Source: a virus. Taken from it: 64,000 bases of DNA. This document shows, piece after piece, positions 1-64,000 of this stretch. The DNA is taken from the UHGV virus genome UHGV-0141541; one strand, written 5' to 3'. A program made the position numbers and the translations under genes. Below the pieces are notes generated by a model. The model did not search any database. It saw only the letters and a program-made list of their open reading frames with translations, and was not told the DNA's origin. Positions within the stretch are counted from its first letter, which is position 1, and every line of letters starts with the position of its first letter.

Positions 1-21
1 AAATCGATACTGGAAAAAACT

Positions 22-423
22 CTAACTCGGTGGCCAGTTTTTGTTGACCACTTCAGACACCTTTAATTTTTGACCTTCAAGGATCAGCACATCATCAAGT
101 TGTACAGCCGCTTCTAAAGGGACAACTAACACAGCATCAAACAGCTCCAGACTCGCCTTACCACGACTACCAGAGCTATCAGCACGAACTGACGATTTCT
201 CATTACTCTGTTCGAACTTAACCACGCCGACATTCGTCTTCCTGACGAATTGTAATTGCGCCTCGCCGTAAACGTTCTTTGCGCCAAAGCGGTAGATCGC
301 AATTTCTGTTTGCCACGAAATATTCATGCTCTCTCTCTGTTGTTGTCGGTCGCTCTCATTACTGGCCAAAAACCCTTTCGACCAAAAGTAAATAATGCGA
401 CTGGCGTTACGCACGGCGAACAA
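22..423 (-). CDS. hypothetical protein, downstream end of head module (possible head-tail joining component)
   Basis: 133 aa ORF co-oriented with and overlapping the end of the upstream head-module gene; no motif recognised; true start may be internal (MNISWQ). Confidence 0.4.
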   Translation of the reverse strand: MFAVRNASRIIYFWSKGFLASNESDRQQQRESMNISWQTEIAIYRFGAKNVYGEAQLQFVRKTNVGVVKFEQSNEKSSVRADSSGSRGKASLELFDAVLVVPLEAAVQLDDVLILEGQKLKVSEVVNKNWPPS

Positions 424-1240
424 TCATACGGTTATTGATGTAACTGACCAGCAAGCGCCAGGTACTGCGAGCCACATGCACGTTTGCAGCTTTACCGGTA
501 CGGTACATGTTGGTTGTTTCACCGATTGACTCTGACAAAATGCCATCCTCTCGTGCTGCGGCAACATCATTGCCATTTGCGATCTCACACGCTTCGTTGA
601 CAACGGCAAGCATCAACGCTTCTTTGAAGTAGTCAGGGAACTCTTCAAACTTCTCCTGCGTCATCTTTTCCCAATCGACTAAATCATGCCGGTACGCTCC
701 ATCTGCTCCCCACGGAATGTCATACACATTCAGCATATTTTGAGGGCGATCGTATCGGTCAAAGTCGATACGTAGAATTTTGCGGATTGAGAACGGTAAA
801 GTTTTAATTCGTCTGGTAGCCTCAATGAGACGCTTGCGCATTAAGCCTTCACCATCCGACAGCAAAGTGTCCCCATTCAGCATATCGATCGCCTGCATTT
901 GAGCATCAGCGACAGTTGCAAACGACTGTTCTGGTATCGACAGTTCAAAACTATTCAGCAGAACATACATTTGCCGCTCTTCATGCGTCAGACCCGATGC
1001 AACAGCCTTCACAATGACGTACCGCAGATCTCGCTCTTTCTCAGAGAGCTGGTTATATTCAGCCGACACGACAACCGGAATCGACATTTGACCGCTGGTA
1101 ATTTCTAGCGGCTCGCCATCAACGAGAATAGCCCCGGTGCTGTCCTTTACTGTGTAGGTAGCAGATTCGATATCCAGCACGTTGAAGGCAAATGAAAGAG
1201 AAACAGCTTCACCGCTACGATACGAGTCGATCTGCGCCAT
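407..1240 (-). CDS. hypothetical structural (head completion/neck?) protein
   Basis: 277 aa ORF in head operon immediately downstream of the Ig-like and capsid genes; function inferred from position only. Confidence 0.5.
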   Translation of the reverse strand: MAQIDSYRSGEAVSLSFAFNVLDIESATYTVKDSTGAILVDGEPLEITSGQMSIPVVVSAEYNQLSEKERDLRYVIVKAVASGLTHEERQMYVLLNSFELSIPEQSFATVADAQMQAIDMLNGDTLLSDGEGLMRKRLIEATRRIKTLPFSIRKILRIDFDRYDRPQNMLNVYDIPWGADGAYRHDLVDWEKMTQEKFEEFPDYFKEALMLAVVNEACEIANGNDVAAAREDGILSESIGETTNMYRTGKAANVHVARSTWRLLVSYINNRMIVRRA

Positions 1241-1674
1241 TACTCACCGCCTTGTGCTTTCAGGATGCCGTCAATCATTTCGACAATTCCTTTCGCTTTA
1301 ACACCAACCTGATTACCAATAACTCGTAGACCGGCAATACCTTCGTTGTCTGCAATGGACTCCAGCTCTTCTCGTGTGAAAGTCTGAATCTGTTTGGCCG
1401 GTTCATCTGGTGTCCCACGTTTCATTGGCACAATGTCAGGCGCTGCTGGCTCGGTAATCAGGTCTGCGGTCAATTCACCACGATCACTGTATGCGGCAGA
1501 CGGAGAAACATTTTTGCCCTCTACTGTTGACGCTCGCATTGAAGCACAAATCCTCTGCTGATCGATAAAAGGCAACTCTGCGACGGACACCCCATTCTCG
1601 AACTGAACGCCGCACAACATTCCCGAATAACCGGAAAATTGCGGTTCTAATAAAACAATTTTTGCTGGTTTCAT
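1240..1674 (-). CDS. hypothetical protein (head module)
   Basis: 144 aa ORF, stop/start abutting neighbours in head operon. Confidence 0.5.
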   Translation of the reverse strand: MKPAKIVLLEPQFSGYSGMLCGVQFENGVSVAELPFIDQQRICASMRASTVEGKNVSPSAAYSDRGELTADLITEPAAPDIVPMKRGTPDEPAKQIQTFTREELESIADNEGIAGLRVIGNQVGVKAKGIVEMIDGILKAQGGE

Positions 1675-1718
1675 AACGCTTTCTCTCTACATGGGCGGCG
1701 AAAGCCGCCCAATATCGG

Positions 1719-2639
1719 TTATTCCTGTGCGACAGTAACTTCTACAGTCGCTGTCGCTTTGTGGCTACCATCTTGGGTAGTAACCTCGATTGTGGCAGTG
1801 CCAGCCGCAACACCAGTTACAACACCGGTTTCGCTGTCCACCGTTGCAAACTCGGTATTTTTGGATTCCCAAGTAACGGTTTTATTTGTTGCTCCTGCCG
1901 GCTCGACATTTGCGGTCAGCTGAACAGTTTTGTTTGCCTCAACGGTTGTGCTATTTGGGTCGATTTCGACACCAGTAACAGCCACAACAGGCGCAGTTAC
2001 TTCCACCGTTGCAGTTGCCTTTTTGCTGCCATCTTGGGAAACGATCTCAATCGTCGCAGTGCCAACTTCTACACCAGTAACGTTCCCGCTCTGGTCTACC
2101 GTTGCCTTGTCTTCATTTTTGGAAGACCAGGTAACTGCCTTATTCGTCGCATTTGACGGCTGAACATTCGCTTTCAGACTGACTGATTTCCCTTTCTCAA
2201 CAGAGGTTGAGTCTGGCGTTACCGTTACGGATTGAACGGCTACCGGATTTACGGTGACTTCCACTGACGCGGAAAGCTGGGTTTCCTGATCAGTTGCGGT
2301 AATTTTCACTTTGCCTGGTGCTACGCCAGTTACTAATCCAGTGCCGTTGACGGTTGCAATTTGATCATTGGCTGACTTCCAGGTGAATGAACTGGCACTC
2401 TTACCCATAGTAATACCTGCACTAAGTTGAACAGTTTTCCCAACCAAAACTGACGGTGAAGCCGGGGTTATGTTTACGGATTGGGAGAAGGGAACCGCCT
2501 GCAAACAAGCAGATAGCTGACTTTGTTGTCGCTCGGTTAAAGGTTCATCGGAGATAGAATTGGTAAATCCGGCACGGCACATATGCCCCGTAAAATCCGA
2601 AAATGCCTCTTCCGTAATCTTCATCTTTTGTTCTGGCAT
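1719..2639 (-). CDS. Ig-like (Big_2-type) domain protein, probable capsid decoration protein
   Basis: 306 aa; three repeats of the bacterial Ig-like pattern ATV(x)G(x)VTGVxxGxATIEVT; lies directly downstream of the putative major capsid gene. Confidence 0.75.
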   Translation of the reverse strand: MPEQKMKITEEAFSDFTGHMCRAGFTNSISDEPLTERQQSQLSACLQAVPFSQSVNITPASPSVLVGKTVQLSAGITMGKSASSFTWKSANDQIATVNGTGLVTGVAPGKVKITATDQETQLSASVEVTVNPVAVQSVTVTPDSTSVEKGKSVSLKANVQPSNATNKAVTWSSKNEDKATVDQSGNVTGVEVGTATIEIVSQDGSKKATATVEVTAPVVAVTGVEIDPNSTTVEANKTVQLTANVEPAGATNKTVTWESKNTEFATVDSETGVVTGVAAGTATIEVTTQDGSHKATATVEVTVAQE

Positions 2640-2651
2640 TTCTCGCTCCTA

Positions 2652-2684
2652 CAAAAAGGGTGGGCGTATAGCCCACCCTTTAAC
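2652..2684 (-). terminator. intrinsic terminator/attenuator after capsid gene
   Basis: minus-strand hairpin AAAGGGTGGGC-TATA-CGCCCACCCTTT followed by TTTTT, between capsid stop and Ig-like gene RBS. Confidence 0.5.
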
Positions 2685-2712
2685 ATAGATAATTACTTAT
2701 CTACTGCATTGA

Positions 2713-3588
2713 TTAAATTTTTACATTGGTCAATGCAGCGATAGCCTTATCGTGCTTATTCGCCAGAGAGCAGTACCACTTCACACGGGTACGTACTGCG
2801 TCTTTGTTCTGTACAGTACCAATGTTTTCAACAACGATACCTGCGTTGTCGCCGCCATACAGACCTGTAACGCCGTTCTCTTCTGACAGATGCAGGCAGT
2901 AGATGCTTGCTTTGCCAGAATCGGTCGGGATGAAGTCGTTGATGATGAACGGAACGCCGTTATGACACAGCATCGGACGACCGAAGTTCTCCATCATGAT
3001 TTCAGACGGGCCTACGTTTACTGTACGCAGCAGCGCACGGTAAGCACGCAGGTGCTCTGAACGCATCATGATGCAGTCAGCACCAAGATCTTTCACCGCA
3101 TCGACCAGTTCGTCGAACATAGAGAAAGTCATAGATGCACCGGCGATATCGATCTTCTGATCTGCGTGCATCAGGCGTGGAATGCCGTCAAACGCCTTGT
3201 TGTTGGAGCTGGAGTCACCCAAAATCAGGTTGCGACGGAACGCACGAGCCAGACCTTTAACTTTCTGACGAACCTGAATAGCCAACTGGTTGTTGGTGTC
3301 GGCCATAGTGGTCGCCAGGAATTTATCAACGTCTACGTCACCAGCCAGAATACGCAGTTTCGCAACGCATTCTTCGAAGGTTGCTGCACCTTCAGGGATG
3401 GTGTCGTTAACGTCGATGAAGGTAGCTTCACTCAGCGTTTTTTCACGGTTGTACAGATATGCCTTTGAATTAATTTTCATAAAAGGCAGGATGGCAAACA
3501 GGTCATCGCGATCGATGATAGTTTCGATCACACCCTGTTCAAGTTCGTTGTTAGACAGCTTTTCAGCTTCTTCACGCAGTAATGGCAT
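2713..3588 (-). CDS. major capsid protein (putative)
   Basis: 291 aa ORF in the order terminase - portal - scaffold - this gene - Ig-like decoration; followed by an attenuator hairpin as expected for a highly expressed capsid gene; no sequence motif verified. Confidence 0.55.
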   Translation of the reverse strand: MPLLREEAEKLSNNELEQGVIETIIDRDDLFAILPFMKINSKAYLYNREKTLSEATFIDVNDTIPEGAATFEECVAKLRILAGDVDVDKFLATTMADTNNQLAIQVRQKVKGLARAFRRNLILGDSSSNNKAFDGIPRLMHADQKIDIAGASMTFSMFDELVDAVKDLGADCIMMRSEHLRAYRALLRTVNVGPSEIMMENFGRPMLCHNGVPFIINDFIPTDSGKASIYCLHLSEENGVTGLYGGDNAGIVVENIGTVQNKDAVRTRVKWYCSLANKHDKAIAALTNVKI

Positions 3589-3613
3589 CTATCAATTCCC
3601 TTTGATTTAGATG

Positions 3614-4501
3614 TTACTTAAGTCCAATTTTCCCCAGACCGGAGGCCAACTTATCCATAGTCGACTTGTTCTTCGGTTGGGATATTGTGTAGGTCGATTT
3701 GGAATGTGAGCCTACACCCTGCTTGGCTTCGCTACGCATCAATGCGTCAGCTTCCGGATCTGCCCGCACAATGCGTTCAATCGCGGATTCAAACGGCAAC
3801 GGCTTACCTTCACCGTCAACCAGAACAGCTCGTTCTTTGTGACCTGCCGGTTTGTCATAACCCACTACGCTACCGTCTTCACCCACTTCAAAATGAGAAC
3901 CGTAGATCACGCGGGCTTTGGCCGGGGTCATCAGAACTTTGTCACGTAGGAAGAGAGAGTTACTGAAGGAAGCGCCCACGGTCATCTCGACTAATTGAGA
4001 TTTCAGTGATGCGTTTTCACTTTCCAGTGCTGCATAACGTTCGTCACGCTGTGCCAGCTCTGCCTGGTGTGCTTCGATCATCTGTTTTTTAACAGCATCG
4101 AACTCACCACGACGCTCCAGTTCAGCTTGCTCCGCCTCACGACGTGCGTTTTCTGCGGCCTGTTCAGCTTCTAAAAGCTGGCGAGCACGAGCCGGATCGA
4201 TATCACCGTACTGAGCAAGCTGATCGGCCAATGTGCGCTCTTTCTCTTTGCGCTTCATGTTCTCCTTCAGCAGTTCAGCACCAGCTTTCTTGGTTTTACG
4301 AAGTTCGGCCAGTAACTCTTCCTGAGTCATGCCAGCGTATTCGTCATCGCCCTTCGGCTGCTCTTTTTGTTCACCCTGTTTGTCAGGATCTTGTGTACTC
4401 TGCTCATTATCAGCAGCTACACCGCCAGCGCCTCCACGCTCATGCGCTTCAGCGACATCCATCAGACCACGACGGGCCAAAAGCATTTGCCACAGATTCA
4501 T
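3614..4501 (-). CDS. scaffolding protein (putative)
   Basis: 295 aa; long E/A/Q/R-rich predicted coiled coil in the N-terminal half; located between portal and capsid genes. Confidence 0.45.
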   Translation of the reverse strand: MNLWQMLLARRGLMDVAEAHERGGAGGVAADNEQSTQDPDKQGEQKEQPKGDDEYAGMTQEELLAELRKTKKAGAELLKENMKRKEKERTLADQLAQYGDIDPARARQLLEAEQAAENARREAEQAELERRGEFDAVKKQMIEAHQAELAQRDERYAALESENASLKSQLVEMTVGASFSNSLFLRDKVLMTPAKARVIYGSHFEVGEDGSVVGYDKPAGHKERAVLVDGEGKPLPFESAIERIVRADPEADALMRSEAKQGVGSHSKSTYTISQPKNKSTMDKLASGLGKIGLK

Positions 4502-4522
4502 AAAAATTCCTTTTGTTACTTA

Positions 4523-6097
4523 TCACTCGTTCTCTTGAGTAGATGAGTCCCCATTCCCTCGGGGTTGATCTTGCCCGCTTTCTTGGGCTGCACCACGATC
4601 ATAAGTAAGTACTGACTTATTTTCAAGGGTGTTTAGATCATTTTTTGGAGGAAAATTCAAGAGATCTTTATCAAATTCCTTTTTCATCGCCTCAGTAATG
4701 TTCGGGAAAATCTTCTCAATAAGCATTTCCATCTGGTGACGACGTACAGAGTCCGGTGCCTGAAGTAATGACAGTTTCTCGGCAACAGAAAATTCATCAG
4801 TAAGGCCACGAATATCGAAACTTTCTGGATACGCAATTAAAGAGTGGTCTTCGTCCAGATCTACCCCCATCCATTTCGCAACCAGTAGCATGATTTGGCG
4901 TTCAGCCCTTTCCAGACGCTCTGCTTTTGTGACAAGCAAGCTATTTACACGCTGGAAGTCATACATTTTTGCGGCACCAGATGAATTATCGATTCCCTGT
5001 GCGTTGTCCTGCTTCGTTCGCTCACCAGCTACACCAACTGAATGGTAGATTTCGTTAATCACCGTCTTAATCGTAGTGATGATCATCTGAGCTTGTTTCG
5101 GGTCTGGTGACAGATAAAACGGCTGGTTTCCACCTTCAGAATCGTAGGTGAAGACTCGCTTTGTGCCCATTTCAAGCACTTTAGTGTGGTTTTCATCACC
5201 AGGTAAAAGCGACTGTACCGGTATAGCCAACTGGCTAAATGTCTGATCCTGAATAATGGCATCAAGGTTTGACAGATAGTTTGCAACCGCACGATCAAGA
5301 TAAGCGATATCATCGATTAACGATGGGCTGAAATACGGTGATTCACTTTCTCCAATACAATCAACAGGAAACACAGGAACTACGCCGAGATTATGCTCAC
5401 CGCTATCCTCTAAAATAACTTTTGCCTGACGGCGACCTGCTCCACCAGCGCCCTTCTTCACTTCCTCACGGAACAGATACCACTCGTTTTGTGTCCACAG
5501 ACGATAACGTTGGTATTCCTGACCTGTAGAAGTAAAAGGATCTGCGTCATCACGAGCGACTTCCACAATTAACGCCCATAACATATTCCCGTCGTCGTCC
5601 CATGCCACATCCAGCATTTGCTGAGGTGAAATCCAGTAGGCGTAGGCACGAGCATCTTTCTTTTTCTCGTCAGCTACTGACTCAACATCACCACTCATTG
5701 TGCTATCAACAACAACCCAGATACGGCCGTAGATTGACGATTGCAAATCAATGGCGGCCATAAATGAGTCAATAGAGGCATTCTGGCGAGTCGCACGTTT
5801 CCAGAAATTGCGGATCTGCTCTGGTGCCTCTTCGATATTTCTATGAATGTCTTCTTTAAAGAGATATTTGTTGATGAGGTTTACCACCTCACGAGTGTGG
5901 TTGAAGCGATAAGCACGCTCAACTCGCTCCTTAAACTCCTGATCTCCCTCTTTAAAGTAACGAAAGATATTGTCTGTAAACCAACCACGCCCGCCAGCGT
6001 AAGTGCTGGCGAGGAAGTCCCAATGTTCTTTTTTCTTTTCGTATTCCGGGTGGCGTCGCGCCACCAGATCCTTAATTTGTTTGTCGTTCAATTCCAT
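4523..6097 (-). CDS. portal protein (putative)
   Basis: 524 aa ORF immediately downstream of terminase large subunit; size and position typical of portal; no motif verified. Confidence 0.55.
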   Translation of the reverse strand: MELNDKQIKDLVARRHPEYEKKKEHWDFLASTYAGGRGWFTDNIFRYFKEGDQEFKERVERAYRFNHTREVVNLINKYLFKEDIHRNIEEAPEQIRNFWKRATRQNASIDSFMAAIDLQSSIYGRIWVVVDSTMSGDVESVADEKKKDARAYAYWISPQQMLDVAWDDDGNMLWALIVEVARDDADPFTSTGQEYQRYRLWTQNEWYLFREEVKKGAGGAGRRQAKVILEDSGEHNLGVVPVFPVDCIGESESPYFSPSLIDDIAYLDRAVANYLSNLDAIIQDQTFSQLAIPVQSLLPGDENHTKVLEMGTKRVFTYDSEGGNQPFYLSPDPKQAQMIITTIKTVINEIYHSVGVAGERTKQDNAQGIDNSSGAAKMYDFQRVNSLLVTKAERLERAERQIMLLVAKWMGVDLDEDHSLIAYPESFDIRGLTDEFSVAEKLSLLQAPDSVRRHQMEMLIEKIFPNITEAMKKEFDKDLLNFPPKNDLNTLENKSVLTYDRGAAQESGQDQPRGNGDSSTQENE

Positions 6098-6123
6098 TTG
6101 AATAACCTTAGATAACCACTTAC

Positions 6124-7380
6124 CTATCGAGAACCACCAAGAATAACACGGTTTTTGACTGGATACCTACGATGTACTGGATAGCCCAATGCGTCTGCAC
6201 TATGCTCAATGCCACCTGTCTTATCCATATCTCGTGTTCCAGGCTTGTAGATGACTTTTTCCAGTGAATCAATCAAATGCTTGCACTTCGGATCGATATA
6301 CAGCCGGATATCTCCAGATGCGGACATCAGCATTCGGTTAACAGCATTAACACGATCCGCAATTGGCGGGTGCTTTTTCGAATAATCGACACGTAAGAAT
6401 CCCTTCTCTTTGAATATGTCTACGTCAGACTCCCCACGAGCATGTTGGCGATAAGCACCTGCCGGATCTGGAAATACCGTTACCTGTGATTTCCAGCGCC
6501 AGAAGCGTCTCTCAAGCTCATCACAAACTTCTGCCGTGTTAGAGGAAAAGAGCACCAATTCATCAATTGCCCATAGCTCACCATTTGGCTGAGGTTGCAA
6601 AATTACTGAAGACATCGGGTCAATGTTGAAGTCCTGCCCTACCCATATAGGCAACCGAGGGTTGAACTGAAGCGGTTTTACATGCACGTTACGATCGAAC
6701 GGGTAGTAAACGCGCCCGGACATGTTCTCAAAGCTGGCCAGGTACTCCTGAGCGAACGATTTGGGGTCCATATCGTTCTTAGCAGCTTCAATTTCCGCCG
6801 TAGGTACAAACGGAGAATCGGCAGTTACAAACTGCCAGCTCTTCCACTGTCCCTTTCTTTGCAGCTCTACGTTCTGGCCTATAGTCCACAGTTTGTGAAA
6901 TTCCGAGAAGCCTTTTGGCGTACCAATGATCAGTGCACCGCCGCGTGTCGATGAAAGAGTAGGTCGTAACACCTTGTACCAGGTGTCAGCCTTCATATCC
7001 TGAAATTCATCAAGCACTACAAAATGCAACGCTACGCCGCGCAGAGTGTCAGGCTTATCAGCACCTTTGAGGGCGATCTCCGAACCGTTCTTCAACACGA
7101 TTGTCATCGTGGTGTCGTTCTTTTTCCTAACCCACTTACGAGGCAGAACTTCCTGTAGATCGTCCCACAAAATCTGGCGAGCCATCTGGTAAGTAGGAGC
7201 GACATACCAGACCCTTTGCTTTTTTTCCTTTGCCGCCGCACGAATAATAGTGGAGATCGACAACCGGGATTTTCCCCAGCGTCGACCAGCACAAACAACT
7301 TTAAATCGATGCGGAGACTGGAAGACTTTCATCTGTCCAGAATGCAGTTGCACAAGACTGAGCGAGGACGGGATTGCCAT
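6124..7380 (-). CDS. terminase large subunit
   Basis: 418 aa; Walker A-like CAGRRWGKS, Walker B VVLDEF, C-terminal nuclease-like region; precedes portal. Confidence 0.85.
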   Translation of the reverse strand: MAIPSSLSLVQLHSGQMKVFQSPHRFKVVCAGRRWGKSRLSISTIIRAAAKEKKQRVWYVAPTYQMARQILWDDLQEVLPRKWVRKKNDTTMTIVLKNGSEIALKGADKPDTLRGVALHFVVLDEFQDMKADTWYKVLRPTLSSTRGGALIIGTPKGFSEFHKLWTIGQNVELQRKGQWKSWQFVTADSPFVPTAEIEAAKNDMDPKSFAQEYLASFENMSGRVYYPFDRNVHVKPLQFNPRLPIWVGQDFNIDPMSSVILQPQPNGELWAIDELVLFSSNTAEVCDELERRFWRWKSQVTVFPDPAGAYRQHARGESDVDIFKEKGFLRVDYSKKHPPIADRVNAVNRMLMSASGDIRLYIDPKCKHLIDSLEKVIYKPGTRDMDKTGGIEHSADALGYPVHRRYPVKNRVILGGSR

Positions 7381-8012
7381 TATTCGTCCTCCCCTTCACT
7401 TCCATCATCTGTCGCATCAAATTCGCTTAGAGCTTCTTCTTCCAACGTCTCAAGCAATTCGTCATCGATGATTTCAGGCTCGTCGTCTTCCTGACGTAAT
7501 TTCGCCACCTGGGAAGGCGTAAGCTCACCAAATACCAGGTTCGGAATTTCTTCCTCGTCATTTTCCGCATGATCCATGCCCAATGCTTTGGACGAAACTT
7601 CAAAGCATTTTGCAAGGGTATTACTGGCTCTCTGTAAGCTCTTGAGAGAATCCTCAATCGCCCCTAAAGGCTTACCCTCACGTTTGGCCGTAGTGACTTC
7701 GACCATCACCATCTGCCCCAACGCATACGCCCAGCCGTCATAACGTGTACGACGTTCTTCTATCTTTTCCGCACGGGCTTTAGCGCGAAGCTCTGCGTCA
7801 GATTTAAGAGACTCACGAACCATCTTCCCAACAGAGTCCGCGCCTTTCTCTAATCCTCGCTTTTTGAAATGTCTGGAGAGTGTTTCACGACGAATGCCGT
7901 ACTCTTCCTCCAGCTTTGAGAGTGTATATTCGCCTGACGTCCATTTGGCTTCAGCTTCGGCCCACTCCGCTGGTGTCAGGCGAGTTTTTACCTCGTCTTT
8001 TTCGACCGTCAT
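7380..8012 (-). CDS. terminase small subunit (putative)
   Basis: 210 aa, overlaps terL start by 1 nt; N-terminal helix-turn-helix-like region and very acidic C-terminus; RBS GAGGG upstream. Confidence 0.5.
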   Translation of the reverse strand: MTVEKDEVKTRLTPAEWAEAEAKWTSGEYTLSKLEEEYGIRRETLSRHFKKRGLEKGADSVGKMVRESLKSDAELRAKARAEKIEERRTRYDGWAYALGQMVMVEVTTAKREGKPLGAIEDSLKSLQRASNTLAKCFEVSSKALGMDHAENDEEEIPNLVFGELTPSQVAKLRQEDDEPEIIDDELLETLEEEALSEFDATDDGSEGEDE

Positions 8013-8124
8013 AGATCCCTCTAAAACACACAGAGCGCGTCCATGCGCTCTAAAACAACTTGTTTACTGCATCTGCTAACCAACTTGTTTTCTGGGGTGT
8101 TTAATTAGGTCTGGCATGTCTTAC

Positions 8125-8185
8125 GAAGCCTGCTTCCGTATATATTTAATAAGTTACTTATTATTTATATATACAGATGCAGGTC
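8125..8185. promoter_or_regulatory. IR-flanked AT-rich element (copy A), upstream of terminase operon
   Basis: GCCTGCTTC ... GATGCAGGTC arms around the AT-rich core TATATATTTAATAAG...TATTTATATATACAGA; near-identical to 37174-37233. Confidence 0.5.
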
Positions 8186-8207
8186 TTTAAATAAGCTCCC
8201 AGACCGA

Positions 8208-8474
8208 TTACATCACCAGTAACTTCGCTTTGGCTCGACCTAAAGTGGTTAACCCAAGAGTTCGGCGGTGATAGCGATTGTCACTGCGTTGGCGCGTATG
8301 CCCTTTCTCCACCAGCCCCTTTTTTATCAGAGCGCGAATTGAGAACTGGATACTTTGCTTGGTTGTCTTGTACGGCAAAACTTCAAGCAATTCGTCCAGG
8401 TCAAGTAGATGACCTCGCTCATAACCGAGATTGAGCGTTTTGATGATGTCCTTTTGTTTATCGGTTAACGTCAT
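8208..8474 (-). CDS. small basic putative winged-helix DNA-binding protein
   Basis: 88 aa, last gene of the ParB/ATPase/GNAT operon; helix-rich basic sequence; fold assignment is a guess. Confidence 0.4.
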   Translation of the reverse strand: MTLTDKQKDIIKTLNLGYERGHLLDLDELLEVLPYKTTKQSIQFSIRALIKKGLVEKGHTRQRSDNRYHRRTLGLTTLGRAKAKLLVM

Positions 8475-8483
8475 GGCAAATCC

Positions 8484-9374
8484 TTATGCCGGTAAAGCAA
8501 TTTCTAACGGTTTATCCAAAGGTTGTTTGTCGAATGCCAGCAGTGGCAGCGTGTCAGGCAGTCGACGGCCAAAGTCAGGGTTTCGGTACACACCATACAA
8601 CGGAGACGTAAAGCTCAGGTTGTGAATGTCCTTGAGCAGCTTCACAATGCTGGCCTCGTCCACCAGACTGTCGGCAATGTCCTGAATCGTCGTGCCACGA
8701 TTCCGCCCAGCTTTTGCCAGGGAACTGTTCTTGTGGTAGTCCGCCACCAGATCACGCAGTGCACGGCGACGACGAGACTCGCTCATTGCGAACAACTCTT
8801 TGACGATCGCCTCGTTATCACCCGGGTCGGAACGGAAATGGCGCTGGAATACACGCAGTGCACTTTCATAGCTCTTCGGTCGCTCAGGGCGGATGAACTT
8901 AAACCCTGCTTTCATGGCGAAGGGATTGTATTTGCTCATCGAGGACTGGATCTCAATGATTGGCCGGTCATGCATCCTGCTAACTAGGTTAATCATTCGA
9001 TAAGAGACGCCTACGCCACGATACTGAGTATCCACAACTGAGCGACTGATCACCGCAAAGTTGTTATTCACGTACCGACCCCAGTACTGGTTAGCCACGG
9101 TGGTATTAGTGGTTGGTTTCAACTTAGGAAACATGCGGTGGCGAGGTGCCAGCAGTAGTTTCGGGTAAGCCATAACCACGACGCCCACCAGACGGTCATC
9201 AAGTTCGCAGCGATAGTAAGTTGGCGCGAAAGGTTTGCCGTCTGTTTTGTAGTGAAGCGACTTAAGAGCGTGCCAGTCCTCTACAGTTCCCTTTGTGACA
9301 GTCATTCGCTCCAGAAAGTCCAGATGACGCGGAAACTCTTCAGGGCGGTAGCGTTTAATGATGATGTCCGTCAT
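8484..9374 (-). CDS. GNAT-family acetyltransferase domain protein with C-terminal extension
   Basis: 296 aa; GNAT motif A-like VDTQYRGVGVSYRMINLV and motif B-like NPFAMKAGFKFI; 4-nt overlap with upstream ATPase gene. Confidence 0.55.
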   Translation of the reverse strand: MTDIIIKRYRPEEFPRHLDFLERMTVTKGTVEDWHALKSLHYKTDGKPFAPTYYRCELDDRLVGVVVMAYPKLLLAPRHRMFPKLKPTTNTTVANQYWGRYVNNNFAVISRSVVDTQYRGVGVSYRMINLVSRMHDRPIIEIQSSMSKYNPFAMKAGFKFIRPERPKSYESALRVFQRHFRSDPGDNEAIVKELFAMSESRRRRALRDLVADYHKNSSLAKAGRNRGTTIQDIADSLVDEASIVKLLKDIHNLSFTSPLYGVYRNPDFGRRLPDTLPLLAFDKQPLDKPLEIALPA

Positions 9375-10036
9375 AAATGAACCTCATCATGACTACCATT
9401 GTGATATTCCACCTTCACGCGTTCTTTGTAGTGCTTGGTGATCTGCATATCCGGGCGCAGCGCGTTCTTCAGGTCTTCGTGAGTCGTCGCCACCATTACC
9501 GTCGCACCAACCTTTCGAGCGGCACGCTGGAGGTTAGATGCCACAACCTGAGCGGTTACACGGTCTAGAACAGCACCGAACTCGTCAGCAGCCCACACTT
9601 TAGCGCCTGACTCAATCAGTTTGGCAATCTTGAGACGATATTTCTGACCGTCTGACATTTCAGAAGGCTTGCGAACAAACAGATATGCATCGTTCAGACC
9701 AGCCATAGATAACAACCCAAGCGCATCGCTGGTCGTTTTGCCCAACTGATCGATGACGTTAACCTCATTATCGAAGGTAAAATCATCGATGGAGGCTACA
9801 GACAGCCCTTCATCCTTCATCTGTCGTTGCAACTCGCGCAGCACAACGGATTTGCCGGAACCGGATTGGCCGGTGATGTACACCACATCGCCCTGCTTCA
9901 CTTCCAGCTCCAGATTGTCGTAAAGCGTCCACTCTTTTTCGTCCAGGCCAAGCCCGAACGACTCAGCGATTTCCAACGTGCGCGTGGTTTTATTTACGCG
10001 TGTCTGAAACGATACGTTGATGATGTATTTGTTCAT
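9371..10036 (-). CDS. ABC-type ATPase (nucleotide-binding domain only)
   Basis: 221 aa; Walker A GQSGSGKS, ABC signature-like SDGQKYR, Walker B VWAADEFG, H-loop TTHE; no transmembrane partner adjacent. Confidence 0.7.
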   Translation of the reverse strand: MNKYIINVSFQTRVNKTTRTLEIAESFGLGLDEKEWTLYDNLELEVKQGDVVYITGQSGSGKSVVLRELQRQMKDEGLSVASIDDFTFDNEVNVIDQLGKTTSDALGLLSMAGLNDAYLFVRKPSEMSDGQKYRLKIAKLIESGAKVWAADEFGAVLDRVTAQVVASNLQRAARKVGATVMVATTHEDLKNALRPDMQITKHYKERVKVEYHNGSHDEVHL

Positions 10037-10734
10037 GCAGCCATCTCCCCGGAAGAGATCTTCTCCGCATATGCCACAAATGCGTCTACCCCGCTTTCTC
10101 CCGTCATTTCTTCCATGTGGGCAAGCAAATCACCAACAACAATGGCAGAGCCAGCAGGAAGCGTTTTAAAGCCCAATACGTCGACAACACGTACTTCTTC
10201 CGCTGCAACTTCACGACTGATCTCGGTGTGTTCATCCTTCTGTCGTTTAGTTTCTTCGCCAAGATCGATAACTAGCGAGTCGGTGTCCATTTCTTCTGTC
10301 ATGCTGCCAACGAGAACATTCAACTCACGCTCTTCAAAGCCGAAAACCTCGATATCGTCCAGAACAAGCGACTCAAGCTCTTTCTGTAGCTTAATTGCAT
10401 CGTAATCAATGCTGGCAAGTCGGTTATCTTCAAGGCGCTTCGCACGAACCTCGTCATCACTGAGATCATCGCGAACAATAACCGGTACGCGCTCAAGTCC
10501 AGCAAAAATTGCAGCCTCACGGCGGCCGTGGCCAGTAATAATTACGTCGTTCTTATCGACCGTAATTGGCTGGTCAAATCCGCGCTTTTTAATGGCTGCG
10601 GCTAGATCTCGGATCTGCTGTTCATCATGCTTTTTGGCATTCATCTCATAGGGAATAAGATCTGCCGGGTCGCGATATACGATTTCTAACTTTTTGGTCA
10701 TTACATACGCTCCTTGTAGTAGTCGACCAGCCAC
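10033..10734 (-). CDS. ParB N-terminal (ParB/Srx-like nuclease) domain protein
   Basis: 233 aa; ParB box ITGHGRREAA; acidic C-terminal half; real start may be MTKKLEIVY at 10702. Confidence 0.7.
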   Translation of the reverse strand: MAGRLLQGAYVMTKKLEIVYRDPADLIPYEMNAKKHDEQQIRDLAAAIKKRGFDQPITVDKNDVIITGHGRREAAIFAGLERVPVIVRDDLSDDEVRAKRLEDNRLASIDYDAIKLQKELESLVLDDIEVFGFEERELNVLVGSMTEEMDTDSLVIDLGEETKRQKDEHTEISREVAAEEVRVVDVLGFKTLPAGSAIVVGDLLAHMEEMTGESGVDAFVAYAEKISSGEMAA

Positions 10735-11399
10735 ACCAGAGCCTCACCAGCGTTCTCCATTTCATTACCGGTGTTAATAGCCTGCTCTTTGATGATGTTT
10801 TTTATGGTTTCTGCAACACGATCTGACGCATCGAAAGTTACTTTGAAGCGCATGGTCTGATGTTCCGCACCCACACGTTCGGTTTTCTCTCGTTTGTCGG
10901 TATCGACAGGCTCATCACTACCACGAGACAACGCCTCCAGTGCTTCAAGGTCGATTGCCGCCTCTTTTGCTAAAACCATCGAGATTTCGTCGTCATACGG
11001 GGCGATTTCAGACAGCTGATAGTCAAGTTCTGACTGAATTTCTTCAATGAAGCGTTGCAATGCGATTTGGTCGTCTTCACCGTATCGCTCGTTGTCCACC
11101 AGTGACATCTGTTTAGCTACGACATCGCTAATTTTGCCCACAGAAAGCACCGGAACCGTTGAAATTCCTTGCTCAATAGCAGCACGCCAGCGATGTTCGC
11201 CGCCGAGGATTTCAAAAAATCCATCTTCAAGTTCACGAGCCAAAATTGGCTTAAAAAAGCCCAATTTTTCGATAGAACCTTTCAGTTTTTCAAAATTCTG
11301 CGCACCAACCGAATTGGTGTTCCAGGTATTCGGGCGAAGGTTGGCAACATCAACCTGCAAAATCGTGATTTTTACATCCATTTTATTGCTACAATCCAC
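10701..11399 (-). CDS. ParB N-terminal domain protein (second copy)
   Basis: 232 aa; ParB box ILGGEHRWRAA; directly upstream of first ParB-like gene; start may be MDVKITI at 11381. Confidence 0.7.
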   Translation of the reverse strand: MDCSNKMDVKITILQVDVANLRPNTWNTNSVGAQNFEKLKGSIEKLGFFKPILARELEDGFFEILGGEHRWRAAIEQGISTVPVLSVGKISDVVAKQMSLVDNERYGEDDQIALQRFIEEIQSELDYQLSEIAPYDDEISMVLAKEAAIDLEALEALSRGSDEPVDTDKREKTERVGAEHQTMRFKVTFDASDRVAETIKNIIKEQAINTGNEMENAGEALVWLVDYYKERM

Positions 11400-11463
11400 T
11401 AAGTAATCACTTACTTATTATAATAGCCAAATAACATACAAAAGGCACTAAGGAAAGAGGTTT

Positions 11464-13023
11464 ATGACTGTTCGGATTGTATCTAACGCAGTTAATGCGC
11501 TTATTTCTGGCGCAGATGACAAGGTAAAGCAAATGGTGCAACAGATGTTGAGCTACGAAGTCGAGACTGGCGACTGGAAGGGCACAAGCACGATGTTCAA
11601 CTGGAGTAAAAACTCGTTCCCTGCTGGCTTTGCCAAGCCTGTAGCGGCGAACTTGAACAAGGCGGGCATCAAATGTGTTCATATCCGCAAAGACAAAACC
11701 CCGGCGCTTGGTAAACCAAATCCTGCGGTTAACCCATTCCCATACAATCCTGATTATGCGTATCAGGATCAGACTGTGGAAACACTGGTTCGAGAGGGAA
11801 TGATGATTGCGCAGATCGCTACTGGTGGCGGGAAATCTAACGTTGCCTGCAAAGCAGCTGCACGTATCGGTCGAATGACATTATTTTTAACAACCCGCTC
11901 TGTTCTGATGTTTCAAATGGCCGAAAACTTCCAGAGATCCATCGACTACCGCGCCGAAAATGGCGAACCGTGGTTAAAAGACCAAAAGGTTGGAGTCATT
12001 GGCTCGGGTGAGTTCCAGGTATCACGACATATCAACGTCGCTACAGTTCAAACTCTTGCAAGTTTCCTCGAAGAACCACCACGCGATGCAACACCAGATA
12101 AGAAAAGCTACCACCTCAAACGTCGGGAGTTGGTGAAACGCTTCCTTTCAAGTGTCTCTCTTCTTATTCTGGAAGAGGCGCATGAGTCTTCAGGCTCAAA
12201 TTTCTATGACATCGCCAGATTATGTGTGAACGCAGACTATCGTCTGGCGCTTACAGCCACGCCGTTCATGAAGGATTCGACGGAAGCCAACATGCGCCTG
12301 ATGGCGGTGGCCGGGCGAATTGAAATTAAAGTCACAGAAAAGTACCTGATTGATCGAGGCATTCTGGCAAAGCCGTACTTCCTTTATCATAAAGTTGCCT
12401 ACAAGCCAGACGAGGCCAGAATCAAGGCCGAACTTGCCAACAAACACCTCAATTTTAGAGTTGGTATGAGCACCGCCTACCAAAAGGCTTATCAGTTGGG
12501 GATCGTGTATAATTTGGGACGTAACGAGGCCATTGTTCGCGAAGCATTGCTCTATAAGCAACATTCTCTCAATTGTATGACTCTGGTTCGTCTTAAACGC
12601 CACGGGCAAATCCTGATGGAAATGATGAAAGAGTCCGGCCTTAGAGTTGACTTCATCTATGGGGAATCTAACCAGGCGACAAGGCAAGCAAAGCTGAACA
12701 GTTTAGCGTCTGGAGAAATAGATGTTTTAATAGGCTCGACTATTCTGGATGTCGGTGTTGATGTGCCAAGCGTTGGTGCGGTCATTCTTGCTGGTGGTGG
12801 GAAAGCAGAAGTTGAAATGAGGCAGCGTGTCGGTCGTGGCTTACGAGCCAAAAAAAATCAGGCAAACGTGTGTTTTATCACTGATTTCATTGACATTAGC
12901 AACAAATACCTGTTGTCTCACTCTTATGAGCGAAAACACATCATCGACACCACACCTGGCTTTGCAGAAGGTGTATTGCCTATTGATGGAGCATTCGATT
13001 TTGGAGTTCTGAAACGAGATTAG
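11464..13023 (+). CDS. superfamily 2 DExH helicase
   Basis: 519 aa; motif I ATGGGKS, motif II LEEAHE, motif III TATP, motif VI QRVGRGLR. Confidence 0.8.
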   Translation: MTVRIVSNAVNALISGADDKVKQMVQQMLSYEVETGDWKGTSTMFNWSKNSFPAGFAKPVAANLNKAGIKCVHIRKDKTPALGKPNPAVNPFPYNPDYAYQDQTVETLVREGMMIAQIATGGGKSNVACKAAARIGRMTLFLTTRSVLMFQMAENFQRSIDYRAENGEPWLKDQKVGVIGSGEFQVSRHINVATVQTLASFLEEPPRDATPDKKSYHLKRRELVKRFLSSVSLLILEEAHESSGSNFYDIARLCVNADYRLALTATPFMKDSTEANMRLMAVAGRIEIKVTEKYLIDRGILAKPYFLYHKVAYKPDEARIKAELANKHLNFRVGMSTAYQKAYQLGIVYNLGRNEAIVREALLYKQHSLNCMTLVRLKRHGQILMEMMKESGLRVDFIYGESNQATRQAKLNSLASGEIDVLIGSTILDVGVDVPSVGAVILAGGGKAEVEMRQRVGRGLRAKKNQANVCFITDFIDISNKYLLSHSYERKHIIDTTPGFAEGVLPIDGAFDFGVLKRD

Positions 13024-13025
13024 TT

Positions 13026-13304
13026 ATGAGCGAAAAGAAAACAACTTATTGTCAGGTAGCATTGTCTGATAAGGCCAATGACAAACTTGGAAAGTTTCAA
13101 GTGAAACTAAAAGAAAAAAATATCAAAATGTCTAAGGCTGAAGTCATAAATACCATTCTGGAACAATTGACAATGGCCGACTTTGACAAGGTTATATCTT
13201 CTGTCGGGGCTTCCGCTAAGACTCGTGAGAAAATCATGCGTATCTATGAGAACTCTAATATGACAAAGGAAGATCTCGAAACGCTATTAAGCAGATTAAA
13301 ATAA
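13026..13304 (+). CDS. hypothetical protein
   Basis: 92 aa ORF immediately after helicase stop; K/E-rich. Confidence 0.5.
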   Translation: MSEKKTTYCQVALSDKANDKLGKFQVKLKEKNIKMSKAEVINTILEQLTMADFDKVISSVGASAKTREKIMRIYENSNMTKEDLETLLSRLK

Positions 13305-13330
13305 TCACGCTATCAATTAGGGAGACAAAG

Positions 13331-13795
13331 ATGAAGTCTCCCATACTGTTCACTTTCTGTTCTAAAACTATCATGAAATACTCGCTTCTCCCTCTACTAA
13401 CGTTACCAGTGTTGATGCTTACCGCGTGCCAATCACGCCCAATATCAATCCATGACGCCAAACCAGCACCGCAGGCCAAAGTGTTCAAGTATCAAAGCGC
13501 AGCGCCAGCTACGTTGGTGGTAATGAGAGACACAGGTTTTGTAGGAGCTGGATGTGATGCTTCCATTTTCATCAACGGCGAAACTGTCGCAAAACTGGCT
13601 ACAGGCGAAAAAGCGACTTTCCATTTAAATGCCGGAGAATTAATTGTGGGTGCATCTCTTGAAGGTGCAGGTTTATGTGCTCTAAACCCCGCTCGTCAAG
13701 AGCGAGAAACGACTCTGAAGAATAGAGACACAAAAGCGTTCAGGGTGTTCACCAGCAATTCTGGTGACATCGACATTCTGCCAACAACTCTGTGA
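13331..13795 (+). CDS. putative lipoprotein
   Basis: 154 aa; RBS GGGAG; signal peptide with lipobox LTAC. Confidence 0.6.
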   Translation: MKSPILFTFCSKTIMKYSLLPLLTLPVLMLTACQSRPISIHDAKPAPQAKVFKYQSAAPATLVVMRDTGFVGAGCDASIFINGETVAKLATGEKATFHLNAGELIVGASLEGAGLCALNPARQERETTLKNRDTKAFRVFTSNSGDIDILPTTL

Positions 13796-13799
13796 TGAC

Positions 13800-14324
13800 A
13801 TGACAACCAAAGATATTACCTACGGTATCCAAGCTGAACTCTGGCCGCGAGATTACACTAACGTTGAAAAACTACTGATGTTCTGGCGCAGAGAACAAAT
13901 TCCTGTAAGGGTCACTCTCGAAGATGGCCAGGCGTTTTGCATGTACGTTTATGGCCTCATGCCATCTCGTAACAAAGTTGACCTTTGCCCAGCCCCTTTT
14001 GACAAAGAAAATCGTATAAGGCTCCCACTTGAACGCATTAGTACAATTGAATCAGGTGTGGTTGACAGTATCGCTCACGATTTCAAAGGTCGACTAACAG
14101 TTCACCCTGATTATGTCGATAATCGGCCATCACGCCGCGATTTTTTTGCAATTTGCAACCAAGCCTACAAAGCAAACAAATCTATAAGGGTGTACATGGC
14201 GGATGGCCGTGAAATTGAGGGGGTGTCAGCAGGCGCAGATGCTTGTCAGGTTACACTACGTGTCGAGAACGGTAGAAAAATAGTTGTTTTGTTCGATTGG
14301 GTTGAACGAATTTTGCCTTTTTGA
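13800..14324 (+). CDS. hypothetical protein
   Basis: ORF track 13764-14324; start moved to MTTKD just after the upstream stop. Confidence 0.5.
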   Translation: MTTKDITYGIQAELWPRDYTNVEKLLMFWRREQIPVRVTLEDGQAFCMYVYGLMPSRNKVDLCPAPFDKENRIRLPLERISTIESGVVDSIAHDFKGRLTVHPDYVDNRPSRRDFFAICNQAYKANKSIRVYMADGREIEGVSAGADACQVTLRVENGRKIVVLFDWVERILPF

Positions 14325-14327
14325 GTT

Positions 14328-14636
14328 ATGAAATCGATATTGTTACCACCATTATTTTTACTTTGCTCAGTTGCGGCAAATGCAATGGACTATAAGCCTG
14401 TCATTCAGTCGCTGATGAATGACGTGTGCTCAACGTCTCAGAATGTATCAGTTTGCATGTATCAATTTTCGGCAGCCGTAAAAGCAGGAAAAGCGATAGG
14501 TGAGAATGTGGAACTGTGTAAGAAAGTGGCAAATGAAGAACGGGCAATGTTGGATTGCGAATCTAGCGAGTCATCGGCACAGTTCGTTGATACGCTATTT
14601 GACACCAATCGTAAGGCTGTAGAGTCTGTTCAATAA
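14328..14636 (+). CDS. small secreted protein (signal peptide)
   Basis: 102 aa; N-terminal hydrophobic signal MKSILLPPLFLLCSVAANA. Confidence 0.5.
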   Translation: MKSILLPPLFLLCSVAANAMDYKPVIQSLMNDVCSTSQNVSVCMYQFSAAVKAGKAIGENVELCKKVANEERAMLDCESSESSAQFVDTLFDTNRKAVESVQ

Positions 14637-14648
14637 ATCTATAAGGTT

Positions 14649-14680
14649 AATAACCGGCTAAGTCCGGTTATTATTTTTCA
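14649..14680 (+). terminator. intrinsic terminator
   Basis: hairpin AACCGG-CTAAGT-CCGGTT followed by T-run ATTATTTTT after the 14328-14636 gene. Confidence 0.5.
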
Positions 14681-14826
14681 TATCACTTCTTTATATCTAC
14701 AAATCAAATAACCTAAATATATATAAGGTCTAAAGCCGCAATCGATTATTTATTTAGGGAACACCTTCGACGATCTCGCTTTTATTTCTAGGACTTTCAT
14801 CCCTGCAAAAAATTTTAAAAAAACAC

Positions 14827-14854
14827 TTGCAATCTTTTTTCGCGTATCGATAAT
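14827..14854 (+). promoter_or_regulatory. sigma70-like promoter of AT-rich cassette
   Basis: TTGCAA - 16 bp - GATAAT about 65 bp upstream of the 14920 start codon; read by eye, not scored. Confidence 0.35.
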
Positions 14855-14919
14855 TGAACTCGTCGAAAGCGAAGACGCTAACGACAATAAATTTTAAATT
14901 TACATAAGGAAAAATTATC

Positions 14920-15570
14920 ATGGCTAACATTATCATTTCTAAAAAGTCCATCATTGAAGCTGCATCTATTGTATCCGACGAGCTGCGCGAAAAAGCAGAT
15001 CTGGCAACTCAAACATATAACGAACATTATAAATATGGTACGCACACTAAAGCAGACAAAGCAAATATGCAAGCTGCGACCACTAAACTTGCTTACTTCA
15101 TCAACAACGTCGTAAACGCAGTAGAAGACGAAAAATTATGCTCTGTTTTCTACTATGCGATTAAAGCAAGCAAACAAGCGCCAGAAGTATTTTTCCGTGA
15201 TGCAATGACTAATAGTTATTCTCTGGAAAAACTGGTTTATCTGGTTAAATCAATTAAATCTGGTAAATGCGTTTATTCCATCGCTGATATGTCAGGATCT
15301 CGTGTATTCGCTTTAATCGATATGATTAACGACGAGATCGACACGTTCACCAATGGCGCTGTTTTCGATTTAATGAATGAAGCTAAAAAAGCGTGTGAAA
15401 TTAAATTGGACGCTGGCTATACTCAAGCCAACCAGTTGATCAATCTTTGCGAACGTCTCGGACTTGTTGAAAAAGTCAAAGGAGCTGGGAGCGCCAAAGC
15501 TGGTACGCAGCAATATCGCTTCATTAAAAATGATTTCTACAATTATTTAGCTGATGCTTTCAAAGCGTAA
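14920..15570 (+). CDS. hypothetical protein (AT-rich accessory cassette gene 1)
   Basis: 216 aa; strong RBS AGGA; markedly AT-rich relative to surrounding genes; no motif recognised. Confidence 0.6.
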   Translation: MANIIISKKSIIEAASIVSDELREKADLATQTYNEHYKYGTHTKADKANMQAATTKLAYFINNVVNAVEDEKLCSVFYYAIKASKQAPEVFFRDAMTNSYSLEKLVYLVKSIKSGKCVYSIADMSGSRVFALIDMINDEIDTFTNGAVFDLMNEAKKACEIKLDAGYTQANQLINLCERLGLVEKVKGAGSAKAGTQQYRFIKNDFYNYLADAFKA

Positions 15571-15583
15571 TTAATGGAATCAA

Positions 15584-15603
15584 GCGCCCACTATGGGCGC
15601 TTT
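15584..15603 (+). terminator. intergenic hairpin (attenuator) within cassette
   Basis: GCGCCCA-CTA-TGGGCGC followed by TTT; the identical 17-mer recurs at 16080. Confidence 0.45.
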
Positions 15604-15618
15604 AAAGGAGCTTTAAAA

Positions 15619-15822
15619 ATGGTCAGCTATGACAAGATCCGCGCAGAATATCGCGCAAAGTATCGCGCTTATAAACTGGAATTAATCGATGATTTGATCG
15701 CGCAACGCGACCAATTAAATTTTACGTTTTCTGATTTGCTTAACAGCAAGCGAGATTGCAAGCGCAAACGTGAATACTTACGTTTAAGCGCATTAATCGG
15801 AAAACTTCAAAATTCTATTTAA
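15619..15822 (+). CDS. hypothetical protein (cassette gene 2)
   Basis: ORF track 15574-15822; start moved to MVSYDK (RBS AAGGAG 9 nt upstream) because the upstream part overlaps the hairpin; 67 aa. Confidence 0.5.
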   Translation: MVSYDKIRAEYRAKYRAYKLELIDDLIAQRDQLNFTFSDLLNSKRDCKRKREYLRLSALIGKLQNSI

Positions 15823-15842
15823 TTTTTTTAAGGAGCTTAATC

Positions 15843-16073
15843 ATGTTTGTTCTTATCGCTGGCGTTAACGTCCATAACGAATATTATGTTAATCGCATCG
15901 CTGGGATCGCTGGTTACGCTGGGCGCGCAGTCGAGCTTATAGATGAAACAACGCGCAAAATTGACTTATTGAGCGACCAGGAGCGAAAAAAAGCAGACGT
16001 GAACGACGCTGATATATTTTTAATGTTAAAAGCGTTTGTAGAAATGGGATTTGAAATCAGTTTACATAAATAA
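15843..16073 (+). CDS. hypothetical protein (cassette gene 3)
   Basis: 76 aa; RBS AAGGAG; AT-rich. Confidence 0.5.
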   Translation: MFVLIAGVNVHNEYYVNRIAGIAGYAGRAVELIDETTRKIDLLSDQERKKADVNDADIFLMLKAFVEMGFEISLHK

Positions 16074-16078
16074 AATCG

Positions 16079-16103
16079 AGCGCCCACTATGGGCGCTTTT
16101 TTC
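16079..16103 (+). terminator. intrinsic terminator
   Basis: GCGCCCACTATGGGCGC hairpin followed by TTTTTT. Confidence 0.6.
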
Positions 16104-16123
16104 GTTTCCAATACTTCCACCAT

Positions 16124-16149
16124 AACGCGCCATCATTGGCGCGTTTTTT
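16124..16149 (+). terminator. second tandem intrinsic terminator
   Basis: ACGCGCC-ATCATT-GGCGCGT hairpin followed by TTTTTTA. Confidence 0.6.
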
Positions 16150-16559
16150 ATTGTCTTTAGCTCACTCCAACAACATAAAAATAAGCGCCAAAATAACGCC
16201 ATAGACGCGCTTTTATATCCTTGTCAGTACATACCCATTACTTAACACATTAACGCGCTTAAAATGAGTTATATTGCGCTATAACGTATGGCTAATCATT
16301 AATTTTTATTCTTGCTATGTGATCCGCGTTTATTTGTCGGCGCGGATCGGCATTTTGTTTTGTTCCGTATCCGCTCGCGTATTATGTGCGCGTGATTTTT
16401 CACATAATCACACCACTTAATCACGTATGTGATTACGCTACGAAAGAAATCTGGATGTCTCAGGCGACGAAAGTCATCATAATTTTCCCCGCTCACCTGT
16501 CCGACAACCGCTGGTTGGATTCCACCAGCTTCCCGATGTTTTTTCTACACAAAGGCGAA

Positions 16560-16680
16560 TGCAGCCGTTTCCCGAAAAAATCCTGGCCGTTCCCCGTCGG
16601 CTCATGAATACGTTCCTCGCCGTTTCTGAAAATTTCCCTGCGGCAGCTGGTGGCTATAGAGAAAGGGCCGTTTCTGGCCC
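16560..16680. repeat. iteron-like direct repeats, consensus GCCGTTTCCCGAA (4 copies)
   Basis: copies at about 16564, 16586, 16619 and 16668 in a noncoding stretch; same family recurs at 19690-19830. Confidence 0.6.
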
Positions 16681-16689
16681 TCTTCTCAG

Positions 16690-17172
16690 TTACACGCCAT
16701 CAAGGATGTGGATGCGGTTGCTTGCGTATACATTCAGCATAAAGTTAGCGCAAAACAGTTTCCATGTATCAACGCCAGCGGTATACGTAATGTTTTTGCA
16801 TTTAATTGCATTGTTGGCGATCCGCATCCCCTGCGATACTGCTTCATCGTCGGAAAATTTGAACGACGATTGAGTTTTAATCCAGACAGAAATCTGCGTA
16901 GCGAACTCAATCAGCTTGGACTGGCAGAATCGCCCGGAGCGCACCGGAAAGACGAACGTTCCGAATCCAGAATTTACCACATACGCTTTCTCAAATACCC
17001 GCGAGTAACGACGATTGCCAATGATGTCGCGTGCAATAATGCATTTTTCTTGTGCTGACAGTTCTACCGTCTCATTGTCGCGCCATGCACCAAGTACTCG
17101 TTTTTCAATGTCAGAGAACGTTACAGCGATATTGCCATGTGCGGGTGCGTTTACAGTAGCGATAAAATTCAT
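16690..17172 (-). CDS. hypothetical protein
   Basis: 160 aa ORF preceded by the AACAAATTGTTTTCT motif at 17194-17226. Confidence 0.5.
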   Translation of the reverse strand: MNFIATVNAPAHGNIAVTFSDIEKRVLGAWRDNETVELSAQEKCIIARDIIGNRRYSRVFEKAYVVNSGFGTFVFPVRSGRFCQSKLIEFATQISVWIKTQSSFKFSDDEAVSQGMRIANNAIKCKNITYTAGVDTWKLFCANFMLNVYASNRIHILDGV

Positions 17173-17522
17173 GATTAATTCCTTATCGTAAATAACAAAT
17201 TGTTTTCTTGTTGGCGTTAATTATCGTTGTACGAATAAGGCGTCAAAGTGGAAAGTTACGGTAGCCGGACGGGAACAGGTGGGTTTGTCGGTTGCCTGGA
17301 GGTAAGAGGTTGGTGTTTTTAGCCTGCGGGAAACAAGATGGTCATTTAAGGCCACCAATGCTGATGGCCTTAATAATTATCGCCCGATTACGCTAAGGAT
17401 CTTTTCCTCAACTGATTTGTTGTTGCGACTAAACTGCCTTGCGTATCTGATGACAGAAGAGGCGTTTTGCTTTCTGACCATCTCGGCTCTTTCCTTCAGG
17501 CGTTTCTTGAAATCGCCCATAT

Positions 17523-17897
17523 TTACCACCAGGCGCAGAAGGTCAGTCTGTTATTGTGAAAGTCGTGGTTCTTAATCAGATCTTCCACAAGCTCTTTCAA
17601 CTCCCCCACATCATGCCAGTAACCTTCATCGTACTCCTGACTGCCGAAGAAAAAACCTTCCCGGGTAGGCAAGTACTCTTCGCAATTACTTTCGTTTATG
17701 TGCATCAAATGAGCTTTCAGAAGACAAATGTCATTCATCGTTAATTCTAAAAGCTCACAATTTTCGACTTCACCTACGTTGCGCTCCATCCACCCAACGA
17801 GCGCATTGAACTTACGGAAGTAAGCAACCTGCTTTCTGGATGCCTCGTTATTCAGATCGTTTTTAGGCTGTGTCTCGATATAGATATCAAGTCCCAT
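17523..17897 (-). CDS. hypothetical protein
   Basis: ORF track 17523-17939; start moved to MGLDIY (RBS AAGGAA 6 nt upstream); W/C/H-containing C-terminus. Confidence 0.5.
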   Translation of the reverse strand: MGLDIYIETQPKNDLNNEASRKQVAYFRKFNALVGWMERNVGEVENCELLELTMNDICLLKAHLMHINESNCEEYLPTREGFFFGSQEYDEGYWHDVGELKELVEDLIKNHDFHNNRLTFCAWW

Positions 17898-18014
17898 GAT
17901 GGTTTCCTTATTAAGTTGCTTCAGTGAAATCATTTTCACAAATCAGATAAGGCAGAAAACAAATTGTTATCGGGCTTAATAAAATGGCGCGGTTTACGCG
18001 CCATTCAAAGAGGA

Positions 18015-18410
18015 TTAAGCGAATACGCTTTCAGGAATTAAGGTGTCAGCAGGAATGCCGGAGGTAATGCGCAGGCCGTACTGACCAATCCAGGTAGTGT
18101 TGGTATTCAGGCTGGAGGCGAATACGGTGTTAACCATATTCATCATGGTTTCAAACACCTCTTCATCAACCTGGCGGAAGTAGTTCTCGATTTTCAGCAG
18201 CAGCGGGTCAGTTGCATCGAAAATAGACTGGTATTGAGTCGCGTACTCGCCGCCGGAGGCATCACCTTTACGCACGATCGTACTGGCCTGGACTTCGGCA
18301 CCAGTTTCGGTGTTGTACGTAACAACGGTGATTTTTGCCACATTCTTACCTTCGGCGGTTTCAGAGGCATAGTAAACATCAACTGTCAGTTTTTCGCGTT
18401 TAACGGTCAT
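18015..18410 (-). CDS. hypothetical protein
   Basis: 131 aa; RBS GGAGAG; followed by hairpin terminator AATGGCGCG-GTTTA-CGCGCCATT. Confidence 0.5.
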   Translation of the reverse strand: MTVKREKLTVDVYYASETAEGKNVAKITVVTYNTETGAEVQASTIVRKGDASGGEYATQYQSIFDATDPLLLKIENYFRQVDEEVFETMMNMVNTVFASSLNTNTTWIGQYGLRITSGIPADTLIPESVFA

Positions 18411-18474
18411 TTCACTCTCCGTAGTGTCTTAGTTATTTTTATATTTTATAGTCGTAAGTATGTACTTACAATAC

Positions 18475-18503
18475 AAAAAGCCCCGTAAGGATGGCGGGGC
18501 TGT
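18475..18503 (-). terminator. intrinsic terminator
   Basis: minus-strand hairpin GCCCCGCC-ATCCTTA-CGGGGC followed by TTTTTG, after the 18536-18850 gene. Confidence 0.55.
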
Positions 18504-18535
18504 CGTACTGTCGACTAATTACCACTTGCACATTA

Positions 18536-18850
18536 TCAGGCTATTGCCATCACTGATGCTCTCTGAATCTCTTGCTGGGCCACGCGGTTAACTTCCATCA
18601 AAGCCAGTTCGAGCTGATGTTCCGGCCACATTCTTTGAAATGCCACCCAGCCTTTTCCACGCTGGCGACGAACATTCATTACATAACGAGTAAAGGTGTT
18701 TTTATCGAAAGACACCGCTGTTTCACGGAACAGACGAATAGAGGTTCCATTGGCAACGATGTCCAGCAAAGTTAATTGAGCAACCAGCGCAGGCTTCTCT
18801 TTTCGCTTCTGGTCTTTGTCCAGACCAAGAACCAATGATTTTTTCATCAT
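18536..18850 (-). CDS. hypothetical protein
   Basis: ORF track 18536-18877; start moved to MMKKSL (RBS GGAG) because the upstream part overlaps the conserved intergenic motif. Confidence 0.5.
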   Translation of the reverse strand: MMKKSLVLGLDKDQKRKEKPALVAQLTLLDIVANGTSIRLFRETAVSFDKNTFTRYVMNVRRQRGKGWVAFQRMWPEHQLELALMEVNRVAQQEIQRASVMAIA

Positions 18851-19000
18851 AACTCCGTAAACAACTTGTTTTCTCAATGGCGTAAATAATACCAGTAAGA
18901 AAACGGCTACAAAGCATATTGATCAGGCGCATGAGCGATATGCAGGTTCTTCCCTGCGGCTACAGAGAAGTTAAGCCAGCAATGCTGGCTTTGGTTGGGT

Positions 19001-19330
19001 TTACTCGAATACCTCAAGAAACTCCTGAACGTCCCAATGCTGGACAAGATGAAGATAGACCTTAGAAATCACGTCATTCTCGCTATCGCATGTGAAGTAG
19101 TACTTCTGGCTGCGGTTGTATGTGTCCACACAAAATTCGCTCATATCCATAAAGTCAGCATCTTCACCCAGGTCGCAAATCATCAAAGCAGGTGCGTCAT
19201 CACGAGTCATCAGCTCAAGCACCCACCGCGAATTGATCAGAGTGGAAGACCAACCTTCTAACTCATAAAACTGATCAAACTCTTTTTGAGTTAATTTCTT
19301 GATTTGGTTGATGTCGATATGTGCAAACAT
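19001..19330 (-). CDS. hypothetical acidic protein
   Basis: ORF track 19001-19351; start moved to MFAHIDIN (RBS AAGGA 7 nt upstream). Confidence 0.5.
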   Translation of the reverse strand: MFAHIDINQIKKLTQKEFDQFYELEGWSSTLINSRWVLELMTRDDAPALMICDLGEDADFMDMSEFCVDTYNRSQKYYFTCDSENDVISKVYLHLVQHWDVQEFLEVFE

Positions 19331-19342
19331 AAAGCAATCCTT

Positions 19343-19375
19343 AAACAACATGTTTTCTTATTGGTGTTATTATCG
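19343..19375 (-). promoter_or_regulatory. example of recurrent dyad motif family 1 (AACAAnTTGTTTTCT-TATTGG-N-TAATTATCG)
   Basis: AAACAACATGTTTTCTTATTGGTGTTATTATCG immediately upstream of the 19330 start; near-identical copies listed in findings. Confidence 0.5.
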
Positions 19376-19689
19376 TAATAACGCACAGGCGAAAAAGGAT
19401 TTTATTCCGGTGAATGTTGTTTTGGCAGTGAGTTTTCAGGTTCAGTACCGAGTACACTTTTTACATTATTCTGATTTAGTGGCCGAAAGTGGCTGGTGGG
19501 TAGAATAATCCTCTCCCCGGAAACCTACTGAAATCGATTGTGACCCGTTGGCTGTCTGGCACAATTACGCTGTAACTGGGTATTCAGAGGGAGTCCAACG
19601 GTAAGTTAGTCCGCCTGCACGTGAGCGCCTCTCTTCTTCCCGCACATTACAGGTGGGTAGCTGCAACTCTCCCTATCGCTATACCGGTA

Positions 19690-19830
19690 CGCCGCCGTTC
19701 CTGAACCGGCATCGAGCCTTTTCCCGAAACCCACACAGGCAACTCGACCGTTTCCCTGAAAATCCCCAGCCGTTCCCCGAAGGCAACCCAGCCGTTTCTG
19801 TAGCGGGATGCAGCCTTTTCCCTGTATGGA
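19690..19830. repeat. iteron-like direct repeats, consensus RCCGTTTCCCGAA (6 copies)
   Basis: copies at about 19693, 19715, 19745, 19767, 19789 and 19811. Confidence 0.6.
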
Positions 19831-19859
19831 CCGAAGGCTAACCGTAGGGGTGTTACGGG

Positions 19860-20780
19860 GGGATAAAATCAGGAGTTGAATAAATACGAAAAAGGAGGCG
19901 ACACCCCTCCTTCCCTCCCCACTTATACATACCTGGCTTCTTCGCTATACATGTTGTGTTTTCTTCGTGTTTTATCTGTCTCAACCTCTCTATAGGCGTT
20001 AATGCTCACTCCTTCCAGAACGTTCTATACGGCGACTATTTCTGTTGGTGAATTGGGTGTGTTGTTCTCTCTGTCGGTGTATGTGGTTTCGTTCGTTTTG
20101 CGGTGGTTCTTCTATGGGGTGTTCTCGTCGTTTTGGTGATTGTTCTTCTCCGTGTATGGAGTAATGGCAGGTGGGCGATTCCTTTCGTTATTGTGTTTGA
20201 GTTGTTTGTCTGGAGTGCGTGAAGGGCTTTTGTAGTTATTCGTGTATTGGGTAATGGCGTTTCCCGTGATTGTTATGTTTCGTGTCTTTTGGGATTGAGA
20301 GAAACCTTGCGGTTACAGGCTTCGTTGGGGTTTCAGCGGTTCAGGTGTTTCTTCGCTGTTTGGGTAATGGCGTGTCGTGGGTATCGCGCGTATGAATGTT
20401 TTCGGATTGCCTGTGAAAGTTAGGTTGGTTGTCCGGTAGCCTGGGGAGAAGAGGTGGGTCTTTTCGGTAGCCTGCCATAAAGAGGTTGGTTGTTTTGGGT
20501 AATGGCATATGTGTTATTTGGTTGTTTTGTTATGCCTGAAAATAAGTTGTTTATATGGTTGTGTAACGCAACGGGAGCGATTTTGAGCGTGTGTTTTTGT
20601 TGGTAGTGTGTTGAGTCGTCTGTGGTGAAATTTGGACGCTGTGGCGCTATCTGCTGCGTAGAATTACGGGTATAAGAAGTGATGTGTGATAACGTCAATT
20701 TTTTAGACCAAATCGGGAGAAAGCGTTGATGTTTCGTTGATCTGTTATTTAGTTGTTTTCTTATTGGTATAAACAACCAT
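19860..20780. other. GT-rich noncoding tract with internal repeats (no credible ORF)
   Basis: strong G+T excess on the given strand; repeated GGGTAATGGC (about 4 copies) and a ~60-bp unit shared with 17259-17320. Confidence 0.5.
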
Positions 20781-20895
20781 AACCTATTGATATTTAATGA
20801 TGTGATTGCTGGTATGGGAGGGTAGTAGTGGCGATCAACGGGTTCTTATAGAAAAGAATCAAATTGTGACCGCCATTATCAATAAGTTGCAACCG

Positions 20896-21501
20896 TTAGT
20901 TGTTCAGATAAACATTTGGAACACGGACGTAGAACTTACTGTTACCGGTAAGTTCCAGAGTAATGTTAATGTCATTACCATTGTCTAGTGTAGCCGTCGC
21001 TCTATAGAACTTATCAGTTACCTTTTCGTCAATATTAACCTTGATGCATTTCGCCGCAGTAGAACCATTATGCTCTTTCAGAATAGTTGTCACGACAGGA
21101 CATGCGGCTTCCTCAATGACGCCATCTTCCTGTTTCGGTATTACAATGAAGAATACGTAAGCCAGCAAGGTAACGACTATAATAAATGGCAGTCTACTGC
21201 TCTTTGTTATAGTCGCACGCTTCCATAGGTAGATTGGTATGAAAACTATTCCCCATAAAATAGCAGGTGGCTCATAGCCGGATTCCGAAATCGCCATTCT
21301 GTCAGCCACTAATAATCCGATGGCAGCTAAACTTCCAATTAATACAGCATAATTTGCATACTCTTCGTTCGGAATGCCGAAGCAAATTGGAATAAAAGCT
21401 AAAATCCACGCATAAGTGTTATTCAAAGGTTTTTTTTGTTGGTTATTGGTTTCCATCACATCCATCTCATCACTTAAATTACTTGTATATATTATCAACA
21501 T
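20896..21501 (-). CDS. multi-pass membrane protein of unknown function
   Basis: 201 aa; several hydrophobic segments; lies in an AT-rich stretch; start uncertain (M1 or MDVMET). Confidence 0.5.
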   Translation of the reverse strand: MLIIYTSNLSDEMDVMETNNQQKKPLNNTYAWILAFIPICFGIPNEEYANYAVLIGSLAAIGLLVADRMAISESGYEPPAILWGIVFIPIYLWKRATITKSSRLPFIIVVTLLAYVFFIVIPKQEDGVIEEAACPVVTTILKEHNGSTAAKCIKVNIDEKVTDKFYRATATLDNGNDINITLELTGNSKFYVRVPNVYLNN

Positions 21502-21577
21502 TTAACAAACATAACCTAAACACACAGCAGATATAGCATTACAAACTCATTGTGAAAACCATTATCATAGGAAACGA

Positions 21578-21763
21578 TTAGATGAGATGGTCTAATTCAT
21601 CATCTATCATTGCTTTGACGCTGGAGTCATTCACTCCATATTTATTTATGAGCTGTTTCAGCTCTGGCGAAAACTGAAGGTAGATATCGTGGGCGTTTTT
21701 CACTGTAGGTTCAACGCCGCGCATTTCAAGCGCCTTTAGTAGATATGAGTCTTCTTTAAGCAT
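21578..21763 (-). CDS. hypothetical small protein
   Basis: 61 aa ORF, AT-rich region. Confidence 0.35.
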   Translation of the reverse strand: MLKEDSYLLKALEMRGVEPTVKNAHDIYLQFSPELKQLINKYGVNDSSVKAMIDDELDHLI

Positions 21764-21799
21764 AAATTCTCCGTTATCTAGTATGAAGCGATTGCCGGA

Positions 21800-22099
21800 T
21801 TACCATTGCCAGCACTCAAGCCCTTCAACGACCGGTGCGCCACAATCAAAATGTACAGAGTCAAAGCCTACATCAAGTACTTTCTGAATGTTCGCAATCG
21901 CGCCCTCGGATATACCGTATCGACGCAACTCATCTTTCCAGTCATCGTCCTGTAACCCGGCGTGGACAATGCAACCGTACTCAATTTGTGAAACCCAATC
22001 CAGCTCATTGCTTGCGATCATGAATCGGCAAGCATCTTCCTCTGATGTATGAGATGAGCTGATCAATGCCACCTGGTAGGCTTGGGTAATGTTCAACAT
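21800..22099 (-). CDS. hypothetical protein
   Basis: ORF track 21800-22108; start moved to MLNITQ (RBS GGAG); motif family 1 copy at 22113-22145. Confidence 0.45.
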   Translation of the reverse strand: MLNITQAYQVALISSSHTSEEDACRFMIASNELDWVSQIEYGCIVHAGLQDDDWKDELRRYGISEGAIANIQKVLDVGFDSVHFDCGAPVVEGLECWQW

Positions 22100-22210
22100 T
22101 TCAACCACTCCAAAACAAGTTGTTTTCTTATGTGGTTTATTATCTCCATCAACAAAAGGCAGAAAACAAATTGTTTTAGGTACTGTGTAAATCAGAAGGG
22201 ATTGTGTCTA

Positions 22211-22240
22211 TATGAAAATGCCCGGCGTGTTGCCGGGCAT
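22211..22240 (-). terminator. metG intrinsic terminator
   Basis: hairpin ATGCCCGGC-AACACG-CCGGGCAT followed by TTTTCAT on the minus strand, about 20 bp after the metG stop. Confidence 0.6.
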
Positions 22241-22260
22241 TGCGAAGAGAGGTTGTTTAA

Positions 22261-24294
22261 TTACTTAACCTGGTGGCCAGGTTTAGCACCAGCATCCGGG
22301 CTTAACAGGAAGATATCTTTCCCGCCGGGGCCAGCAGCCATCACCATGCCTTCAGAGATACCGAAGCGCATTTTACGCGGAGCCAGGTTAGCCACCATAA
22401 TGGTGTGACGACCAATCAGTGCCTGTGGATCTGGATAAGCGGAACGGATGCCTGAGAAGACATTACGCTTTTCACCACCGAGATCCAGCGTCAGGCGAAG
22501 CAGTTTGTCAGAACCTTCGACAAACTCCGCGTTTTCAATCAGCGCCACACGCAGGTCAACTTTGGCGAAGTCGTCAAAGGTGATGGTTTCCTGAATCGGG
22601 TCGTCAGCCAGTGGGCCAGTTACCGGTGCAGCTGTGGCTTTCACTTCTTCTTTGGATGCTTCCACCAGTGCTTCCACCTGTTTCATATCGATACGGTTAT
22701 ACAGTGCCTTGAACGGATTCACTTTATGGCCCAGCAGCGGTTGCTGGATACCATCCCAAGTCAGTTCTGTATTCAGGAATGCTTCTGCACGTTCAGTCAG
22801 TTTCGGCAGTACCGGTTTCAGGTACGTCATCAGCACGCGGAACAGGTTAATGCCCATAGAGCAAATCGCCTGCAGATCGGCATCGCGTCCTTCCTGCTTC
22901 GCCACCACCCACGGAGCCTGTTCATCGACATAGCGGTTAGCCAGATCAGCCAGCGCCATGATTTCACGAATCGCTTTACCAAATTCGCGGCTTTCCCATG
23001 CTTCACCAATCACTTCAGCGGCATCAGTAAAGGTTTTGTACAGTTGCGGGTCAGCCAGTTCGCCTGCCAGCACACCGTCAAAACGCTTATTGATAAAGCC
23101 CGCGTTACGGGACGCCAGATTCACCACTTTGTTCACGATATCGGCATTCACGCGCTGAACGAAATCCTCCAGGTTGAGATCGATATCATCAATGCGCGAA
23201 GAGAGTTTCGCAGTGTAGTAGTAACGCAGGCTGTCAGCGTCAAAATGATTCAGCCAGGTGCTGGCTTTAATAAAGGTGCCGCGAGACTTGGACATCTTCG
23301 CACCGTTCACCGTCACATAGCCATGAACAAACAGGTTGGTCGGCTTGCGGAAGTTGCTGCCTTCCAGCATGGCAGGCCAGAACAGGCTGTGGAAGTAAAC
23401 GATATCTTTACCGATGAAGTGGTACAGCTCGGCGGTGGAGTCTTTCTTCCAGTATTCGTCGAAGCTGGTAGTGTCGCCGCGTTTGTCGCACAGATTCTTG
23501 AAGGAACCCATGTAGCCAATCGGTGCGTCCAGCCAGACGTAGAAGTATTTGCCCGGTGCGTTCGGAATTTCAAAACCGAAGTAAGGTGCGTCACGGGAGA
23601 TATCCCACTGTTGCAGGCCAGATTCAAACCACTCCTGCATTTTGTTTGCCACCTGCTCCTGCAACGCACCGCTGCGGGTCCATGCCTGCAACATTTCGCT
23701 GAAAGAAGGCAGATCAAAGAAGAAGTGTTCGGAATCACGCATTACCGGTGTAGCGCCAGAAACCACTGATTTCGGCTCGATCAGTTCCGTCGGGCTGTAG
23801 GTCGCGCCGCAGACTTCACAGTTATCGCCGTATTGATCCGGCGCTTTACATTTCGGGCATGTGCCTTTTACAAAACGGTCCGGCAGGAACATGCCTTTTT
23901 CCGGGTCGTACAGCTGAGAGATGGTGCGGTTTTTAATAAAACCGTTCTCTTTCAGGCGAGTATAGATAAGCTCGGACAACTGACGGTTCTCTTCGCTGTG
24001 CGTCGAGTGATAGTTGTCATAGCTGATGTTAAAGCCTGCGAAATCAGTCTGATGTTCCTGACTCATTTCGCCAATCATCTGTTCCGGTGTGATACCAAGC
24101 TGCTGTGCTTTCAGCATGATTGGCGTACCGTGGGCATCGTCGGCACAGATGAAATTAACCTCGTGGCCGCGCATTCGCTGGTAACGAACCCAGACATCAG
24201 CCTGGATGTGCTCCAGCATATGGCCGAGGTGGATTGAGCCGTTAGCGTACGGCAGCGCGCACGTCACCAGAATTTTCTTCGCGACTTGGGTCAT
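22261..24294 (-). CDS. metG: methionine--tRNA ligase, host-type
   Basis: 677 aa starting [26 protein letters not shown] (HIGH motif), KMSKS present, C-terminal tRNA-binding domain; the 720-aa ORF-track start is an upstream extension. Confidence 0.95.
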
Positions 24295-24451
24295 AGTAGG
24301 CATTACTTCTTTGTAGTGAAAAGGGGCTTGATAGTAACAAAATGGCCTTATGTCTGCCATGTGATAACAGCATTTCTCATAAATGATTAAATGTCGTAGC
24401 TGGAGTACACTACAAGGCGACAATTGCGCAAATTAAAATAAAGGAGACGGG

Positions 24452-25552
24452 ATGAGCGAGTCCAAATCGCCGGATGCCCTGAGAGCAATGGTAGCCGGTA
24501 CGCTGGCTAATTTTCAGCACCCAACCCTGAAACACAACCTGACTACGCTTAAAGCGTTACACCATGTTGCGTTGATGGATGACACACTGCATGTCGAACT
24601 AATCATGCCTTTCGTGTGGAATAAGCCTTTTGAAGACCTGAAAGAGCAATGTAGTGGTGATCTGCTCCGTATCACTGGCGCAAAGGCTATTGACTGGAAG
24701 CTGTCGTACAACATTGCCACGCTTAAGCGCGTCAAAAACCAACCAGGCATTAATGGCGTTAAGAACATTATCGCCGTCAGCTCAGGCAAGGGCGGCGTGG
24801 GTAAATCCTCCACGGCGGTAAACCTGGCACTGGCGTTGGCTGCTGAAGGTGCGAAAGTTGGTATTTTGGATGCCGATATCTATGGTCCATCAATTCCAAC
24901 CATGCTGGGCGCGGAAAACCAACGTCCAACCTCACCTGACGGTACTCACATGGCACCTATCATGTCTCATGGCCTGGCAACCAACTCTATTGGTTATCTG
25001 GTCACCGACGACAATGCAATGGTGTGGCGTGGACCGATGGCCAGCAAGGCGCTGATGCAGATGTTGCAGGAAACTCTATGGCCTGATCTGGACTATCTCG
25101 TTCTCGATATGCCGCCGGGCACTGGTGATATTCAGTTGACGCTGGCGCAGAACATTCCTGTAACTGGTGCGGTTGTGGTAACTACGCCGCAAGACATCGC
25201 GCTGATCGATGCGAAGAAAGGCATTGTGATGTTCGAAAAAGTCGAAGTGCCGGTACTGGGTATCGTTGAAAACATGAGTGTGCATATTTGCAGTAACTGC
25301 GGTCATCACGAGCCAATTTTTGGCACCGGTGGCGCACAGAAACTGGCCGAGAAATACAACACGCAGTTGTTAGGCCAAATGCCACTTCATATCTCTCTTC
25401 GTGAAGATCTGGATAACGGAACACCAACCGTTATTAGTCGTCCAGATAGCGAATTTACAGCTATTTATCGTGACCTCGCAGATCGCGTTGCTGCCCAAAT
25501 GTATTGGCAAGGTGAAGTAATACCTGGCGAAATCGCATTCCGCGCAGTGTGA
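24452..25552 (+). CDS. apbC: iron-sulfur cluster carrier protein ApbC/Mrp, host-type
   Basis: 366 aa; deviant Walker A SSGKGGVGKSS, CxxC motif (CSNCGH); divergent from metG with 157-bp intergenic region, the arrangement I recall for E. coli. Confidence 0.93.
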   Translation: MSESKSPDALRAMVAGTLANFQHPTLKHNLTTLKALHHVALMDDTLHVELIMPFVWNKPFEDLKEQCSGDLLRITGAKAIDWKLSYNIATLKRVKNQPGINGVKNIIAVSSGKGGVGKSSTAVNLALALAAEGAKVGILDADIYGPSIPTMLGAENQRPTSPDGTHMAPIMSHGLATNSIGYLVTDDNAMVWRGPMASKALMQMLQETLWPDLDYLVLDMPPGTGDIQLTLAQNIPVTGAVVVTTPQDIALIDAKKGIVMFEKVEVPVLGIVENMSVHICSNCGHHEPIFGTGGAQKLAEKYNTQLLGQMPLHISLREDLDNGTPTVISRPDSEFTAIYRDLADRVAAQMYWQGEVIPGEIAFRAV

Positions 25553-25553
25553 T

Positions 25554-25580
25554 AAAAAGGCGGTGCATTGCACCGCCTAA
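25554..25580. terminator. bidirectional hairpin terminator between apbC and the UmuD'-like gene
   Basis: AGGCGGTGCA-TT-GCACCGCCT flanked by A-run and T-rich sequence. Confidence 0.55.
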
Positions 25581-25589
25581 TCAGTTCTC

Positions 25590-25979
25590 CTACATCACGG
25601 GACAATCATCAAACTCGCCACTTCTTGCGTCGTTGATAATGTGAGTGATCACACCAAACACGGCATTGCTGCCCGTGCATCCATCGTCATCCTTTGGCAA
25701 TGCTTCCTTCTTACCGGTTCTTAAATCCTCCAGATGCTGACGTGGGTACTTCCGGTATCTTTTTACGCGATATTCCCCATCCAGAGCGCATACAAGCAGA
25801 GAACCATCAACCGGGGTAAGTGAGGAATCGACCACCAGCAATGCACCCTGTAATATTCCCTCACGATGATGACTATCAGCTGCCCTCATGAAGTAGGTCG
25901 CTGAAGGATGTCTAATTATCTGCTGATCAAGAGAAATACGGCTCTCAGCATAATCCGCCGCAGGAGAAGGGAAGCCCAT
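25590..25979 (-). CDS. UmuD'-like protein (P1 HumD-like), lacking the N-terminal cleavable arm
   Basis: 129 aa starting MGFPSPAADY, matching E. coli UmuD from Gly25 (the UmuD' start); ADSH in place of GDSM. Confidence 0.75.
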   Translation of the reverse strand: MGFPSPAADYAESRISLDQQIIRHPSATYFMRAADSHHREGILQGALLVVDSSLTPVDGSLLVCALDGEYRVKRYRKYPRQHLEDLRTGKKEALPKDDDGCTGSNAVFGVITHIINDARSGEFDDCPVM

Positions 25980-26152
25980 AGCGTTTTCACCTCAAAATAC
26001 TGTTTATCCATACAGTATACATTAAAGAAGCACCTTTGGTGCAAACGCGTTATGTACATCAACCACCGCTGATGACTTTGTGCGCTTTGCTACTATTCAT
26101 CACCGCTGGATCAGCGTAACCTCGTTACTAATCAATTAATAAGGAATTAGCC

Positions 26153-26629
26153 ATGCCTGCCCGCATTCCTCTCGATCCTGCATTGCCCAAAAATTTTGAC
26201 TGCACTCCTAACGAGAAACGCTCCAAAGCCCAGCTGGACGCCTGGTGGAACCATCCCTATGGAGTTACAGAACCTGACGGGAAAATTGTTGTTTATTGTC
26301 TGAATGGTGGGGCGTGGGACCGTCCATCCATGCTTTGTTTGGCAGATAACTATGATGAAGCCTGTGAACTTGCCGAAAGACAGCAGGCCAGCTGGGTAAA
26401 AACACGGTCTGAACCGACATTCATGTTTTCAAAAGAACCGCCATTTATACTGGCAAGGATGCCGCAGCGACCGGATCATCAACAAGAAATTGTTGCTGAA
26501 TTTTCCTCAAGGGATGAGATGAATCTCTTCTCATTAAGGCAGGAAGAAAGGGATCACGTCGAAGTGTCTCCAACTCTTGATCACAACCGGATGAACCTGG
26601 CCAACTCGCCTGGTACAGCAAAGAATTAG
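26153..26629 (+). CDS. hypothetical protein
   Basis: 158 aa ORF, no motif recognised. Confidence 0.5.
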   Translation: MPARIPLDPALPKNFDCTPNEKRSKAQLDAWWNHPYGVTEPDGKIVVYCLNGGAWDRPSMLCLADNYDEACELAERQQASWVKTRSEPTFMFSKEPPFILARMPQRPDHQQEIVAEFSSRDEMNLFSLRQEERDHVEVSPTLDHNRMNLANSPGTAKN

Positions 26630-26798
26630 AGATGTCTATTGCCCGACTTGAAAACGAAAAAGCCGCTATCCAAGCCCAGCATGAAGGGGTAGTGACCGGG
26701 TAGCTACGAGAACTGCCAACTATTCGGAAAAACGTACGCTAATTAGCGTACGTTTTCATTCCATTGGGCTTCAGACGCCTTCACCGTCTTGTTCTTTG

Positions 26799-27728
26799 CT
26801 ACGGATATTCGTAATGCATGTTTTCATCCGGATAAGGGTTGTCAAACGCATTTGCAGAAACACGGATCGTCAAATTATCCGATAATCCTTCGATCATCTC
26901 CAAAATCTCAGGCGGACAACTTTTGTCAAAGGTCAACACAAAGTCATAGATCAAACCGTCATCACTACTGTTTTCCTGTGTGTCCCATTCCAGCAATTCA
27001 AGATCTTCGTCTGTTATGCCAAGCTCCGCTGCCAGTCTGCTCTGAGAAGGTTTGCCATACTTTAGCTCCGGGTCAACCCTGTCGTCATTGACGCAGCCTC
27101 CAGCTTCAAGCTCGAAATCGTAAAAACCGCGCTTGCCAGCCATGCGGGGCAATATCACCTTCACAACTATATCAAGGGTGTCACCACAGAACGGCCTATC
27201 GTCCAGAGTCTCGCCCTTGTACTGGGTTTTGGCAATAGCCACCAATTTGTCACCACGATCCTCGATTTGCACATCGTCATAATAAGCATCGAAAAATTCC
27301 GCATTGGTTTCAGCCATCAAACCGGAAAGCTGGTCATCTATAAGAGATTGGCAATCGGGTAGTAAGACTTCGACAATATAGTTTTCAAGTGTGTCATGGA
27401 TCCAGACATTTCCACCACATAGCCCTTCACTGGTAAGCATGTCTGATAGAAGCCTGGCGAGGTCAATTGACTGGGTAAGGTCATTTGGCAAACCGTTGAG
27501 TTTCGAGCGTCTGTCATTCATCAACGGTATATCAGGAATGAAGATATATGCCTCTTCGAGCTGAACCAGCGGGTAGGTCTTCTCGGCCATGAGTGCCGCA
27601 TGGCTCTTGTAACCGAAAAATGCTGCAACCAGCTCTCTTGCATGTGAAGCTTTTAGTTTTTCAGTGGATTGGGAAACATGATTTTGACGTAGGAAATCTG
27701 CGCAAAGTTTTGAGAGATCGGTACTCAT
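26799..27728 (-). CDS. highly acidic hypothetical protein
   Basis: 309 aa with a large excess of D/E over K/R; no motif recognised. Confidence 0.55.
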   Translation of the reverse strand: MSTDLSKLCADFLRQNHVSQSTEKLKASHARELVAAFFGYKSHAALMAEKTYPLVQLEEAYIFIPDIPLMNDRRSKLNGLPNDLTQSIDLARLLSDMLTSEGLCGGNVWIHDTLENYIVEVLLPDCQSLIDDQLSGLMAETNAEFFDAYYDDVQIEDRGDKLVAIAKTQYKGETLDDRPFCGDTLDIVVKVILPRMAGKRGFYDFELEAGGCVNDDRVDPELKYGKPSQSRLAAELGITDEDLELLEWDTQENSSDDGLIYDFVLTFDKSCPPEILEMIEGLSDNLTIRVSANAFDNPYPDENMHYEYP

Positions 27729-28222
27729 AGTAGTGATCCTGTCTTAACAATGCTGGACTTTAAAAGTAGTGGTAAGTGTTTAAGTCACTACGCTTGCCAG
27801 CATGGTTAATAAAGATCAACTGTCATTGGCAGGTAGTTCGACTTGCTGTCTTTTAGGTCACTTACAGCCTTGGCAATCAGCTCCGATACCTAAGATACCA
27901 GAATGGCCGATTTTAGCAAGACGAATAAATGATGCTTTCAGCTAGCCATGTCCTAGCATGGCCAGATTTTGGGTGTTCGTATTTATTTCATTGACCAGCA
28001 TTATAATCGTTAATCTGGTTACTCGGAGACGGGCTGCAACATCGAGCGCAGCGCGTGAAGGTGGAAGGATAAAAGTTGGCAGTTATCTCAGCTACCCGGT
28101 CACTCTCCCATGAAGTAGTTCTGAACCGGATTAGAGAAATGCAAAACGATAACAGAGGCTAAATCGAGGTAGAAAACACATTATTTAAGGCCACTAATTG
28201 TGGCCTTAAAGGGGAGAGATGC

Positions 28223-28747
28223 TTATTGGCTATGGCTAAAAATCAAATGAGACACTTCATGTGGTTGTAGCTCGTCAAGATCCGGTGCCACAAAACCTTT
28301 TCCGAAAGACTTCACAAGTGATTCACCAGCCGCATCCTTGTCACCTATTACACGAAAGTCATACGGCAGCATTGCAAGTTGACGACGTAATCCAGCTGAG
28401 AAAGTCGAACCTAACAGCGCCCATGAATTTCCGCCCGCGTTGTGCACTGCTGCACTTTTAAAAATCGACTCAGTTATCCATATTGGGCCATCTTTTAAAG
28501 GAAGATAGGTTCCCCAAAGTAACTGTCTGCCGTGTGATCGCGTGAAATACCGGGCCATCTTCGGATTGCTATGCTGCTTAGGAGCGCCTGGTCTGTATGT
28601 CTGATACCCAGCCAACATCCCATCAAACCTGTATAGAGGGAATGTAACAACTCCTTCGCTTTCATCGATCCACTGTCTATATGGGTGTATATCATGGCGG
28701 TAGTTACGAGTCAGCAAATGAGCTTCCAGCTTTCCAAATTTGGTCAT
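28223..28747 (-). CDS. putative Toprim-domain protein (primase-like catalytic core?)
   Basis: ORF track 28223-28786; start moved to MTKFGK (RBS GAGGGA); conserved Glu in ITES plus DxD-type VIGDKDAAGE resembles a Toprim signature; weak. Confidence 0.35.
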   Translation of the reverse strand: MTKFGKLEAHLLTRNYRHDIHPYRQWIDESEGVVTFPLYRFDGMLAGYQTYRPGAPKQHSNPKMARYFTRSHGRQLLWGTYLPLKDGPIWITESIFKSAAVHNAGGNSWALLGSTFSAGLRRQLAMLPYDFRVIGDKDAAGESLVKSFGKGFVAPDLDELQPHEVSHLIFSHSQ

Positions 28748-28760
28748 AACTTCGCATCCC

Positions 28761-29615
28761 TCATAACACTTCCCATTTATCACCATATTTCTCCATAGCT
28801 CTTAGCCAGTAAACATGGCCACTAGGCATAGTGATGTGAGGCTCACCAAACTCTTCTCCATGTACATCAAAGATGTCCCCAACAGAAAATTGGGGGATTT
28901 CTGTTCCGTTTTCACCTATATGTGTAATTCGTATACGTTTCGGTTGGGATTGTCCACCTTTGAGCGAGTTGTTCACTGCTCTGGCAATTTTCTCCCGCAA
29001 TTGCTGCGTTCCGTGATACGTAACCGCAATATCCCTCAACTCGTTCACCAGTTCTCGAATCTGGTGATCTTTAAGCTCATTATTTGGGTGATTGGTAACA
29101 ACTCTGGTTAATTCACCCTTGTCTTTTGCTCTTACGTATGCAGCTCTTGTGCATTCGACCCATGTATTACCGCCTACATTAACTTCGTAGATTAGGCTGG
29201 ACTTATCTGTCAATTCGGAACAAATACGGGCCGTGGTCTGGCAACTAGAGCATTCGCAGTTATCGCGGAAACCGTGGTCTACTGGCTTCGGTTTCACATC
29301 ATCAACTTTTTCTACCCTATCGGAATTTAAATACTTCGAAGCCTTGCTATGCCAATCGCTGGTTTTAGGATCTTGTCCATCCATCAAACGCCAGGCTTCA
29401 GCGATTAACTCATAACTAGTGACTGTAGCTTCCTGCGCATCACCAATAAGTCGTGTAATCTCTCTTTCAAGCCGACCGCCTAGCTCTGTTTTAGTGCAAT
29501 GTTCTGACCAATCGCCAGCCTCAAGCAGCGCGAGAATGCTTAAAATATCGTCCAATAGATCAGTGGTATTATCGACTTCCTTCTGAAACTCACCGGCTAC
29601 TGATTTATGCATCAT
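28761..29615 (-). CDS. hypothetical protein with Cys-rich segment
   Basis: 284 aa; CECSSCQ...C cluster; overlaps the downstream Toprim-like ORF by 26 nt in another frame. Confidence 0.5.
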   Translation of the reverse strand: MMHKSVAGEFQKEVDNTTDLLDDILSILALLEAGDWSEHCTKTELGGRLEREITRLIGDAQEATVTSYELIAEAWRLMDGQDPKTSDWHSKASKYLNSDRVEKVDDVKPKPVDHGFRDNCECSSCQTTARICSELTDKSSLIYEVNVGGNTWVECTRAAYVRAKDKGELTRVVTNHPNNELKDHQIRELVNELRDIAVTYHGTQQLREKIARAVNNSLKGGQSQPKRIRITHIGENGTEIPQFSVGDIFDVHGEEFGEPHITMPSGHVYWLRAMEKYGDKWEVL

Positions 29616-29833
29616 TCGTCATCCTCATCCGAGTCATCCTCATCACAGGATGAGAGTAGTGGGTTAGTCATTCGCCCTACTTGAGTGGCGTAGCCACGCC
29701 GACAGAGATTGCGCAGCACACTGTATATTTCGAACATCTCGGTTCGTTCATCGCCAACATCAAACTCAGATGCTATAGCGTGGCATTCAGTCGCGAGAGC
29801 CGATATTTTCTGAAATAACTCTGCTTTATTCAC
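29612..29833 (-). CDS. hypothetical small acidic protein
   Basis: 73 aa, 4-nt overlaps with both neighbours. Confidence 0.4.
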   Translation of the reverse strand: MNKAELFQKISALATECHAIASEFDVGDERTEMFEIYSVLRNLCRRGYATQVGRMTNPLLSSCDEDDSDEDDE

Positions 29834-30330
29834 TCTTCGACTCCTTTACGAAGCTGTTCAGCAATACTTACGCATATCTCTGCGCCTCTAATCAGCCCCG
29901 GAACGTTCTTGTTTGGCCCAACTTCACCATCAACAAAATCAATCATCGCGTTACGAGCCATATCCACGCCTTGCGCACGTACTTCAGCCAGAAAAGCATC
30001 GGTGGCTGGAGTCTCCGTTAATTCGCTAACCCAATTATCTCCGTGTTCGTCGGCACACATCTCATCGAATGCTCGCTCAGATTCTTTCAGGGCTGCATTC
30101 TCCGCCGCTAATGCGTCTCTCTGCGCCCGCAACTTCTCAATTTCGGCAGCCATGTAGTAACCAACCATAGCGAAGACGGCAAAAGAGTTGTCTGCCTCAT
30201 CAGGCGACACTGAGGCCATTAGCAGACCATCGTAATAATCGTGACTCCCATTGGTGATCGCCACCGCATAGGAGTCGTGGTTCTCACGCTTGTGAATGAG
30301 AACTACGGGGTTTTCGATTTTGTTACTCAT
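29830..30330 (-). CDS. hypothetical protein
   Basis: 166 aa ORF. Confidence 0.5.
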   Translation of the reverse strand: MSNKIENPVVLIHKRENHDSYAVAITNGSHDYYDGLLMASVSPDEADNSFAVFAMVGYYMAAEIEKLRAQRDALAAENAALKESERAFDEMCADEHGDNWVSELTETPATDAFLAEVRAQGVDMARNAMIDFVDGEVGPNKNVPGLIRGAEICVSIAEQLRKGVEE

Positions 30331-30468
30331 GTGTTTTTCTCTTCTTTGCTGTTACATAAGCACTACCAAGTGCTGGTTTATTTTCACAAATAAGAAAAGG
30401 TAGAAAACAATTTATTTAAGGCCACAACTTATGGCCTTTATTTATTCATGCCGAAGGATTTGTAGCGT

Positions 30469-30849
30469 CTAATTGCCGGATAAAATGGGGTGAGGTGCTT
30501 GCCAGTAGGCTCCACCGGTCCATGTGAACCCCATGCGAATAAGAGTGTTTATTGCGGCTTTGGTAGACTCAGATTCGACACTGGCTTTTCGAAACTCTTG
30601 AACCTCTTTCGCCAACCTGTATGTAATTGTGCAGGGGACGATTGCAGCCCAGCCTTTCTCATGACTGTTAATGACCATCTGGATGTGACCATCCAGAATA
30701 GGTTGATTAGGCATGTTATTGAAAACGTCTGCCTGTTTTTGAATGTGAATAAAAAGCCTTGCCAGCTCCATTTGCTCACTACGAGACAAGGGATTATCAA
30801 GAGGGCTTTTTGCAAAAGCGGCTATACGCTGTGCGTCAATGCCAAACAT
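30469..30849 (-). CDS. hypothetical protein
   Basis: 126 aa ORF; followed by hairpin GGCCATAAGTTGTGGCC. Confidence 0.5.
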   Translation of the reverse strand: MFGIDAQRIAAFAKSPLDNPLSRSEQMELARLFIHIQKQADVFNNMPNQPILDGHIQMVINSHEKGWAAIVPCTITYRLAKEVQEFRKASVESESTKAAINTLIRMGFTWTGGAYWQAPHPILSGN

Positions 30850-31553
30850 CAGCGCACCTCACCATCTTTATGGCTGGAGTTAACTTCCGCCATTAAATGT
30901 CTGACGTAATCGACAAGAGAGCCACCTGGTGGAATCTGGCATTCCTCAACTAACTGGAAGTAGATATCCGCTGCATTACGTGTATTGCTACCCGCACATA
31001 TTCTTTCTTCCCGAAGTGCATGAAGCTCGTTGATCAAACGGTCACACTCTCCGTTACGCTGATCCACAACGGCCTCAAGCTCTGCGACGCATTCACCTGG
31101 CGTCTTACCTTCTTTGCGTTGGATGGTAACGACGAAATCGCCAATTGCAGGGACGTTGTAATCCAGCTCAAGGTAGTTTTTGGCACCGCTGCGGACGAAC
31201 TCACCCGCGAACATGGTGGCGAACATCGCAGAGGCCACTTCGCCGTTGAAAAGTGACTCAAGATCTAACGGAGTCCCGGCAGCAAGAGCCTCTTTTGCTG
31301 TATCCATTGCATCCATGAACCGATCAAACTCACTAGCGCGCTTTTCCATGTCTTTCCATTGCTCGCTCCAACGTTTGGCAACGAAGTCTATGAATGTTTT
31401 CGCGGATTCATCAAAATTCCCCTCAAACTTAACGATGCCTTTATCAATAATGATCTGGCCTACCGCATCCTCTGCATAACCTTTCAATGTAAACTTGAAA
31501 GGAAAATCAGAATGGCCTGTGACGTTAAAATGCTCTAACTGGAGGTTGTTCAT
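30849..31553 (-). CDS. hypothetical protein
   Basis: 234 aa ORF; motif family 2 copy about 45 nt upstream. Confidence 0.5.
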   Translation of the reverse strand: MNNLQLEHFNVTGHSDFPFKFTLKGYAEDAVGQIIIDKGIVKFEGNFDESAKTFIDFVAKRWSEQWKDMEKRASEFDRFMDAMDTAKEALAAGTPLDLESLFNGEVASAMFATMFAGEFVRSGAKNYLELDYNVPAIGDFVVTIQRKEGKTPGECVAELEAVVDQRNGECDRLINELHALREERICAGSNTRNAADIYFQLVEECQIPPGGSLVDYVRHLMAEVNSSHKDGEVR

Positions 31554-31614
31554 GTGTTTTTCTCTTATCGTTTAGTCACTAAATTCTTACACAAATTAAG
31601 TAAGTATTTACCTA

Positions 31615-33300
31615 TCATTTAACGCGTTTGAAAACGTATACGCTGACTGTGATCCCTGTGTCTTCAAACTCGTTGGTAAACGACTTCCCTCTGGCATAAA
31701 CGTAATTATCCATCGTCATCCAGTCCAGTATTGGCGCAGTGCCCGGCAATACTGCTACAAGACGCCCGCCGACTTTCAGATGCCCCAGCGCAGCCATCGT
31801 GTGCTCTCTATGACGACCAAGCGAGTACGGCGGGTTCATAACGATTTTGTCGAACTGATAACCTGCGTTGTCCTCAGACCACTTTATGAAGTCGCAGCAA
31901 ATCGTGTTCGTATACCCTTTTCCACGCAGGATATCAGCGAAGAGAGGTGCGATTTCTATGCAGGTAACATCTTCCAGATCGGCGTTAATATAGGCCAGAA
32001 GATCCCCACGTCCGGCTTGAGGCTCCAGCAGCTTCTCACCAGGCTTCAATTCAGTGGCTCTGGCAACGTACTCAGCAATCAAGCGTGGGGTAGGGTAGAA
32101 CTGGTGTGATTTTGTATCCGGTATTAAACCGGTAGCCACAATCGTATTTAGCGTATGGCCGATGTCATACGGGAACTGCCAGTGCTTTTTCTCCTGCACG
32201 CCGCCAATGAAGCTCAGTGTGCGCTCAAGCTCTTCCACATGCGACTTCTGGAGAGCTAAATCAGAGAAGTACCATACGCCTTTGTCTTTGCTCAATCGCC
32301 CGTCACGAAGCGCAGTGCGAACCGGCACGGAGATCGTCTTCTGGATTAACCCGAACTGCTTTGGTGCCCGTGTTTTTGGGGCAGTTCGGCATGGCGCGGG
32401 GATTGCAGCAGGCATACTGTAAGCCAGCACCTCATTCAACTTCCAGGCCACGTCAGGATGTATTTCAAAGTGAACGTTGCCGTTCTTGAACATCTTCACG
32501 CGCATCAGATTTCCATCGACGTTCATCCAGTCACCGGTCTGGCAGTCGTTTGCCCTATACGCAGCTGATAGCACCTCAGCAGTGCGGTTGATGGTAATAA
32601 ATTCTTTGTGCGCGAAGAAATGAAGCAAGACACGTAGATCGTCGATGTAGTCCTCTTTGCGATAGTTCACGCTAACGCTGTCCCGCCAGAAATCAGAAAT
32701 GCAGTCAGCGATTATCAGCCGCTCGCTGAAACCGTTTGTCTTATTTGTCTTGTGCGCAGGACTCAGCGCCTTAAACAAGCCATACACGCGCTCAGAGAGA
32801 TATTTGTGCCTGTCATTCAGTAAATTAAGCATCGTGGGTATGACCGTTTCTGCTTTGAACTCCGGTACACCAACGAACTCTTTAACCTTCATCTGGTAGC
32901 CGGTTCTGTCAGTTTTGATGACTTCCTGTTTGCCCTCTATAAACTGCTCGCGCCACTCATCTCGACGGGAAGCTGGCATGATCAGCAAAACGTTAGTCAT
33001 GTCCGTGACCTTCCTCCAGTACTCGGCCCAAATATTCTGTTTCACCCATTCCAGATCGACTTTATCCAACCAACCTCGATTTAAACGCGAGCGATCTTCA
33101 TCTGGTCGATGGTTTAGTCTCAGCAGGCGATTAATCATGTTGTGGCGTTCGTCGCCATAAACGAAGTCGTGTACCTGATACATGAAGGCGATCTCTTTCT
33201 CGCACTCGGCCACGATTTCGTGGATGACATTCATTTCCTGACGATAGTCGATAGCCGTGTTTGAGCTGGCATCGTCGATGATGGAAAGGGCTGTATTCAT
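31615..33300 (-). CDS. large protein with C-terminal gamma-class N6-adenine DNA methyltransferase domain
   Basis: 561 aa; motif X QFYPTP, motif I LLEPQAGRGDL, motif IV VMNPPY in the C-terminal ~200 aa; N-terminal ~350 aa unassigned. Confidence 0.7.
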   Translation of the reverse strand: MNTALSIIDDASSNTAIDYRQEMNVIHEIVAECEKEIAFMYQVHDFVYGDERHNMINRLLRLNHRPDEDRSRLNRGWLDKVDLEWVKQNIWAEYWRKVTDMTNVLLIMPASRRDEWREQFIEGKQEVIKTDRTGYQMKVKEFVGVPEFKAETVIPTMLNLLNDRHKYLSERVYGLFKALSPAHKTNKTNGFSERLIIADCISDFWRDSVSVNYRKEDYIDDLRVLLHFFAHKEFITINRTAEVLSAAYRANDCQTGDWMNVDGNLMRVKMFKNGNVHFEIHPDVAWKLNEVLAYSMPAAIPAPCRTAPKTRAPKQFGLIQKTISVPVRTALRDGRLSKDKGVWYFSDLALQKSHVEELERTLSFIGGVQEKKHWQFPYDIGHTLNTIVATGLIPDTKSHQFYPTPRLIAEYVARATELKPGEKLLEPQAGRGDLLAYINADLEDVTCIEIAPLFADILRGKGYTNTICCDFIKWSEDNAGYQFDKIVMNPPYSLGRHREHTMAALGHLKVGGRLVAVLPGTAPILDWMTMDNYVYARGKSFTNEFEDTGITVSVYVFKRVK

Positions 33301-33441
33301 AATTACACCATTAAATAATTTGTTTTCTGATTGGTGTAATTATCGCAAACTTGAAAAGGCATAAAAGCTGCATTCATAGGCGTTACAGCAGATTTAAGGC
33401 GTAAAAATGGGGGCTGTCGCCCCCTGTCGACTGGTGCTGTA

Positions 33442-34008
33442 TTAGAGTGCGTATTGCGTTTTGTGCGGCTGCTTATTCAAGTCATGGCGATGCGTGAGCT
33501 CCCGCATCATGTCTTCAAGGCGACTCTTTGTGTCGTCAAGCTGGTCGGCCATTGCACCTAAAAGCTGGCGAACGGCCATCGGATCGTCGCTGTTTAGTGA
33601 TGGCATTTTATAACCTGCTTTAGAAGACATAAGGTTGATTGCAGACATCAACATCGTTAGAGAGGATTTAAGCCCGGCAATTTCACGATCTTTGCTGGCA
33701 ATAATCGTCTCACTTTTGTTGCCGTCATCAGTTCCTTGAGTCTCGCTCACCATATCCAAAGTCGCTTGCAACTTATCAGCTCTCTCTTTTTCAGCAAGGT
33801 AATGAACACCGAAATGGTGTGCCAAAGCTACAATCTGAGTTGGCTCTTCAAAGGTGGAATTAAAATTAAGTATTGTAAACAGTCTCTCAAATATGGAAAC
33901 GTCTTCTATTCCTCGAAGAATGGCTAACATTTTGACAAGTTCATTAGCATCCATTTCTTCGAATAGGGCGTTTTGTTCATCAGCTATTGCTTTGCATTTC
34001 TCGCACAT
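33442..34008 (-). CDS. hypothetical protein
   Basis: 188 aa ORF preceded by motif family 1 copy at 34027-34058. Confidence 0.5.
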   Translation of the reverse strand: MCEKCKAIADEQNALFEEMDANELVKMLAILRGIEDVSIFERLFTILNFNSTFEEPTQIVALAHHFGVHYLAEKERADKLQATLDMVSETQGTDDGNKSETIIASKDREIAGLKSSLTMLMSAINLMSSKAGYKMPSLNSDDPMAVRQLLGAMADQLDDTKSRLEDMMRELTHRHDLNKQPHKTQYAL

Positions 34009-34305
34009 GTGTTTTCCTTAATGCTTAAACAAGTTGTTTTCTTATTGGCTTTATTGTGATGTGGCATATAAGGGGAGCAAGCTAAACGTAAAGGTGCAAA
34101 CTCTCTATTTCGGTCAACGAAACACAAGGGCCAAATGGCCCTTGTCATTAACACTTTGCTTTACGAACTAACGGATAAGCGAAGTAGATCGCCAAACCAA
34201 TGAGGACGCCATCAGAAATGACAGACATCATCTTTCCCGTAAAATCCACCAACACCGCCATCACCAGAAGAGCAATGACGATCACAAGCCGGAATCTCTC
34301 AAGCA

Positions 34306-34731
34306 TTAGAGATAAGCATCCAGTGACAACTGAAGCGCCTGGGCGATCTTTTTCAGTGCCTGCTCTTCTTGTTCACCAATGCCATCCTGATCGGCAATAT
34401 CAAGGCACAGACACAGAACATCGACCGCCTCTGGAGTACCCGCAATATCAGACAGCTCACGAATAGCCTGTGCATTAGCAGAACGAGGGGACGCTTCGTA
34501 ACGAGCACGGATATTGGCGCTCATTTGGGCAATTTCACCAGCAAACGGAGAAAACGCAGGCAGAGCTGCAATTGTCTTCTCAAGAATGGCAATTTCTTTT
34601 GCGTCACATGTGCCGTCGGCATAGGAGATCATGTACGCGCCCCACACGGTGGCCTCAACCGCATCACGGTTCTCCATTTTTTTGACTTCGATAACTGCTT
34701 TACGAGTTTTCTTTTTGAAGAAACCTAACAT
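34306..34731 (-). CDS. TerB-like domain protein (tentative)
   Basis: 141 aa; helical, ISYADG/EIAILE-type pattern reminiscent of TerB; RBS AAGGA; own upstream motif family 1 copy. Confidence 0.4.
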   Translation of the reverse strand: MLGFFKKKTRKAVIEVKKMENRDAVEATVWGAYMISYADGTCDAKEIAILEKTIAALPAFSPFAGEIAQMSANIRARYEASPRSANAQAIRELSDIAGTPEAVDVLCLCLDIADQDGIGEQEEQALKKIAQALQLSLDAYL

Positions 34732-34824
34732 GTGTTTTCCTTTTGTTATTTGTCAAAACAAGTTGTTTTCTAGTTAAATAAATTGCTTACGCAAAGACGG
34801 TCAATGCATATGCACTAACAACCG

Positions 34825-35013
34825 TCAGAAATAACCAAGTACCGAACCGACTGGAAAAATAAAAATCCCAACTACACGAGCCAAGGTCATGCCAGCCTGA
34901 AACTGGAGATCGCCAGAGCAAACAAGTTTTATAATGTTCGATACCCAACCGGCGGCCATGAGGGCAAGAATTGCCAGCCAAATTTTTCCAAAGTGATTTG
35001 AAAACCAGTTCAT
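34825..35013 (-). CDS. small two-TM membrane protein
   Basis: 62 aa with two hydrophobic segments. Confidence 0.45.
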   Translation of the reverse strand: MNWFSNHFGKIWLAILALMAAGWVSNIIKLVCSGDLQFQAGMTLARVVGIFIFPVGSVLGYF

Positions 35014-35022
35014 ACAACCGCC

Positions 35023-35517
35023 TTAGTCACAGCATGATCCTGAGTAACTGGATGAACTTGAGGTATCGCATCCACCGCCATCCCATCCAGAGTGACAGGA
35101 CGCTCCACTGGAGTGGTGGTAATTGTCGTCGACGAAGGTATGGTGATGGATGAATCCGGCATCAAAAGGCTCTGACCGGCTGGAACGGCTACCGTCGCCA
35201 GTGAAACTATAATGAGAACGTAGGCCATTGGTTTCAGCCTCTTTCTTTGAAAATTTTCCATTCGAACTGTCCTTGTTGTTTTTCTCCTTCACTAAAGGCC
35301 GTGCATTTTTCGCTTCGCGTGAAGAACCAGAGGCAACAATCGCCCCCACGTTCGCAACAACTGACGCTTGATTATCTAAACGTTCATTCAGCAACCGAAC
35401 GGTAGTCTCTAGTTCATCAAGGCGTGACATAACACGACCGCTAAATAATTCGGCCAAAATTTGACGTAAAGAACGAGGACGTTTAGTTACAGAAGTGAAA
35501 TAGGTTTGACGTGCCAT
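35023..35517 (-). CDS. hypothetical protein with coiled-coil N-terminus and S/G/C-rich tail; contains nested alternate-frame ORF
   Basis: 164 aa; nested ORF 35010-35261 encodes a Pro/Thr-rich protein with a signal-like segment. Confidence 0.45.
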   Translation of the reverse strand: MARQTYFTSVTKRPRSLRQILAELFSGRVMSRLDELETTVRLLNERLDNQASVVANVGAIVASGSSREAKNARPLVKEKNNKDSSNGKFSKKEAETNGLRSHYSFTGDGSRSSRSEPFDAGFIHHHTFVDDNYHHSSGASCHSGWDGGGCDTSSSSSYSGSCCD

Positions 35518-35665
35518 GTGGACTCCATCCAGTGTCAGAAAGAGTTGCGGCTGGCGATTGCCAGCCGCCTTTCTCGTTCCATCCTGGAACTGTGTCTTAC
35601 CGACACATTGTCATCCTGACGCCGATAAGATACATGATTTAAAATGATAGGTAAACACTTACTTA

Positions 35666-36256
35666 CTATTTGTTATAAACAAAACCAATATCTTTCTTGT
35701 GAGGCATATCTGCTGCTGAAAAAGCTGCGATCTTCGCGAGTCGATCACATATTTCATTTTCACGATGCCCGGCGTGACCTTTAACCCACTTCCAGCGAAC
35801 ATTATGTCGACTTGCGGCCTCATCCAGACGCTTCCACAGATCAACATTCTTTACCGGTTTTTTGTCAGAAGTCATCCATCCATTGCGTTTCCACCATTTC
35901 ATCCACTGTGTCATGCCGTTTTTCAGATACTGGCTATCAGAGTGCAAAATAACGTTGCATGGATATTTCAAACGCTCCAGCCCGATAAGTGCCCCCATCA
36001 TCTCCATGCGGTTATTGGTGGTGCTATGAAAACCATCTGAGAACTCGCGTTCCTCACCACGATACTGGAGAACGATACCGTAACCGCCCGGGCCACCCGG
36101 ATTTTTAAGGCAAGAGCCATCACTAAAGATTTTCACGGTTTTAAGCTGGGGATTGAACTCTACGACAGGCGTTGTGGGATTGGTGCGGGGAGAATTTTTG
36201 TTTTTGTCTTTTTTGCGAGTTTTTGCTTGCGATCGGGCTGGTGTCTTCGTCGTCAT
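35666..36256 (-). CDS. rnhA: ribonuclease H (RNase HI family) with basic N-terminal extension
   Basis: FSDGSC...GGYG...TNNRMEM...SDSQY...VKNVDLW...VKGHAGH..NE.CD pattern closely matches RNase HI; start set at MTTKTP (RBS AGGAG). Confidence 0.85.
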
Positions 36257-36837
36257 ATAAACTCCTGAATCAAGCGCCGCGCCGATTTTTCCTCGCGCGT
36301 GCGCACACGCGTGCGTGTTAATAATTATTAAAATAAACAAATTACTTCCCAGAACAGGTTTTTATAAACCTGAACTGAACGAACGAAGTGAGTGAAGTTC
36401 ACCTCGAACGAAGTGAGAGGTTGTCTTTTCAGGTAATACTCTCCCAGGGAGGTGAGTATAAAATTCCTCACCAACCTGGTCGTTTCATAACCTGAAAAGC
36501 TATGGTCTAAGTCTACTGCCAGCTTAGACTTGGGAAGTTATGGATGACAGCACCCCAGAACCGAGATCTTCCCACACTTTATGAAGGGGAGTACTGGATT
36601 CAACCTCTCGAAACACCCCAGACTCGACAATCATAAAGTGACCCTTGTCTCTGCTCACTTTGGTTCCCCCTTCCCCGACACCTATACGGCACCGGTTCTA
36701 CGCTGGTAGTGAGCTTTTTTAAACCTGACGCCAGTGACGCTTACCCCCACCCATCAGGTCGAGCCTCCAGTCTACGACTGGAAACTATCAGATCTTAGCA
36801 CTTACAATTCACTTTATGAATAGTTTGTACTTATCTA

Positions 36838-37068
36838 TCATTGTGATTGATTATTTTCTCGACCATGTAGTTGAACATTCAAGGCAAACACCTCATTGAT
36901 CAACTCACCTAAAAGCTGTTCAACAAGTTCGCGATGCTCGCCAAGATGCAAGCACTTAATTGCCCACTCGTACAAGTTGAAAGCCTGCTCACGATCTTTC
37001 ATCATTTCACGAGCCTGGGCCAGAAAATCGCTCTCTACGAGCGCAACGACATTAGTCGGGTATGACAT
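36838..37068 (-). CDS. hypothetical small protein
   Basis: ORF track 36838-37092; likely start MSYPTN; 76 aa. Confidence 0.4.
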   Translation of the reverse strand: MSYPTNVVALVESDFLAQAREMMKDREQAFNLYEWAIKCLHLGEHRELVEQLLGELINEVFALNVQLHGRENNQSQ

Positions 37069-37173
37069 GTTGGTTTCCTTAAAGTGGTTCATAAAATCGA
37101 TTTTAAAGCGTCTGGGAAGGGGGTCTAGTGGATTCTGTAGTGATGTTCAGGTCTGGGAGTCTCTGATACAAAA

Positions 37174-37233
37174 CAGCCTGCTTCCGTATATTAATAATTA
37201 ATATGTAGTTATTTATATATACAGAAGCAGGCT
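37174..37233. promoter_or_regulatory. IR-flanked AT-rich element (copy B)
   Basis: AGCCTGCTTC ... GAAGCAGGCT arms around a ~40-bp AT-rich core; near-identical copy at 8125-8185. Confidence 0.5.
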
Positions 37234-37254
37234 AATTACAGACGCCAGAACAAA

Positions 37255-37848
37255 CTAAGCAGCCTTCTTTGATGGTCTTTTTTTCCTGATCACATTCGCA
37301 GGATCATACCCTCCCAGACTTTTCATGACGTCCAAAGGGATCTTGCTTATAGAGTGCCCAGCGTCCTGACAGAATCCTCGAAAAACAACGAGCATACTGC
37401 CACCTGGGTTGATGTTTACTTCTACCTGACCCAGATTGACGTCAGGCTCGACAAACGCTACGCGGCCACCAGACAGAATAATCGTCTCATTCGCACACTC
37501 TGTTGCACGCTCATACCACTTTGTATCTAGGGATTGAGGAATTAGCATCACTGTTGTAACTCCGCGAGCCTGCTCACGTATAGCCGCATCAATCCAGGGG
37601 GAGATTTTGGAGTAGGGTGGATTGAGGAAGGCAATTGTACCTGGCTGTCCCCATTCAGATTTCAAAGCATCACGCTCAACGCCTATGAAATTAGGCAGCT
37701 TTGCATTGTCCTTGTTGCAGGCAACGTCAACATCAAATGTCACTCCAAGATAACGTTGAATGGCAGAAAACAGCCAGTCAGGTGTTCTCCAGAGGTCACG
37801 AAGAGAGTTGTCGCGCTTTCGCTGTTTGATTTTTTCGGCTGCAATCAT
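37255..37848 (-). CDS. dam: DNA N6-adenine methyltransferase (phage Dam-type)
   Basis: 197 aa; WRTPDWLF, FDVDVA, FLNPPY motifs typical of small phage Dam methylases. Confidence 0.75.
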   Translation of the reverse strand: MIAAEKIKQRKRDNSLRDLWRTPDWLFSAIQRYLGVTFDVDVACNKDNAKLPNFIGVERDALKSEWGQPGTIAFLNPPYSKISPWIDAAIREQARGVTTVMLIPQSLDTKWYERATECANETIILSGGRVAFVEPDVNLGQVEVNINPGGSMLVVFRGFCQDAGHSISKIPLDVMKSLGGYDPANVIRKKRPSKKAA

Positions 37849-38031
37849 CTTCTTTCTCGATAGGTAAGTAAATACCTATTTTTGCATTTGATTATATGTC
37901 TGGCAATCAAATAAAACGCGCCAGAAATGCAAACGAGAAGCTCTCTGGCGCGTTTTTGTGGTGCTGGGTATGTGATTGGCTTACCCAGCACTATAAAGCT
38001 CTCTATGGGCTTTATTTTCAGTAGGGGAACG

Positions 38032-38841
38032 TCATCCAATAGTGTACTCCGCGACAAACTTCTTAACGATCGGTGATTCTTCGTTCAATGTTAGATTTCC
38101 ACCGTCTCTAACGGCAATTCCTGTCGCTGGAAATACAGCCATCATTTGCCCAGCCTGAGTTGACGCAGTGTTAAGCGGATACGGTTTTTCTGGATTGCTC
38201 ATTAAAGCAATCTTAATACTATTACTTGTAGCCTTCTTTTCTGTGAGAAGGTGTCTCATGGAAATTACCGTGTAAACACTAATATCTGGACCTCCGCTAA
38301 ACCAATTAAGAAGGTTTAATATCTTATCCTTTGCTTTGACAGGCGCGTTATCGTAAGCGTCTAAGAAAATATCTTTTTCTAAGCCCGCTTTATTGAAAAA
38401 CGAATCATCTTTATCACTTAAAGTAAAACGCGGACCTCTTGCAGTACGAGCTTTTTTATTTGTATTGCTATCATTTGACTGTTGAACTTTTAATTCATCA
38501 TTAACCTCAACACACTCTTCAACCTCAATAAATCCCAATTGTTCTGGCTCGTTTTCGGCAGCTTCAACACTTTCAGCGTTAATTACGTTTATAGGCTCAT
38601 GCGCTAACTCCAACTCATTTAAAGCAGAGCTGAAATCACCTGTTTTTTCTTCATTGAACAGTTCTTCGGCAACATCATCAGAACTCATGGCTACGCCAGC
38701 ATCTAGGCCGAGCAGCAGATCGTCAATATCATCAGTATTTTCAACCTGTGCAGCTTTTTTTACTGGTTCATCAAGTGATTGCAACATGGCTGTCAGCTCG
38801 TCCAGATCATCATTTGTCATTACATTTTCAACCGAACTCAT
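38032..38841 (-). CDS. hypothetical protein with very acidic N-terminal half
   Basis: 269 aa; D/E-rich N-terminus; followed by two hairpins at 37925-37995. Confidence 0.5.
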   Translation of the reverse strand: MSSVENVMTNDDLDELTAMLQSLDEPVKKAAQVENTDDIDDLLLGLDAGVAMSSDDVAEELFNEEKTGDFSSALNELELAHEPINVINAESVEAAENEPEQLGFIEVEECVEVNDELKVQQSNDSNTNKKARTARGPRFTLSDKDDSFFNKAGLEKDIFLDAYDNAPVKAKDKILNLLNWFSGGPDISVYTVISMRHLLTEKKATSNSIKIALMSNPEKPYPLNTASTQAGQMMAVFPATGIAVRDGGNLTLNEESPIVKKFVAEYTIG

Positions 38842-38999
38842 GTAAGTCTCCTTCTGTTTGGTTACATTTGCGTTTCGATGGCTACATTTTGACTAAACCT
38901 ATCAGGCGGAAAAGTATTAAATACAGGCAGGAAATGATTGAAAGGCGACTGTTCTTTAAAAGAAAGCCTACTTTAAACTTTTTAAAGTAGGCTTTTGTT

Positions 39000-39557
39000 T
39001 TACACAATTTCAGAGGGTAATTTAAAAAATCCGTACTTATTACGTGCCTTAAAGAAGCATTGCATCATTAAGTTTGTGTCATATAAGGCACTATGTGCTT
39101 TGGCATGATCGTATATAAAGCCAAGAGAGAAGGCCAACTCTTCAAGGCGGGGACGTTTACCGTCTTCTGTGGCCCACAATCCCGATAACATAGTATCTAT
39201 AACAGGAACTTCTGGCAGTCTTACTCCATACCCTGAAAACTCGTGTCGAATAAATGGTATATCAAATGCTTCGCCGTTATGAGCAACCCACACACTACAT
39301 GCCCCCATATAAGCGCCAATTTCGCTGGCATGATTTGACAACAAAGGTTCAGCTGCGAGCTGTTCCAATGAAATGCCATGAACGGCTTGAGCTTTCGGAT
39401 CTATGTTTCTGCGAGGGTTAAAACGCATCTCCAGACTATCAATATGTCTCTGTGTCTCCAGTTCATAGCGGGTAATTGCGATTTCAATAATTTTATGACC
39501 AGCAAGGAAATCCAGTCCCGTAGACTCGATATCGATGCCTGCAACAATCGTTGTCAT
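39000..39557 (-). CDS. DnaQ-like 3'-5' exonuclease (DEDDh)
   Basis: 185 aa; Exo I GIDIESTG, Exo II HNGEAFDIPF, Exo III HSALYD. Confidence 0.75.
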   Translation of the reverse strand: MTTIVAGIDIESTGLDFLAGHKIIEIAITRYELETQRHIDSLEMRFNPRRNIDPKAQAVHGISLEQLAAEPLLSNHASEIGAYMGACSVWVAHNGEAFDIPFIRHEFSGYGVRLPEVPVIDTMLSGLWATEDGKRPRLEELAFSLGFIYDHAKAHSALYDTNLMMQCFFKARNKYGFFKLPSEIV

Positions 39558-39566
39558 CAGAACTCC

Positions 39567-39986
39567 TTACAACTTCTTAGCGCCCTTAAGTAGTGCGCTA
39601 CGTACAAATTGAGCCGCTTTTTTCAAAGTTTCTTCACTGGTTTCACAGACAATCGGATCTTTCCACTTACCTGACACAGTGTTGAGAATATTGATTTGGT
39701 TGCTATCCAGACAAACAGAGATATAAAGCACCGTGCCACCAGCCAGCATCAAATGCATAGGAAACAGAGGCTTTTTACTGCCTTCACTGAACTGAGACAT
39801 GGCGATGTTAATGGCTTCACCTACTTGTGCGCCAACAAGCCCCTGCGCAGTTTCGAATATGGCACGAATAGCCAGACGAGCCTCTCGATCGCTCATAAGC
39901 GACCGGGAATGTTCGTCCGCTACACGAATCAAAGCCTCTGTTGTTTTCCGATCCAGTTCATCTTCAAGCAACATTTCACTAAACAT
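39567..39986 (-). CDS. hypothetical protein
   Basis: 139 aa ORF. Confidence 0.5.
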   Translation of the reverse strand: MFSEMLLEDELDRKTTEALIRVADEHSRSLMSDREARLAIRAIFETAQGLVGAQVGEAINIAMSQFSEGSKKPLFPMHLMLAGGTVLYISVCLDSNQINILNTVSGKWKDPIVCETSEETLKKAAQFVRSALLKGAKKL

Positions 39987-40047
39987 TTTTTATCCTTAAC
40001 CCATTTTGAGAGTTTTATTGTCGCAATGTCGAAGAGGCGAACAATTT

Positions 40048-40692
40048 CTAATGAACGGTCACTCGGCCACAGAACCGGTTTTCTATCTTTTCTACAGCGT
40101 TATCTAGCATTCTCATCACTGATCTGGCTCTTGCTTCAACCGTGCGATACCGGTTGGAAACGACGAAGGTTTGCAGATCTCCCCTTTGCGGATGCAGGTG
40201 AATTTTTGTCAGTTCCCCGCACATCAACGCATCAATACGAGCGACATACAGACGGTCTAATGATGCTCGTTGTGATCGCAAGTAATCTCGCTCTGAGAGA
40301 GCGACTCCCGGGCGTAAGCCAGCAATGGCGTTAAAGTTTGAAATAGCAGTTTTGTGGCAAAACTTTTCGATATCGAGGGCTAACTCAATACACCGATCTT
40401 CATTTGTATGGCCGACCAAATCCAACGTGTAGGCCATAACATCAGCAGGTGTGCGATCGATAACAAAGCCTTCAACACCACGCGTAAGTAGCTCTATATG
40501 CTTTGCTATTTCCATTTGAATCTGAAGCCGCTCATATAGAGGCATAGAATCACCTACTCGAACACCGAGGCGGCTCATCAAACTTCCGACACCAGCATCC
40601 ACGTAAGGGATTCCGTAATGTTTGTCGATATATTTAGCCAGGGTTGTTTTCCCACTGCCCTGAGCACCAGTGATCCCAATCCGGTAATCCAT
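40048..40692 (-). CDS. P-loop kinase, possible dNMP kinase
   Basis: 214 aa; Walker A GITGAQGSGKTT at N-terminus; in nucleotide-metabolism block next to DHFR/ThyA; substrate unverified. Confidence 0.55.
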   Translation of the reverse strand: MDYRIGITGAQGSGKTTLAKYIDKHYGIPYVDAGVGSLMSRLGVRVGDSMPLYERLQIQMEIAKHIELLTRGVEGFVIDRTPADVMAYTLDLVGHTNEDRCIELALDIEKFCHKTAISNFNAIAGLRPGVALSERDYLRSQRASLDRLYVARIDALMCGELTKIHLHPQRGDLQTFVVSNRYRTVEARARSVMRMLDNAVEKIENRFCGRVTVH

Positions 40693-41168
40693 TACGACCT
40701 TCTGTATACGATCTGCGAAAAGCCAGGCTCTTCCTCGCTGGCTCGTTGGGTATAAGCTGTTTCAACAGGCACAAAGCCTAAGTTACGCATCATGCTTGCC
40801 GGGAAGAATGCATCGGCGTTTGGTACATCAACGCCGATGTGGGAGAGCCAAATCTCTTCAACATGCGGCATGAATAGCGAGTAAATTTGTTCCCCGCCAA
40901 TCACCCACACAGGCTCTGGTAATCGCAACACATCATCCATACCAGCAGGGTAGAATCCATTTGGTACAAAGCCATGAGAGCGCGTCAAAACGAGGTTATG
41001 ACGCTCTGGAAGAGGGCGTTTGAGACTTTCCATCGTTTTACGCCCCATAACGACAGTGGCGTTTTTGGTGAGTCTCTTAAATAGCTTCAGATCGGTAGAA
41101 CAACGCCAGGGGAGTTCATTCGCTATGCCGATCTCATAGTTACGGCCAACAGCAGCGATCATCTTCAT
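40692..41168 (-). CDS. folA: dihydrofolate reductase
   Basis: 158 aa; N-terminal IAAVGRNYEIG..LPW, VVMGRKT, VIGG matches DHFR family pattern. Confidence 0.8.
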   Translation of the reverse strand: MKMIAAVGRNYEIGIANELPWRCSTDLKLFKRLTKNATVVMGRKTMESLKRPLPERHNLVLTRSHGFVPNGFYPAGMDDVLRLPEPVWVIGGEQIYSLFMPHVEEIWLSHIGVDVPNADAFFPASMMRNLGFVPVETAYTQRASEEEPGFSQIVYRRS

Positions 41169-41578
41169 TTGCTCACCTCATAGATGACCGGTCGATGGTG
41201 AGAGTCGGCTAAAGCGGCACGGAGTCGAGGATCGTGCACCAGCGCAGCGATAAGCAGATCGCCTTTATGCTCCGCTAATGTGCGCTTAATATGCTTCTCA
41301 TAACTGGTGCCATTCGGTACGAGATGAAGCCAGTCATAATCAACGCCAAAATCTTTCAGCCATCGTTTAGTTGGCGCTTCAAGAGTTTCAGAGCGGCTAC
41401 TGATAAGCACCACTTCAGCCCCTGAGCGAGCAAAACCACGCAACATACGGCTGGTGGGGAAAATGAGTTCATCACCGGCAATGAGCTGGCCTGCATCCGC
41501 GTCAGATACTGATTTACGATGGCTGGCATTTGCCAGCACACCTTCAATTTCGCATAAGACATACATACCTCTTGCCAT
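41165..41578 (-). CDS. hypothetical protein
   Basis: ORF track 41165-41626; start moved to MARGMYV immediately after the thyA stop; HAD-like identity not supported (no DxD). Confidence 0.5.
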   Translation of the reverse strand: MARGMYVLCEIEGVLANASHRKSVSDADAGQLIAGDELIFPTSRMLRGFARSGAEVVLISSRSETLEAPTKRWLKDFGVDYDWLHLVPNGTSYEKHIKRTLAEHKGDLLIAALVHDPRLRAALADSHHRPVIYEVSK

Positions 41579-41579
41579 A

Positions 41580-42683
41580 TCACACCGCCACTGGAACCTT
41601 GATCCACGGTAGAGGGTCATAGCCAAGAATTAAAACTTCGTCCCATTTGAAATCATCCAACTCTGACCATTCATGAGGGAAAATAACGACCGGATCTGAA
41701 TGCTCTGGAGCCTGTCGTTTCATTAGCTCACACACACCTTCCATGTGGTTGTTGTACAAATGCACGTCAAAGCCAAAATGCACAAATGCACCGGCCATGT
41801 GACCCGTAATCTTCGCGAGAAAATGAGTGAGAATGCCATAGCCAGCAATATTGAATGGCATACCAACAAAAGTGTCTACGCTACGCTGTACGAGGCAGGA
41901 GTTGAGGATGCGTTTGGGGATTCCAAGTTCATCCAGTTCAGCTTCAGTAACACTGCCGTCCATCTCCAGATCGTATAGCATCTTGGTGTAGATAGACTCG
42001 TAACCGAGGCGACTGTGTTGAAGACCAATGTCAGTTGCCATCGTTAAACGGGTTTCAAAATCCAGCTCACGACTCCACAAAGAGAAGACAAAGTGGCAAG
42101 GTGGCAGTTTCATATCCTCAAGCTCGCCTACGTTCCATGCGTTAAGCATGATGCGACGATCGGTAGGGTTCGTGCGCAGTGTATCGACAATACGCTGTAG
42201 CTGATCGATTTCACGGGACAGCACTACGCGATCTTCACTGATACCCAGGTATCCCTCGACTTTGTACCCGCGTTCACGGAAAGTAGCGATCTTGCTCAGA
42301 TATTCACTATGGCTCACGATGCGGGTATCTTCCCATCGACGCCACTGCTTACCGTAAACCGGCCCCAAATCGCCATTCTCATCGGCCCATGCATCCCAAA
42401 TCTTAACGCCGTTATCCTTGAGAAATTGGATGTTGCCCGTGCCTTTCAGATACCACTCAAGTTCGACAAGCAGTGGCTTAAGATTTACCGCCTTTCCAGA
42501 AATAAGCGGCACAGTCCCACCAGTAAGCATGTAGTAAGAGGGAACGTAGCAGGTGCTTAAAGTACCAGTGCCTGTGCGATCATCAGCCTGCACGCCGCTT
42601 TTAAGCACCGTCTCAATAACTTTTGCATACGATGCGTTTGTTACCTGACCGTTCGTATGCTCACGATTCAAAAGGAGTGACAC
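41580..42683 (-). CDS. thyA: thymidylate synthase (ThyA-type) with insertions
   Basis: DRTGTGT, WADENGDLGPVYGKQWR, LPPCH (catalytic Cys), PFNIAGY; start uncertain (GTG with RBS GAGG proposed); about 100 aa longer than E. coli ThyA. Confidence 0.85.
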   Translation of the reverse strand: MSLLLNREHTNGQVTNASYAKVIETVLKSGVQADDRTGTGTLSTCYVPSYYMLTGGTVPLISGKAVNLKPLLVELEWYLKGTGNIQFLKDNGVKIWDAWADENGDLGPVYGKQWRRWEDTRIVSHSEYLSKIATFRERGYKVEGYLGISEDRVVLSREIDQLQRIVDTLRTNPTDRRIMLNAWNVGELEDMKLPPCHFVFSLWSRELDFETRLTMATDIGLQHSRLGYESIYTKMLYDLEMDGSVTEAELDELGIPKRILNSCLVQRSVDTFVGMPFNIAGYGILTHFLAKITGHMAGAFVHFGFDVHLYNNHMEGVCELMKRQAPEHSDPVVIFPHEWSELDDFKWDEVLILGYDPLPWIKVPVAV

Positions 42684-42854
42684 AAAAACCTCACAAAGAT
42701 AAGTAATCACTTATTCATTAAGTGAGTTTACATTTATTGTGGGAACAAGGCCAGATAGATAAAAAAATGGTGGCCTATGGCCACCAAAAACGAATAGTTG
42801 CTTCAGGAATTTAACGCGCCAACACAATATACATAGATAGATAACTACCTACAA

Positions 42855-43724
42855 TTATTTTTTGATCATTCCGTACATTGCTGAGGCTTTAGCTTGCTCA
42901 ACAAAGGAGGATAAATCGACATCACTATAGGTTGGAGACTTCAGAATCTTTCCATCGGAAATTCGAAAACCGATCATCTTATCGGTACCATCAGCATGGC
43001 GAAATCCCAGGTCTGAAGAGTCGTATTTGCAGTTGGCCACAGCCTGGCGACGTTCCTCGACATCAGCAGGCCATAATTTTGTCATGTTAGACCGATGAAT
43101 TTCGCCAACCAGCTCGACTACATTGATGCCGAGGAAATCAGCCAGTCGATAGGTCATCATGCACGCCACATAGATTTTGTTCATGACACGGCGCAGTTCC
43201 TGAATCAGCTCAGAATCCTTAACAGTCTTGTTCTCAAGTTTATCTGCCAGCTCTTCGAGCATACATGACGCCTCACGAGCTTCCTGAAATGGCATTGCCA
43301 TATCATCGAAAACAGTGTTACCAGGCACAAAAATTGTCTGCATAAAGCGATCAATGCTCTGTTCCTGCGTGTAATAGGTCATGCCGGTAGAAATACCACC
43401 TTTGATGGCGACCATCGTACCAACACCAACGTATAAAAAGTCGGCCATGGCATCCAGCAGTTGCTCAATATCCCCATTCATTGCGGCTGGAATACCTTCC
43501 ACTACAGCTTCTTCATGAATCAGGCTTGCACGGAGACGAAGCAGCTCTGGTGTCGGCATAACGCGTCTCGGATGCTGGAAGAGTTCATGAAACTGATCGA
43601 CCATCTTGTAAATACTTTCAGTGGCTACACCATGGCCTTCATGCAACTCATATGGTTCTGGCTTAAATCCAATGAGTCGATCGGTGGCAAGTTTCAGGTG
43701 GTCAGTCAGTTTGGTAAAGTTCAT
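42855..43724 (-). CDS. hypothetical protein, possibly MazG-like NTP pyrophosphohydrolase
   Basis: 289 aa; EExxE ... E..LDAMAD pattern loosely resembles the MazG core; weak. Confidence 0.3.
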   Translation of the reverse strand: MNFTKLTDHLKLATDRLIGFKPEPYELHEGHGVATESIYKMVDQFHELFQHPRRVMPTPELLRLRASLIHEEAVVEGIPAAMNGDIEQLLDAMADFLYVGVGTMVAIKGGISTGMTYYTQEQSIDRFMQTIFVPGNTVFDDMAMPFQEAREASCMLEELADKLENKTVKDSELIQELRRVMNKIYVACMMTYRLADFLGINVVELVGEIHRSNMTKLWPADVEERRQAVANCKYDSSDLGFRHADGTDKMIGFRISDGKILKSPTYSDVDLSSFVEQAKASAMYGMIKK

Positions 43725-43801
43725 GCTAGTTTTGTTCCTTCTTAATTCTTGTGATCCATTGTGGCCCAGCGTTGCCAGGCCACATAATGCTTTGTATCGG
43801 T

Positions 43802-44944
43802 TTACAGGTCTGCAAACTGGCTTAGAGAAGCCTTATCCACGGTAGAATCGATCTGACCTACCAGATATGTGCTTTGCTCTGCCTCTTGTGGTGCAATTTG
43901 CAGTGTGTCGGTTAACAACCACTTGTTCATCCAGACCAGCGGATCAGTGGTAACTTCTGGAAATAAAGCCTTCAGGCCAAGACGATTCATAGCCAGATTG
44001 GTTCGGTATTTTACATAGGTCTTCAGAATATCCGCGTTTAAACCAATCATCGAACCGTCTTTGAAGAGATAGTCTGCCCAGTTCATTTCTTGTTCGGCGA
44101 CTGATTTCATGGTGTCGTAAATGACGTTTTCTTCATCAGCAGCAATCTCTTTCCACAATAAACCTTCGCGACCGGTACGCATGAAGCGGATCATGCGTTC
44201 AGTTCCTTCGCAATGCAGAGCTTCATCACGGGCAATAAAGCGCATAATTTTGGTGTTACCCTCAAGCAACTTCCGTTCGCCAAAGGCAAACGTACATGCA
44301 AAACTTACATAGAAACGGATCGCCTCAAGCGCATTAATGGACACCAACGTGCGGAAAAGCTGACGATGCAAAGGGTATGGCTCCCAGCCATATTCATTTA
44401 CGTACAGACGTTCAAACTCTTTCTCACCTAACGACTGGCGCTCGCAGGTCATCCCATAAAGCCTGTCATATTCAGCAGAGATACTGATCGCTCGGTTGAT
44501 GATTTCTTCATCCGTAACAATACCGTCAAAAACAATGCTCGGATCGTCCACCATGCCACGAATAATGTGGGTGTAGCTGCGGCTATGGATAGTCTCAGAG
44601 AAAGACCATGTTTCAACCCACGTTTCCAGTTCAGGAATAGAGATAAGCGGCAGCAGCGTTGCATTTGGGCTACGTCCCTGAACTGAGTCGAGTAACGTTT
44701 GATAACGGAGATTGCTCAGAAAAATGTGACGTTCGTGGTCCCGCAGCTTCGTGTTGAAGTCGATACGATCGCTCGAAATATCAACTTCTTCCGGCCGCCA
44801 GAAGAAAGACAATTGACGTTCAATCAACTTTTCAAAATCACGGTATTTTTGCTGATCGTAACGTGCCACGTTGACAGATTGTCCGAGGAACATAGGCTCT
44901 TTGGTTGCATCATTAGCACCCAAACGGAACGTTGAATATGACAT
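43802..44944 (-). CDS. nrdB: ribonucleoside-diphosphate reductase beta subunit (class Ia)
   Basis: start set at MSYSTFRL (RBS AAGGA); long stretches match E. coli NrdB (e.g. [37 protein letters not shown]). Confidence 0.9.
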
Positions 44945-45049
44945 GTGTTTTTCCTTTTGCTTTTTGATGTGTTTAAACAAGTTGTTATCTTATTTGTTTA
45001 AACAAGGCTTACAAATCAAAGAGAAGGTGGGGTTATACCCCACCATATG

Positions 45050-47365
45050 TCAGATTTTGCAGGCTCCGTCGCACTCATCTTCTGGCTCGACGGCTACAGC
45101 TTGCGTCAGTGGATTCTGCGGTTCGTCGTCATCACGCTTTCCTGCCCCATCTCTGGTGTTGTGGTAGTAAAGCGTTTTAACTCCCATCTTGTAGGCGAGA
45201 AGCAAATCTGACAGTAGCGTCATCATTGGGACTTTATCGCCTTCAAAGCGAGAAGGGTCATAGTTGGTATTGGCTGAAATAGCCTGGTCAAAGAACTTCT
45301 GGATGATCGCCACCTTTGTCAGATAGCCGCGGTTGTCCGGCATATCCCACAGGTATTCATACTGTTCCTTCAGTTTTTCAAACTCAGGCACGACCATCTT
45401 AACGATGCCGTCCTTAGAAGATTTCACCGACACCGGGCCACGAGGCGGTTCGATGCCGTTGGTGGAATTAGTGATCTGGCTGGAAGTCTCGCATGGCATT
45501 TGTGCCGTCAGTGTGGAGTTGCGAAGGCCGTATTTTGCAATACGTTCACGCAGTTCTTCCCACGGCATCTTTAACTCAAAGTTGGTTTCGCCACTTTCGT
45601 CTAATGAAGAACGGTAATGGTCGATCGGCAACTGACCAATTGCGTACTTGGTCTGCTCAAACCAGTCACACTCACCTTTTGCTTCAGCAAGTCGGCAGCT
45701 GGCATCAAGAAGGTAATACTGGATAGCTTCGAACGTTTCATGCACCAGTTTATTGCCAGCGGTATCAGAATAACGAACGCTATTCTTTGCCAGGTAATAA
45801 GCAAAGTTGGTTACACCAATTCCCAAGCTACGACGAGCTTTGGCAGGCACTTCGGCTGCCTCCATCGGATAGTCTTGATAATCCAGTAACGAATCCAGTG
45901 CAGCAACGGCATAGAACGCCACCTCTTTAAGAGACTCCAGTGAACGGATGGCTCCGAGGTTAAAAGCGGATAAAGTGCATAGCGCGATCTCACCGTTCGG
46001 GTCGTCGGTAAATGCCAGTGGACGAGTGGGTAGAGTGATCTCCATGCACAGGTTTGACTGGCGGACAGGTGCAAGAGCAGGAATGAAAGCGCCATGCTCA
46101 TTAATATGATCGACGTTCGCAATATAAATTCGGCCCGTGGACGCTCGTTCCTGCATCAGAGATGAGAACAGCTCAATGGCAGGTACTGACTTCTTGCGAA
46201 TTGAATCATCGGCTTCGTATTTATGGTACAGCTTTTCAAACAGCTCCTGGTCTGTGAAGAAGGCTTCGTACATATCAGGCACATCATGCGGGCTGAACAG
46301 AGTGATGTTCTCGCTTCTGACGAGTCGACGGTACATTAGACGGTTACTCATGACGCCGTAATCAAGATGGCGAACGCGGTTTTCATCAATACCACGGTTA
46401 TTTTTCACCACCAGCAGACTTTCAACTTCAAGATGCCAGATCGGGTAAAACGCTGTTGCTGCGCCACCACGAACACCACCTTGCGAACAAGATTTAACAG
46501 CCGTCTGGAAATGCTTCAGGAATGGAATAACTCCGGTATGGGTGGCTTCACCATTGCGGATCTCGCTGCCCAGCGCACGGATACGGCCAAAACCAATACC
46601 AATTCCAGCACGACGTGAAACGTAGTCGATAATTGCGGCTGAAGCTGCACTAATCCCTTTCAGACTATCGCCAGACTCAATCAGCACACAACTGGAGAAC
46701 TGACGGGTTGGAGTACGGACGCCGGCCATGATTGGTGTGGGCAGAGACAGTTTGAACGTACTTGTAACGTCATAGAAACCTTTGACCATCTCCATACGTG
46801 TTTTGCCAGCGCAGTCGTCTTCCCAATTCTGGAACAGACACATGCCTACCAGCATATAGATATGTTGCGGCCCCTCATGAATCTCACCAGTAACACGGTT
46901 TTGAACGAGGTATTTGCTTTGCAACTGCACCGTAGCTGCATAGCCAAAAAGATCGTCACGTTTCGGCTTAATGTAATTGCCGAGTTCTTCGATCTCTTCA
47001 AACGAATAATGTGTCAGCAAATCCTTGTCATAAACGCCCTTGTTAACGTTCTTGACAATGTGTTGGTAGAAGTTCGGATAGTCGTAACGACCGAAGGCAT
47101 CTTTGCGGATTTTAAAAATGTTCAGGCGGGCAGCCACCTGTGAGTAATTTGGTGCTTCTGGTGAGATCAAATCAGCGGCAGATTTAACCAAAGCCTCATG
47201 CAACTGGCTGGTGGTAATCCCATCAAAAATGCTGGCCGCAGCTCCCATTGCTACAGCGGATGCGCTTACACCACGAATGCCTTCTACGCCATACATTACG
47301 ACGCGGTTGTATTTTTCTTCGGATAACGGCTCTGTTTGGCCGTTACGTTTTACGATGCTTATCAT
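45050..47365 (-). CDS. nrdA: ribonucleoside-diphosphate reductase alpha subunit (class Ia)
   Basis: 771 aa; ATP-cone N-terminus, GVRTPTRQFSSCVLIE, VRQSNLCMEI, C-terminal CDGACKI. Confidence 0.92.
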   Translation of the reverse strand: MISIVKRNGQTEPLSEEKYNRVVMYGVEGIRGVSASAVAMGAAASIFDGITTSQLHEALVKSAADLISPEAPNYSQVAARLNIFKIRKDAFGRYDYPNFYQHIVKNVNKGVYDKDLLTHYSFEEIEELGNYIKPKRDDLFGYAATVQLQSKYLVQNRVTGEIHEGPQHIYMLVGMCLFQNWEDDCAGKTRMEMVKGFYDVTSTFKLSLPTPIMAGVRTPTRQFSSCVLIESGDSLKGISAASAAIIDYVSRRAGIGIGFGRIRALGSEIRNGEATHTGVIPFLKHFQTAVKSCSQGGVRGGAATAFYPIWHLEVESLLVVKNNRGIDENRVRHLDYGVMSNRLMYRRLVRSENITLFSPHDVPDMYEAFFTDQELFEKLYHKYEADDSIRKKSVPAIELFSSLMQERASTGRIYIANVDHINEHGAFIPALAPVRQSNLCMEITLPTRPLAFTDDPNGEIALCTLSAFNLGAIRSLESLKEVAFYAVAALDSLLDYQDYPMEAAEVPAKARRSLGIGVTNFAYYLAKNSVRYSDTAGNKLVHETFEAIQYYLLDASCRLAEAKGECDWFEQTKYAIGQLPIDHYRSSLDESGETNFELKMPWEELRERIAKYGLRNSTLTAQMPCETSSQITNSTNGIEPPRGPVSVKSSKDGIVKMVVPEFEKLKEQYEYLWDMPDNRGYLTKVAIIQKFFDQAISANTNYDPSRFEGDKVPMMTLLSDLLLAYKMGVKTLYYHNTRDGAGKRDDDEPQNPLTQAVAVEPEDECDGACKI

Positions 47366-47438
47366 GTATCACCAAATAAAGAGGGCCACTAAATATAGTG
47401 GCCCATGTTAATAGATAAGCACTTACCTATCAATGAAA

Positions 47439-48008
47439 TCAAATGAGAGACTTAAGAACATCGCGCACCTGGCGGAACTGATCTGTTTGCATACCGGTAT
47501 GGATGGCAGCCACCGCATCAGCCAAATGTTCGTTTTTGTTCACGAGAACATCCTGTCCAGATTGCTTACGACGCAGCCACGGTGCTTTAGGGTGTTTTTT
47601 CGTAGCCCACTGGATAATCTCTTCTTTCGATGTAGTAAGTTTATTGCCGACAAAATGCTTGATTTCGTTTGGAGTAACCTGGATCAATGGCTTATCCACA
47701 CACGCAAGTACACCGATACAAATACCGTAAGACGTCTGCGAACGAGAGTTTTGGCTCCCAACCGGTAGCTCACAAAAAACCATATTTGCCTTATCAATGA
47801 TTGGCTTCGCAACACGCCATATTTCACTGGCTCGGCGCAGATCGTCACTGTTCACACGAACGGTCTTTTTGTTACTCCCCGCTTTAGTCTCAACAAGAGT
47901 AAGGCCGAGAATCTCAAGTTCGTCCGTCTCAAGGTCTAAAGTGCCCACAGCAAGCCCAAAGTTGCTCATTGAGGGATCAACACCAACTACGCTGATTTTT
48001 TTACTCAT
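47439..48008 (-). CDS. RuvC-like Holliday junction resolvase (phage type)
   Basis: 189 aa; N-terminal VVGVDPS..NFG and NEHLADAVA resemble RuvC-fold resolvase catalytic motifs. Confidence 0.55.
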   Translation of the reverse strand: MSKKISVVGVDPSMSNFGLAVGTLDLETDELEILGLTLVETKAGSNKKTVRVNSDDLRRASEIWRVAKPIIDKANMVFCELPVGSQNSRSQTSYGICIGVLACVDKPLIQVTPNEIKHFVGNKLTTSKEEIIQWATKKHPKAPWLRRKQSGQDVLVNKNEHLADAVAAIHTGMQTDQFRQVRDVLKSLI

Positions 48009-48017
48009 ATAGTCTCC

Positions 48018-48761
48018 TTACCATGTTCCCCATATAGGGTTTTCCAATAATCTCGCCTCCAACGAATTGGCTACTATTGCCGTTTGCAACGTTGGTTGGG
48101 GATAGTTTGCAAAGTCTGAATACTCATTTTCCTGCGTGACACGTTTATCTGCGGCATGTTTAACACCACTTGCTATGAAATGACGCATGATGCCCAACAG
48201 CCTCCGACTGTCTGCACTATCGTTTGCTAAAACATGAGGGAGCTGAAGTTCGATTTCTACCATTTCTCCATACTTACCAACAAACTGTAGTTTGTCCGCA
48301 CTGTACTTTTTATCCCTCCTTTGGATAAGGAAACCAGTAAAAGCATCACCTGGCGATGCCAAACTATCCACCCGCTTATTGGCAAGTCGAATAAGGTTCG
48401 TGAAAGCCATACAGTGATGCGCACCCATTCCCCCAAAGAACCCTTCGCTATTAATGTTAAGATCTTCAGTTTCATGGGATGCAATAAACCCAGGCCCGAC
48501 GTTGGGAAGATATCCCCCCTCAACAAAAGGATTAATCAGGATCGGCGCAATACATCCAGGTGGTAGTGATTTCAAACTTTGCATCAATGGCGTCTCGGAT
48601 ATTAGACCAAGCAACGCGGCGAATTGTACTCCGTCAATATTGTTGCTGCCCCACAGAATACGTGGAGCCGCACCATTGGAAGTATGCCCATTGATCAGTT
48701 TTATCGACTGCATCACTGCAAATACCTGCAAAAACTGCGAGCGGCTTAATTTAAACGACAT
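48018..48761 (-). CDS. hypothetical protein
   Basis: 247 aa ORF between resolvase and SbcC-like genes. Confidence 0.5.
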   Translation of the reverse strand: MSFKLSRSQFLQVFAVMQSIKLINGHTSNGAAPRILWGSNNIDGVQFAALLGLISETPLMQSLKSLPPGCIAPILINPFVEGGYLPNVGPGFIASHETEDLNINSEGFFGGMGAHHCMAFTNLIRLANKRVDSLASPGDAFTGFLIQRRDKKYSADKLQFVGKYGEMVEIELQLPHVLANDSADSRRLLGIMRHFIASGVKHAADKRVTQENEYSDFANYPQPTLQTAIVANSLEARLLENPIWGTW

Positions 48762-50667
48762 AGCTGCGCCCCTCTTTAACTTCCAGCGTAATAGTTTCCC
48801 GGAACCATGACTTCATCTCTTTATGGGAGATAATCAGCACAGTACCTCGCTCGCGAGCTTTGGACTCCAGAATACCCATGAGGCGTTCAAGACCGGCTGT
48901 ATCGAGTGCATCGTCAATTTCGTCGCCGATAAACAAATCGATGTTTTTACTCGCCCGGTTACTAACCAGATCCTGCAATGCCAAAGAACACGCAATGCGA
49001 ACCTTCCGCTTCTCACCACCAGAGAGGGTCTGGAACGACTTACTTGAACCTTTCTTCTGCACACTGATGTTGAATTTGTCGCGATACTCACCTTTTTTAG
49101 TGACATCCATCGTCGACCACTCAGCAGTAATATTCCCGTCAGACAACGTATTGAGATACTCGGCAGTGCGTGTATTCAGGAAAGGCGTAACAGACGTCAA
49201 AATATGAGAACGCACCCCGGCAGGAGAGTAGACCTGACGAGCTTTTTCCAATAGCAACGTTTGTTCCTGAATAGCCTTCAACTCATCTTTTAAGGACTTG
49301 AAGGTAGACTTACTGGATACCAAGTTATCTTCGTGTCTGGCGATAAGAGCAATAAACGGATTAATCTCTTTTGATATACGATCGACCTCAGTACGAGCAC
49401 GAGTCACAAGAGACTCAATAGCAACAACCTCCTTCTCACGATGACGCAAAGATGAGAGTTGTTTCGTAAGCTCTTCAATCCGGGCAATGATAGCCGTTAC
49501 ATCAGGTGTCGTTTTAACAAGGGCAGACTCAATGCTTAACGCTTTCTCAAGATTCGTTTTGTGTTTAGCCATTGCCTCTGCAAGTGTCTTCGCCTGACCA
49601 ATTTCCTGACGTGCTTGTTCAATGAAATTCTCCTTCACCGTTGATAGATCTTCTTCGCAGTAGGCTTTGCCACAAGTAGGGCATGGTGATCCCACTTTAG
49701 TACCAACCTCTTCTGCTTTGGTCTTAAAATTACGCGCGCGGTTCATTGCATCAGCCTGACTATTTTCTGTAGCTTTGATGCTTGCCCGAATATCAGTTAT
49801 CGCACCACGAACTTTGAGCAACTTGGCGTCATGTTCTTCTTTTGAGGCTAACTTTTTGCGCTCACTTTCGATTGCCTTCTCGGTATCACGTATCTGTTCG
49901 GGAAGAGTGCGGATCTCAAGTTCAACTTCCGTTAACTCAACTTCGGCACTGGCCAGCCCAGCCAGGGCATCGTCATAACGTTTAGAACGCTCTTGCTCCC
50001 ATGATTCAGAGGAGGCTTTCGCTGACTCAATTTCTGACTGTGTTGCCTCAATGGTCGAGATTGTCGACTCCAATTTGGTTTTAACCACATCCATACGTGC
50101 GGCAGCTGCATTAGCTCGCTCACGAGCAATAGCGTAGGCGCGTGTCAGTCTGTCAACGCCAGCGGCTTCTTCTACGATGGTTTTGAGGTTTTTGTCGGAC
50201 ATTCCAGGTAAATCTGGCATAGCTTCTTGGCTCGCATAGATGGAAGCCATGAAAACCTCTTTAGATGCACCGATCAGACGCTCGACGAACTCTTGCGTCA
50301 GCGCATCTTTGCCTTTCGTCATATCGCCGTCTTCACCACGAACGATAAGCCGATTTTTGAACTCTTTGTGTTTACGGTGACGAATGATCGCATATCTCTT
50401 GCCTTCATCCTCGATGGTTACTGCAACACGACAGTTCTTTTCATGGTCGGTAGACAACACATCGTCACCCTTCACACCATGAGCTGTTTCGCCATAAAGA
50501 CACCACATCAGGCTATTCATTAGCGTTGACTTTCCAGAGCCATTACTTGATGCGGAACTATCATCACTATTAACACCCTGAATGAGCACTAAACCACGCT
50601 GATCTAACTCGACCTCCGCGCTGGCGATAGCCATAAAATTCTCAACCTGGAGCTTTAAAAACTTCAT
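48751..50667 (-). CDS. sbcC: SbcC/Rad50-like ATPase
   Basis: 638 aa; N-terminal Walker A GSGKST, central coiled coil with CPTCGK zinc hook, C-terminal signature SGGEKRK and Walker B IGDEID. Confidence 0.8.
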   Translation of the reverse strand: MKFLKLQVENFMAIASAEVELDQRGLVLIQGVNSDDSSASSNGSGKSTLMNSLMWCLYGETAHGVKGDDVLSTDHEKNCRVAVTIEDEGKRYAIIRHRKHKEFKNRLIVRGEDGDMTKGKDALTQEFVERLIGASKEVFMASIYASQEAMPDLPGMSDKNLKTIVEEAAGVDRLTRAYAIARERANAAAARMDVVKTKLESTISTIEATQSEIESAKASSESWEQERSKRYDDALAGLASAEVELTEVELEIRTLPEQIRDTEKAIESERKKLASKEEHDAKLLKVRGAITDIRASIKATENSQADAMNRARNFKTKAEEVGTKVGSPCPTCGKAYCEEDLSTVKENFIEQARQEIGQAKTLAEAMAKHKTNLEKALSIESALVKTTPDVTAIIARIEELTKQLSSLRHREKEVVAIESLVTRARTEVDRISKEINPFIALIARHEDNLVSSKSTFKSLKDELKAIQEQTLLLEKARQVYSPAGVRSHILTSVTPFLNTRTAEYLNTLSDGNITAEWSTMDVTKKGEYRDKFNISVQKKGSSKSFQTLSGGEKRKVRIACSLALQDLVSNRASKNIDLFIGDEIDDALDTAGLERLMGILESKARERGTVLIISHKEMKSWFRETITLEVKEGRSYVV

Positions 50668-50896
50668 ATAACACCTTTGATACCGTGTGTTAGCTTTTGA
50701 CCTTCTTTCAATCTGAACTCCGTATGCGCCGGGAAGGATCTGCGCCTCAATACGCCTTTTCTGGTTAACCTTCCAAGATAAAACGCTACGGGATTTCCTT
50801 GTGGCGGGTAGGGCTTGTGAAACATCACCGTCTGGCCTCGTTCAAGTCTTTTCATCGTGATGGCAAAGTCTCGAAAGCTCCCATAACGACTTTGCC

Positions 50897-51982
50897 TCAC
50901 ACAGCCTCCGAACTCTCCGCTTCGGTGAGGATTTCCTGACACAAAATATCCAACTTGCTTAGATCAAATCCGCCGTCAGTATCGTGGACAATCTTGCAAT
51001 AAGCAGATACCGACTCTCCCAGGCTATCGATTTTGCTGGTTTCCGTTGTGCTTGCTGTCCCTTCCATCATTGATGACTTACGGATGAAGTTGCACACGAC
51101 ACCTTTTGCACCCATTGTTTTGAGGATGTTCTGGTACTTAATGCCTTCTTCATCGTTCTCAATTACGGCGCGGAAACGCACGTAGTTGCCGCGAATTTGG
51201 TCATCGGCAACATAATCTTCCAGGTTAATGAATTTAGGCGCACTGGTTTCGTAGTGACTGAAACTGCCGTCCGGGTTTACGATCATGTAACCAGCCAGAG
51301 ATCCAACATCTCCCCAATTTTGATGGGTCAGCGCACCGACACTGATAACTCCAGGAATGACCTCTTTGTGGTTGTGGTAATGCCCACTAAGCACGAGACG
51401 AAAGCCGATATCCTTTAACTCCTGCGCATCGATACCGACGTCAGGCATTGTTGGAATGGCTTTGTTAATGGATGTATGGATAACAACGTCATGATTATCA
51501 CCTTCTACGCTCTTACGTAATGCTTTCAGATCGCTGATAAGCTCTGCATGATTGTTACGCCAGCTAATCAGGTGGACAGTCACATCACCAATTTTTATTG
51601 AGTGTGGGCGTTTGCCACATACGATTACCACGCCGATAGAACTCAGCGATGCTGCTGCGTTGGCGCTATATACTGAATCGTTGGTTTCAAGATCGTGATT
51701 ACCGGCCAGCATTACTACTGTCAGATCAAGCTCGTTGATAATCCACTTGTACGTTTCAGTTACGTAATGCAAAACAGAAGGGGACACAGTTCCTCGGACG
51801 TGAAATGTATCACCGGCAACCAACATGTACTTACAACCGGCCTTCTTCATGGCGATGGCTGCTTCTTTCGTTGCTTCCAACTGTATTTCAAGTCTGGAGT
51901 TAAGCCCCTCTGCGTTCGTCGTGGAGAACGCATCCCATTTGTGGTAGTGGCAGTCAGAAATGACGCCGTATGGCAAAGTCAT
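50897..51982 (-). CDS. sbcD: SbcD/Mre11-like nuclease
   Basis: 361 aa; calcineurin-like phosphoesterase motifs ISDCHY, GDTFH, GNHD, GHYH. Confidence 0.8.
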   Translation of the reverse strand: MTLPYGVISDCHYHKWDAFSTTNAEGLNSRLEIQLEATKEAAIAMKKAGCKYMLVAGDTFHVRGTVSPSVLHYVTETYKWIINELDLTVVMLAGNHDLETNDSVYSANAAASLSSIGVVIVCGKRPHSIKIGDVTVHLISWRNNHAELISDLKALRKSVEGDNHDVVIHTSINKAIPTMPDVGIDAQELKDIGFRLVLSGHYHNHKEVIPGVISVGALTHQNWGDVGSLAGYMIVNPDGSFSHYETSAPKFINLEDYVADDQIRGNYVRFRAVIENDEEGIKYQNILKTMGAKGVVCNFIRKSSMMEGTASTTETSKIDSLGESVSAYCKIVHDTDGGFDLSKLDILCQEILTEAESSEAV

Positions 51983-52236
51983 GTGTTTTTCCTTTGTGGT
52001 TATTTTGATACAAATTTTAAGAGCAATGAGAAGGTAAACAACTATGCATAACGGTATGTTAGGAATGAAACGAACGTCTTAATATACAAAATTTATAAGT
52101 AAGTATATACCTATTTGTTGTGACGCAACTTTGCTTGTCTGTATAACTAAAAATAAGACAGGATCACTGTAGAACGCTATGAGAGCTATTTTGAGGAGGC
52201 GTAGATTCTATCTACGCCAATATACGATCTGGAGGG

Positions 52237-52881
52237 TTACAGCGCGTCAGTGGGCTTTTTACGCGCTGCGTTTATGCTTATGACGCCAGCTTTTGGACGT
52301 GGGTCAACAAGGTTAAGCTCTTCTTCGCTGTGGTATTCGAGGTCGAACTCACGTTTTACATGTCTGATGTAGATTGCGGTGAGCAGGCTATCTTTGGTCA
52401 GAAAGTGTCCGTAGGATTTGCGGATCACTTCTTCTACCTTCTCGATTTTCTCACCACCCATACAGAGATGATTAAACCGGCTGTGTTTCCGCAACATTTC
52501 GTCTACTGGGCCTGAGTAAACCTTGTCTACTTTCCCAAAACGGATGATTTTCCCTGTGTCTGCGGATACAAGGCAAATCAGCTTGTCTGGTGATAAACGA
52601 TCTCGCCACGTCACACCTGAACGGAGTGTGTTGAAGTAGGGTGCATCCAATCCGATGATCGGTTTACGAAATGCGAGCAATGGAACGTACCTGATGCAAC
52701 TGTTTAAATGAAAGTTCACACCAGCCTTATCAAGTTTAATTCTGGTTTCGTAGATCGGGCACTTCGCCGCTATACCGCAGATGTCACAAAGCAACTTCTG
52801 CTTATTCAGGTTGGAATTTGATTCGATAGTGTAGGAGCCGTTTTCAAGACGACGAACCCAGCGCGTGCGTTTTAGATCCAT
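52237..52881 (-). CDS. hypothetical protein with putative zinc ribbon
   Basis: 214 aa; CDICG...C cluster. Confidence 0.5.
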   Translation of the reverse strand: MDLKRTRWVRRLENGSYTIESNSNLNKQKLLCDICGIAAKCPIYETRIKLDKAGVNFHLNSCIRYVPLLAFRKPIIGLDAPYFNTLRSGVTWRDRLSPDKLICLVSADTGKIIRFGKVDKVYSGPVDEMLRKHSRFNHLCMGGEKIEKVEEVIRKSYGHFLTKDSLLTAIYIRHVKREFDLEYHSEEELNLVDPRPKAGVISINAARKKPTDAL

Positions 52882-53081
52882 ATGTCATTTTTCTGTGATT
52901 GTTAGCCGAGGCAACGATAACTCACCAGGTGCGCCGAAGGTAGTAAATGCCTGTTTTAATTATTCACATATCCACAGGATAGATCCTAATAAAGAGATCC
53001 ATAGATAGATCCTTGTATAGATCAAATAAGATCCCCGATCGCTGTAAGCCGCGCCACGACTGGTCTGAAGCCATGTTCATG

Positions 53082-53182
53082 TATGCTGCCAGCGGTAATT
53101 GATAGTCTGTCAACGGTTCGCCGTATGCTGCCAACTGTTTTTGGTATGCTGCCAGCGGCAAATCAAGTATGCTGTCAGCGGT
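53082..53182. repeat. iterons upstream of rep (4 copies, consensus TATGCTGYCAGCGGT)
   Basis: copies at about 53082, 53123 (degenerate), 53145 and 53168. Confidence 0.75.
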
Positions 53183-53202
53183 TGAATGACAAAGGTGTCC
53201 AC

Positions 53203-54297
53203 ATGTCCACAAAAAATAAAAAAGGTAAAAATAACAAAGAAGTAGAAGATAATCTCGACAACTTTGAAGAAGGTTCCCTTGAATTGTACACAGGGGAACT
53301 TGTCCCTAATAGCAACAATACAGTCCAACCAATTGCGTTGATGCGGCTGGGGTTGTTCGTGCCCACGCTCAAGGGGACAAAATACAGCAAGCGTAACAAG
53401 CCAAATGAGATCGATGCTTCAAAGGAGCTTGTTCAGCTCGAAGTAGCCCGTTCTGAAGGCTATTCCGATATCAAGATAACCGGTCCTCGTCTCGACATGG
53501 ATCATGATTTCAAAACGTGGGTGGGCGTTGTGCGTTCGCTGGCAGAATACGGCGAACCTAACGGTCGTGTCGAGTTAAGCATCACGAAATTTGCGAAGTT
53601 TTGTGGCTATCCATCGTCACAGATCCGCAAAACACTCCGCGACCGGCTTACAAACAGTCTTTTGAAGATCATGCGTACAACTCTGTCTTTCCAGAGAACG
53701 TATGAAGAAAAGAACGTCGACGGCTCTAACAAGATCTCGCTTCTGATGGTGCACCTCATCAATAGCGTGGACTACAACGAGCAGAAAGATACGGTGGTGT
53801 TCTATGCAGAACCGAAGCTGGCCGAACTATATCGCTTTGACCATAAGGTTCTTTTGCAGTTAAAGGTTATCAATAAGCTACCACGCAAAGAAACAGCACA
53901 GGCTCTGTACACCTTCATCGAAAGTCTTCCAACCAAGCCTGCGCCGGTATCGCTTGCTCGATTGCGTGCGCGACTCAATTTGAGTAGCAGGAATGTCAGC
54001 TCGCAGAATCAGACTATACGTAACGGCTTAAAAGCTCTCCAAGATTTGGGCTATCTCGAATATAGCGAGATTAAGCGGGGGCGGTCGATCTATATCCAGA
54101 TTCACAGCCGCAATCCAAAACTCAAAGTCGCACCGCCAAAACCTGAAGACATCGAACCCAAAAAACCAGATGAGAAAGCCGGGGAAATTGATGCTAAACA
54201 GAACATTATCAACAAGATAACTGAACTTTCGCAGAATTTGACGCCTGAAAATATCAAGATGATTGAGATCCTTTCCAATAGTCTCAAACTGCTTTGA
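53203..54297 (+). CDS. iteron-binding replication initiator (RepA-like), putative
   Basis: ORF track 53083-54297; start moved to MSTKNKKGK (RBS AAGGTG) because the N-terminal extension is encoded by the iterons; flanked by iteron arrays. Confidence 0.6.
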   Translation: MSTKNKKGKNNKEVEDNLDNFEEGSLELYTGELVPNSNNTVQPIALMRLGLFVPTLKGTKYSKRNKPNEIDASKELVQLEVARSEGYSDIKITGPRLDMDHDFKTWVGVVRSLAEYGEPNGRVELSITKFAKFCGYPSSQIRKTLRDRLTNSLLKIMRTTLSFQRTYEEKNVDGSNKISLLMVHLINSVDYNEQKDTVVFYAEPKLAELYRFDHKVLLQLKVINKLPRKETAQALYTFIESLPTKPAPVSLARLRARLNLSSRNVSSQNQTIRNGLKALQDLGYLEYSEIKRGRSIYIQIHSRNPKLKVAPPKPEDIEPKKPDEKAGEIDAKQNIINKITELSQNLTPENIKMIEILSNSLKLL

Positions 54298-54298
54298 T

Positions 54299-54830
54299 AT
54301 GCTGTCAGCGGTGAAATGTATGCTATCAGCGGCTATTTTCCTGAAAAGTATGCTGTGAACGGTTAAAAGATATGCTACCAGCGGTATAGTGAGATAAACG
54401 TATGCTGTGAGCGGTTAATCATCTATCACCACTCAATGCTCTGTCATACCTCCCCAGTGGTTACTAACCTCGAAGAGTGCATTCCATAAAGGTTTGCGCT
54501 CACTAACATTCTATTGCCATTGCGCTGATTGCTTGTAGTGAAAGGCATTTATTGCCTGCTGCTCTCTGATAGAACGTATGCTGTCAGCGGTGTTTTATTG
54601 AGGAATTTTTGTTTGGATATGCTATCAGCGGTAATTAATGGTATATGTCAGACCTTCGTATGCTGCCAGCGGTAATTTTGTTCTGGTTATACCCATACCG
54701 GGACATATTATTCATGCAATGTCTTAAGTATGCTGTCAGCGGTAAAAAATCGAGTAAAGTATGCTGTGAGCGGTGAGATAGACTCTCGATATGCTATCAG
54801 CGGCAGTTGATTGTGTATGCTGTCAGCGGT
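54299..54830. repeat. iteron array downstream of rep (about 12 copies of TATGCTGYCAGCGGT)
   Basis: copies at 54299, 54319, 54349, 54371, 54401, 54577, 54617, 54658, 54729, 54760, 54789 and 54816, irregularly spaced. Confidence 0.8.
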
Positions 54831-54877
54831 GACGACTATGAAATATGACTGCGGCACGTGCCGCAGTCAGTTTGCAT

Positions 54878-55090
54878 TTAGTGTATTTTCTTCAACAGAC
54901 CCCAAAGTGTTCCGGCTTTTGTAGTCAGTTTTCCTGTTTCTGGATCGTACATACGCCATTCACGCCGCTGGTGGACGATATACCCATCTTCACGTTCCAG
55001 ACGCTCAAGAATGCCAGGCTGCTTGAAACCCTTAGCACGCCAGTATCCGGTTGTTTTCTCGATTTCCAGACCTGCCAGTGTTAATGCCAT
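54878..55090 (-). CDS. hypothetical small protein
   Basis: 70 aa; followed by perfect palindrome GACTGCGGCAC/GTGCCGCAGTC at 54848-54869. Confidence 0.4.
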   Translation of the reverse strand: MALTLAGLEIEKTTGYWRAKGFKQPGILERLEREDGYIVHQRREWRMYDPETGKLTTKAGTLWGLLKKIH

Positions 55091-55425
55091 TATCCAACCT
55101 CCTTGCAGTCATCGAAAAGGTAGCTTTGCTGAGAAGCGTGAACGCCATAGAAGCCCTTGTATTTGTTGTATACGAAGTGGTCTTCTCCGACGCCGGTTAA
55201 TTTGCCATTACGGTTTGTGAGATATGGGGATGACAATACTCGATCGTCTCGCACAACATAGAACTGGTCGCCGCTGTCTACGACCATCGCGCCATATGGT
55301 GCTTTTATGACGTCGGTAAGAGCGCCATTCTTAACGTCGGCTACAGACATTTCACACTGATAAACAGTGGTGTCGGCCACAACGATCGAAGAAAGGAACA
55401 ACAGCGCGAATGGGATGGCCTTCAT
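55090..55425 (-). CDS. secreted protein (signal peptide)
   Basis: 111 aa; N-terminal MKAIPFALLFLSSIVVA; RBS GAGGTG. Confidence 0.5.
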   Translation of the reverse strand: MKAIPFALLFLSSIVVADTTVYQCEMSVADVKNGALTDVIKAPYGAMVVDSGDQFYVVRDDRVLSSPYLTNRNGKLTGVGEDHFVYNKYKGFYGVHASQQSYLFDDCKEVG

Positions 55426-55601
55426 GCTGCCACCTCTTTGATTACATCAAATGCTGAATTAAATACGAGCACGATAGCCAAAGCGTTTATGACTACGTCG
55501 TTCACCGGGGAAAAGACTTTACGAATGACACCAGTGAAAATGCAGTCGATGACAAAAGCTATTGACACGATGAGTAACAAGTATTCAATAAAAATCTTCA
55601 T
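55422..55601 (-). CDS. small hydrophobic membrane protein (not in ORF track, 59 aa)
   Basis: translated by hand: MKIFIEYLLLIVSIAFVIDCIFTGVIRKVFSPVNDVVINALAIVLVFNSAFDVIKEVAA; stop overlaps next start (ATGA); no clear RBS. Confidence 0.4.
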   Translation of the reverse strand: MKIFIEYLLLIVSIAFVIDCIFTGVIRKVFSPVNDVVINALAIVLVFNSAFDVIKEVAA

Positions 55602-55640
55602 GATAGGTAGATACTAACTTATATAAATTTTACTGTAAAC

Positions 55641-55916
55641 TCACTCAAAAGTGCTGATGCTTAAAATACGCTCAAGATGTGCGGCATCTTCATCACTGAT
55701 TTGTTGAGTCTCTTCTACGTACCAACAGTTGCCGTTATGCCAACAAACACCATCATCATCAATCATCACTGAATCAGCGTCATGACCTGTATATTCAACG
55801 AGAATACGCTGGATCAGCGCGTCAGTTTCTTCGTCGTTAAGGCCATCGGCTTTGACCATAAAAAGCGGAAACACGTCATAGACAGTGCTGGTAACGATTC
55901 GAACTAAAACTCTCAT
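55641..55916 (-). CDS. hypothetical acidic protein
   Basis: 91 aa ORF. Confidence 0.45.
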   Translation of the reverse strand: MRVLVRIVTSTVYDVFPLFMVKADGLNDEETDALIQRILVEYTGHDADSVMIDDDGVCWHNGNCWYVEETQQISDEDAAHLERILSISTFE

Positions 55917-55971
55917 GTGTTTTTCCTTTTGTGGTTAGTGTTTACTTATTTTGTTAGTTATGAATAGGCGA

Positions 55972-56397
55972 TCAATCTTCTTGTTTAGGGAAAAACTGTT
56001 CAATAACTCTGTCAACGGCTGTGTCTATATGGAGTAGATGCCACACAACCATATCTTTGCTTCCCATGCCTTGTGTGAATATCACGTCATACTTACGCCA
56101 TGCGCAGTGGAACCAATATGCTGAGTCATCAATTGGTAAATCCTCTCCCGCCTCTTTGAAGTATTTCAGCAGCATTGCCTGCTCTGCCGTTGGCGTTGGA
56201 CCTATTTCCTGAGCGTACATACGGATGAATCGCTGCCAGTCTGTCTCGTCGGGGGTTGGATCTGGTGGGGTCATTTCTGCGATAGCGTTTCGTAGCTGAT
56301 GCGCCCAATCAGGTTCAGGAAAGCCTTTTGCTACTTCATCATCAATAACATCCAGAGCCACGTTTGCAGCATCGTAGAGTTTCTTAATAGCTGTCAT
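55972..56397 (-). CDS. hypothetical protein
   Basis: 141 aa ORF preceded by motif family 1 copy at 56414-56445. Confidence 0.5.
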   Translation of the reverse strand: MTAIKKLYDAANVALDVIDDEVAKGFPEPDWAHQLRNAIAEMTPPDPTPDETDWQRFIRMYAQEIGPTPTAEQAMLLKYFKEAGEDLPIDDSAYWFHCAWRKYDVIFTQGMGSKDMVVWHLLHIDTAVDRVIEQFFPKQED

Positions 56398-56488
56398 GTT
56401 TTCTTATCCTTTCAAACAAATTGTTTTCTTAATAAGATAATTGCGATAAAAAAGGCGTCCAACTGGACGCCTGAACTTTTTAGGGGAG

Positions 56489-57319
56489 TTATTTCACTGT
56501 AATGAAAGGAGTGTTAGCCCCTTGAGTCATGTACTGCGGTAACTGGCCATTCCATTTATTGATGGCTTCCAGTTCCATAACGTTCGGGTTTTGACGCAGA
56601 GCTTCACCGCGCAGACGAATGGCGTCTGCTTCTGCTTGCGCACGAGCACGGATAGCATCAGCTTCACCATTAGCCTGTTCACGTAGCATATTCGCCTCAG
56701 CTTTACGTTGTTCAACTTCCTGCTGACGTTGCAGAGTACGCTGGTTAGCCGTTACTTTGGCGTTGATCGATTCAATGACGGTTTTTGGGTAATCAGGCTT
56801 TCCAACCCATGACAGGCTCAGTACCTCAATACCAACCGGAGACATCTCTTTCTGAATATCTTTCAGTGCGTTGTCCAGCAATTGTGCCTTACCACCGTCG
56901 ATAAATGAGTCAGTGGTCATACGGCTGGCCAAACGGTTTAGAGAGTCGGCAATTTTCTGACGCAGATCTGATTCGGTGATATCGTCTACGCCTTTGCGAT
57001 AGGTCTGGAACACCGTCGTTACCTTGTCACGATTAACCAGATACGCAACGCCAATTTTGTGACCAATAGCAGTACCGTCACTCATCTGGAATGTGAACGG
57101 CTCGTCGTAGGTCTTCATTTGTTTGAAGGTCGGAAATACGTAAAGTTCGGTGTTAAGACCTGTCCATTGGCGACCAACGCCAACTACTTCACCAATCCCT
57201 TTGTCTTCACCTAATTTGTTTACTTTGATGCCAACGTATCCAGGCTCCACGCGATCACAGCCAGTAAGACCCATTGTGCAAATAGCCGCCAGAGCAACTG
57301 CAAGTAAACCTTTCTTCAT
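56489..57319 (-). CDS. SPFH/band-7 domain lipoprotein
   Basis: 276 aa; lipobox LTGC; C-terminal coiled-coil region typical of prohibitin/HflC-like proteins. Confidence 0.65.
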   Translation of the reverse strand: MKKGLLAVALAAICTMGLTGCDRVEPGYVGIKVNKLGEDKGIGEVVGVGRQWTGLNTELYVFPTFKQMKTYDEPFTFQMSDGTAIGHKIGVAYLVNRDKVTTVFQTYRKGVDDITESDLRQKIADSLNRLASRMTTDSFIDGGKAQLLDNALKDIQKEMSPVGIEVLSLSWVGKPDYPKTVIESINAKVTANQRTLQRQQEVEQRKAEANMLREQANGEADAIRARAQAEADAIRLRGEALRQNPNVMELEAINKWNGQLPQYMTQGANTPFITVK

Positions 57320-57322
57320 TAC

Positions 57323-57523
57323 TTATTTCCCCTTTGCTTTGATTAATGAGTTAATAAATTTACGACCAGCAATAAGACCGATTACAGGAGCACCAAAACC
57401 AACGATAATTCCAAACATGACGGCTAAATCACTCTTGGTAGAAATCAGCGACGGAACCAGTAAACCGTAGATGAGAGCCACTGAAAGGCCTGTGGTTACT
57501 GCCAATAGATAGATTTTGATCAT
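57323..57523 (-). CDS. small two-TM membrane protein
   Basis: 66 aa, two hydrophobic helices, immediately upstream of the SPFH gene. Confidence 0.45.
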   Translation of the reverse strand: MIKIYLLAVTTGLSVALIYGLLVPSLISTKSDLAVMFGIIVGFGAPVIGLIAGRKFINSLIKAKGK

Positions 57524-57615
57524 GTGTTTTCCTATGTGGTTGTTATGCGAAAATAATAAGTAAGTACTTATATATTTTCAAGAGATAAAAAAGGCGTCCT
57601 GTGGACGCCTTGTGT

Positions 57616-58689
57616 TTACTCTTCTACTGACTCGGTGGGGGTGTCTTTTGCTCTCCGGTCGTCGATTGCCTGCAAAGCCGCAATGATTTCAGCTAGTGGC
57701 TTCTCCCGATACATCTCGACGATCTGTGATTTGGTGTATTTCTTGTCGCCAATTTCTACTCGACCGCTTGCGTTCTTTGGCAGGTATCCTTCATCCAGCA
57801 TGTACTCGACGAGCGATTCGATAACGTCGAGGCCACGAGTAGGATCGAAGTAGAATTTCCAGGTGCACTTGCCATAAGGTGGTGCAACTTTGTTTTTGAT
57901 GCACTCTGCGCCTACGTCCTGACCGATCTTCTCTTTACCATCCTTCATCACCGATGCACCGAGACGGATGCGCACAGAAGCGTAAAACTTCGGCGAATCG
58001 CCACCTGGTGACGTCGTAGGGTCGCCAAACATTACACCGATTTTTGTGCGAACCTGATTCAAGAAGATGATGCAGGCGTTGTATTTGCGTGCCCACAAAG
58101 CCAGAGTGGGGAAGTTCGCACTCGTCGCACGAGCCAGCGCCGTATTGTCATTCATGTTTAGCTGATCTTTGTCTTTGGCAGTGCCTTCAGCCATCTTTTC
58201 GAACTTCTCGGCTTTGGAGTTCGGAACCATAGACGCAAGTGAGTCCGCCACGATACAGATAGGTGCTGATTCAGGGATAAGCTCTTCATCACGTACCAAT
58301 TTAAGTATTGTGCCGATCAACTCCACAGAGTCTTCGAAGGTATCTGGCTGCTTGTATACCCACTGGCCGTCATCTTCATCTGCGTTCAGACCATTGGCGA
58401 CAGCCAGGCCAACGTCAAAACTGTTCTCATGATCGAGGAATACCGCCAGACCATCTTGTTTCTGAGCGGAGATCATTGCTGCCGTTGCCAAAAAGGTTTT
58501 CCCCGCGCTTGGCGGCCCGAATACTTCTACGATACGACCACATGGGAAACCGCCATCGTAACGACCGGAAATCGCTTTGTTTAACGGAGGAAAGCCTGTG
58601 TCAATCCAATGAGTTACTTTCTGTATTTCGTCGTTGCTACCGATTTTCTTTTTCAGAGCAAGTGCCAGTGCGGATTTTCCTTTTGCCAT
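57616..58689 (-). CDS. RecA-family recombinase
   Basis: 357 aa; GRIVEVFGPPSAGKT Walker A in RecA-like context, Walker B region IVADSL. Confidence 0.75.
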   Translation of the reverse strand: MAKGKSALALALKKKIGSNDEIQKVTHWIDTGFPPLNKAISGRYDGGFPCGRIVEVFGPPSAGKTFLATAAMISAQKQDGLAVFLDHENSFDVGLAVANGLNADEDDGQWVYKQPDTFEDSVELIGTILKLVRDEELIPESAPICIVADSLASMVPNSKAEKFEKMAEGTAKDKDQLNMNDNTALARATSANFPTLALWARKYNACIIFLNQVRTKIGVMFGDPTTSPGGDSPKFYASVRIRLGASVMKDGKEKIGQDVGAECIKNKVAPPYGKCTWKFYFDPTRGLDVIESLVEYMLDEGYLPKNASGRVEIGDKKYTKSQIVEMYREKPLAEIIAALQAIDDRRAKDTPTESVEE

Positions 58690-58691
58690 GA

Positions 58692-58964
58692 TCAGGCTCC
58701 TTTTGTTTCGTTGATTCGTTTTAAAGCGGCGGATTCGTCGAATACAATCGCATCGTGGTTAAGGAGTCTGGATACACGAGCGAGGATTTTTACGACCTGC
58801 TCGCTGACTAATCCAAACTCGCGATCTGTCGCTTTCATTCCGGCAGCGCCTAGAATTGACGGCAGCGCGATGACAGCGTACTCACCGTGATAAAAGACAA
58901 TCTCCTTTGCCAGTTGGGCAGGGGTGGTTGTAGCGCCATTAATAATTGATTTAAGCATTAGCAA
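58692..58964 (-). CDS. hypothetical small protein
   Basis: 90 aa; short overlaps with flanking FEN and RecA-like genes. Confidence 0.4.
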   Translation of the reverse strand: MLMLKSIINGATTTPAQLAKEIVFYHGEYAVIALPSILGAAGMKATDREFGLVSEQVVKILARVSRLLNHDAIVFDESAALKRINETKGA

Positions 58965-59902
58965 TACCTTTCGAATGGAAGAACAAACACTTCAAGGTCT
59001 TCAAGGAACGAACGGAAATTCAGCTCGTAGCACAGTTGCTCGAATGCTTTCACGTCACGATTGCCTTTGATTGTTTCGATTTCGGTAGGCGGAAACTTCG
59101 TCTCAATCAGGTTCATTAGCGTGATGTTTCTCTTGAACGCTTCGAGCATTCGACAGCCTGTTTTCTCGTTGAAGGCATTCTTCGCTAGTTTGTTGAAGGC
59201 GGTTTTATGGCGTCCTTTGTCAACCACTATTGAGCCGTCGTTAATGCCGCGCACCATCGTTGCGACGCTTCCCCATTCATGCAGCAGCTCTTTCGCACCG
59301 CCAGCGCCAATGCCACCAACACCGCTAATGTTGTCCGAGTTATCGCCTTGTAATGCTTTTGCTTCCAAAAATGCGCGAGGCGTGGCGAATCCTGTCAGCT
59401 CCGCAAATTGCTCAAAATTAACCTGCTTGTTTTTGGCGTCTTCACGCAGGCTTACCCAGCTTACGTTTTCACGAACTAACTGAAGCCAGTCGCTATCGCC
59501 TGTTAACAGATAGATGTGTTCAACGGTTGGCTGCGGTGCCATGCGGGATACCAGCAGCCCGGCCAGATCATCCGCTTCTGCATCTTTTGCAATGATTTGG
59601 TTAACACCAAGCGCGGTCATCATTTTGAGGATGTATGGCTTCTGGACAGAAAAGCCTTCCTTCATCTTTTTCATATCAGGATCGTCGTCGCGATTTGCTT
59701 TGTAGTCCGGGTAAAAGTCGCGACGCTTGTCACTAAATCCATCCCAAAGAATCATAGGTCGGGCATGGAGGATGGAGGCATAACGACGGACGTTCTTAAC
59801 AAAGCCGAAAGCAGCCTGAACTTCCATTTCGCCGTTGTGCAATTTGTCAGATTGTTGGTGGTAATAACCTAGGCTATTGCCATCTACGAAGAGATAATTC
59901 AC
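58958..59902 (-). CDS. 5'-3' exonuclease / flap endonuclease (FEN family)
   Basis: 314 aa; LFVDGNSL, TGDSDWLQL, helix-3-turn-helix GVGGIGAGGAKELL. Confidence 0.85.
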   Translation of the reverse strand: MNYLFVDGNSLGYYHQQSDKLHNGEMEVQAAFGFVKNVRRYASILHARPMILWDGFSDKRRDFYPDYKANRDDDPDMKKMKEGFSVQKPYILKMMTALGVNQIIAKDAEADDLAGLLVSRMAPQPTVEHIYLLTGDSDWLQLVRENVSWVSLREDAKNKQVNFEQFAELTGFATPRAFLEAKALQGDNSDNISGVGGIGAGGAKELLHEWGSVATMVRGINDGSIVVDKGRHKTAFNKLAKNAFNEKTGCRMLEAFKRNITLMNLIETKFPPTEIETIKGNRDVKAFEQLCYELNFRSFLEDLEVFVLPFERYC

Positions 59903-59963
59903 CGGTGCATTCCTTCCAAAAAAGTAAGGCGTCCGTAGACGCCTTACTGGTCACGTAATGGGA

Positions 59964-60992
59964 TTACAGAGAGTCAAGCTCTCTCAGTAGATCATCCAGA
60001 CCTTCATCTTCCGTCGCAGATGCGGCTGCTACAGATGTCGCTGCGACTGCTTCAGACTCTTTGACTGATACGGCAACGGCAGCGGAACTTGCCTCTGGTT
60101 TAAATTCAGTTTCAACGGCTCGGAGGATTTCTTCATCAACCAGACTGGTTGGTTCAGAAGCTGGGGTGTGAGCGGTTGCTACAGCAGTCGCACCCTCCGT
60201 ATGACCAGTGACAGAGCCAAATCCAGGCAGTGCCGCGGTCGATGTTTTCGCGGTAGAGGAAATTGCTGGTGCAGATGCAGAGGCAGTTGGTGCTGCGATG
60301 CCAATCAGACGACCCATAGTGCGAACTGTCGAGAGAAGACGAGTTTCATCAGCCTGATTTGCGTATGCGATCAGGTCATGCTGGGTATTCCAGAATTTAT
60401 CTTCGATATCGCCTTTGTAGACTTTACGCTTAGGCGAGACGTCATATTTGGTATCGCGACCAGAACCAGTACGTTTAATCAGGAATGCGTAGCCTTCCTC
60501 TTTGCTCAGTGGATTACCGATATCATCAGCGATGTCTTCGGTGATTGCTTTGCAGATATCATCGAATACAGTGGAAGGCAGTTCGATTAACTGGCATTTC
60601 TCTGCATCGGCGAAATCCTCACGAGCTGAAAGAATGCCGTTGACCAGGTAGCGAGGCGTGGCACGCATTTGACCGATGCGTTCTTCCATTGCTTTGTTAC
60701 CCTTGTGACGAGCGCGACCTTCCATCACCATTTCGCATAGCTGACAAGCGCGACCGTGAGTATGTTGCTCACAAATATAAGCGTTGGTTGCTTCTTTACC
60801 TTCCTCGTTCTGATACTTAACGTAGTGCATACCGAAAGTCTGGAAGAACTTACCGTTTGGGTCGTCTTTATTCGGGAAGATGCGGATATAGTTGACGCCG
60901 TCTTTTAAGCGAGTCAGATCAACGTTGTTACCACGTTTGGCGGCAATGTCTTCACGAGTTTTGTTAAGCAAATCAAGTAATGTCTTAGACAT
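59964..60992 (-). CDS. single-stranded DNA-binding protein, T4 gp32-like (tentative)
   Basis: 342 aa; His/Cys zinc site CEQHTHGRACQLC, Ala/Ser/Thr-rich linker, acidic C-terminal tail EDEGLDDLLRELDSL. Confidence 0.45.
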   Translation of the reverse strand: MSKTLLDLLNKTREDIAAKRGNNVDLTRLKDGVNYIRIFPNKDDPNGKFFQTFGMHYVKYQNEEGKEATNAYICEQHTHGRACQLCEMVMEGRARHKGNKAMEERIGQMRATPRYLVNGILSAREDFADAEKCQLIELPSTVFDDICKAITEDIADDIGNPLSKEEGYAFLIKRTGSGRDTKYDVSPKRKVYKGDIEDKFWNTQHDLIAYANQADETRLLSTVRTMGRLIGIAAPTASASAPAISSTAKTSTAALPGFGSVTGHTEGATAVATAHTPASEPTSLVDEEILRAVETEFKPEASSAAVAVSVKESEAVAATSVAAASATEDEGLDDLLRELDSL

Positions 60993-61109
60993 GTGTTTCT
61001 CCTTGTTGTGATTTGGCCGATGGCGCTATGCGCGTTGGGCTTTCGTTCATTCGTGGCTCTTTCGAGCTGTTAAATGATAGATCAGTACTTACTTATTATC
61101 TATCAAAAA

Positions 61110-61541
61110 TCAACGGGGAGTAATAAAGCGTTCAGAGCCTAATCGCTCTAATTCAACGATGGCCATCTTTGACGCCTGAACGATCATGTCTCGGCGATGC
61201 GAAAAGGCGGCGACAGCATGTTTGTATATGTCTGCGATGTGCCGTGCTTCATCCAACTTCTGCCGTTTAGACAGATACTGTGGGTTTGTTTTAACCTTAG
61301 CGTCCAGTACAGATTCGTTGAACTTAATGCCATTCATACTCAAGTTCTTACGCTCTGTGTCGTATAGCTTTGCTTCAACAGCTTCAAGGTTAAGTTTTGC
61401 TTCTGCGACACTTCTTTCTGCATGGGCGAGTTTTGAGCCATATTCCATCAACAGGCGGGGTTGTCTACGCCAGACTTCTTCCAGATTGTCTCGGTCAAAC
61501 TCGAGATCGGACATGATTTTTTCGTATATATTGGTGCTCAT
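61110..61541 (-). CDS. hypothetical protein, possibly UvsY-like recombination mediator
   Basis: 143 aa helical protein next to SSB-like and RecA-like genes; weak resemblance to T4 UvsY central region. Confidence 0.4.
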   Translation of the reverse strand: MSTNIYEKIMSDLEFDRDNLEEVWRRQPRLLMEYGSKLAHAERSVAEAKLNLEAVEAKLYDTERKNLSMNGIKFNESVLDAKVKTNPQYLSKRQKLDEARHIADIYKHAVAAFSHRRDMIVQASKMAIVELERLGSERFITPR

Positions 61542-61785
61542 TTTGATAGATTCTCACTTATCATGATGTATTGATTATAGAGCTTAAATTAACGCTAATC
61601 CAAGATAGACCGTTATGCTATCTGCTCGAACAACCATTTCTTAGGGCTTGTTAATTGCAGGAGTTTCTCCTATTGTGTTCGTGGATTTAATCGAAAGAAA
61701 TATGGGTTTTGAAAAGGATAGAATCTTCATGTTTCCGCACAGCATTTATCATTAATTATTCAAATTAAAAGGAAATATTATCCTC

Positions 61786-62376
61786 ATGTTTGATATTTAT
61801 AATTTATTAAAGCAAATAGCAGAGAACACGAAACCTGACCATTCTGCTATTTGGATTGCTGTAATATCTTCAATATCAGCTATTGCAGGCGCTGCTATTG
61901 GTGCATATTTGTTATATCGAGGCACAAACGAACAAATTAATTCTGCTGCTGCTATTGAAGATAAAAAATTAAAAGCAACTATAATTACCGCAGAAAGACT
62001 TCGTTGGCTTCAAGAGCTAAGGTCAAGAAGTAGTGAGTTTTATGCGAATCTCGATATGAATTACAACTTATTAAAACGACCGATAAATCCGCAGGCAATC
62101 CCGACATATCAACAAGCTGGGGACGAACTGGCGAAAATTGTAATGATTCAATGCAATCAGATAATTGTATTACTTAATCCTAAAAAAACTCATCAGCAAA
62201 CTATTTTTAATAAATGTAATGATGCACTTAAATTTTTCATGGAATGCGTCGAAGAAAAAAATAATGGTAATCTGAACTTTGATGATTCCAAGTATGCGGA
62301 AATAAAAAACGATTACTTTAATGCTTTAACTGAAATAGGTATTGAAACTTGGAAGCAGATAAAAGAGTTAAGTTGA
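61786..62376 (+). CDS. hypothetical membrane-anchored protein (AT-rich accessory gene)
   Basis: 196 aa; N-terminal TM segment AIWIAVISSISAIAGAAIGAYLLY; only plus-strand gene in this region; AT-rich. Confidence 0.5.
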   Translation: MFDIYNLLKQIAENTKPDHSAIWIAVISSISAIAGAAIGAYLLYRGTNEQINSAAAIEDKKLKATIITAERLRWLQELRSRSSEFYANLDMNYNLLKRPINPQAIPTYQQAGDELAKIVMIQCNQIIVLLNPKKTHQQTIFNKCNDALKFFMECVEEKNNGNLNFDDSKYAEIKNDYFNALTEIGIETWKQIKELS

Positions 62377-62437
62377 TGTCTTATTGGCGGAAGATAATTA
62401 ATAACTATCACTACACGGAATCTGCAATTAATAAATG

Positions 62438-62462
62438 AAACCCGCGATTGGCGGGTTTTTTA
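62438..62462 (+). terminator. intrinsic terminator
   Basis: AACCCGC-GATTG-GCGGGTT hairpin followed by TTTTTATTT. Confidence 0.6.
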
Positions 62463-62594
62463 TTTATGCGACTTTCTTACCCAAGATGTTGGATAGAGTG
62501 ACTCTGGTCTGGCGTTTCAGCCTGTACTATCTCACATCGCCAATCTTGTTTACTTTCATAAACTCTTTGGCCTCCTTTATGGTGTTTTCTTTAT

Positions 62595-64000
62595 TCATTT
62601 GCTAATAGTCTCCGCTACCTCTGCCAGAATTGCTTCCAGCTTTTCGCCTTCCTCTGGGCGAAAGTACAAAATATTCGGGTTAAATCCGTAGAAAACAGTC
62701 ACATCCAGCTCCGGCAGATACTCTTTGCGTCCAACCAGGTCGGATGGTTTGATCTTGTTGTTGAAGAGCGACGTTGCCCGGCTGCCACACGTCAGCACAT
62801 AGGTCGGACGCACCAGATTGATCTCTTCACGCATAAAGTCGGTGAACTGGCCGATCTCGTCTTTGGTGTAGTCTTTTTCTTTGTCTTTAACCTTCTTGCA
62901 AACGCCTGTGACATAGAGATCGCCCATGCGTAAATCTCCAGCCGTCAATAGCTTGGCCTTAAAATCGTCGTATCCGTTCTCCATAAAGTAACCGGTTCGA
63001 GCATCATTGCCGTTCGCATTGTCCAGAATGATCATGATTTTCGGCTTAATACCAATGCTGGGGCGGATTAGTTCATCACCTAAGCCCATTTCAGCCGCCA
63101 TCCGTGTCATGAGCACGTTAATCTCAGCCGAACGTTTGGGGTTCATCTCAAACGGACGTGAGGCTTTAACTGCATCTATGACAAGGTTTCCCATCAATTC
63201 AGCCTGGTCGCGGAGGCGCTCTGGATCAGTTGCTGGCAGACTACCTGGCTCGATGGATGCAAACGCCCCTACTTTTTGCAGCGATTCGCGCACTCGACTA
63301 TTACAGGCACGTTTCTCGACAGCTTCTTCGAATTGCGCAAGTGACTCGAATTTGCCGCCAACCTTTTCTCGCGCTCTCATGATGGCCTGGCAGCCATTCT
63401 CAGAACACCCCTTCACAGCAGAGAAGGGCGCATACAGCACCTGGCTGCCATCTTCAAGCGTGCGGATCTCGATTCGGTTAGATGACACGTTAACGTCTGG
63501 TGGCAATACGCGAATACCATAGGTCAGCGCATCTTTAACCAGCCCCTGGTGTTTATCTTCGCCAAGAATAGTGAGAGCAGCAGCGAAAAACTCTGCGGGA
63601 TAATGAGTTTTCAACCACATAGATTGATAACTGATTAAGGAGTAAGCAACAGAGTGTGATTTGTTGAACTGGTAGGCACCATTCTTTTCGAATGCGGTCC
63701 AGATCTCCTTCGCTTTCATCTCTGATAGCCCTGGATGTGACGCTGTAACGCGTACTGCGTTTATAGGTAGTTTTGCACCGAACTCAAGTGCCTCTTCGAC
63801 AGTTTTCAGAGTTCCGTCTTCGCATTTAAAATGTTCCGCACGGTGAATGCGCTGTGTAGTGCCATCTTCCAGCTCAACGTCGATCCAGCCAGCTTGAGCC
63901 TGAACGATGAACTTCTCACCCATGCTCTTCATTTTCTCCATGTCTTTTTTGCCGATCGCTTTACGAACGCCGTCAGCTTCAGCCATTGTGAAGCCGGCAA
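62595..64000 (-). CDS. dnaE: DNA polymerase III alpha (DnaE-type), C-terminal part; runs off the window edge
   Basis: FNKSHSVAYSLISYQSMWLKTHYPAEFFAAAL closely matches the DnaE motif; ORF has no in-window start, so 5' partial; C-terminal ~170 aa unassigned. Confidence 0.8.
   Translation of the reverse strand, partial: AGFTMAEADGVRKAIGKKDMEKMKSMGEKFIVQAQAGWIDVELEDGTTQRIHRAEHFKCEDGTLKTVEEALEFGAKLPINAVRVTASHPGLSEMKAKEIWTAFEKNGAYQFNKSHSVAYSLISYQSMWLKTHYPAEFFAAALTILGEDKHQGLVKDALTYGIRVLPPDVNVSSNRIEIRTLEDGSQVLYAPFSAVKGCSENGCQAIMRAREKVGGKFESLAQFEEAVEKRACNSRVRESLQKVGAFASIEPGSLPATDPERLRDQAELMGNLVIDAVKASRPFEMNPKRSAEINVLMTRMAAEMGLGDELIRPSIGIKPKIMIILDNANGNDARTGYFMENGYDDFKAKLLTAGDLRMGDLYVTGVCKKVKDKEKDYTKDEIGQFTDFMREEINLVRPTYVLTCGSRATSLFNNKIKPSDLVGRKEYLPELDVTVFYGFNPNILYFRPEEGEKLEAILAEVAETISK

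What the first reader, a model, noticed from the sequence alone, without database searches (positions are those of the whole stretch)
53082..54830. P1-like iteron replicon: rep gene flanked by 4 upstream and about 12 downstream iterons
TATGCTGYCAGCGGT iterons flank a 364-aa gene whose annotated N-terminal extension is itself iteron-encoded. This mirrors the oriR/incC - repA - incA layout of P1-type plasmid replicons, with an origin-side array and a downstream copy-control array, and supports a plasmid-prophage lifestyle for the element.
Basis: partly seen in the sequence, partly recalled or inferred. Interest (0 to 1): 0.55.

Follow-up and report, generated by a model that had tools for sequence, protein, structure and literature searches.

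The report
P1-type iteron replicon of phage-plasmid
This is the plasmid-maintenance replication unit of an SSU5-like E. coli phage-plasmid, a true relative of the classic phage P1 origin (origin repeats, initiator gene, downstream control repeats); it is real and correctly read, but it belongs to an already catalogued replicon type and is ordinary.

Summary
The motif TATGCTGYCAGCGGT occurs 16 times (≤2 mismatches), all on the + strand, where chance gives 0.16. Four copies lie upstream and twelve downstream of a 364-aa gene. A degenerate fifth upstream copy at 53103 completes a 21-21-21-23 bp phased set.

The interpretation also holds, by homology as well as by layout:
- The protein is 46% identical to P1 RepA (E 4e-86).
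- Its predicted fold matches iteron-binding initiators (RctB, RepE, pi, pPS10 RepA, TrfA).
- The 120 bp left of the iterons align at 82% with P1 oriR. They hold two tandem DnaA boxes, the only dense GATC cluster in the 64 kb, and the same GC-rich spacer.
- The 404-aa start used by PGAP is an artefact of ATG-containing iterons spaced in frame.

The window also encodes portal, terminase and major head proteins. The replicon occurs in 120 of 5,426 complete E. coli genomes, always on plasmids.

Rep is 362/364 identical to that of pAVS0575-B. A paper groups that plasmid with pECOH89 and plasmids typed IncFIB(H89-PhagePlasmid). MOB-suite types two near-identical plasmids, and a third matched over the downstream array, as rep_cluster_488.

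Differences from P1: 12 downstream iterons in two clusters, all direct; a different iteron word; a C-terminal helical tail on Rep; no adjacent par operon.

Replication, copy control and autoregulation are inferred, not shown. Low novelty.

The parts
52960..52976 (+). Two tandem DnaA boxes, TTATTCACA and ATATCCACA, sharing one base. They correspond to the site annotated 'DnaA' in P1 oriR.
   Evidence: Scan for TTATNCACA found 0 and 1 mismatch. The boxes align with P1 TTATCCACATTATCCAC. They are conserved in p13P484A-3, PhiR41_1 and Klebsiella pJN2-26.
52979..53042 (.). AT-rich stretch with six GATC (Dam) sites at 52982, 52996, 53008, 53020, 53030 and 53037. Four are in AGATCC context, one is AGATCA and one CGATCG. 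Presumed DNA-unwinding element and methylation/sequestration target.
   Evidence: This is the only place in 64 kb with 4 or more GATC per 60 bp. GC is 0.36 here. It aligns with the annotated Dam sites of P1.
53048..53058 (.). GC-rich spacer GCCGCGCCACG between the GATC region and the iterons. Identical in P1 oriR.
   Evidence: Alignments.
53082..53182 (+). Origin-side iteron set (incC-like). Five copies at 53082, 53103 (degenerate), 53124, 53145 and 53168, spaced 21/21/21/23 bp.
   Evidence: P1 has five iterons at 20-22 bp spacing in the same position.
53083..53202 (+). Spurious N-terminal extension of the annotated 404-aa ORF. It is translated iterons and most likely not coding.
   Evidence: MLPAV/MLPTV/MLPAA. 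Homology to P1 RepA starts at residue 32 of the short form. Gene callers choose many different starts in relatives, giving lengths from 364 to 407 aa.
53191..53195 (+). Shine-Dalgarno-like AAAGG, 7 nt before ATG 53203. Two weak DnaA-box-like words (GTGTCCACA 53195-53203, ATGTCCACA 53203-53211) overlap the start codon.
   Evidence: Read from the sequence. AAAGG and TATCCACA are conserved in the Klebsiella relative. P1 has DnaA-box-like words between its last iteron and repA.
53203..54297 (+). repA: a 364-aa initiator with WH1-WH2 fold, homologous to P1 RepA and RepFIB RepA. It has a disordered N-terminus (1-41), a disordered linker (309-329) and a C-terminal two-helix hairpin (331-363) that lies beyond the end of P1 RepA.
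54298..54415 (+). Downstream iteron cluster I (incA-like). Five direct copies spaced 21/30/22/30 bp, starting at the base after the repA stop codon.
   Evidence: Conserved in plasmid relatives.
54416..54576 (.). 161-bp iteron-free spacer between the two downstream clusters. Partly replaced by iterons in Klebsiella pJN2-26. No known RNA family and no assigned function.
54577..54830 (+). Downstream iteron cluster II (incA-like). Seven direct copies spaced 41/41/70/31/30/26 bp. PhiR41_1 lacks 87 bp here, which is exactly three iterons.
54846..54869 (.). GC-rich hairpin (10 bp stem) that looks like a terminator on both strands. It closes the replicon module against the convergent 70-aa gene at 54878-55090.

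Best explanation
Window 52960-54869 is the plasmid-state replicon of an SSU5-like E. coli phage-plasmid. It is a member of the P1 RepA / RepFIB family of iteron replicons.

Proposed mechanism, by homology with P1 oriR:
1. Monomers of the 364-aa Rep bind the five phased iterons at 53082-53182.
2. Together with host DnaA at the two boxes at 52960-52976, they open the adjacent AT-rich region. That region carries six GATC sites, so initiation is probably tied to Dam methylation and to sequestration after firing.
3. The host replisome is then loaded.
4. Rep bound to the origin iterons also represses its own promoter, which should lie within or just after them.
5. The twelve downstream iterons (54298-54830) are not needed for initiation. 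They hold copy number low by titrating Rep and by Rep-mediated pairing (handcuffing) with the origin iterons. They would act as an incompatibility determinant.

Shown here: the repeats, their phasing, homology of Rep and of origin DNA to P1, the winged-helix initiator fold, exclusive plasmid location in nature, and change of iteron word together with Rep in relatives.

Inferred: Rep-iteron binding, DnaA and Dam dependence, autoregulation, and copy control by the downstream array.
For: - 16 motif matches against 0.16 expected, all in one orientation and flanking one gene. A fifth phased upstream copy exists.
- Rep is 46% identical to P1 RepA, E 4e-86. Pfam Rep3_N is above threshold.
- The AF2 model has a WH1+WH2 core, and iteron initiators are the top PDB fold matches: RctB 5e-8, RepE 1e-4, then pi, pPS10 RepA and TrfA.
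- The origin's left part is 82% identical to the annotated DnaA and Dam sites of P1. The GATC cluster is unique in the 64 kb.
- Layout is conserved while the iteron word changes with Rep. Klebsiella pJN2-26 (Rep 85% identical) has the same word. SSU5 (48%) and Cronobacter JK004 (45%) have different words in the same layout.
- MOB-suite reports only this replicon (rep_cluster_488) for two near-identical plasmids of 100 and 128 kb and for the 111.7-kb pB20, matched over the downstream array.
- The replicon is in 120 of 5,426 complete E. coli genomes. All 185 places are on plasmids.
- The downstream array is full length in 120 of 124 PLSDB records.
- General iteron mechanism and handcuffing: PMC6312765.
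Against: - No experiment on this replicon was found in the searchable literature.
- No consensus sigma-70 promoter lies inside the upstream iterons. The best candidate, TTGATA-19 nt-TATGCT at 53099, is weak and not conserved in Klebsiella. Autoregulation is therefore unsupported by sequence.
- All downstream iterons are direct, whereas P1 incA has both orientations. The array is split by a 161-bp spacer. Transfer of the incA role is plausible but not exact.
- The element encodes its own DnaE and a DnaB-like helicase, so host dependence could differ from P1.
Confidence: 0.88

Rival explanations
1. The downstream array is not a copy-control locus. It is a second origin, or a partition or pairing site used for segregation, since no par operon follows it as in P1.
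For: No parAB lies next to the array; small reverse-strand genes follow it. All copies are direct and lie in two clusters, unlike P1 incA. SSU5 has a duplicated origin-like unit, so origin duplications do occur in this group.
Against: The array uses the same word as the origin iterons, so the simplest ligand is Rep. It has no DnaA boxes or GATC cluster beside it. Downstream same-word arrays are found in P1, JK004, SSU5 and Klebsiella relatives. In pAVS0575-B an AAA family ATPase gene and a small neighbouring gene, possible partition genes, lie about 30 kb away (their identity was not tested), and pECOH89 is reported to carry parA and parB (PMC3999498).
Confidence: 0.07
2. The repeats are phage attachment or recombination sites (as annotated attL/attR in Klebsiella phage pJN2-26), or the 404-aa ORF is real and the upstream repeats are a coding repeat.
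For: The pJN2-26 record labels two of the repeats attR and attL. PGAP annotates the 404-aa ORF in many records.
Against: There are 17 copies, not two. No chromosomal copy exists in 5,426 genomes. The repeats continue after the stop codon, where they cannot be coding. Homology to P1 RepA starts at residue 32 of the short form, and residues 1-41 of it are already predicted disordered. Called starts vary from 364 to 407 aa among close relatives. The ATG belongs to the iteron word itself, and 21-bp spacing keeps it in frame.
Confidence: 0.02
3. The replicon is a dispensable relic. The element is maintained through its own phage replication genes (DnaE, DnaB-like helicase) from another origin.
For: The backbone encodes DnaE, a DnaB-like helicase, RecA-like and nucleotide-metabolism genes. 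A separate lytic origin is expected, as in P1.
Against: repA is intact and 97-100% conserved with its arrays across more than 100 plasmids. Shortened 62-76 kb derivatives keep the replicon. It is the only replicon MOB-suite reports for the three records whose typing was read.
Confidence: 0.03

Closest known systems
Phage P1 plasmid replicon (oriR/incC - repA - incA; IncY), GenBank K02380
   Same: Rep is 46% identical. The order is the same: DnaA boxes, GATC-rich AT region, GC spacer, five about-21-bp-phased iterons, repA, downstream iteron array. The origin's left part is 82% identical in DNA. The 5' half of the iteron is similar (TGTGCTG in P1, TATGCTG here).
   Different: The iteron word differs in its 3' half, so specificity and incompatibility are presumably different. 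There are 12 downstream iterons, all direct and in two clusters, against 9 in P1 with both orientations. Rep is 364 aa against 286 aa, with a longer N-terminus and a C-terminal helical hairpin. No parAB-parS follows the array. The phage backbone is unrelated (SSU5-like siphovirus-type genes).
IncFIB(H89-PhagePlasmid) / pECOH89-type replicon; MOB-suite rep_cluster_488
   Same: Rep is 362/364 identical to pAVS0575-B. A paper groups that plasmid with pECOH89 and with plasmids typed IncFIB(H89-PhagePlasmid). pECOH89 RepA is reported 48% identical to pLF82 RepA, the same value as window against Cyrano, taken here to be the pLF82 phage (that equivalence is from background knowledge). The 12-iteron array is identical in layout.
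   Different: Nothing of substance; this is the same replicon type. The pECOH89 sequence itself was not available for direct comparison.
IncpKPHS1 replicon of Klebsiella SSU5-like phage-plasmids (PMC6735626)
   Same: If pJN2-26 is of this type (assumed; the record carries no Inc typing), Rep is about 85% identical. It has the same iteron word, five upstream iterons with identical spacing, and the same DnaA/GATC region.
   Different: The published description lists only four iterons downstream of repA. pJN2-26 actually shows five upstream and at least eight downstream. The downstream array is organised differently.
SSU5 / pHCM2 / pLF82 (Cyrano) RepA replicon
   Same: Same phage backbone and the same flanking genes, 75-78% identical in DNA up to the GATC cluster on one side and from the terminator on the other. 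Same layout of iterons around repA.
   Different: Rep is only 48% identical. The iteron word is different (AACCACTGTAGAGAGT). SSU5 has inverted copies downstream and a duplicated origin unit. The iteron-Rep-array module looks exchanged as a cassette.
Mini-F RepE, R6K pi, pPS10 RepA, RK2 TrfA, Vibrio RctB (solved structures)
   Same: Predicted WH1-WH2 fold. These are the top Foldseek matches.
   Different: Sequence identity is 8-14%. There is no sequence-level match to any PDB chain.

Membership tests
P1 RepA / RepFIB-type iteron replicon | Initiator homologous to P1 RepA (Rep3 superfamily, WH1+WH2) | tested here: met
   BLASTP 46% identity, E 4e-86. Pfam Rep3_N 37.5 bits against a cut-off of 22.4. 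Fold matches to RepE, pi, pPS10 RepA, TrfA and RctB.
P1 RepA / RepFIB-type iteron replicon | Set of directly repeated iterons at about two helical turns immediately upstream of repA | tested here: met
   Five copies at 21/21/21/23 bp. P1 has five at 20-22 bp.
P1 RepA / RepFIB-type iteron replicon | DnaA boxes at the outer end of the origin | tested here: met
   TTATTCACA and ATATCCACA at 52960-52976 align with the annotated DnaA site of P1. DnaA binding itself was not testable.
P1 RepA / RepFIB-type iteron replicon | AT-rich region with clustered GATC (Dam) sites between the DnaA boxes and the iterons | tested here: met
   Six GATC in 59 bp (52982-53040), unique in the 64 kb. They align with P1 Dam sites.
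P1 RepA / RepFIB-type iteron replicon | Second array of the same iterons downstream of repA (incA) | tested here: met
   12 copies in 54298-54830. Orientation and clustering differ from P1.
P1 RepA / RepFIB-type iteron replicon | repA promoter embedded in the origin iterons (autorepression) | tested here: inconclusive
   No consensus promoter in 53040-53215. The best candidate is TTGATA-19-TATGCT and it is not conserved in Klebsiella.
P1 RepA / RepFIB-type iteron replicon | Autonomous replication from the ori+repA fragment; copy-up on deletion of the downstream array; incompatibility exerted by the cloned arrays | not testable with these tools
   Indirect support only: exclusive plasmid location and sole replicon reported for the three records whose typing was read.
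P1 plasmid maintenance region (rep-par unit) | parA-parB-parS operon immediately downstream of incA | tested here: not met
   Small reverse-strand genes follow the array. The ParB_N proteins in the window lie at 10033-11399 beside the terminase. An AAA family ATPase gene, a possible partition gene, is about 30 kb away in pAVS0575-B.
IncFIB(H89-PhagePlasmid) / rep_cluster_488 | Near-identity of repA to the reference of the type | tested here: met
   362/364 aa identical to pAVS0575-B, which PMC12838234 groups with the H89 type and pECOH89. Two near-identical plasmids, and pB20 matched over the array, are typed rep_cluster_488. The pECOH89 sequence itself was not held.
SSU5-like phage-plasmid (SSU5 supergroup) | Phage structural and packaging genes together with a plasmid replicon on one circular extrachromosomal element | tested here: met
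   Portal, large terminase, scaffold and major head genes at 1.7-7.4 kb of the window. 98% identity to records deposited as phages PhiR41_1 and CMS-2020a, and to circular plasmids of about 100-128 kb.

The most novel reading that the evidence does not exclude
Within one conserved SSU5-type phage backbone, the specificity module (GC spacer, iterons, repA, downstream array, terminator; window 53042-54879) is exchanged as a cassette. The DnaA-box/GATC unwinding region stays with the flank. This would create mutually compatible replicon types on the same phage. Within a type, recombination between iterons changes the length of the control array (12 copies here, 9 in PhiR41_1) and so may tune copy number and the dosage of carried resistance genes.
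Probability: 0.3. Interest if true: 0.35.

Novelty: already known. Interest (0 to 1): 0.12.

Why it matters
It matters mainly for annotation and typing.
- It fixes the true repA start at 53203, not 53083. PGAP uses the long form in the RefSeq records read here, and the protein cluster holding it has 667 member sequences.
- It shows that 'attL/attR' features in at least one deposited phage record are iterons.
- It gives a complete map of the origin and control arrays. Published descriptions of the Klebsiella sister type list only four iterons.

The map gives ready coordinates for building mini-replicons, incompatibility probes or curing tools for SSU5-like phage-plasmids that carry blaCTX-M-15. 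It does not reveal a new mechanism.

Tried and rejected
- NCBIfam scan of Rep: no family.
- Sequence searches of PDB with the protein and with a 39-sequence profile: only chance hits. Fold search was needed instead.
- Rfam at permissive threshold over 52700-55100: nothing, so no sign of an antisense-RNA control element.
- Consensus promoter scans: nothing acceptable on the + strand within the origin iterons.
- Inverted-repeat search around the origin: none, so there is no separate operator-type dyad. Only the terminator hairpin was found.
- Direct look-ups of pECOH89 (HG530657), p09EL50 (CP003298) and MW590712 failed because they are not held. Identity with the H89 type was therefore established through pAVS0575-B and the literature.
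- A preprint on phage-plasmid heteroresistance could not be read.
- False lead: I briefly read 77-80% hits as a second replicon copy inside the window. They were hits to SSU5, stored in the same multi-record file. Self-BLAST shows no paralogue and the labelled re-run settled it.
- The att-site and 404-aa-ORF readings were considered and rejected (see rivals).
Full report
**1. The observation**

TATGCTGYCAGCGGT with up to two mismatches occurs 16 times in the 64-kb window. All copies are on the + strand and all lie between 53082 and 54830. One hundred dinucleotide-preserving shuffles gave a mean of 0.16 and never more than one.

- Four copies lie upstream of the gene: 53082, 53124, 53145, 53168.
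- Twelve lie downstream: five at 54298-54415, a 161-bp gap, then seven at 54577-54830.

A scan allowing more mismatches added a degenerate copy at 53103 (TAGTCTGTCAACGGT). It fills the one 42-bp interval, so the upstream set is five sites spaced 21, 21, 21 and 23 bp. In the Klebsiella relative pJN2-26 that position holds a copy that matches the motif exactly, and the five-site spacing is identical. The conserved core is 16 bp, (G/A)TATGCTGYCAGCGGT.

The gene runs from ATG 53203 to the stop at 54297 (364 aa). The first downstream iteron begins at the next base. The mechanical ORF reaches back to ATG 53083 (404 aa).

**2. The start codon**

The extra 40 residues read MLPAVIDSLSTVRRMLPTVFGMLPAA..., which is the iterons translated. 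The iteron word contains ATG, and 21-bp spacing keeps successive ATGs in frame.

- RefSeq/PGAP records use the 404-aa form. PhiR41_1 uses the 364-aa form. Close relatives are called at 364, 365, 366, 370, 377, 386, 393 and 403-407 aa.
- Homology with P1 RepA begins at residue 32 of the short form.
- Residues 1-41 of the short form are already predicted disordered.
- AAAGG lies 7 nt before ATG 53203 and is conserved in Klebsiella.

The extension is most likely an annotation artefact.

**3. What the protein is**

- Pfam gives Rep3_N (WH1 of initiator Rep proteins) at E 3.9e-9, above the curated cut-off, plus a weak Rep3_C.
- tblastn against phage records finds identical or near-identical proteins in Escherichia phages PhiR41_1 and CMS-2020a. 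It finds 85-87% identity in Klebsiella phage-plasmids, 48% in SSU5 and Cyrano, 45% in Cronobacter phage JK004, and 41-44% in P1, P7 and P1-like phages, annotated RepA or 'RepFIB replication protein A'.
- A direct BLASTP with P1 RepA (from GenBank K02380) gives 129/278 identities (46%), E 4e-86, over residues 32-309.
- The large protein database returns 477 relatives, all with Pfam PF01051. They are named RepB-family, RepA or RepFIB, and come from Enterobacterales plasmids.
- Sequence searches of PDB found nothing.
- An AlphaFold2 model built on 39 sequences has mean pLDDT 71. It has a confident core at 65-305 with two winged-helix units, disordered segments at 1-41 and 309-329, and a confident C-terminal two-helix hairpin at 331-363.
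- Foldseek against PDB ranks iteron-binding initiators first: RctB domains 2-3 (5e-8), RepE dimer and RepE54-iteron complexes (1e-4 to 1e-3), the MSBI1.176 WH1 domain, R6K pi, pPS10 RepA and TrfA.

**4. The origin DNA**

K02380 annotates P1 oriR as follows: a DnaA site, four Dam sites, five iterons (incC) with the repA -35/-10 between them, repA, and incA.

The window stretch 52940-53081 aligns with P1 715-845 at 82% identity. The alignment score is 150 against 54 ± 6 for shuffles. The shared features are:
- two tandem DnaA boxes (TTATTCACA and ATATCCACA at 52960-52976);
- an AT-rich run with six GATC sites, four of them in the AGATCC context seen at P1's annotated Dam sites;
- the identical GC-rich spacer GCCGCGCCACG.

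The GATC cluster is the only place in the window with four or more GATC per 60 bp. These features are conserved in E. coli relatives and in Klebsiella pJN2-26. Two weaker DnaA-box-like words overlap the repA start. The Klebsiella version, GTATCCACA, is closer to consensus. P1 also has DnaA-box-like words between its last iteron and repA.

**5. Relatives and co-variation**

- pJN2-26 (Rep 85% identical) uses the same iteron word, five upstream and at least eight downstream.
- SSU5 (48%) keeps the layout with another word (AACCACTGTAGAGAGT) and has inverted copies downstream.
- JK004 (45%) has P1-like words (ATGTGCGCTGGAGGG), five upstream plus direct and inverted copies downstream, exactly as P1.

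The layout is constant while the word changes with the protein. That is expected if Rep reads the iterons.

Against SSU5, the flanking DNA aligns at 75-78% up to window 53041 (including the DnaA/GATC region) and again from 54880. Between those points only short patches of repA align. The specificity module therefore looks exchanged as a unit. PhiR41_1 lacks 87 bp that correspond to exactly three downstream iterons, so array length is polymorphic.

**6. The element and its lifestyle**

The window encodes portal, large terminase, scaffold, major head and an Ig-domain structural protein at 1.7-7.4 kb. It also encodes a helicase, a DNA methyltransferase and a thymidylate synthase.

- The 2-kb region is 98-99% identical to 120+ circular plasmids of about 100-128 kb. 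There are also shortened 62-76 kb derivatives in E. coli, E. albertii and Shigella. It matches three records deposited as Escherichia phage genomes, PhiR41_1 among them.
- MOB-suite lists a single replicon, rep_cluster_488, for two of these plasmids and for pB20, matched over the downstream array.
- Among 5,426 complete E. coli genomes, 120 carry it. All 185 places are on plasmids and none on a chromosome.
- The downstream array is full length in 120 of 124 PLSDB records.

**7. What is already known**

- Rep is 362/364 identical to that of pAVS0575-B. PMC12838234 groups that plasmid with pECOH89 and with plasmids typed IncFIB(H89-PhagePlasmid).
- The pECOH89 announcement reports RepA 48% identical to pLF82 RepA. 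That matches window against Cyrano, which I take to be the pLF82 phage.
- Typing tools already include SSU5-group IncFIB replication genes.
- The phage-plasmid survey describes the SSU5 supergroup, and alternative replicases at one position in P1-like elements.
- For the Klebsiella sister type, IncpKPHS1, a paper reports only 'four iterons 48-218 bp downstream of repA' and no known domain in RepA.

The full P1-like anatomy shown here is more complete than the descriptions I could find, but it is not a new kind of thing. I found no experimental dissection of this replicon in the searchable library.

**8. Mechanism**

By homology with P1, and with the general iteron model summarised in PMC6312765, the proposed steps are as follows.
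1. Rep monomers on the five phased iterons, together with DnaA, open the GATC-rich AT region.
2. Dam methylation state probably gates re-initiation.
3. Rep on the origin iterons represses repA.
4. The twelve downstream iterons titrate Rep and handcuff the origin, which limits copy number and causes incompatibility.

Homology and anatomy are shown. Binding, host-factor dependence, autorepression and copy control are inferred. The weakest step is autorepression, because no convincing promoter was found in the iterons.

Differences from P1:
- 12 downstream iterons against 9, all direct and in two clusters separated by 161 bp with no Rfam match;
- a different 3' half of the iteron;
- a Rep with a longer N-terminus and a C-terminal helical hairpin, which appears in the consensus of the aligned relatives and lies beyond the end of P1 RepA;
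- no adjacent par operon.

**9. Verdict**

The feature is a catalogued replicon type of a well-known family. Interest is low. Its practical value lies in annotation: the true repA start, iterons mislabelled as att sites, and complete iteron maps.

Noticed in passing
L005 (Klebsiella phage pJN2-26, MZ779062) 1378-1397 and 2648-2667: Two iterons flanking repA are annotated in the deposited record as phage attachment sites attR and attL. They are members of the same family of 13 or more iterons, so this is an annotation artefact.
   Followed up: yes
window 53083-53202; L001 8185-9399; L004 20184-21398: PGAP annotates repA as 404 aa starting inside the first iteron. Close relatives are called at 364-407 aa depending on which iteron ATG is chosen. 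The likely true start is 53203.
   Followed up: yes
L002 (phage PhiR41_1) against window 54729-54815: An 87-bp deletion removes exactly three downstream iterons, leaving 9 instead of 12. This looks like iteron-iteron recombination. Any effect on copy number is unknown.
   Followed up: partly
window 53041 and 54880 against L006 (SSU5): Flanks align with SSU5 at 75-78% up to the end of the GATC cluster and again from just after the terminator. The iteron-repA-array module between them is essentially unalignable, which suggests cassette exchange of replicon specificity on a conserved backbone.
   Followed up: partly
L006 (SSU5) 780-999 and 1155-1411: SSU5 carries a tandem duplication of the origin unit (DnaA box, GATC-rich stretch and a set of iterons) upstream of its repA.
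   Followed up: no
window 52237-52881 (- strand): A 214-aa ORF transcribed away from the origin has no Pfam hit. It keeps the same 645-bp length and position next to the replicon in SSU5 and pJN2-26, even where the Rep type differs. Function unknown.
   Followed up: partly
window 22261-25552: A long ORF annotated metG (methionine--tRNA ligase) in a related plasmid lies beside an ApbC/NUBPL-type P-loop ATPase gene (Pfam ParA/NUBPL, E 2e-102). Both are host-like housekeeping genes carried by the phage-plasmid.
   Followed up: partly
window 10033-11399 (- strand): Two adjacent ParB_N-domain proteins (233 and 232 aa) lie near the terminase and helicase genes. They are probably not the plasmid partition system: in the related pAVS0575-B an AAA family ATPase gene that might be a ParA sits about 30 kb on the other side of repA, outside this window.
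   Followed up: partly
window 52968 against L001 (p13P484A-3): The window has a 1-bp deletion between the two DnaA boxes (TTATTCACA-TATCCACA) relative to p13P484A-3 and P1 (TTATNCACATTATCCAC). PhiR41_1 shares the deletion.
   Followed up: no
every iteron, e.g. window 53086-53094: Each iteron contains the 9-bp palindrome GCTGYCAGC, which is absent from P1 iterons. It could be chance, or it could reflect a different binding mode of Rep.
   Followed up: no
window 26729-26756: A 28-nt perfect palindrome appeared in the self-BLAST.
   Followed up: no

Follow-up and report, generated by a model that had tools for sequence, protein, structure and literature searches.

A probable moron encoding a membrane-anchored helical protein in a cargo slot of an Escherichia coli SSU5/pHCM2-type phage-plasmid

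The window studied here is a stretch of 64,000 nucleotides (UHGV-0141541) from an E. coli phage-plasmid of the SSU5/pHCM2 type. From position 54298 to its end at 64000, all the long open reading frames but one are read from the minus strand and correspond to RecA-like, 5′-3′ exonuclease, gp32-like SSB, UvsY-like and DnaE proteins. The exception is a plus-strand frame starting with ATG and specifying a protein of 196 residues (Table 1). An AAGGAA ribosome-binding site can be read from the sequence 11 nt 5′ of the ATG, and the position of the start is identical in all the aligned homologues. The GC content of the frame is 0.328, with a GC3 of 0.249, for a window mean of 0.462. In 600-nt windows (sd 0.035) this corresponds to a z-score of −3.8, and the frame is the lowest-GC stretch of the whole window; its GC3 of 0.25 is to be compared with 0.43-0.53 in the neighbouring genes. 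The initial annotation had described the gene as markedly AT-rich and as the only plus-strand gene of the region. Both descriptions hold, the first with a GC content of 0.33 against 0.46, the second for the interval between about 54.3 and 64 kb. The frame is a real gene under purifying selection, with dN/dS values of 0.21 against the pHCM2 copy and of 0.07-0.14 against the copies of Vibrio and Pseudidiomarina.

Table 1. The cargo slot, its flanks and the regions of the encoded protein (positions in the window)
Feature	Positions	Strand	Basis
Left flank of the slot: UvsY-like recombination mediator gene (143 aa), core gene of SSU5-type phage-plasmids	61110..61541	-	
Conserved non-coding upstream region, presumed promoter/operator of the cargo gene	61542..61785	+	Identity to pHCM2
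Inserted cargo module (upstream region + gene)	61580..62430	+	BLAST break-points, GC 0.331
CDS of the 196-aa bitopic membrane protein (phrog_24982, function unknown)	61786..62376	+	ORF list, homologue alignment, dN/dS
N-terminal tail, residues 1-19, conserved LLxQIAENT, probably periplasmic (next region starts at 61843)	61786..61842	+	Alignment
Single TM helix, about residues 20-44	61843..61917	+	Hydropathy scan, AF2
Helical stalk (about 45-69) and up-down four-helix bundle (70-195), probably cytoplasmic	61918..62373	+	AF2
Codons of the motif E70-R-L-R-W-L-Q76	61993..62013	+	Two alignments
Intrinsic terminator, stem-loop (62437-62459) and T-run	62437..62466	+	Folding, shuffles
DUF7740 pseudogene remnant	62467..62598	-	tblastn of the pHCM2 protein against the window; Pfam DUF7740
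Right flank of the slot: 3′ part of dnaE (DNA polymerase III alpha), runs off the window	62595..63986	-	

The gene lies in a slot bordered on the left by the UvsY-like gene, whose counterpart in Escherichia phage Cyrano is labelled 'UvsY recombination mediator' and which adjoins the slot in every slot variant examined. BLAST break-points against two relatives with an empty site (L018 and L019), and also against L017, L020 and SSU5, delimit an inserted module ending at about 62430 or extending to 62602. Within this module, the 245-nt non-coding region preceding the gene is 90.6% identical to that of pHCM2, the corresponding values being 86.8% for the gene itself and 78.2% for the UvsY-like gene. 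A scan of this region for standard promoter consensus sequences passed no site. A relaxed search yielded only candidates with 8 matches out of 12, the best one being sigma-70-like (TTGTTA-17-TATTGT at 61648-61676). No Rfam RNA family matched the region, and the idea of a structured RNA upstream or downstream of the gene was discarded, the only Rfam signal, a sub-threshold Trp_leader, being the terminator hairpin.

This hairpin has a stem of 9 bp, five of them G-C pairs, followed by a T-run. Its folding energy is −18.1 kcal/mol (z = −3.9), and none of 200 shuffled sequences folds as well. It stands directly after the stop codon of a convergent minus-strand remnant of a DUF7740 gene and it is kept in SSU5 despite the different cargo present there; because of these two features, the terminator is probably shared, works in both directions and belongs to the framework of the slot. 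Thus, the strong intrinsic terminator initially attributed to the gene is indeed present, but it is not private to it. In the DUF7740 remnant, the first seven or so codons are joined to the last 38 codons, with an in-frame stop, and a deletion of about 293 nt is seen in the comparison with relatives; the gene is intact in pHCM2 and SSU5. No direct repeats that would be convincing as insertion signatures were found around the module. The gene lies between the two arms of a 13-nt inverted repeat (61648-61660 / 62422-62434), which may be due to chance.

Comparison across relatives, which had been proposed as a check, shows a patchy presence. The gene is carried by 46 of the 768 plasmids that have the slot flanks, and about 94% of the relatives that are otherwise collinear lack it. 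It is thus not a gene that all relatives share for a structural or replication function. NZ_CP107145.1 is an example of a phage-plasmid with the module, pR9-658-1 (NZ_CP107165.1) of one with an empty site. The module occurs in 16 out of 5426 complete E. coli genomes, always on a plasmid, with all copies at least 99.8% identical. A tblastn search of 50,697 phage records, SSU5 included, with the 196-aa protein found no copy. In the relatives, the slot is either empty or filled with mutually exclusive plus-strand cargo of differing kinds (as in L003, L017 and L020-L024). Patchiness, empty sites, low GC, opposite strand, terminator and conserved 245-nt upstream region together give good support to the initial view of the gene as a moron. 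It is very probably a horizontally acquired accessory transcription unit housed in a cargo slot.

The commonest cargo of the slot is PDC-M06 (A+B), a predicted defence candidate. In SSU5 and pXH988_2, the pair is recognized by the PADLOC models PDC-M06A and PDC-M06B (E = 1e-21 and 1e-32), and the slot of Y. pestis pFra contains a two-gene unit that is similar by annotation only (a hypothetical protein and a 'DNA-binding protein'). Genes resembling PDC-M06B were retrieved by tblastn from 343 plasmid records, including cases outside the slot or outside SSU5-type plasmids. A literature search under the accession or under 'PDC-M06' found nothing. In pG749_2, the slot is occupied by a DUF4365 nuclease-like protein that matches the REase domain of an Argonaute-associated PADLOC model (1.5e-13), and a gene annotated as DUF4365-containing is found at the identical slot in a S. 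Tennessee plasmid. Klebsiella relatives have CspG, a non-defence cargo, in the slot; hence, the location is not specific to defence.

The protein was first described as having one N-terminal transmembrane helix followed by a helical soluble domain, and the predictions agree with this description: a hydrophobic helix at about residues 20-44 precedes an all-helical domain. In a full-length AF2 model (pLDDT 82), the membrane helix is continuous with a long helix spanning residues 19-97. A model restricted to residues 46-196 reaches a pLDDT of 91.2 and a pTM of 0.81, with helices at positions 2-52, 61-84, 90-114 and 122-150. According to the hydropathy scan, nearly all the family members have one membrane helix ahead of the ERLRWLQ motif, at a distance of 28 residues in most of them. 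The motif is invariant among the closer relatives. Across 51 diverse members, R71 is invariant while W74 and R79 are nearly so, and the near-invariant positions of the family are R71, W74, R79, L130, Q137 and W189. Judging from the helix topology of the model, these residues would all be located where the bundle comes closest to the membrane. Some members of the family depart from the simple plan. Seven representative clusters have an added signal peptide and an ectodomain of about 60 residues with two cysteines before the membrane helix, and other variants have one or three extra membrane helices. Lys/Arg counts are higher at the C-terminal flank of the membrane helix. These variants and the Lys/Arg counts lead us to infer that the bundle faces the cytoplasm and the N-terminal tail the periplasm.

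The family is rare, with 94 clusters among 1.84 billion representatives. Sequence profiles of Pfam, PHROGs, PADLOC and the PDB gave nothing significant for the protein or for 51 relatives, sub-threshold Pfam matches to YfbR-like (E = 0.0045) and DUF5820 being regarded as chance. A profile search with the 51-member alignment neither extended the family nor linked it to a Pfam domain. PADLOC assigned the protein to none of its families and returned scattered noise only among the 51 relatives. No homology to the known superinfection-exclusion families (SieA, SieB, Imm, Cor, gp15-like) was detected, nor any Pfam match above the cut-off. Foldseek searches of the PDB and BFVD with two AF2 models gave nothing significant and returned generic four-helix-bundle matches only. 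A two-gene system was also considered and rejected: there is no conserved partner, the upstream genes of the Vibrio and prophage loci (206 and 217 aa) are mutually unrelated, and the downstream genes differ. Two annotations within the family were set aside. In P0040, a DUF4062 domain is fused ahead of the membrane helix, but on its 1.3-kb contig the reading frame ends within the bundle; this protein is therefore probably degenerate or chimeric and was given no weight for either function or topology. For P0042, labelled 'nitrate/nitrite sensor kinase' in a metagenome annotation, domain searches give no support to the label. The pHCM2-like phage-plasmids carry the 84%-identical copy, and passages of a survey of the SSU5 supergroup report that no defence system was detected when they were screened with DefenseFinder v1.3 (bioRxiv 10.1101/2025.09.12.675607). 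The UvsY-like/dnaE slot is not mentioned in these passages.

Distant homologues are all found in mobile elements or islands, in diverse contexts. One is in a conjugative element with TrwC and ToxN, another in a prophage where it adjoins HipA_2/DUF3037 and an AAA_15 ATPase. A third belongs to a primase/excisionase islet, directly 3′ of a MmeI_TRD gene. Others stand directly 5′ of a DpnII-MboI nuclease gene, between GmrSD+HEPN and SNF2+DUF1156, near HicAB and a WYL protein, or near ParDE. The L007 homologue is surrounded by small unknown genes downstream of glmS, with no defence gene nearby. Counting the independent contexts outside phage-plasmids, five out of eight include, a few kb away at most, genes of the restriction, toxin-antitoxin or defence type (raw counts), and two further contexts have toxin-antitoxin pairs or a WYL protein only.

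Considering these data, the favoured reading, held tentatively and as somewhat short of an even chance, is that the protein counteracts incoming phages at the inner membrane. This reading is suggested by location, because PADLOC defence candidates and a nuclease-like protein are what some relatives have in the slot, and by association, because distant homologues adjoin restriction, toxin-antitoxin or defence genes. In such a model, the lysogen would express the cargo gene, and the 196-aa protein, as a single-gene factor working at the cytoplasmic face of the inner membrane, would protect this cell from mobile DNA or other phages. Two modes may be envisaged. In the first one, entry of the genome would be blocked, as in superinfection exclusion. 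In the second one, the infection would be sensed and then aborted. The superinfection-exclusion or abortive-infection role proposed at the outset is plausible. It is a more doubtful, though possible, idea that the family as a whole, with its about 94 clusters and its Arg/Trp patch (ERLRWLQ), would be a previously unrecognized single-gene anti-phage family acting on the inner side of the membrane and residing in a hotspot of defence cargo of SSU5-type phage-plasmids, among them pHCM2 of Salmonella Typhi, in which present tools find no defence system.

Another possibility, which we regard as unlikely, is that of a lysogenic-conversion or host-physiology factor. The protein would then modulate a host process of the inner membrane and thereby be useful to the cell that carries it, with no part in phage defence; transport, envelope stress, motility and signalling are examples of such processes. 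The occurrence of CspG in the slot is in line with this idea, as are the presence on the same phage-plasmid of another host-modulating gene, for a FljA-like flagellin repressor, the fact that several homologues are flanked only by small unknown membrane proteins, and the lack of homology to defence families. However, the alternative cargo of the slot is mostly defence-candidate or nuclease-like, the association of distant homologues with restriction, toxin-antitoxin and defence genes is recurrent, and the protein has no enzyme or transporter-like domain.

It is less probable that the protein serves the life cycle or the competition of the phage-plasmid itself, as a tethered regulator of lysogeny/induction or replication/partition, or as an anti-defence or lysis-timing factor in some lineages. 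In favour of this reading, the gene sits amid replication and recombination genes, and the E. coli and S. Typhi lineages keep it at the same site (dS ~0.41). But its strand and composition contrast with those of the surrounding operon, the functional phage SSU5 is among the 94% of relatives devoid of it, and conjugative elements, islets and chromosomal islands without a phage-plasmid backbone also contain homologues. Less probable again is a toxin or addiction-type membrane protein that would harm the cell and thereby stabilize the element, under RNA-level control by the 245-nt upstream region. A membrane anchor combined with a conserved untranslated upstream region, toxin-antitoxin loci beside some homologues and a weak match to SpoIISA_toxin in a single family member (E = 0.0098) would fit such an activity. 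Against it, this match is below threshold and concerns one of 51 members, there is neither a conserved antitoxin partner nor an Rfam RNA, and, with its 196 residues and a soluble domain that is large and folded, the protein does not resemble type I toxins. Finally, a periplasmic sensor-like protein using a four-helix-bundle ligand-binding domain of the Tar/NarX type as a decoy or receptor-masking module is highly improbable: the ligand-binding domains of Tar, Tsr and PcaY are the best Foldseek matches (TM-score 0.52-0.59, probability up to 1.0), and the sensor-kinase label of one homologue and the cytoplasmic-type DUF4062 domain preceding the membrane helix in the truncated P0040 would also fit, but the E-values are at least 0.03 (best 0.029) with 10-14% identity, indicating generic bundle similarity, neither the protein nor its 51 relatives match Pfam 4HB_MCP, the protein ends with the bundle and has no second membrane helix after it, and the signal-peptide, two-TM and four-TM variants together with the positive-inside counts point to a cytoplasmic bundle.

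Phage-plasmids of the SSU5/pHCM2 type are widespread in clinical Enterobacteriaceae, including S. Typhi, Shigella sonnei, E. coli, Klebsiella and Y. pestis, and they are usually dismissed as cryptic. The UvsY-like/dnaE slot offers a concrete location where traits conferred by these elements may be sought. If the 196-aa protein is protective, it would represent a new, structurally simple family of membrane-anchored defence proteins and would provide pHCM2 with its first assigned accessory function; the natural relatives with an empty site would then be a ready comparison system. If it is not protective, the gene would be an ordinary orphan moron.

It is useful to compare the protein with known systems. 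Lactococcal AbiP is a single-gene abortive-infection system in which an N-terminal membrane anchor precedes a cytoplasmic domain. The 196-aa protein shares this general plan but has no recognized nucleic-acid-binding domain, and the PADLOC match to AbiP in one of 51 family members (E = 0.045) is noise. As in the chemoreceptor domains of Tar (4z9h/4z9i), Tsr (2d4u) and PcaY (6s33), a membrane helix runs into the first helix of a bundle; in contrast to these receptors, TM2 and the signalling domain are missing and the bundle would be cytoplasmic rather than periplasmic. SieA of P22, a prophage inner-membrane protein of 162-164 residues, is alone sufficient to exclude related phages; it has three predicted membrane helices, no large soluble domain and a conserved motif that is predicted to face the cytoplasm (mBio 2024, PMC10883804). 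The present protein is likewise small, prophage-encoded and predicted to reside in the inner membrane, but it would combine one membrane helix with a cytoplasmic bundle of 150 residues, and no sequence, Pfam or PHROG link relates it to SieA. With PDC-M06, the gene shares the site, the strand and the downstream terminator, whereas PDC-M06 consists of two genes (74-78 and 187-192 aa) unrelated to it in sequence. At the level of the locus, there is a parallel with prophage morons, in the sense of the Juhala/Hendrix concept, and with the cargo hotspots known from temperate phages and phage-plasmids, such as the defence hotspots of P2/P4. Here, the promoter is a candidate only, with 8 of 12 matches. 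As in those hotspots, a self-contained, low-GC unit on the opposite strand, followed by a terminator, is patchily distributed among collinear relatives, with unrelated cargo found at exactly the same site.

Phage-plasmids of the SSU5 supergroup have a cargo hotspot, a newly delineated slot, between their UvsY-like gene and dnaE (loci L003 and L017-L024 of the relatives examined). The window covers part of an E. coli phage-plasmid of the SSU5/pHCM2 type, and the flanks of the slot match phages SSU5, PhiR41_1 and Cyrano as well as many IncFIB-type plasmids. By megablast, 768 PLSDB plasmids match these flanks, from Klebsiella, Escherichia, Enterobacter, Yersinia, Salmonella and other genera. Cargo in the relatives lies at exactly the same site and always on the plus strand, against the flanking operon, and its types are mutually exclusive. 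The slot is empty, with a spacer of ~95 nt, in pR9-658-1 and pE16EC0562-7. SSU5 and pXH988_2 carry a plus-strand pair encoding proteins of 74-78 and 187-192 aa, matched by PADLOC PDC-M06A/B (E = 1e-21 and 1e-32); a similarly sized pair in Y. pestis pFra is identified by annotation only. In all, 343 plasmid records contain a PDC-M06B-like gene. In pG749_2 is found a DUF4365 protein matching the REase domain of an Argonaute-associated PADLOC model (1.5e-13), with similar genes in 38 plasmid records, and a gene annotated as DUF4365-containing occupies the same site in an S. Tennessee plasmid. Other occupants are a single gene annotated 'DNA-binding protein', CspG in Klebsiella, and the gene for the 196-aa protein.

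This last gene is present in only about 45-46 of the 768 flank-bearing plasmids, the site being empty or holding other cargo elsewhere, which strongly supports the proposal of the initial annotation that it is a moron. Its module, delimited by comparison with relatives, is 100% identical to NZ_CP107145.1. A 100% identical protein is encoded on 11 E. coli plasmids, and the other plasmid carriers, mainly pHCM2-like Salmonella plasmids, have copies ~84% identical. Among 5426 complete E. coli genomes, 16 contain the gene, always plasmid-borne and at least 99.8% identical; a tblastn search of 50,697 phage records returned no copy.

The start codon is preceded by an AAGGAA ribosome-binding site, and the aligned homologues all begin at this position. 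Values of dN/dS (0.21 against the pHCM2 copy, 0.07-0.14 against the Vibrio and Pseudidiomarina copies) indicate that the ORF is a functional protein-coding gene. From 54.3 kb to the window end, all other long ORFs are on the minus strand; they encode a Band_7 protein, a RecA-like recombinase, a 5'-3' exonuclease, a gp32-like SSB, the UvsY-like protein and DnaE. With a GC content of 0.328 (GC3 0.249) against a window mean of 0.462 (z = -3.8), the gene is the lowest-GC stretch within the 64-kb window. Its solitary orientation and AT-richness, the strong intrinsic terminator 3' of it and a product predicted to have one N-terminal TM helix and a helical soluble domain are all as first described. 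The gene is genuine and well delimited, very probably an orphan moron.

Features of the slot and other loci in the window
Feature	Position	Strand	Remarks
UvsY-like gene	61110-61541	-	
UvsY-like/dnaE interval	61542-62602		
Upstream non-coding region	61542-61785		245 nt
Cargo module	~61580-62430		
Palindrome	61603-61623		AGATAG-N9-CTATCT
Inverted repeat	61648-61660 / 62422-62434		13 nt, 12/13 complementary
Cargo gene	61786-62376	+	196 aa
Intrinsic terminator (stem-loop, T-run)	62437-62466		-18.1 kcal/mol, z = -3.9 vs shuffles
DUF7740 pseudogene remnant	62467-62598	-	first ~7 codons joined to last 38, in-frame stop
dnaE	62595-63986 (3' part)	-	
SF2 helicase (ResIII/DEAD/Helicase_C)	11464-13023	+	PADLOC PbeA-like matches, E = 4.7e-23
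FljA-like 'repressor of phase-1 flagellin'	13764-14321	+	PF03614, E = 1.9e-84
Second low-GC patch	14301-15570	+	GC ~0.35
ORF in second patch	14920-15570		216 aa
Third low-GC patch	20896-21800	-	GC ~0.37
ORF in third patch	20896-21501		201 aa

The terminator is kept in SSU5, although the cargo there differs, and directly adjoins the stop codon of the convergent minus-strand DUF7740 gene. It therefore belongs to the framework of the slot, common at least to the window and SSU5, and is probably bidirectional. The DUF7740 gene, intact in pHCM2 and SSU5 (141-147 aa), has here lost ~293 nt relative to pHCM2. Against pHCM2, the region upstream of the cargo gene shows 90.6% identity, compared with 86.8% for the gene and 78.2% for the adjacent UvsY-like core gene, and this conservation suggests a regulatory role. 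Promoter scans gave only weak sigma-70-like matches in this region, and an Rfam search matched no family. The region also contains a small palindrome. An inverted repeat brackets the gene, from a candidate promoter to just 5' of the terminator; it may be due to chance in AT-rich sequence.

Elsewhere in the window, an SF2 helicase gene was observed, as well as an fljA-like gene, possibly a lysogenic-conversion gene that would act on host flagellin expression. The low-GC patch directly downstream of the latter may be another moron. Pfam and PADLOC gave no match for the ORF of this patch, nor for that of the third low-GC patch.

In the full-length AlphaFold2 model of the 196-aa protein (24-sequence alignment, pLDDT 82), a short N-terminal helix is followed by a continuous helix, 19-97, containing the hydrophobic segment (~20-44), then by three further helices. 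Modelled alone, residues 46-196 form a clean up-down four-helix bundle (pLDDT 91.2, pTM 0.81), whose helix 1 exceeds the others by ~25 residues, an extension named the stalk. The motif E70-R-L-R-W-L-Q76 is invariant in 24 closer relatives and begins, in most members, 28 residues after the TM helix. Over 51 diverse members, R71 is invariant and conservation is 90% or more at W74, R79, L130, Q137 and W189; judging from helix order, these six residues would lie at the end of the bundle nearest the membrane. The N-terminal tail has a conserved LLxQIAENT motif.

Concerning topology, seven representative clusters (P0030, P0049, P0057, P0058, P0068, P0071 and P0084) have a signal peptide N-terminal to the family TM helix, and extra TM helices occur in P0067 (one, together with a soluble N-domain) and in P0075 (three). 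Of the two flanks of the TM helix, the C-terminal one is usually the richer in Lys/Arg. Taken together, these features point to a cytoplasmic bundle and a periplasmic short N-tail. In six of the seven clusters, a segment of ~60 residues, which would be periplasmic and has two conserved cysteines (C...QCG.N.I.Q), comes after the signal peptide, P0071 having the second cysteine only; this sub-branch suggests that the outside-facing part is functionally important. The sole contrary architecture, DUF4062 before the TM helix in P0040 (locus L032), was given no weight because the ORF is truncated inside the bundle, on a 1.3-kb metagenomic contig. This fusion is probably degenerate or chimeric.

Searches of Pfam, PADLOC, PDB sequences, PDB folds and BFVD gave nothing significant for the 196-aa protein, and the PHROG family that it matches, phrog_24982, is without assigned function. 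Members of the family are rare: 1.84 billion representatives, scanned exhaustively with HMMER, contained 94 clusters with E no higher than 1e-3, and a profile search did not extend the family further. Homologues 37-68% identical to the protein are encoded in a conjugative element of Vibrio fluvialis (TrwC relaxase, coupling protein, AlpA and ToxN being close by), in a Pseudidiomarina island downstream of glmS, in a prophage, where HipA_2/DUF3037 and an AAA_15 ATPase adjoin the gene, and in a primase/excisionase islet, where an MmeI_TRD gene immediately precedes it. Another immediately precedes a DpnII-MboI-type nuclease, and one has GmrSD+HEPN genes on one side and SNF2+DUF1156 genes on the other. 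The neighbourhood of a further homologue includes HicAB, a WYL protein and a transposase, and that of another ParDE. Across these loci no conserved neighbour was found, which makes this a stand-alone gene, and in most of them the homologue is AT-richer than its surroundings.

Which function may then be envisaged? The superinfection-exclusion or abortive-infection factor given as an example in the initial annotation would imply an anti-phage mechanism. Such a mechanism is tentatively proposed, with a little under an even chance, because the slot mostly holds defence-candidate or nuclease-like cargo and because homologues in mobile elements repeatedly have genes for restriction, toxin-antitoxin systems or defence as neighbours. 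The conserved Arg/Trp patch would be placed just beneath the inner membrane, with the short tail or ectodomain, also conserved, on its outer side. Such an architecture would fit a protein meeting incoming phage components at the inner membrane, or one directed at a host membrane protein that they exploit. Against an anti-phage role, PDC-M06 is itself a candidate, predicted system, and CspG occupies the same slot. Also, a published survey with DefenseFinder v1.3 detected no system in pHCM2-like elements (bioRxiv 10.1101/2025.09.12.675607); this places the gene outside the catalogued systems without implying that it lacks activity. A conversion factor acting on host physiology is rather unlikely, and a contribution to the element's own life cycle or to anti-defence is still less probable. 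A toxin or addiction function appears quite improbable. A periplasmic sensor-like role is very unlikely: the top fold matches are the four-helix-bundle sensor domains of Tar, Tsr and PcaY (TM-score 0.52-0.59), a similarity generic to bundles (E >= 0.03, identity 10-14%), and these domains face the periplasm whereas the bundle of the 196-aa protein would be cytoplasmic. As regards the anti-phage mechanism, a comparable known system is SieA of P22, a single-gene excluder of the inner membrane, but one with three predicted TM helices and lacking a large soluble domain (mBio 2024, PMC10883804).
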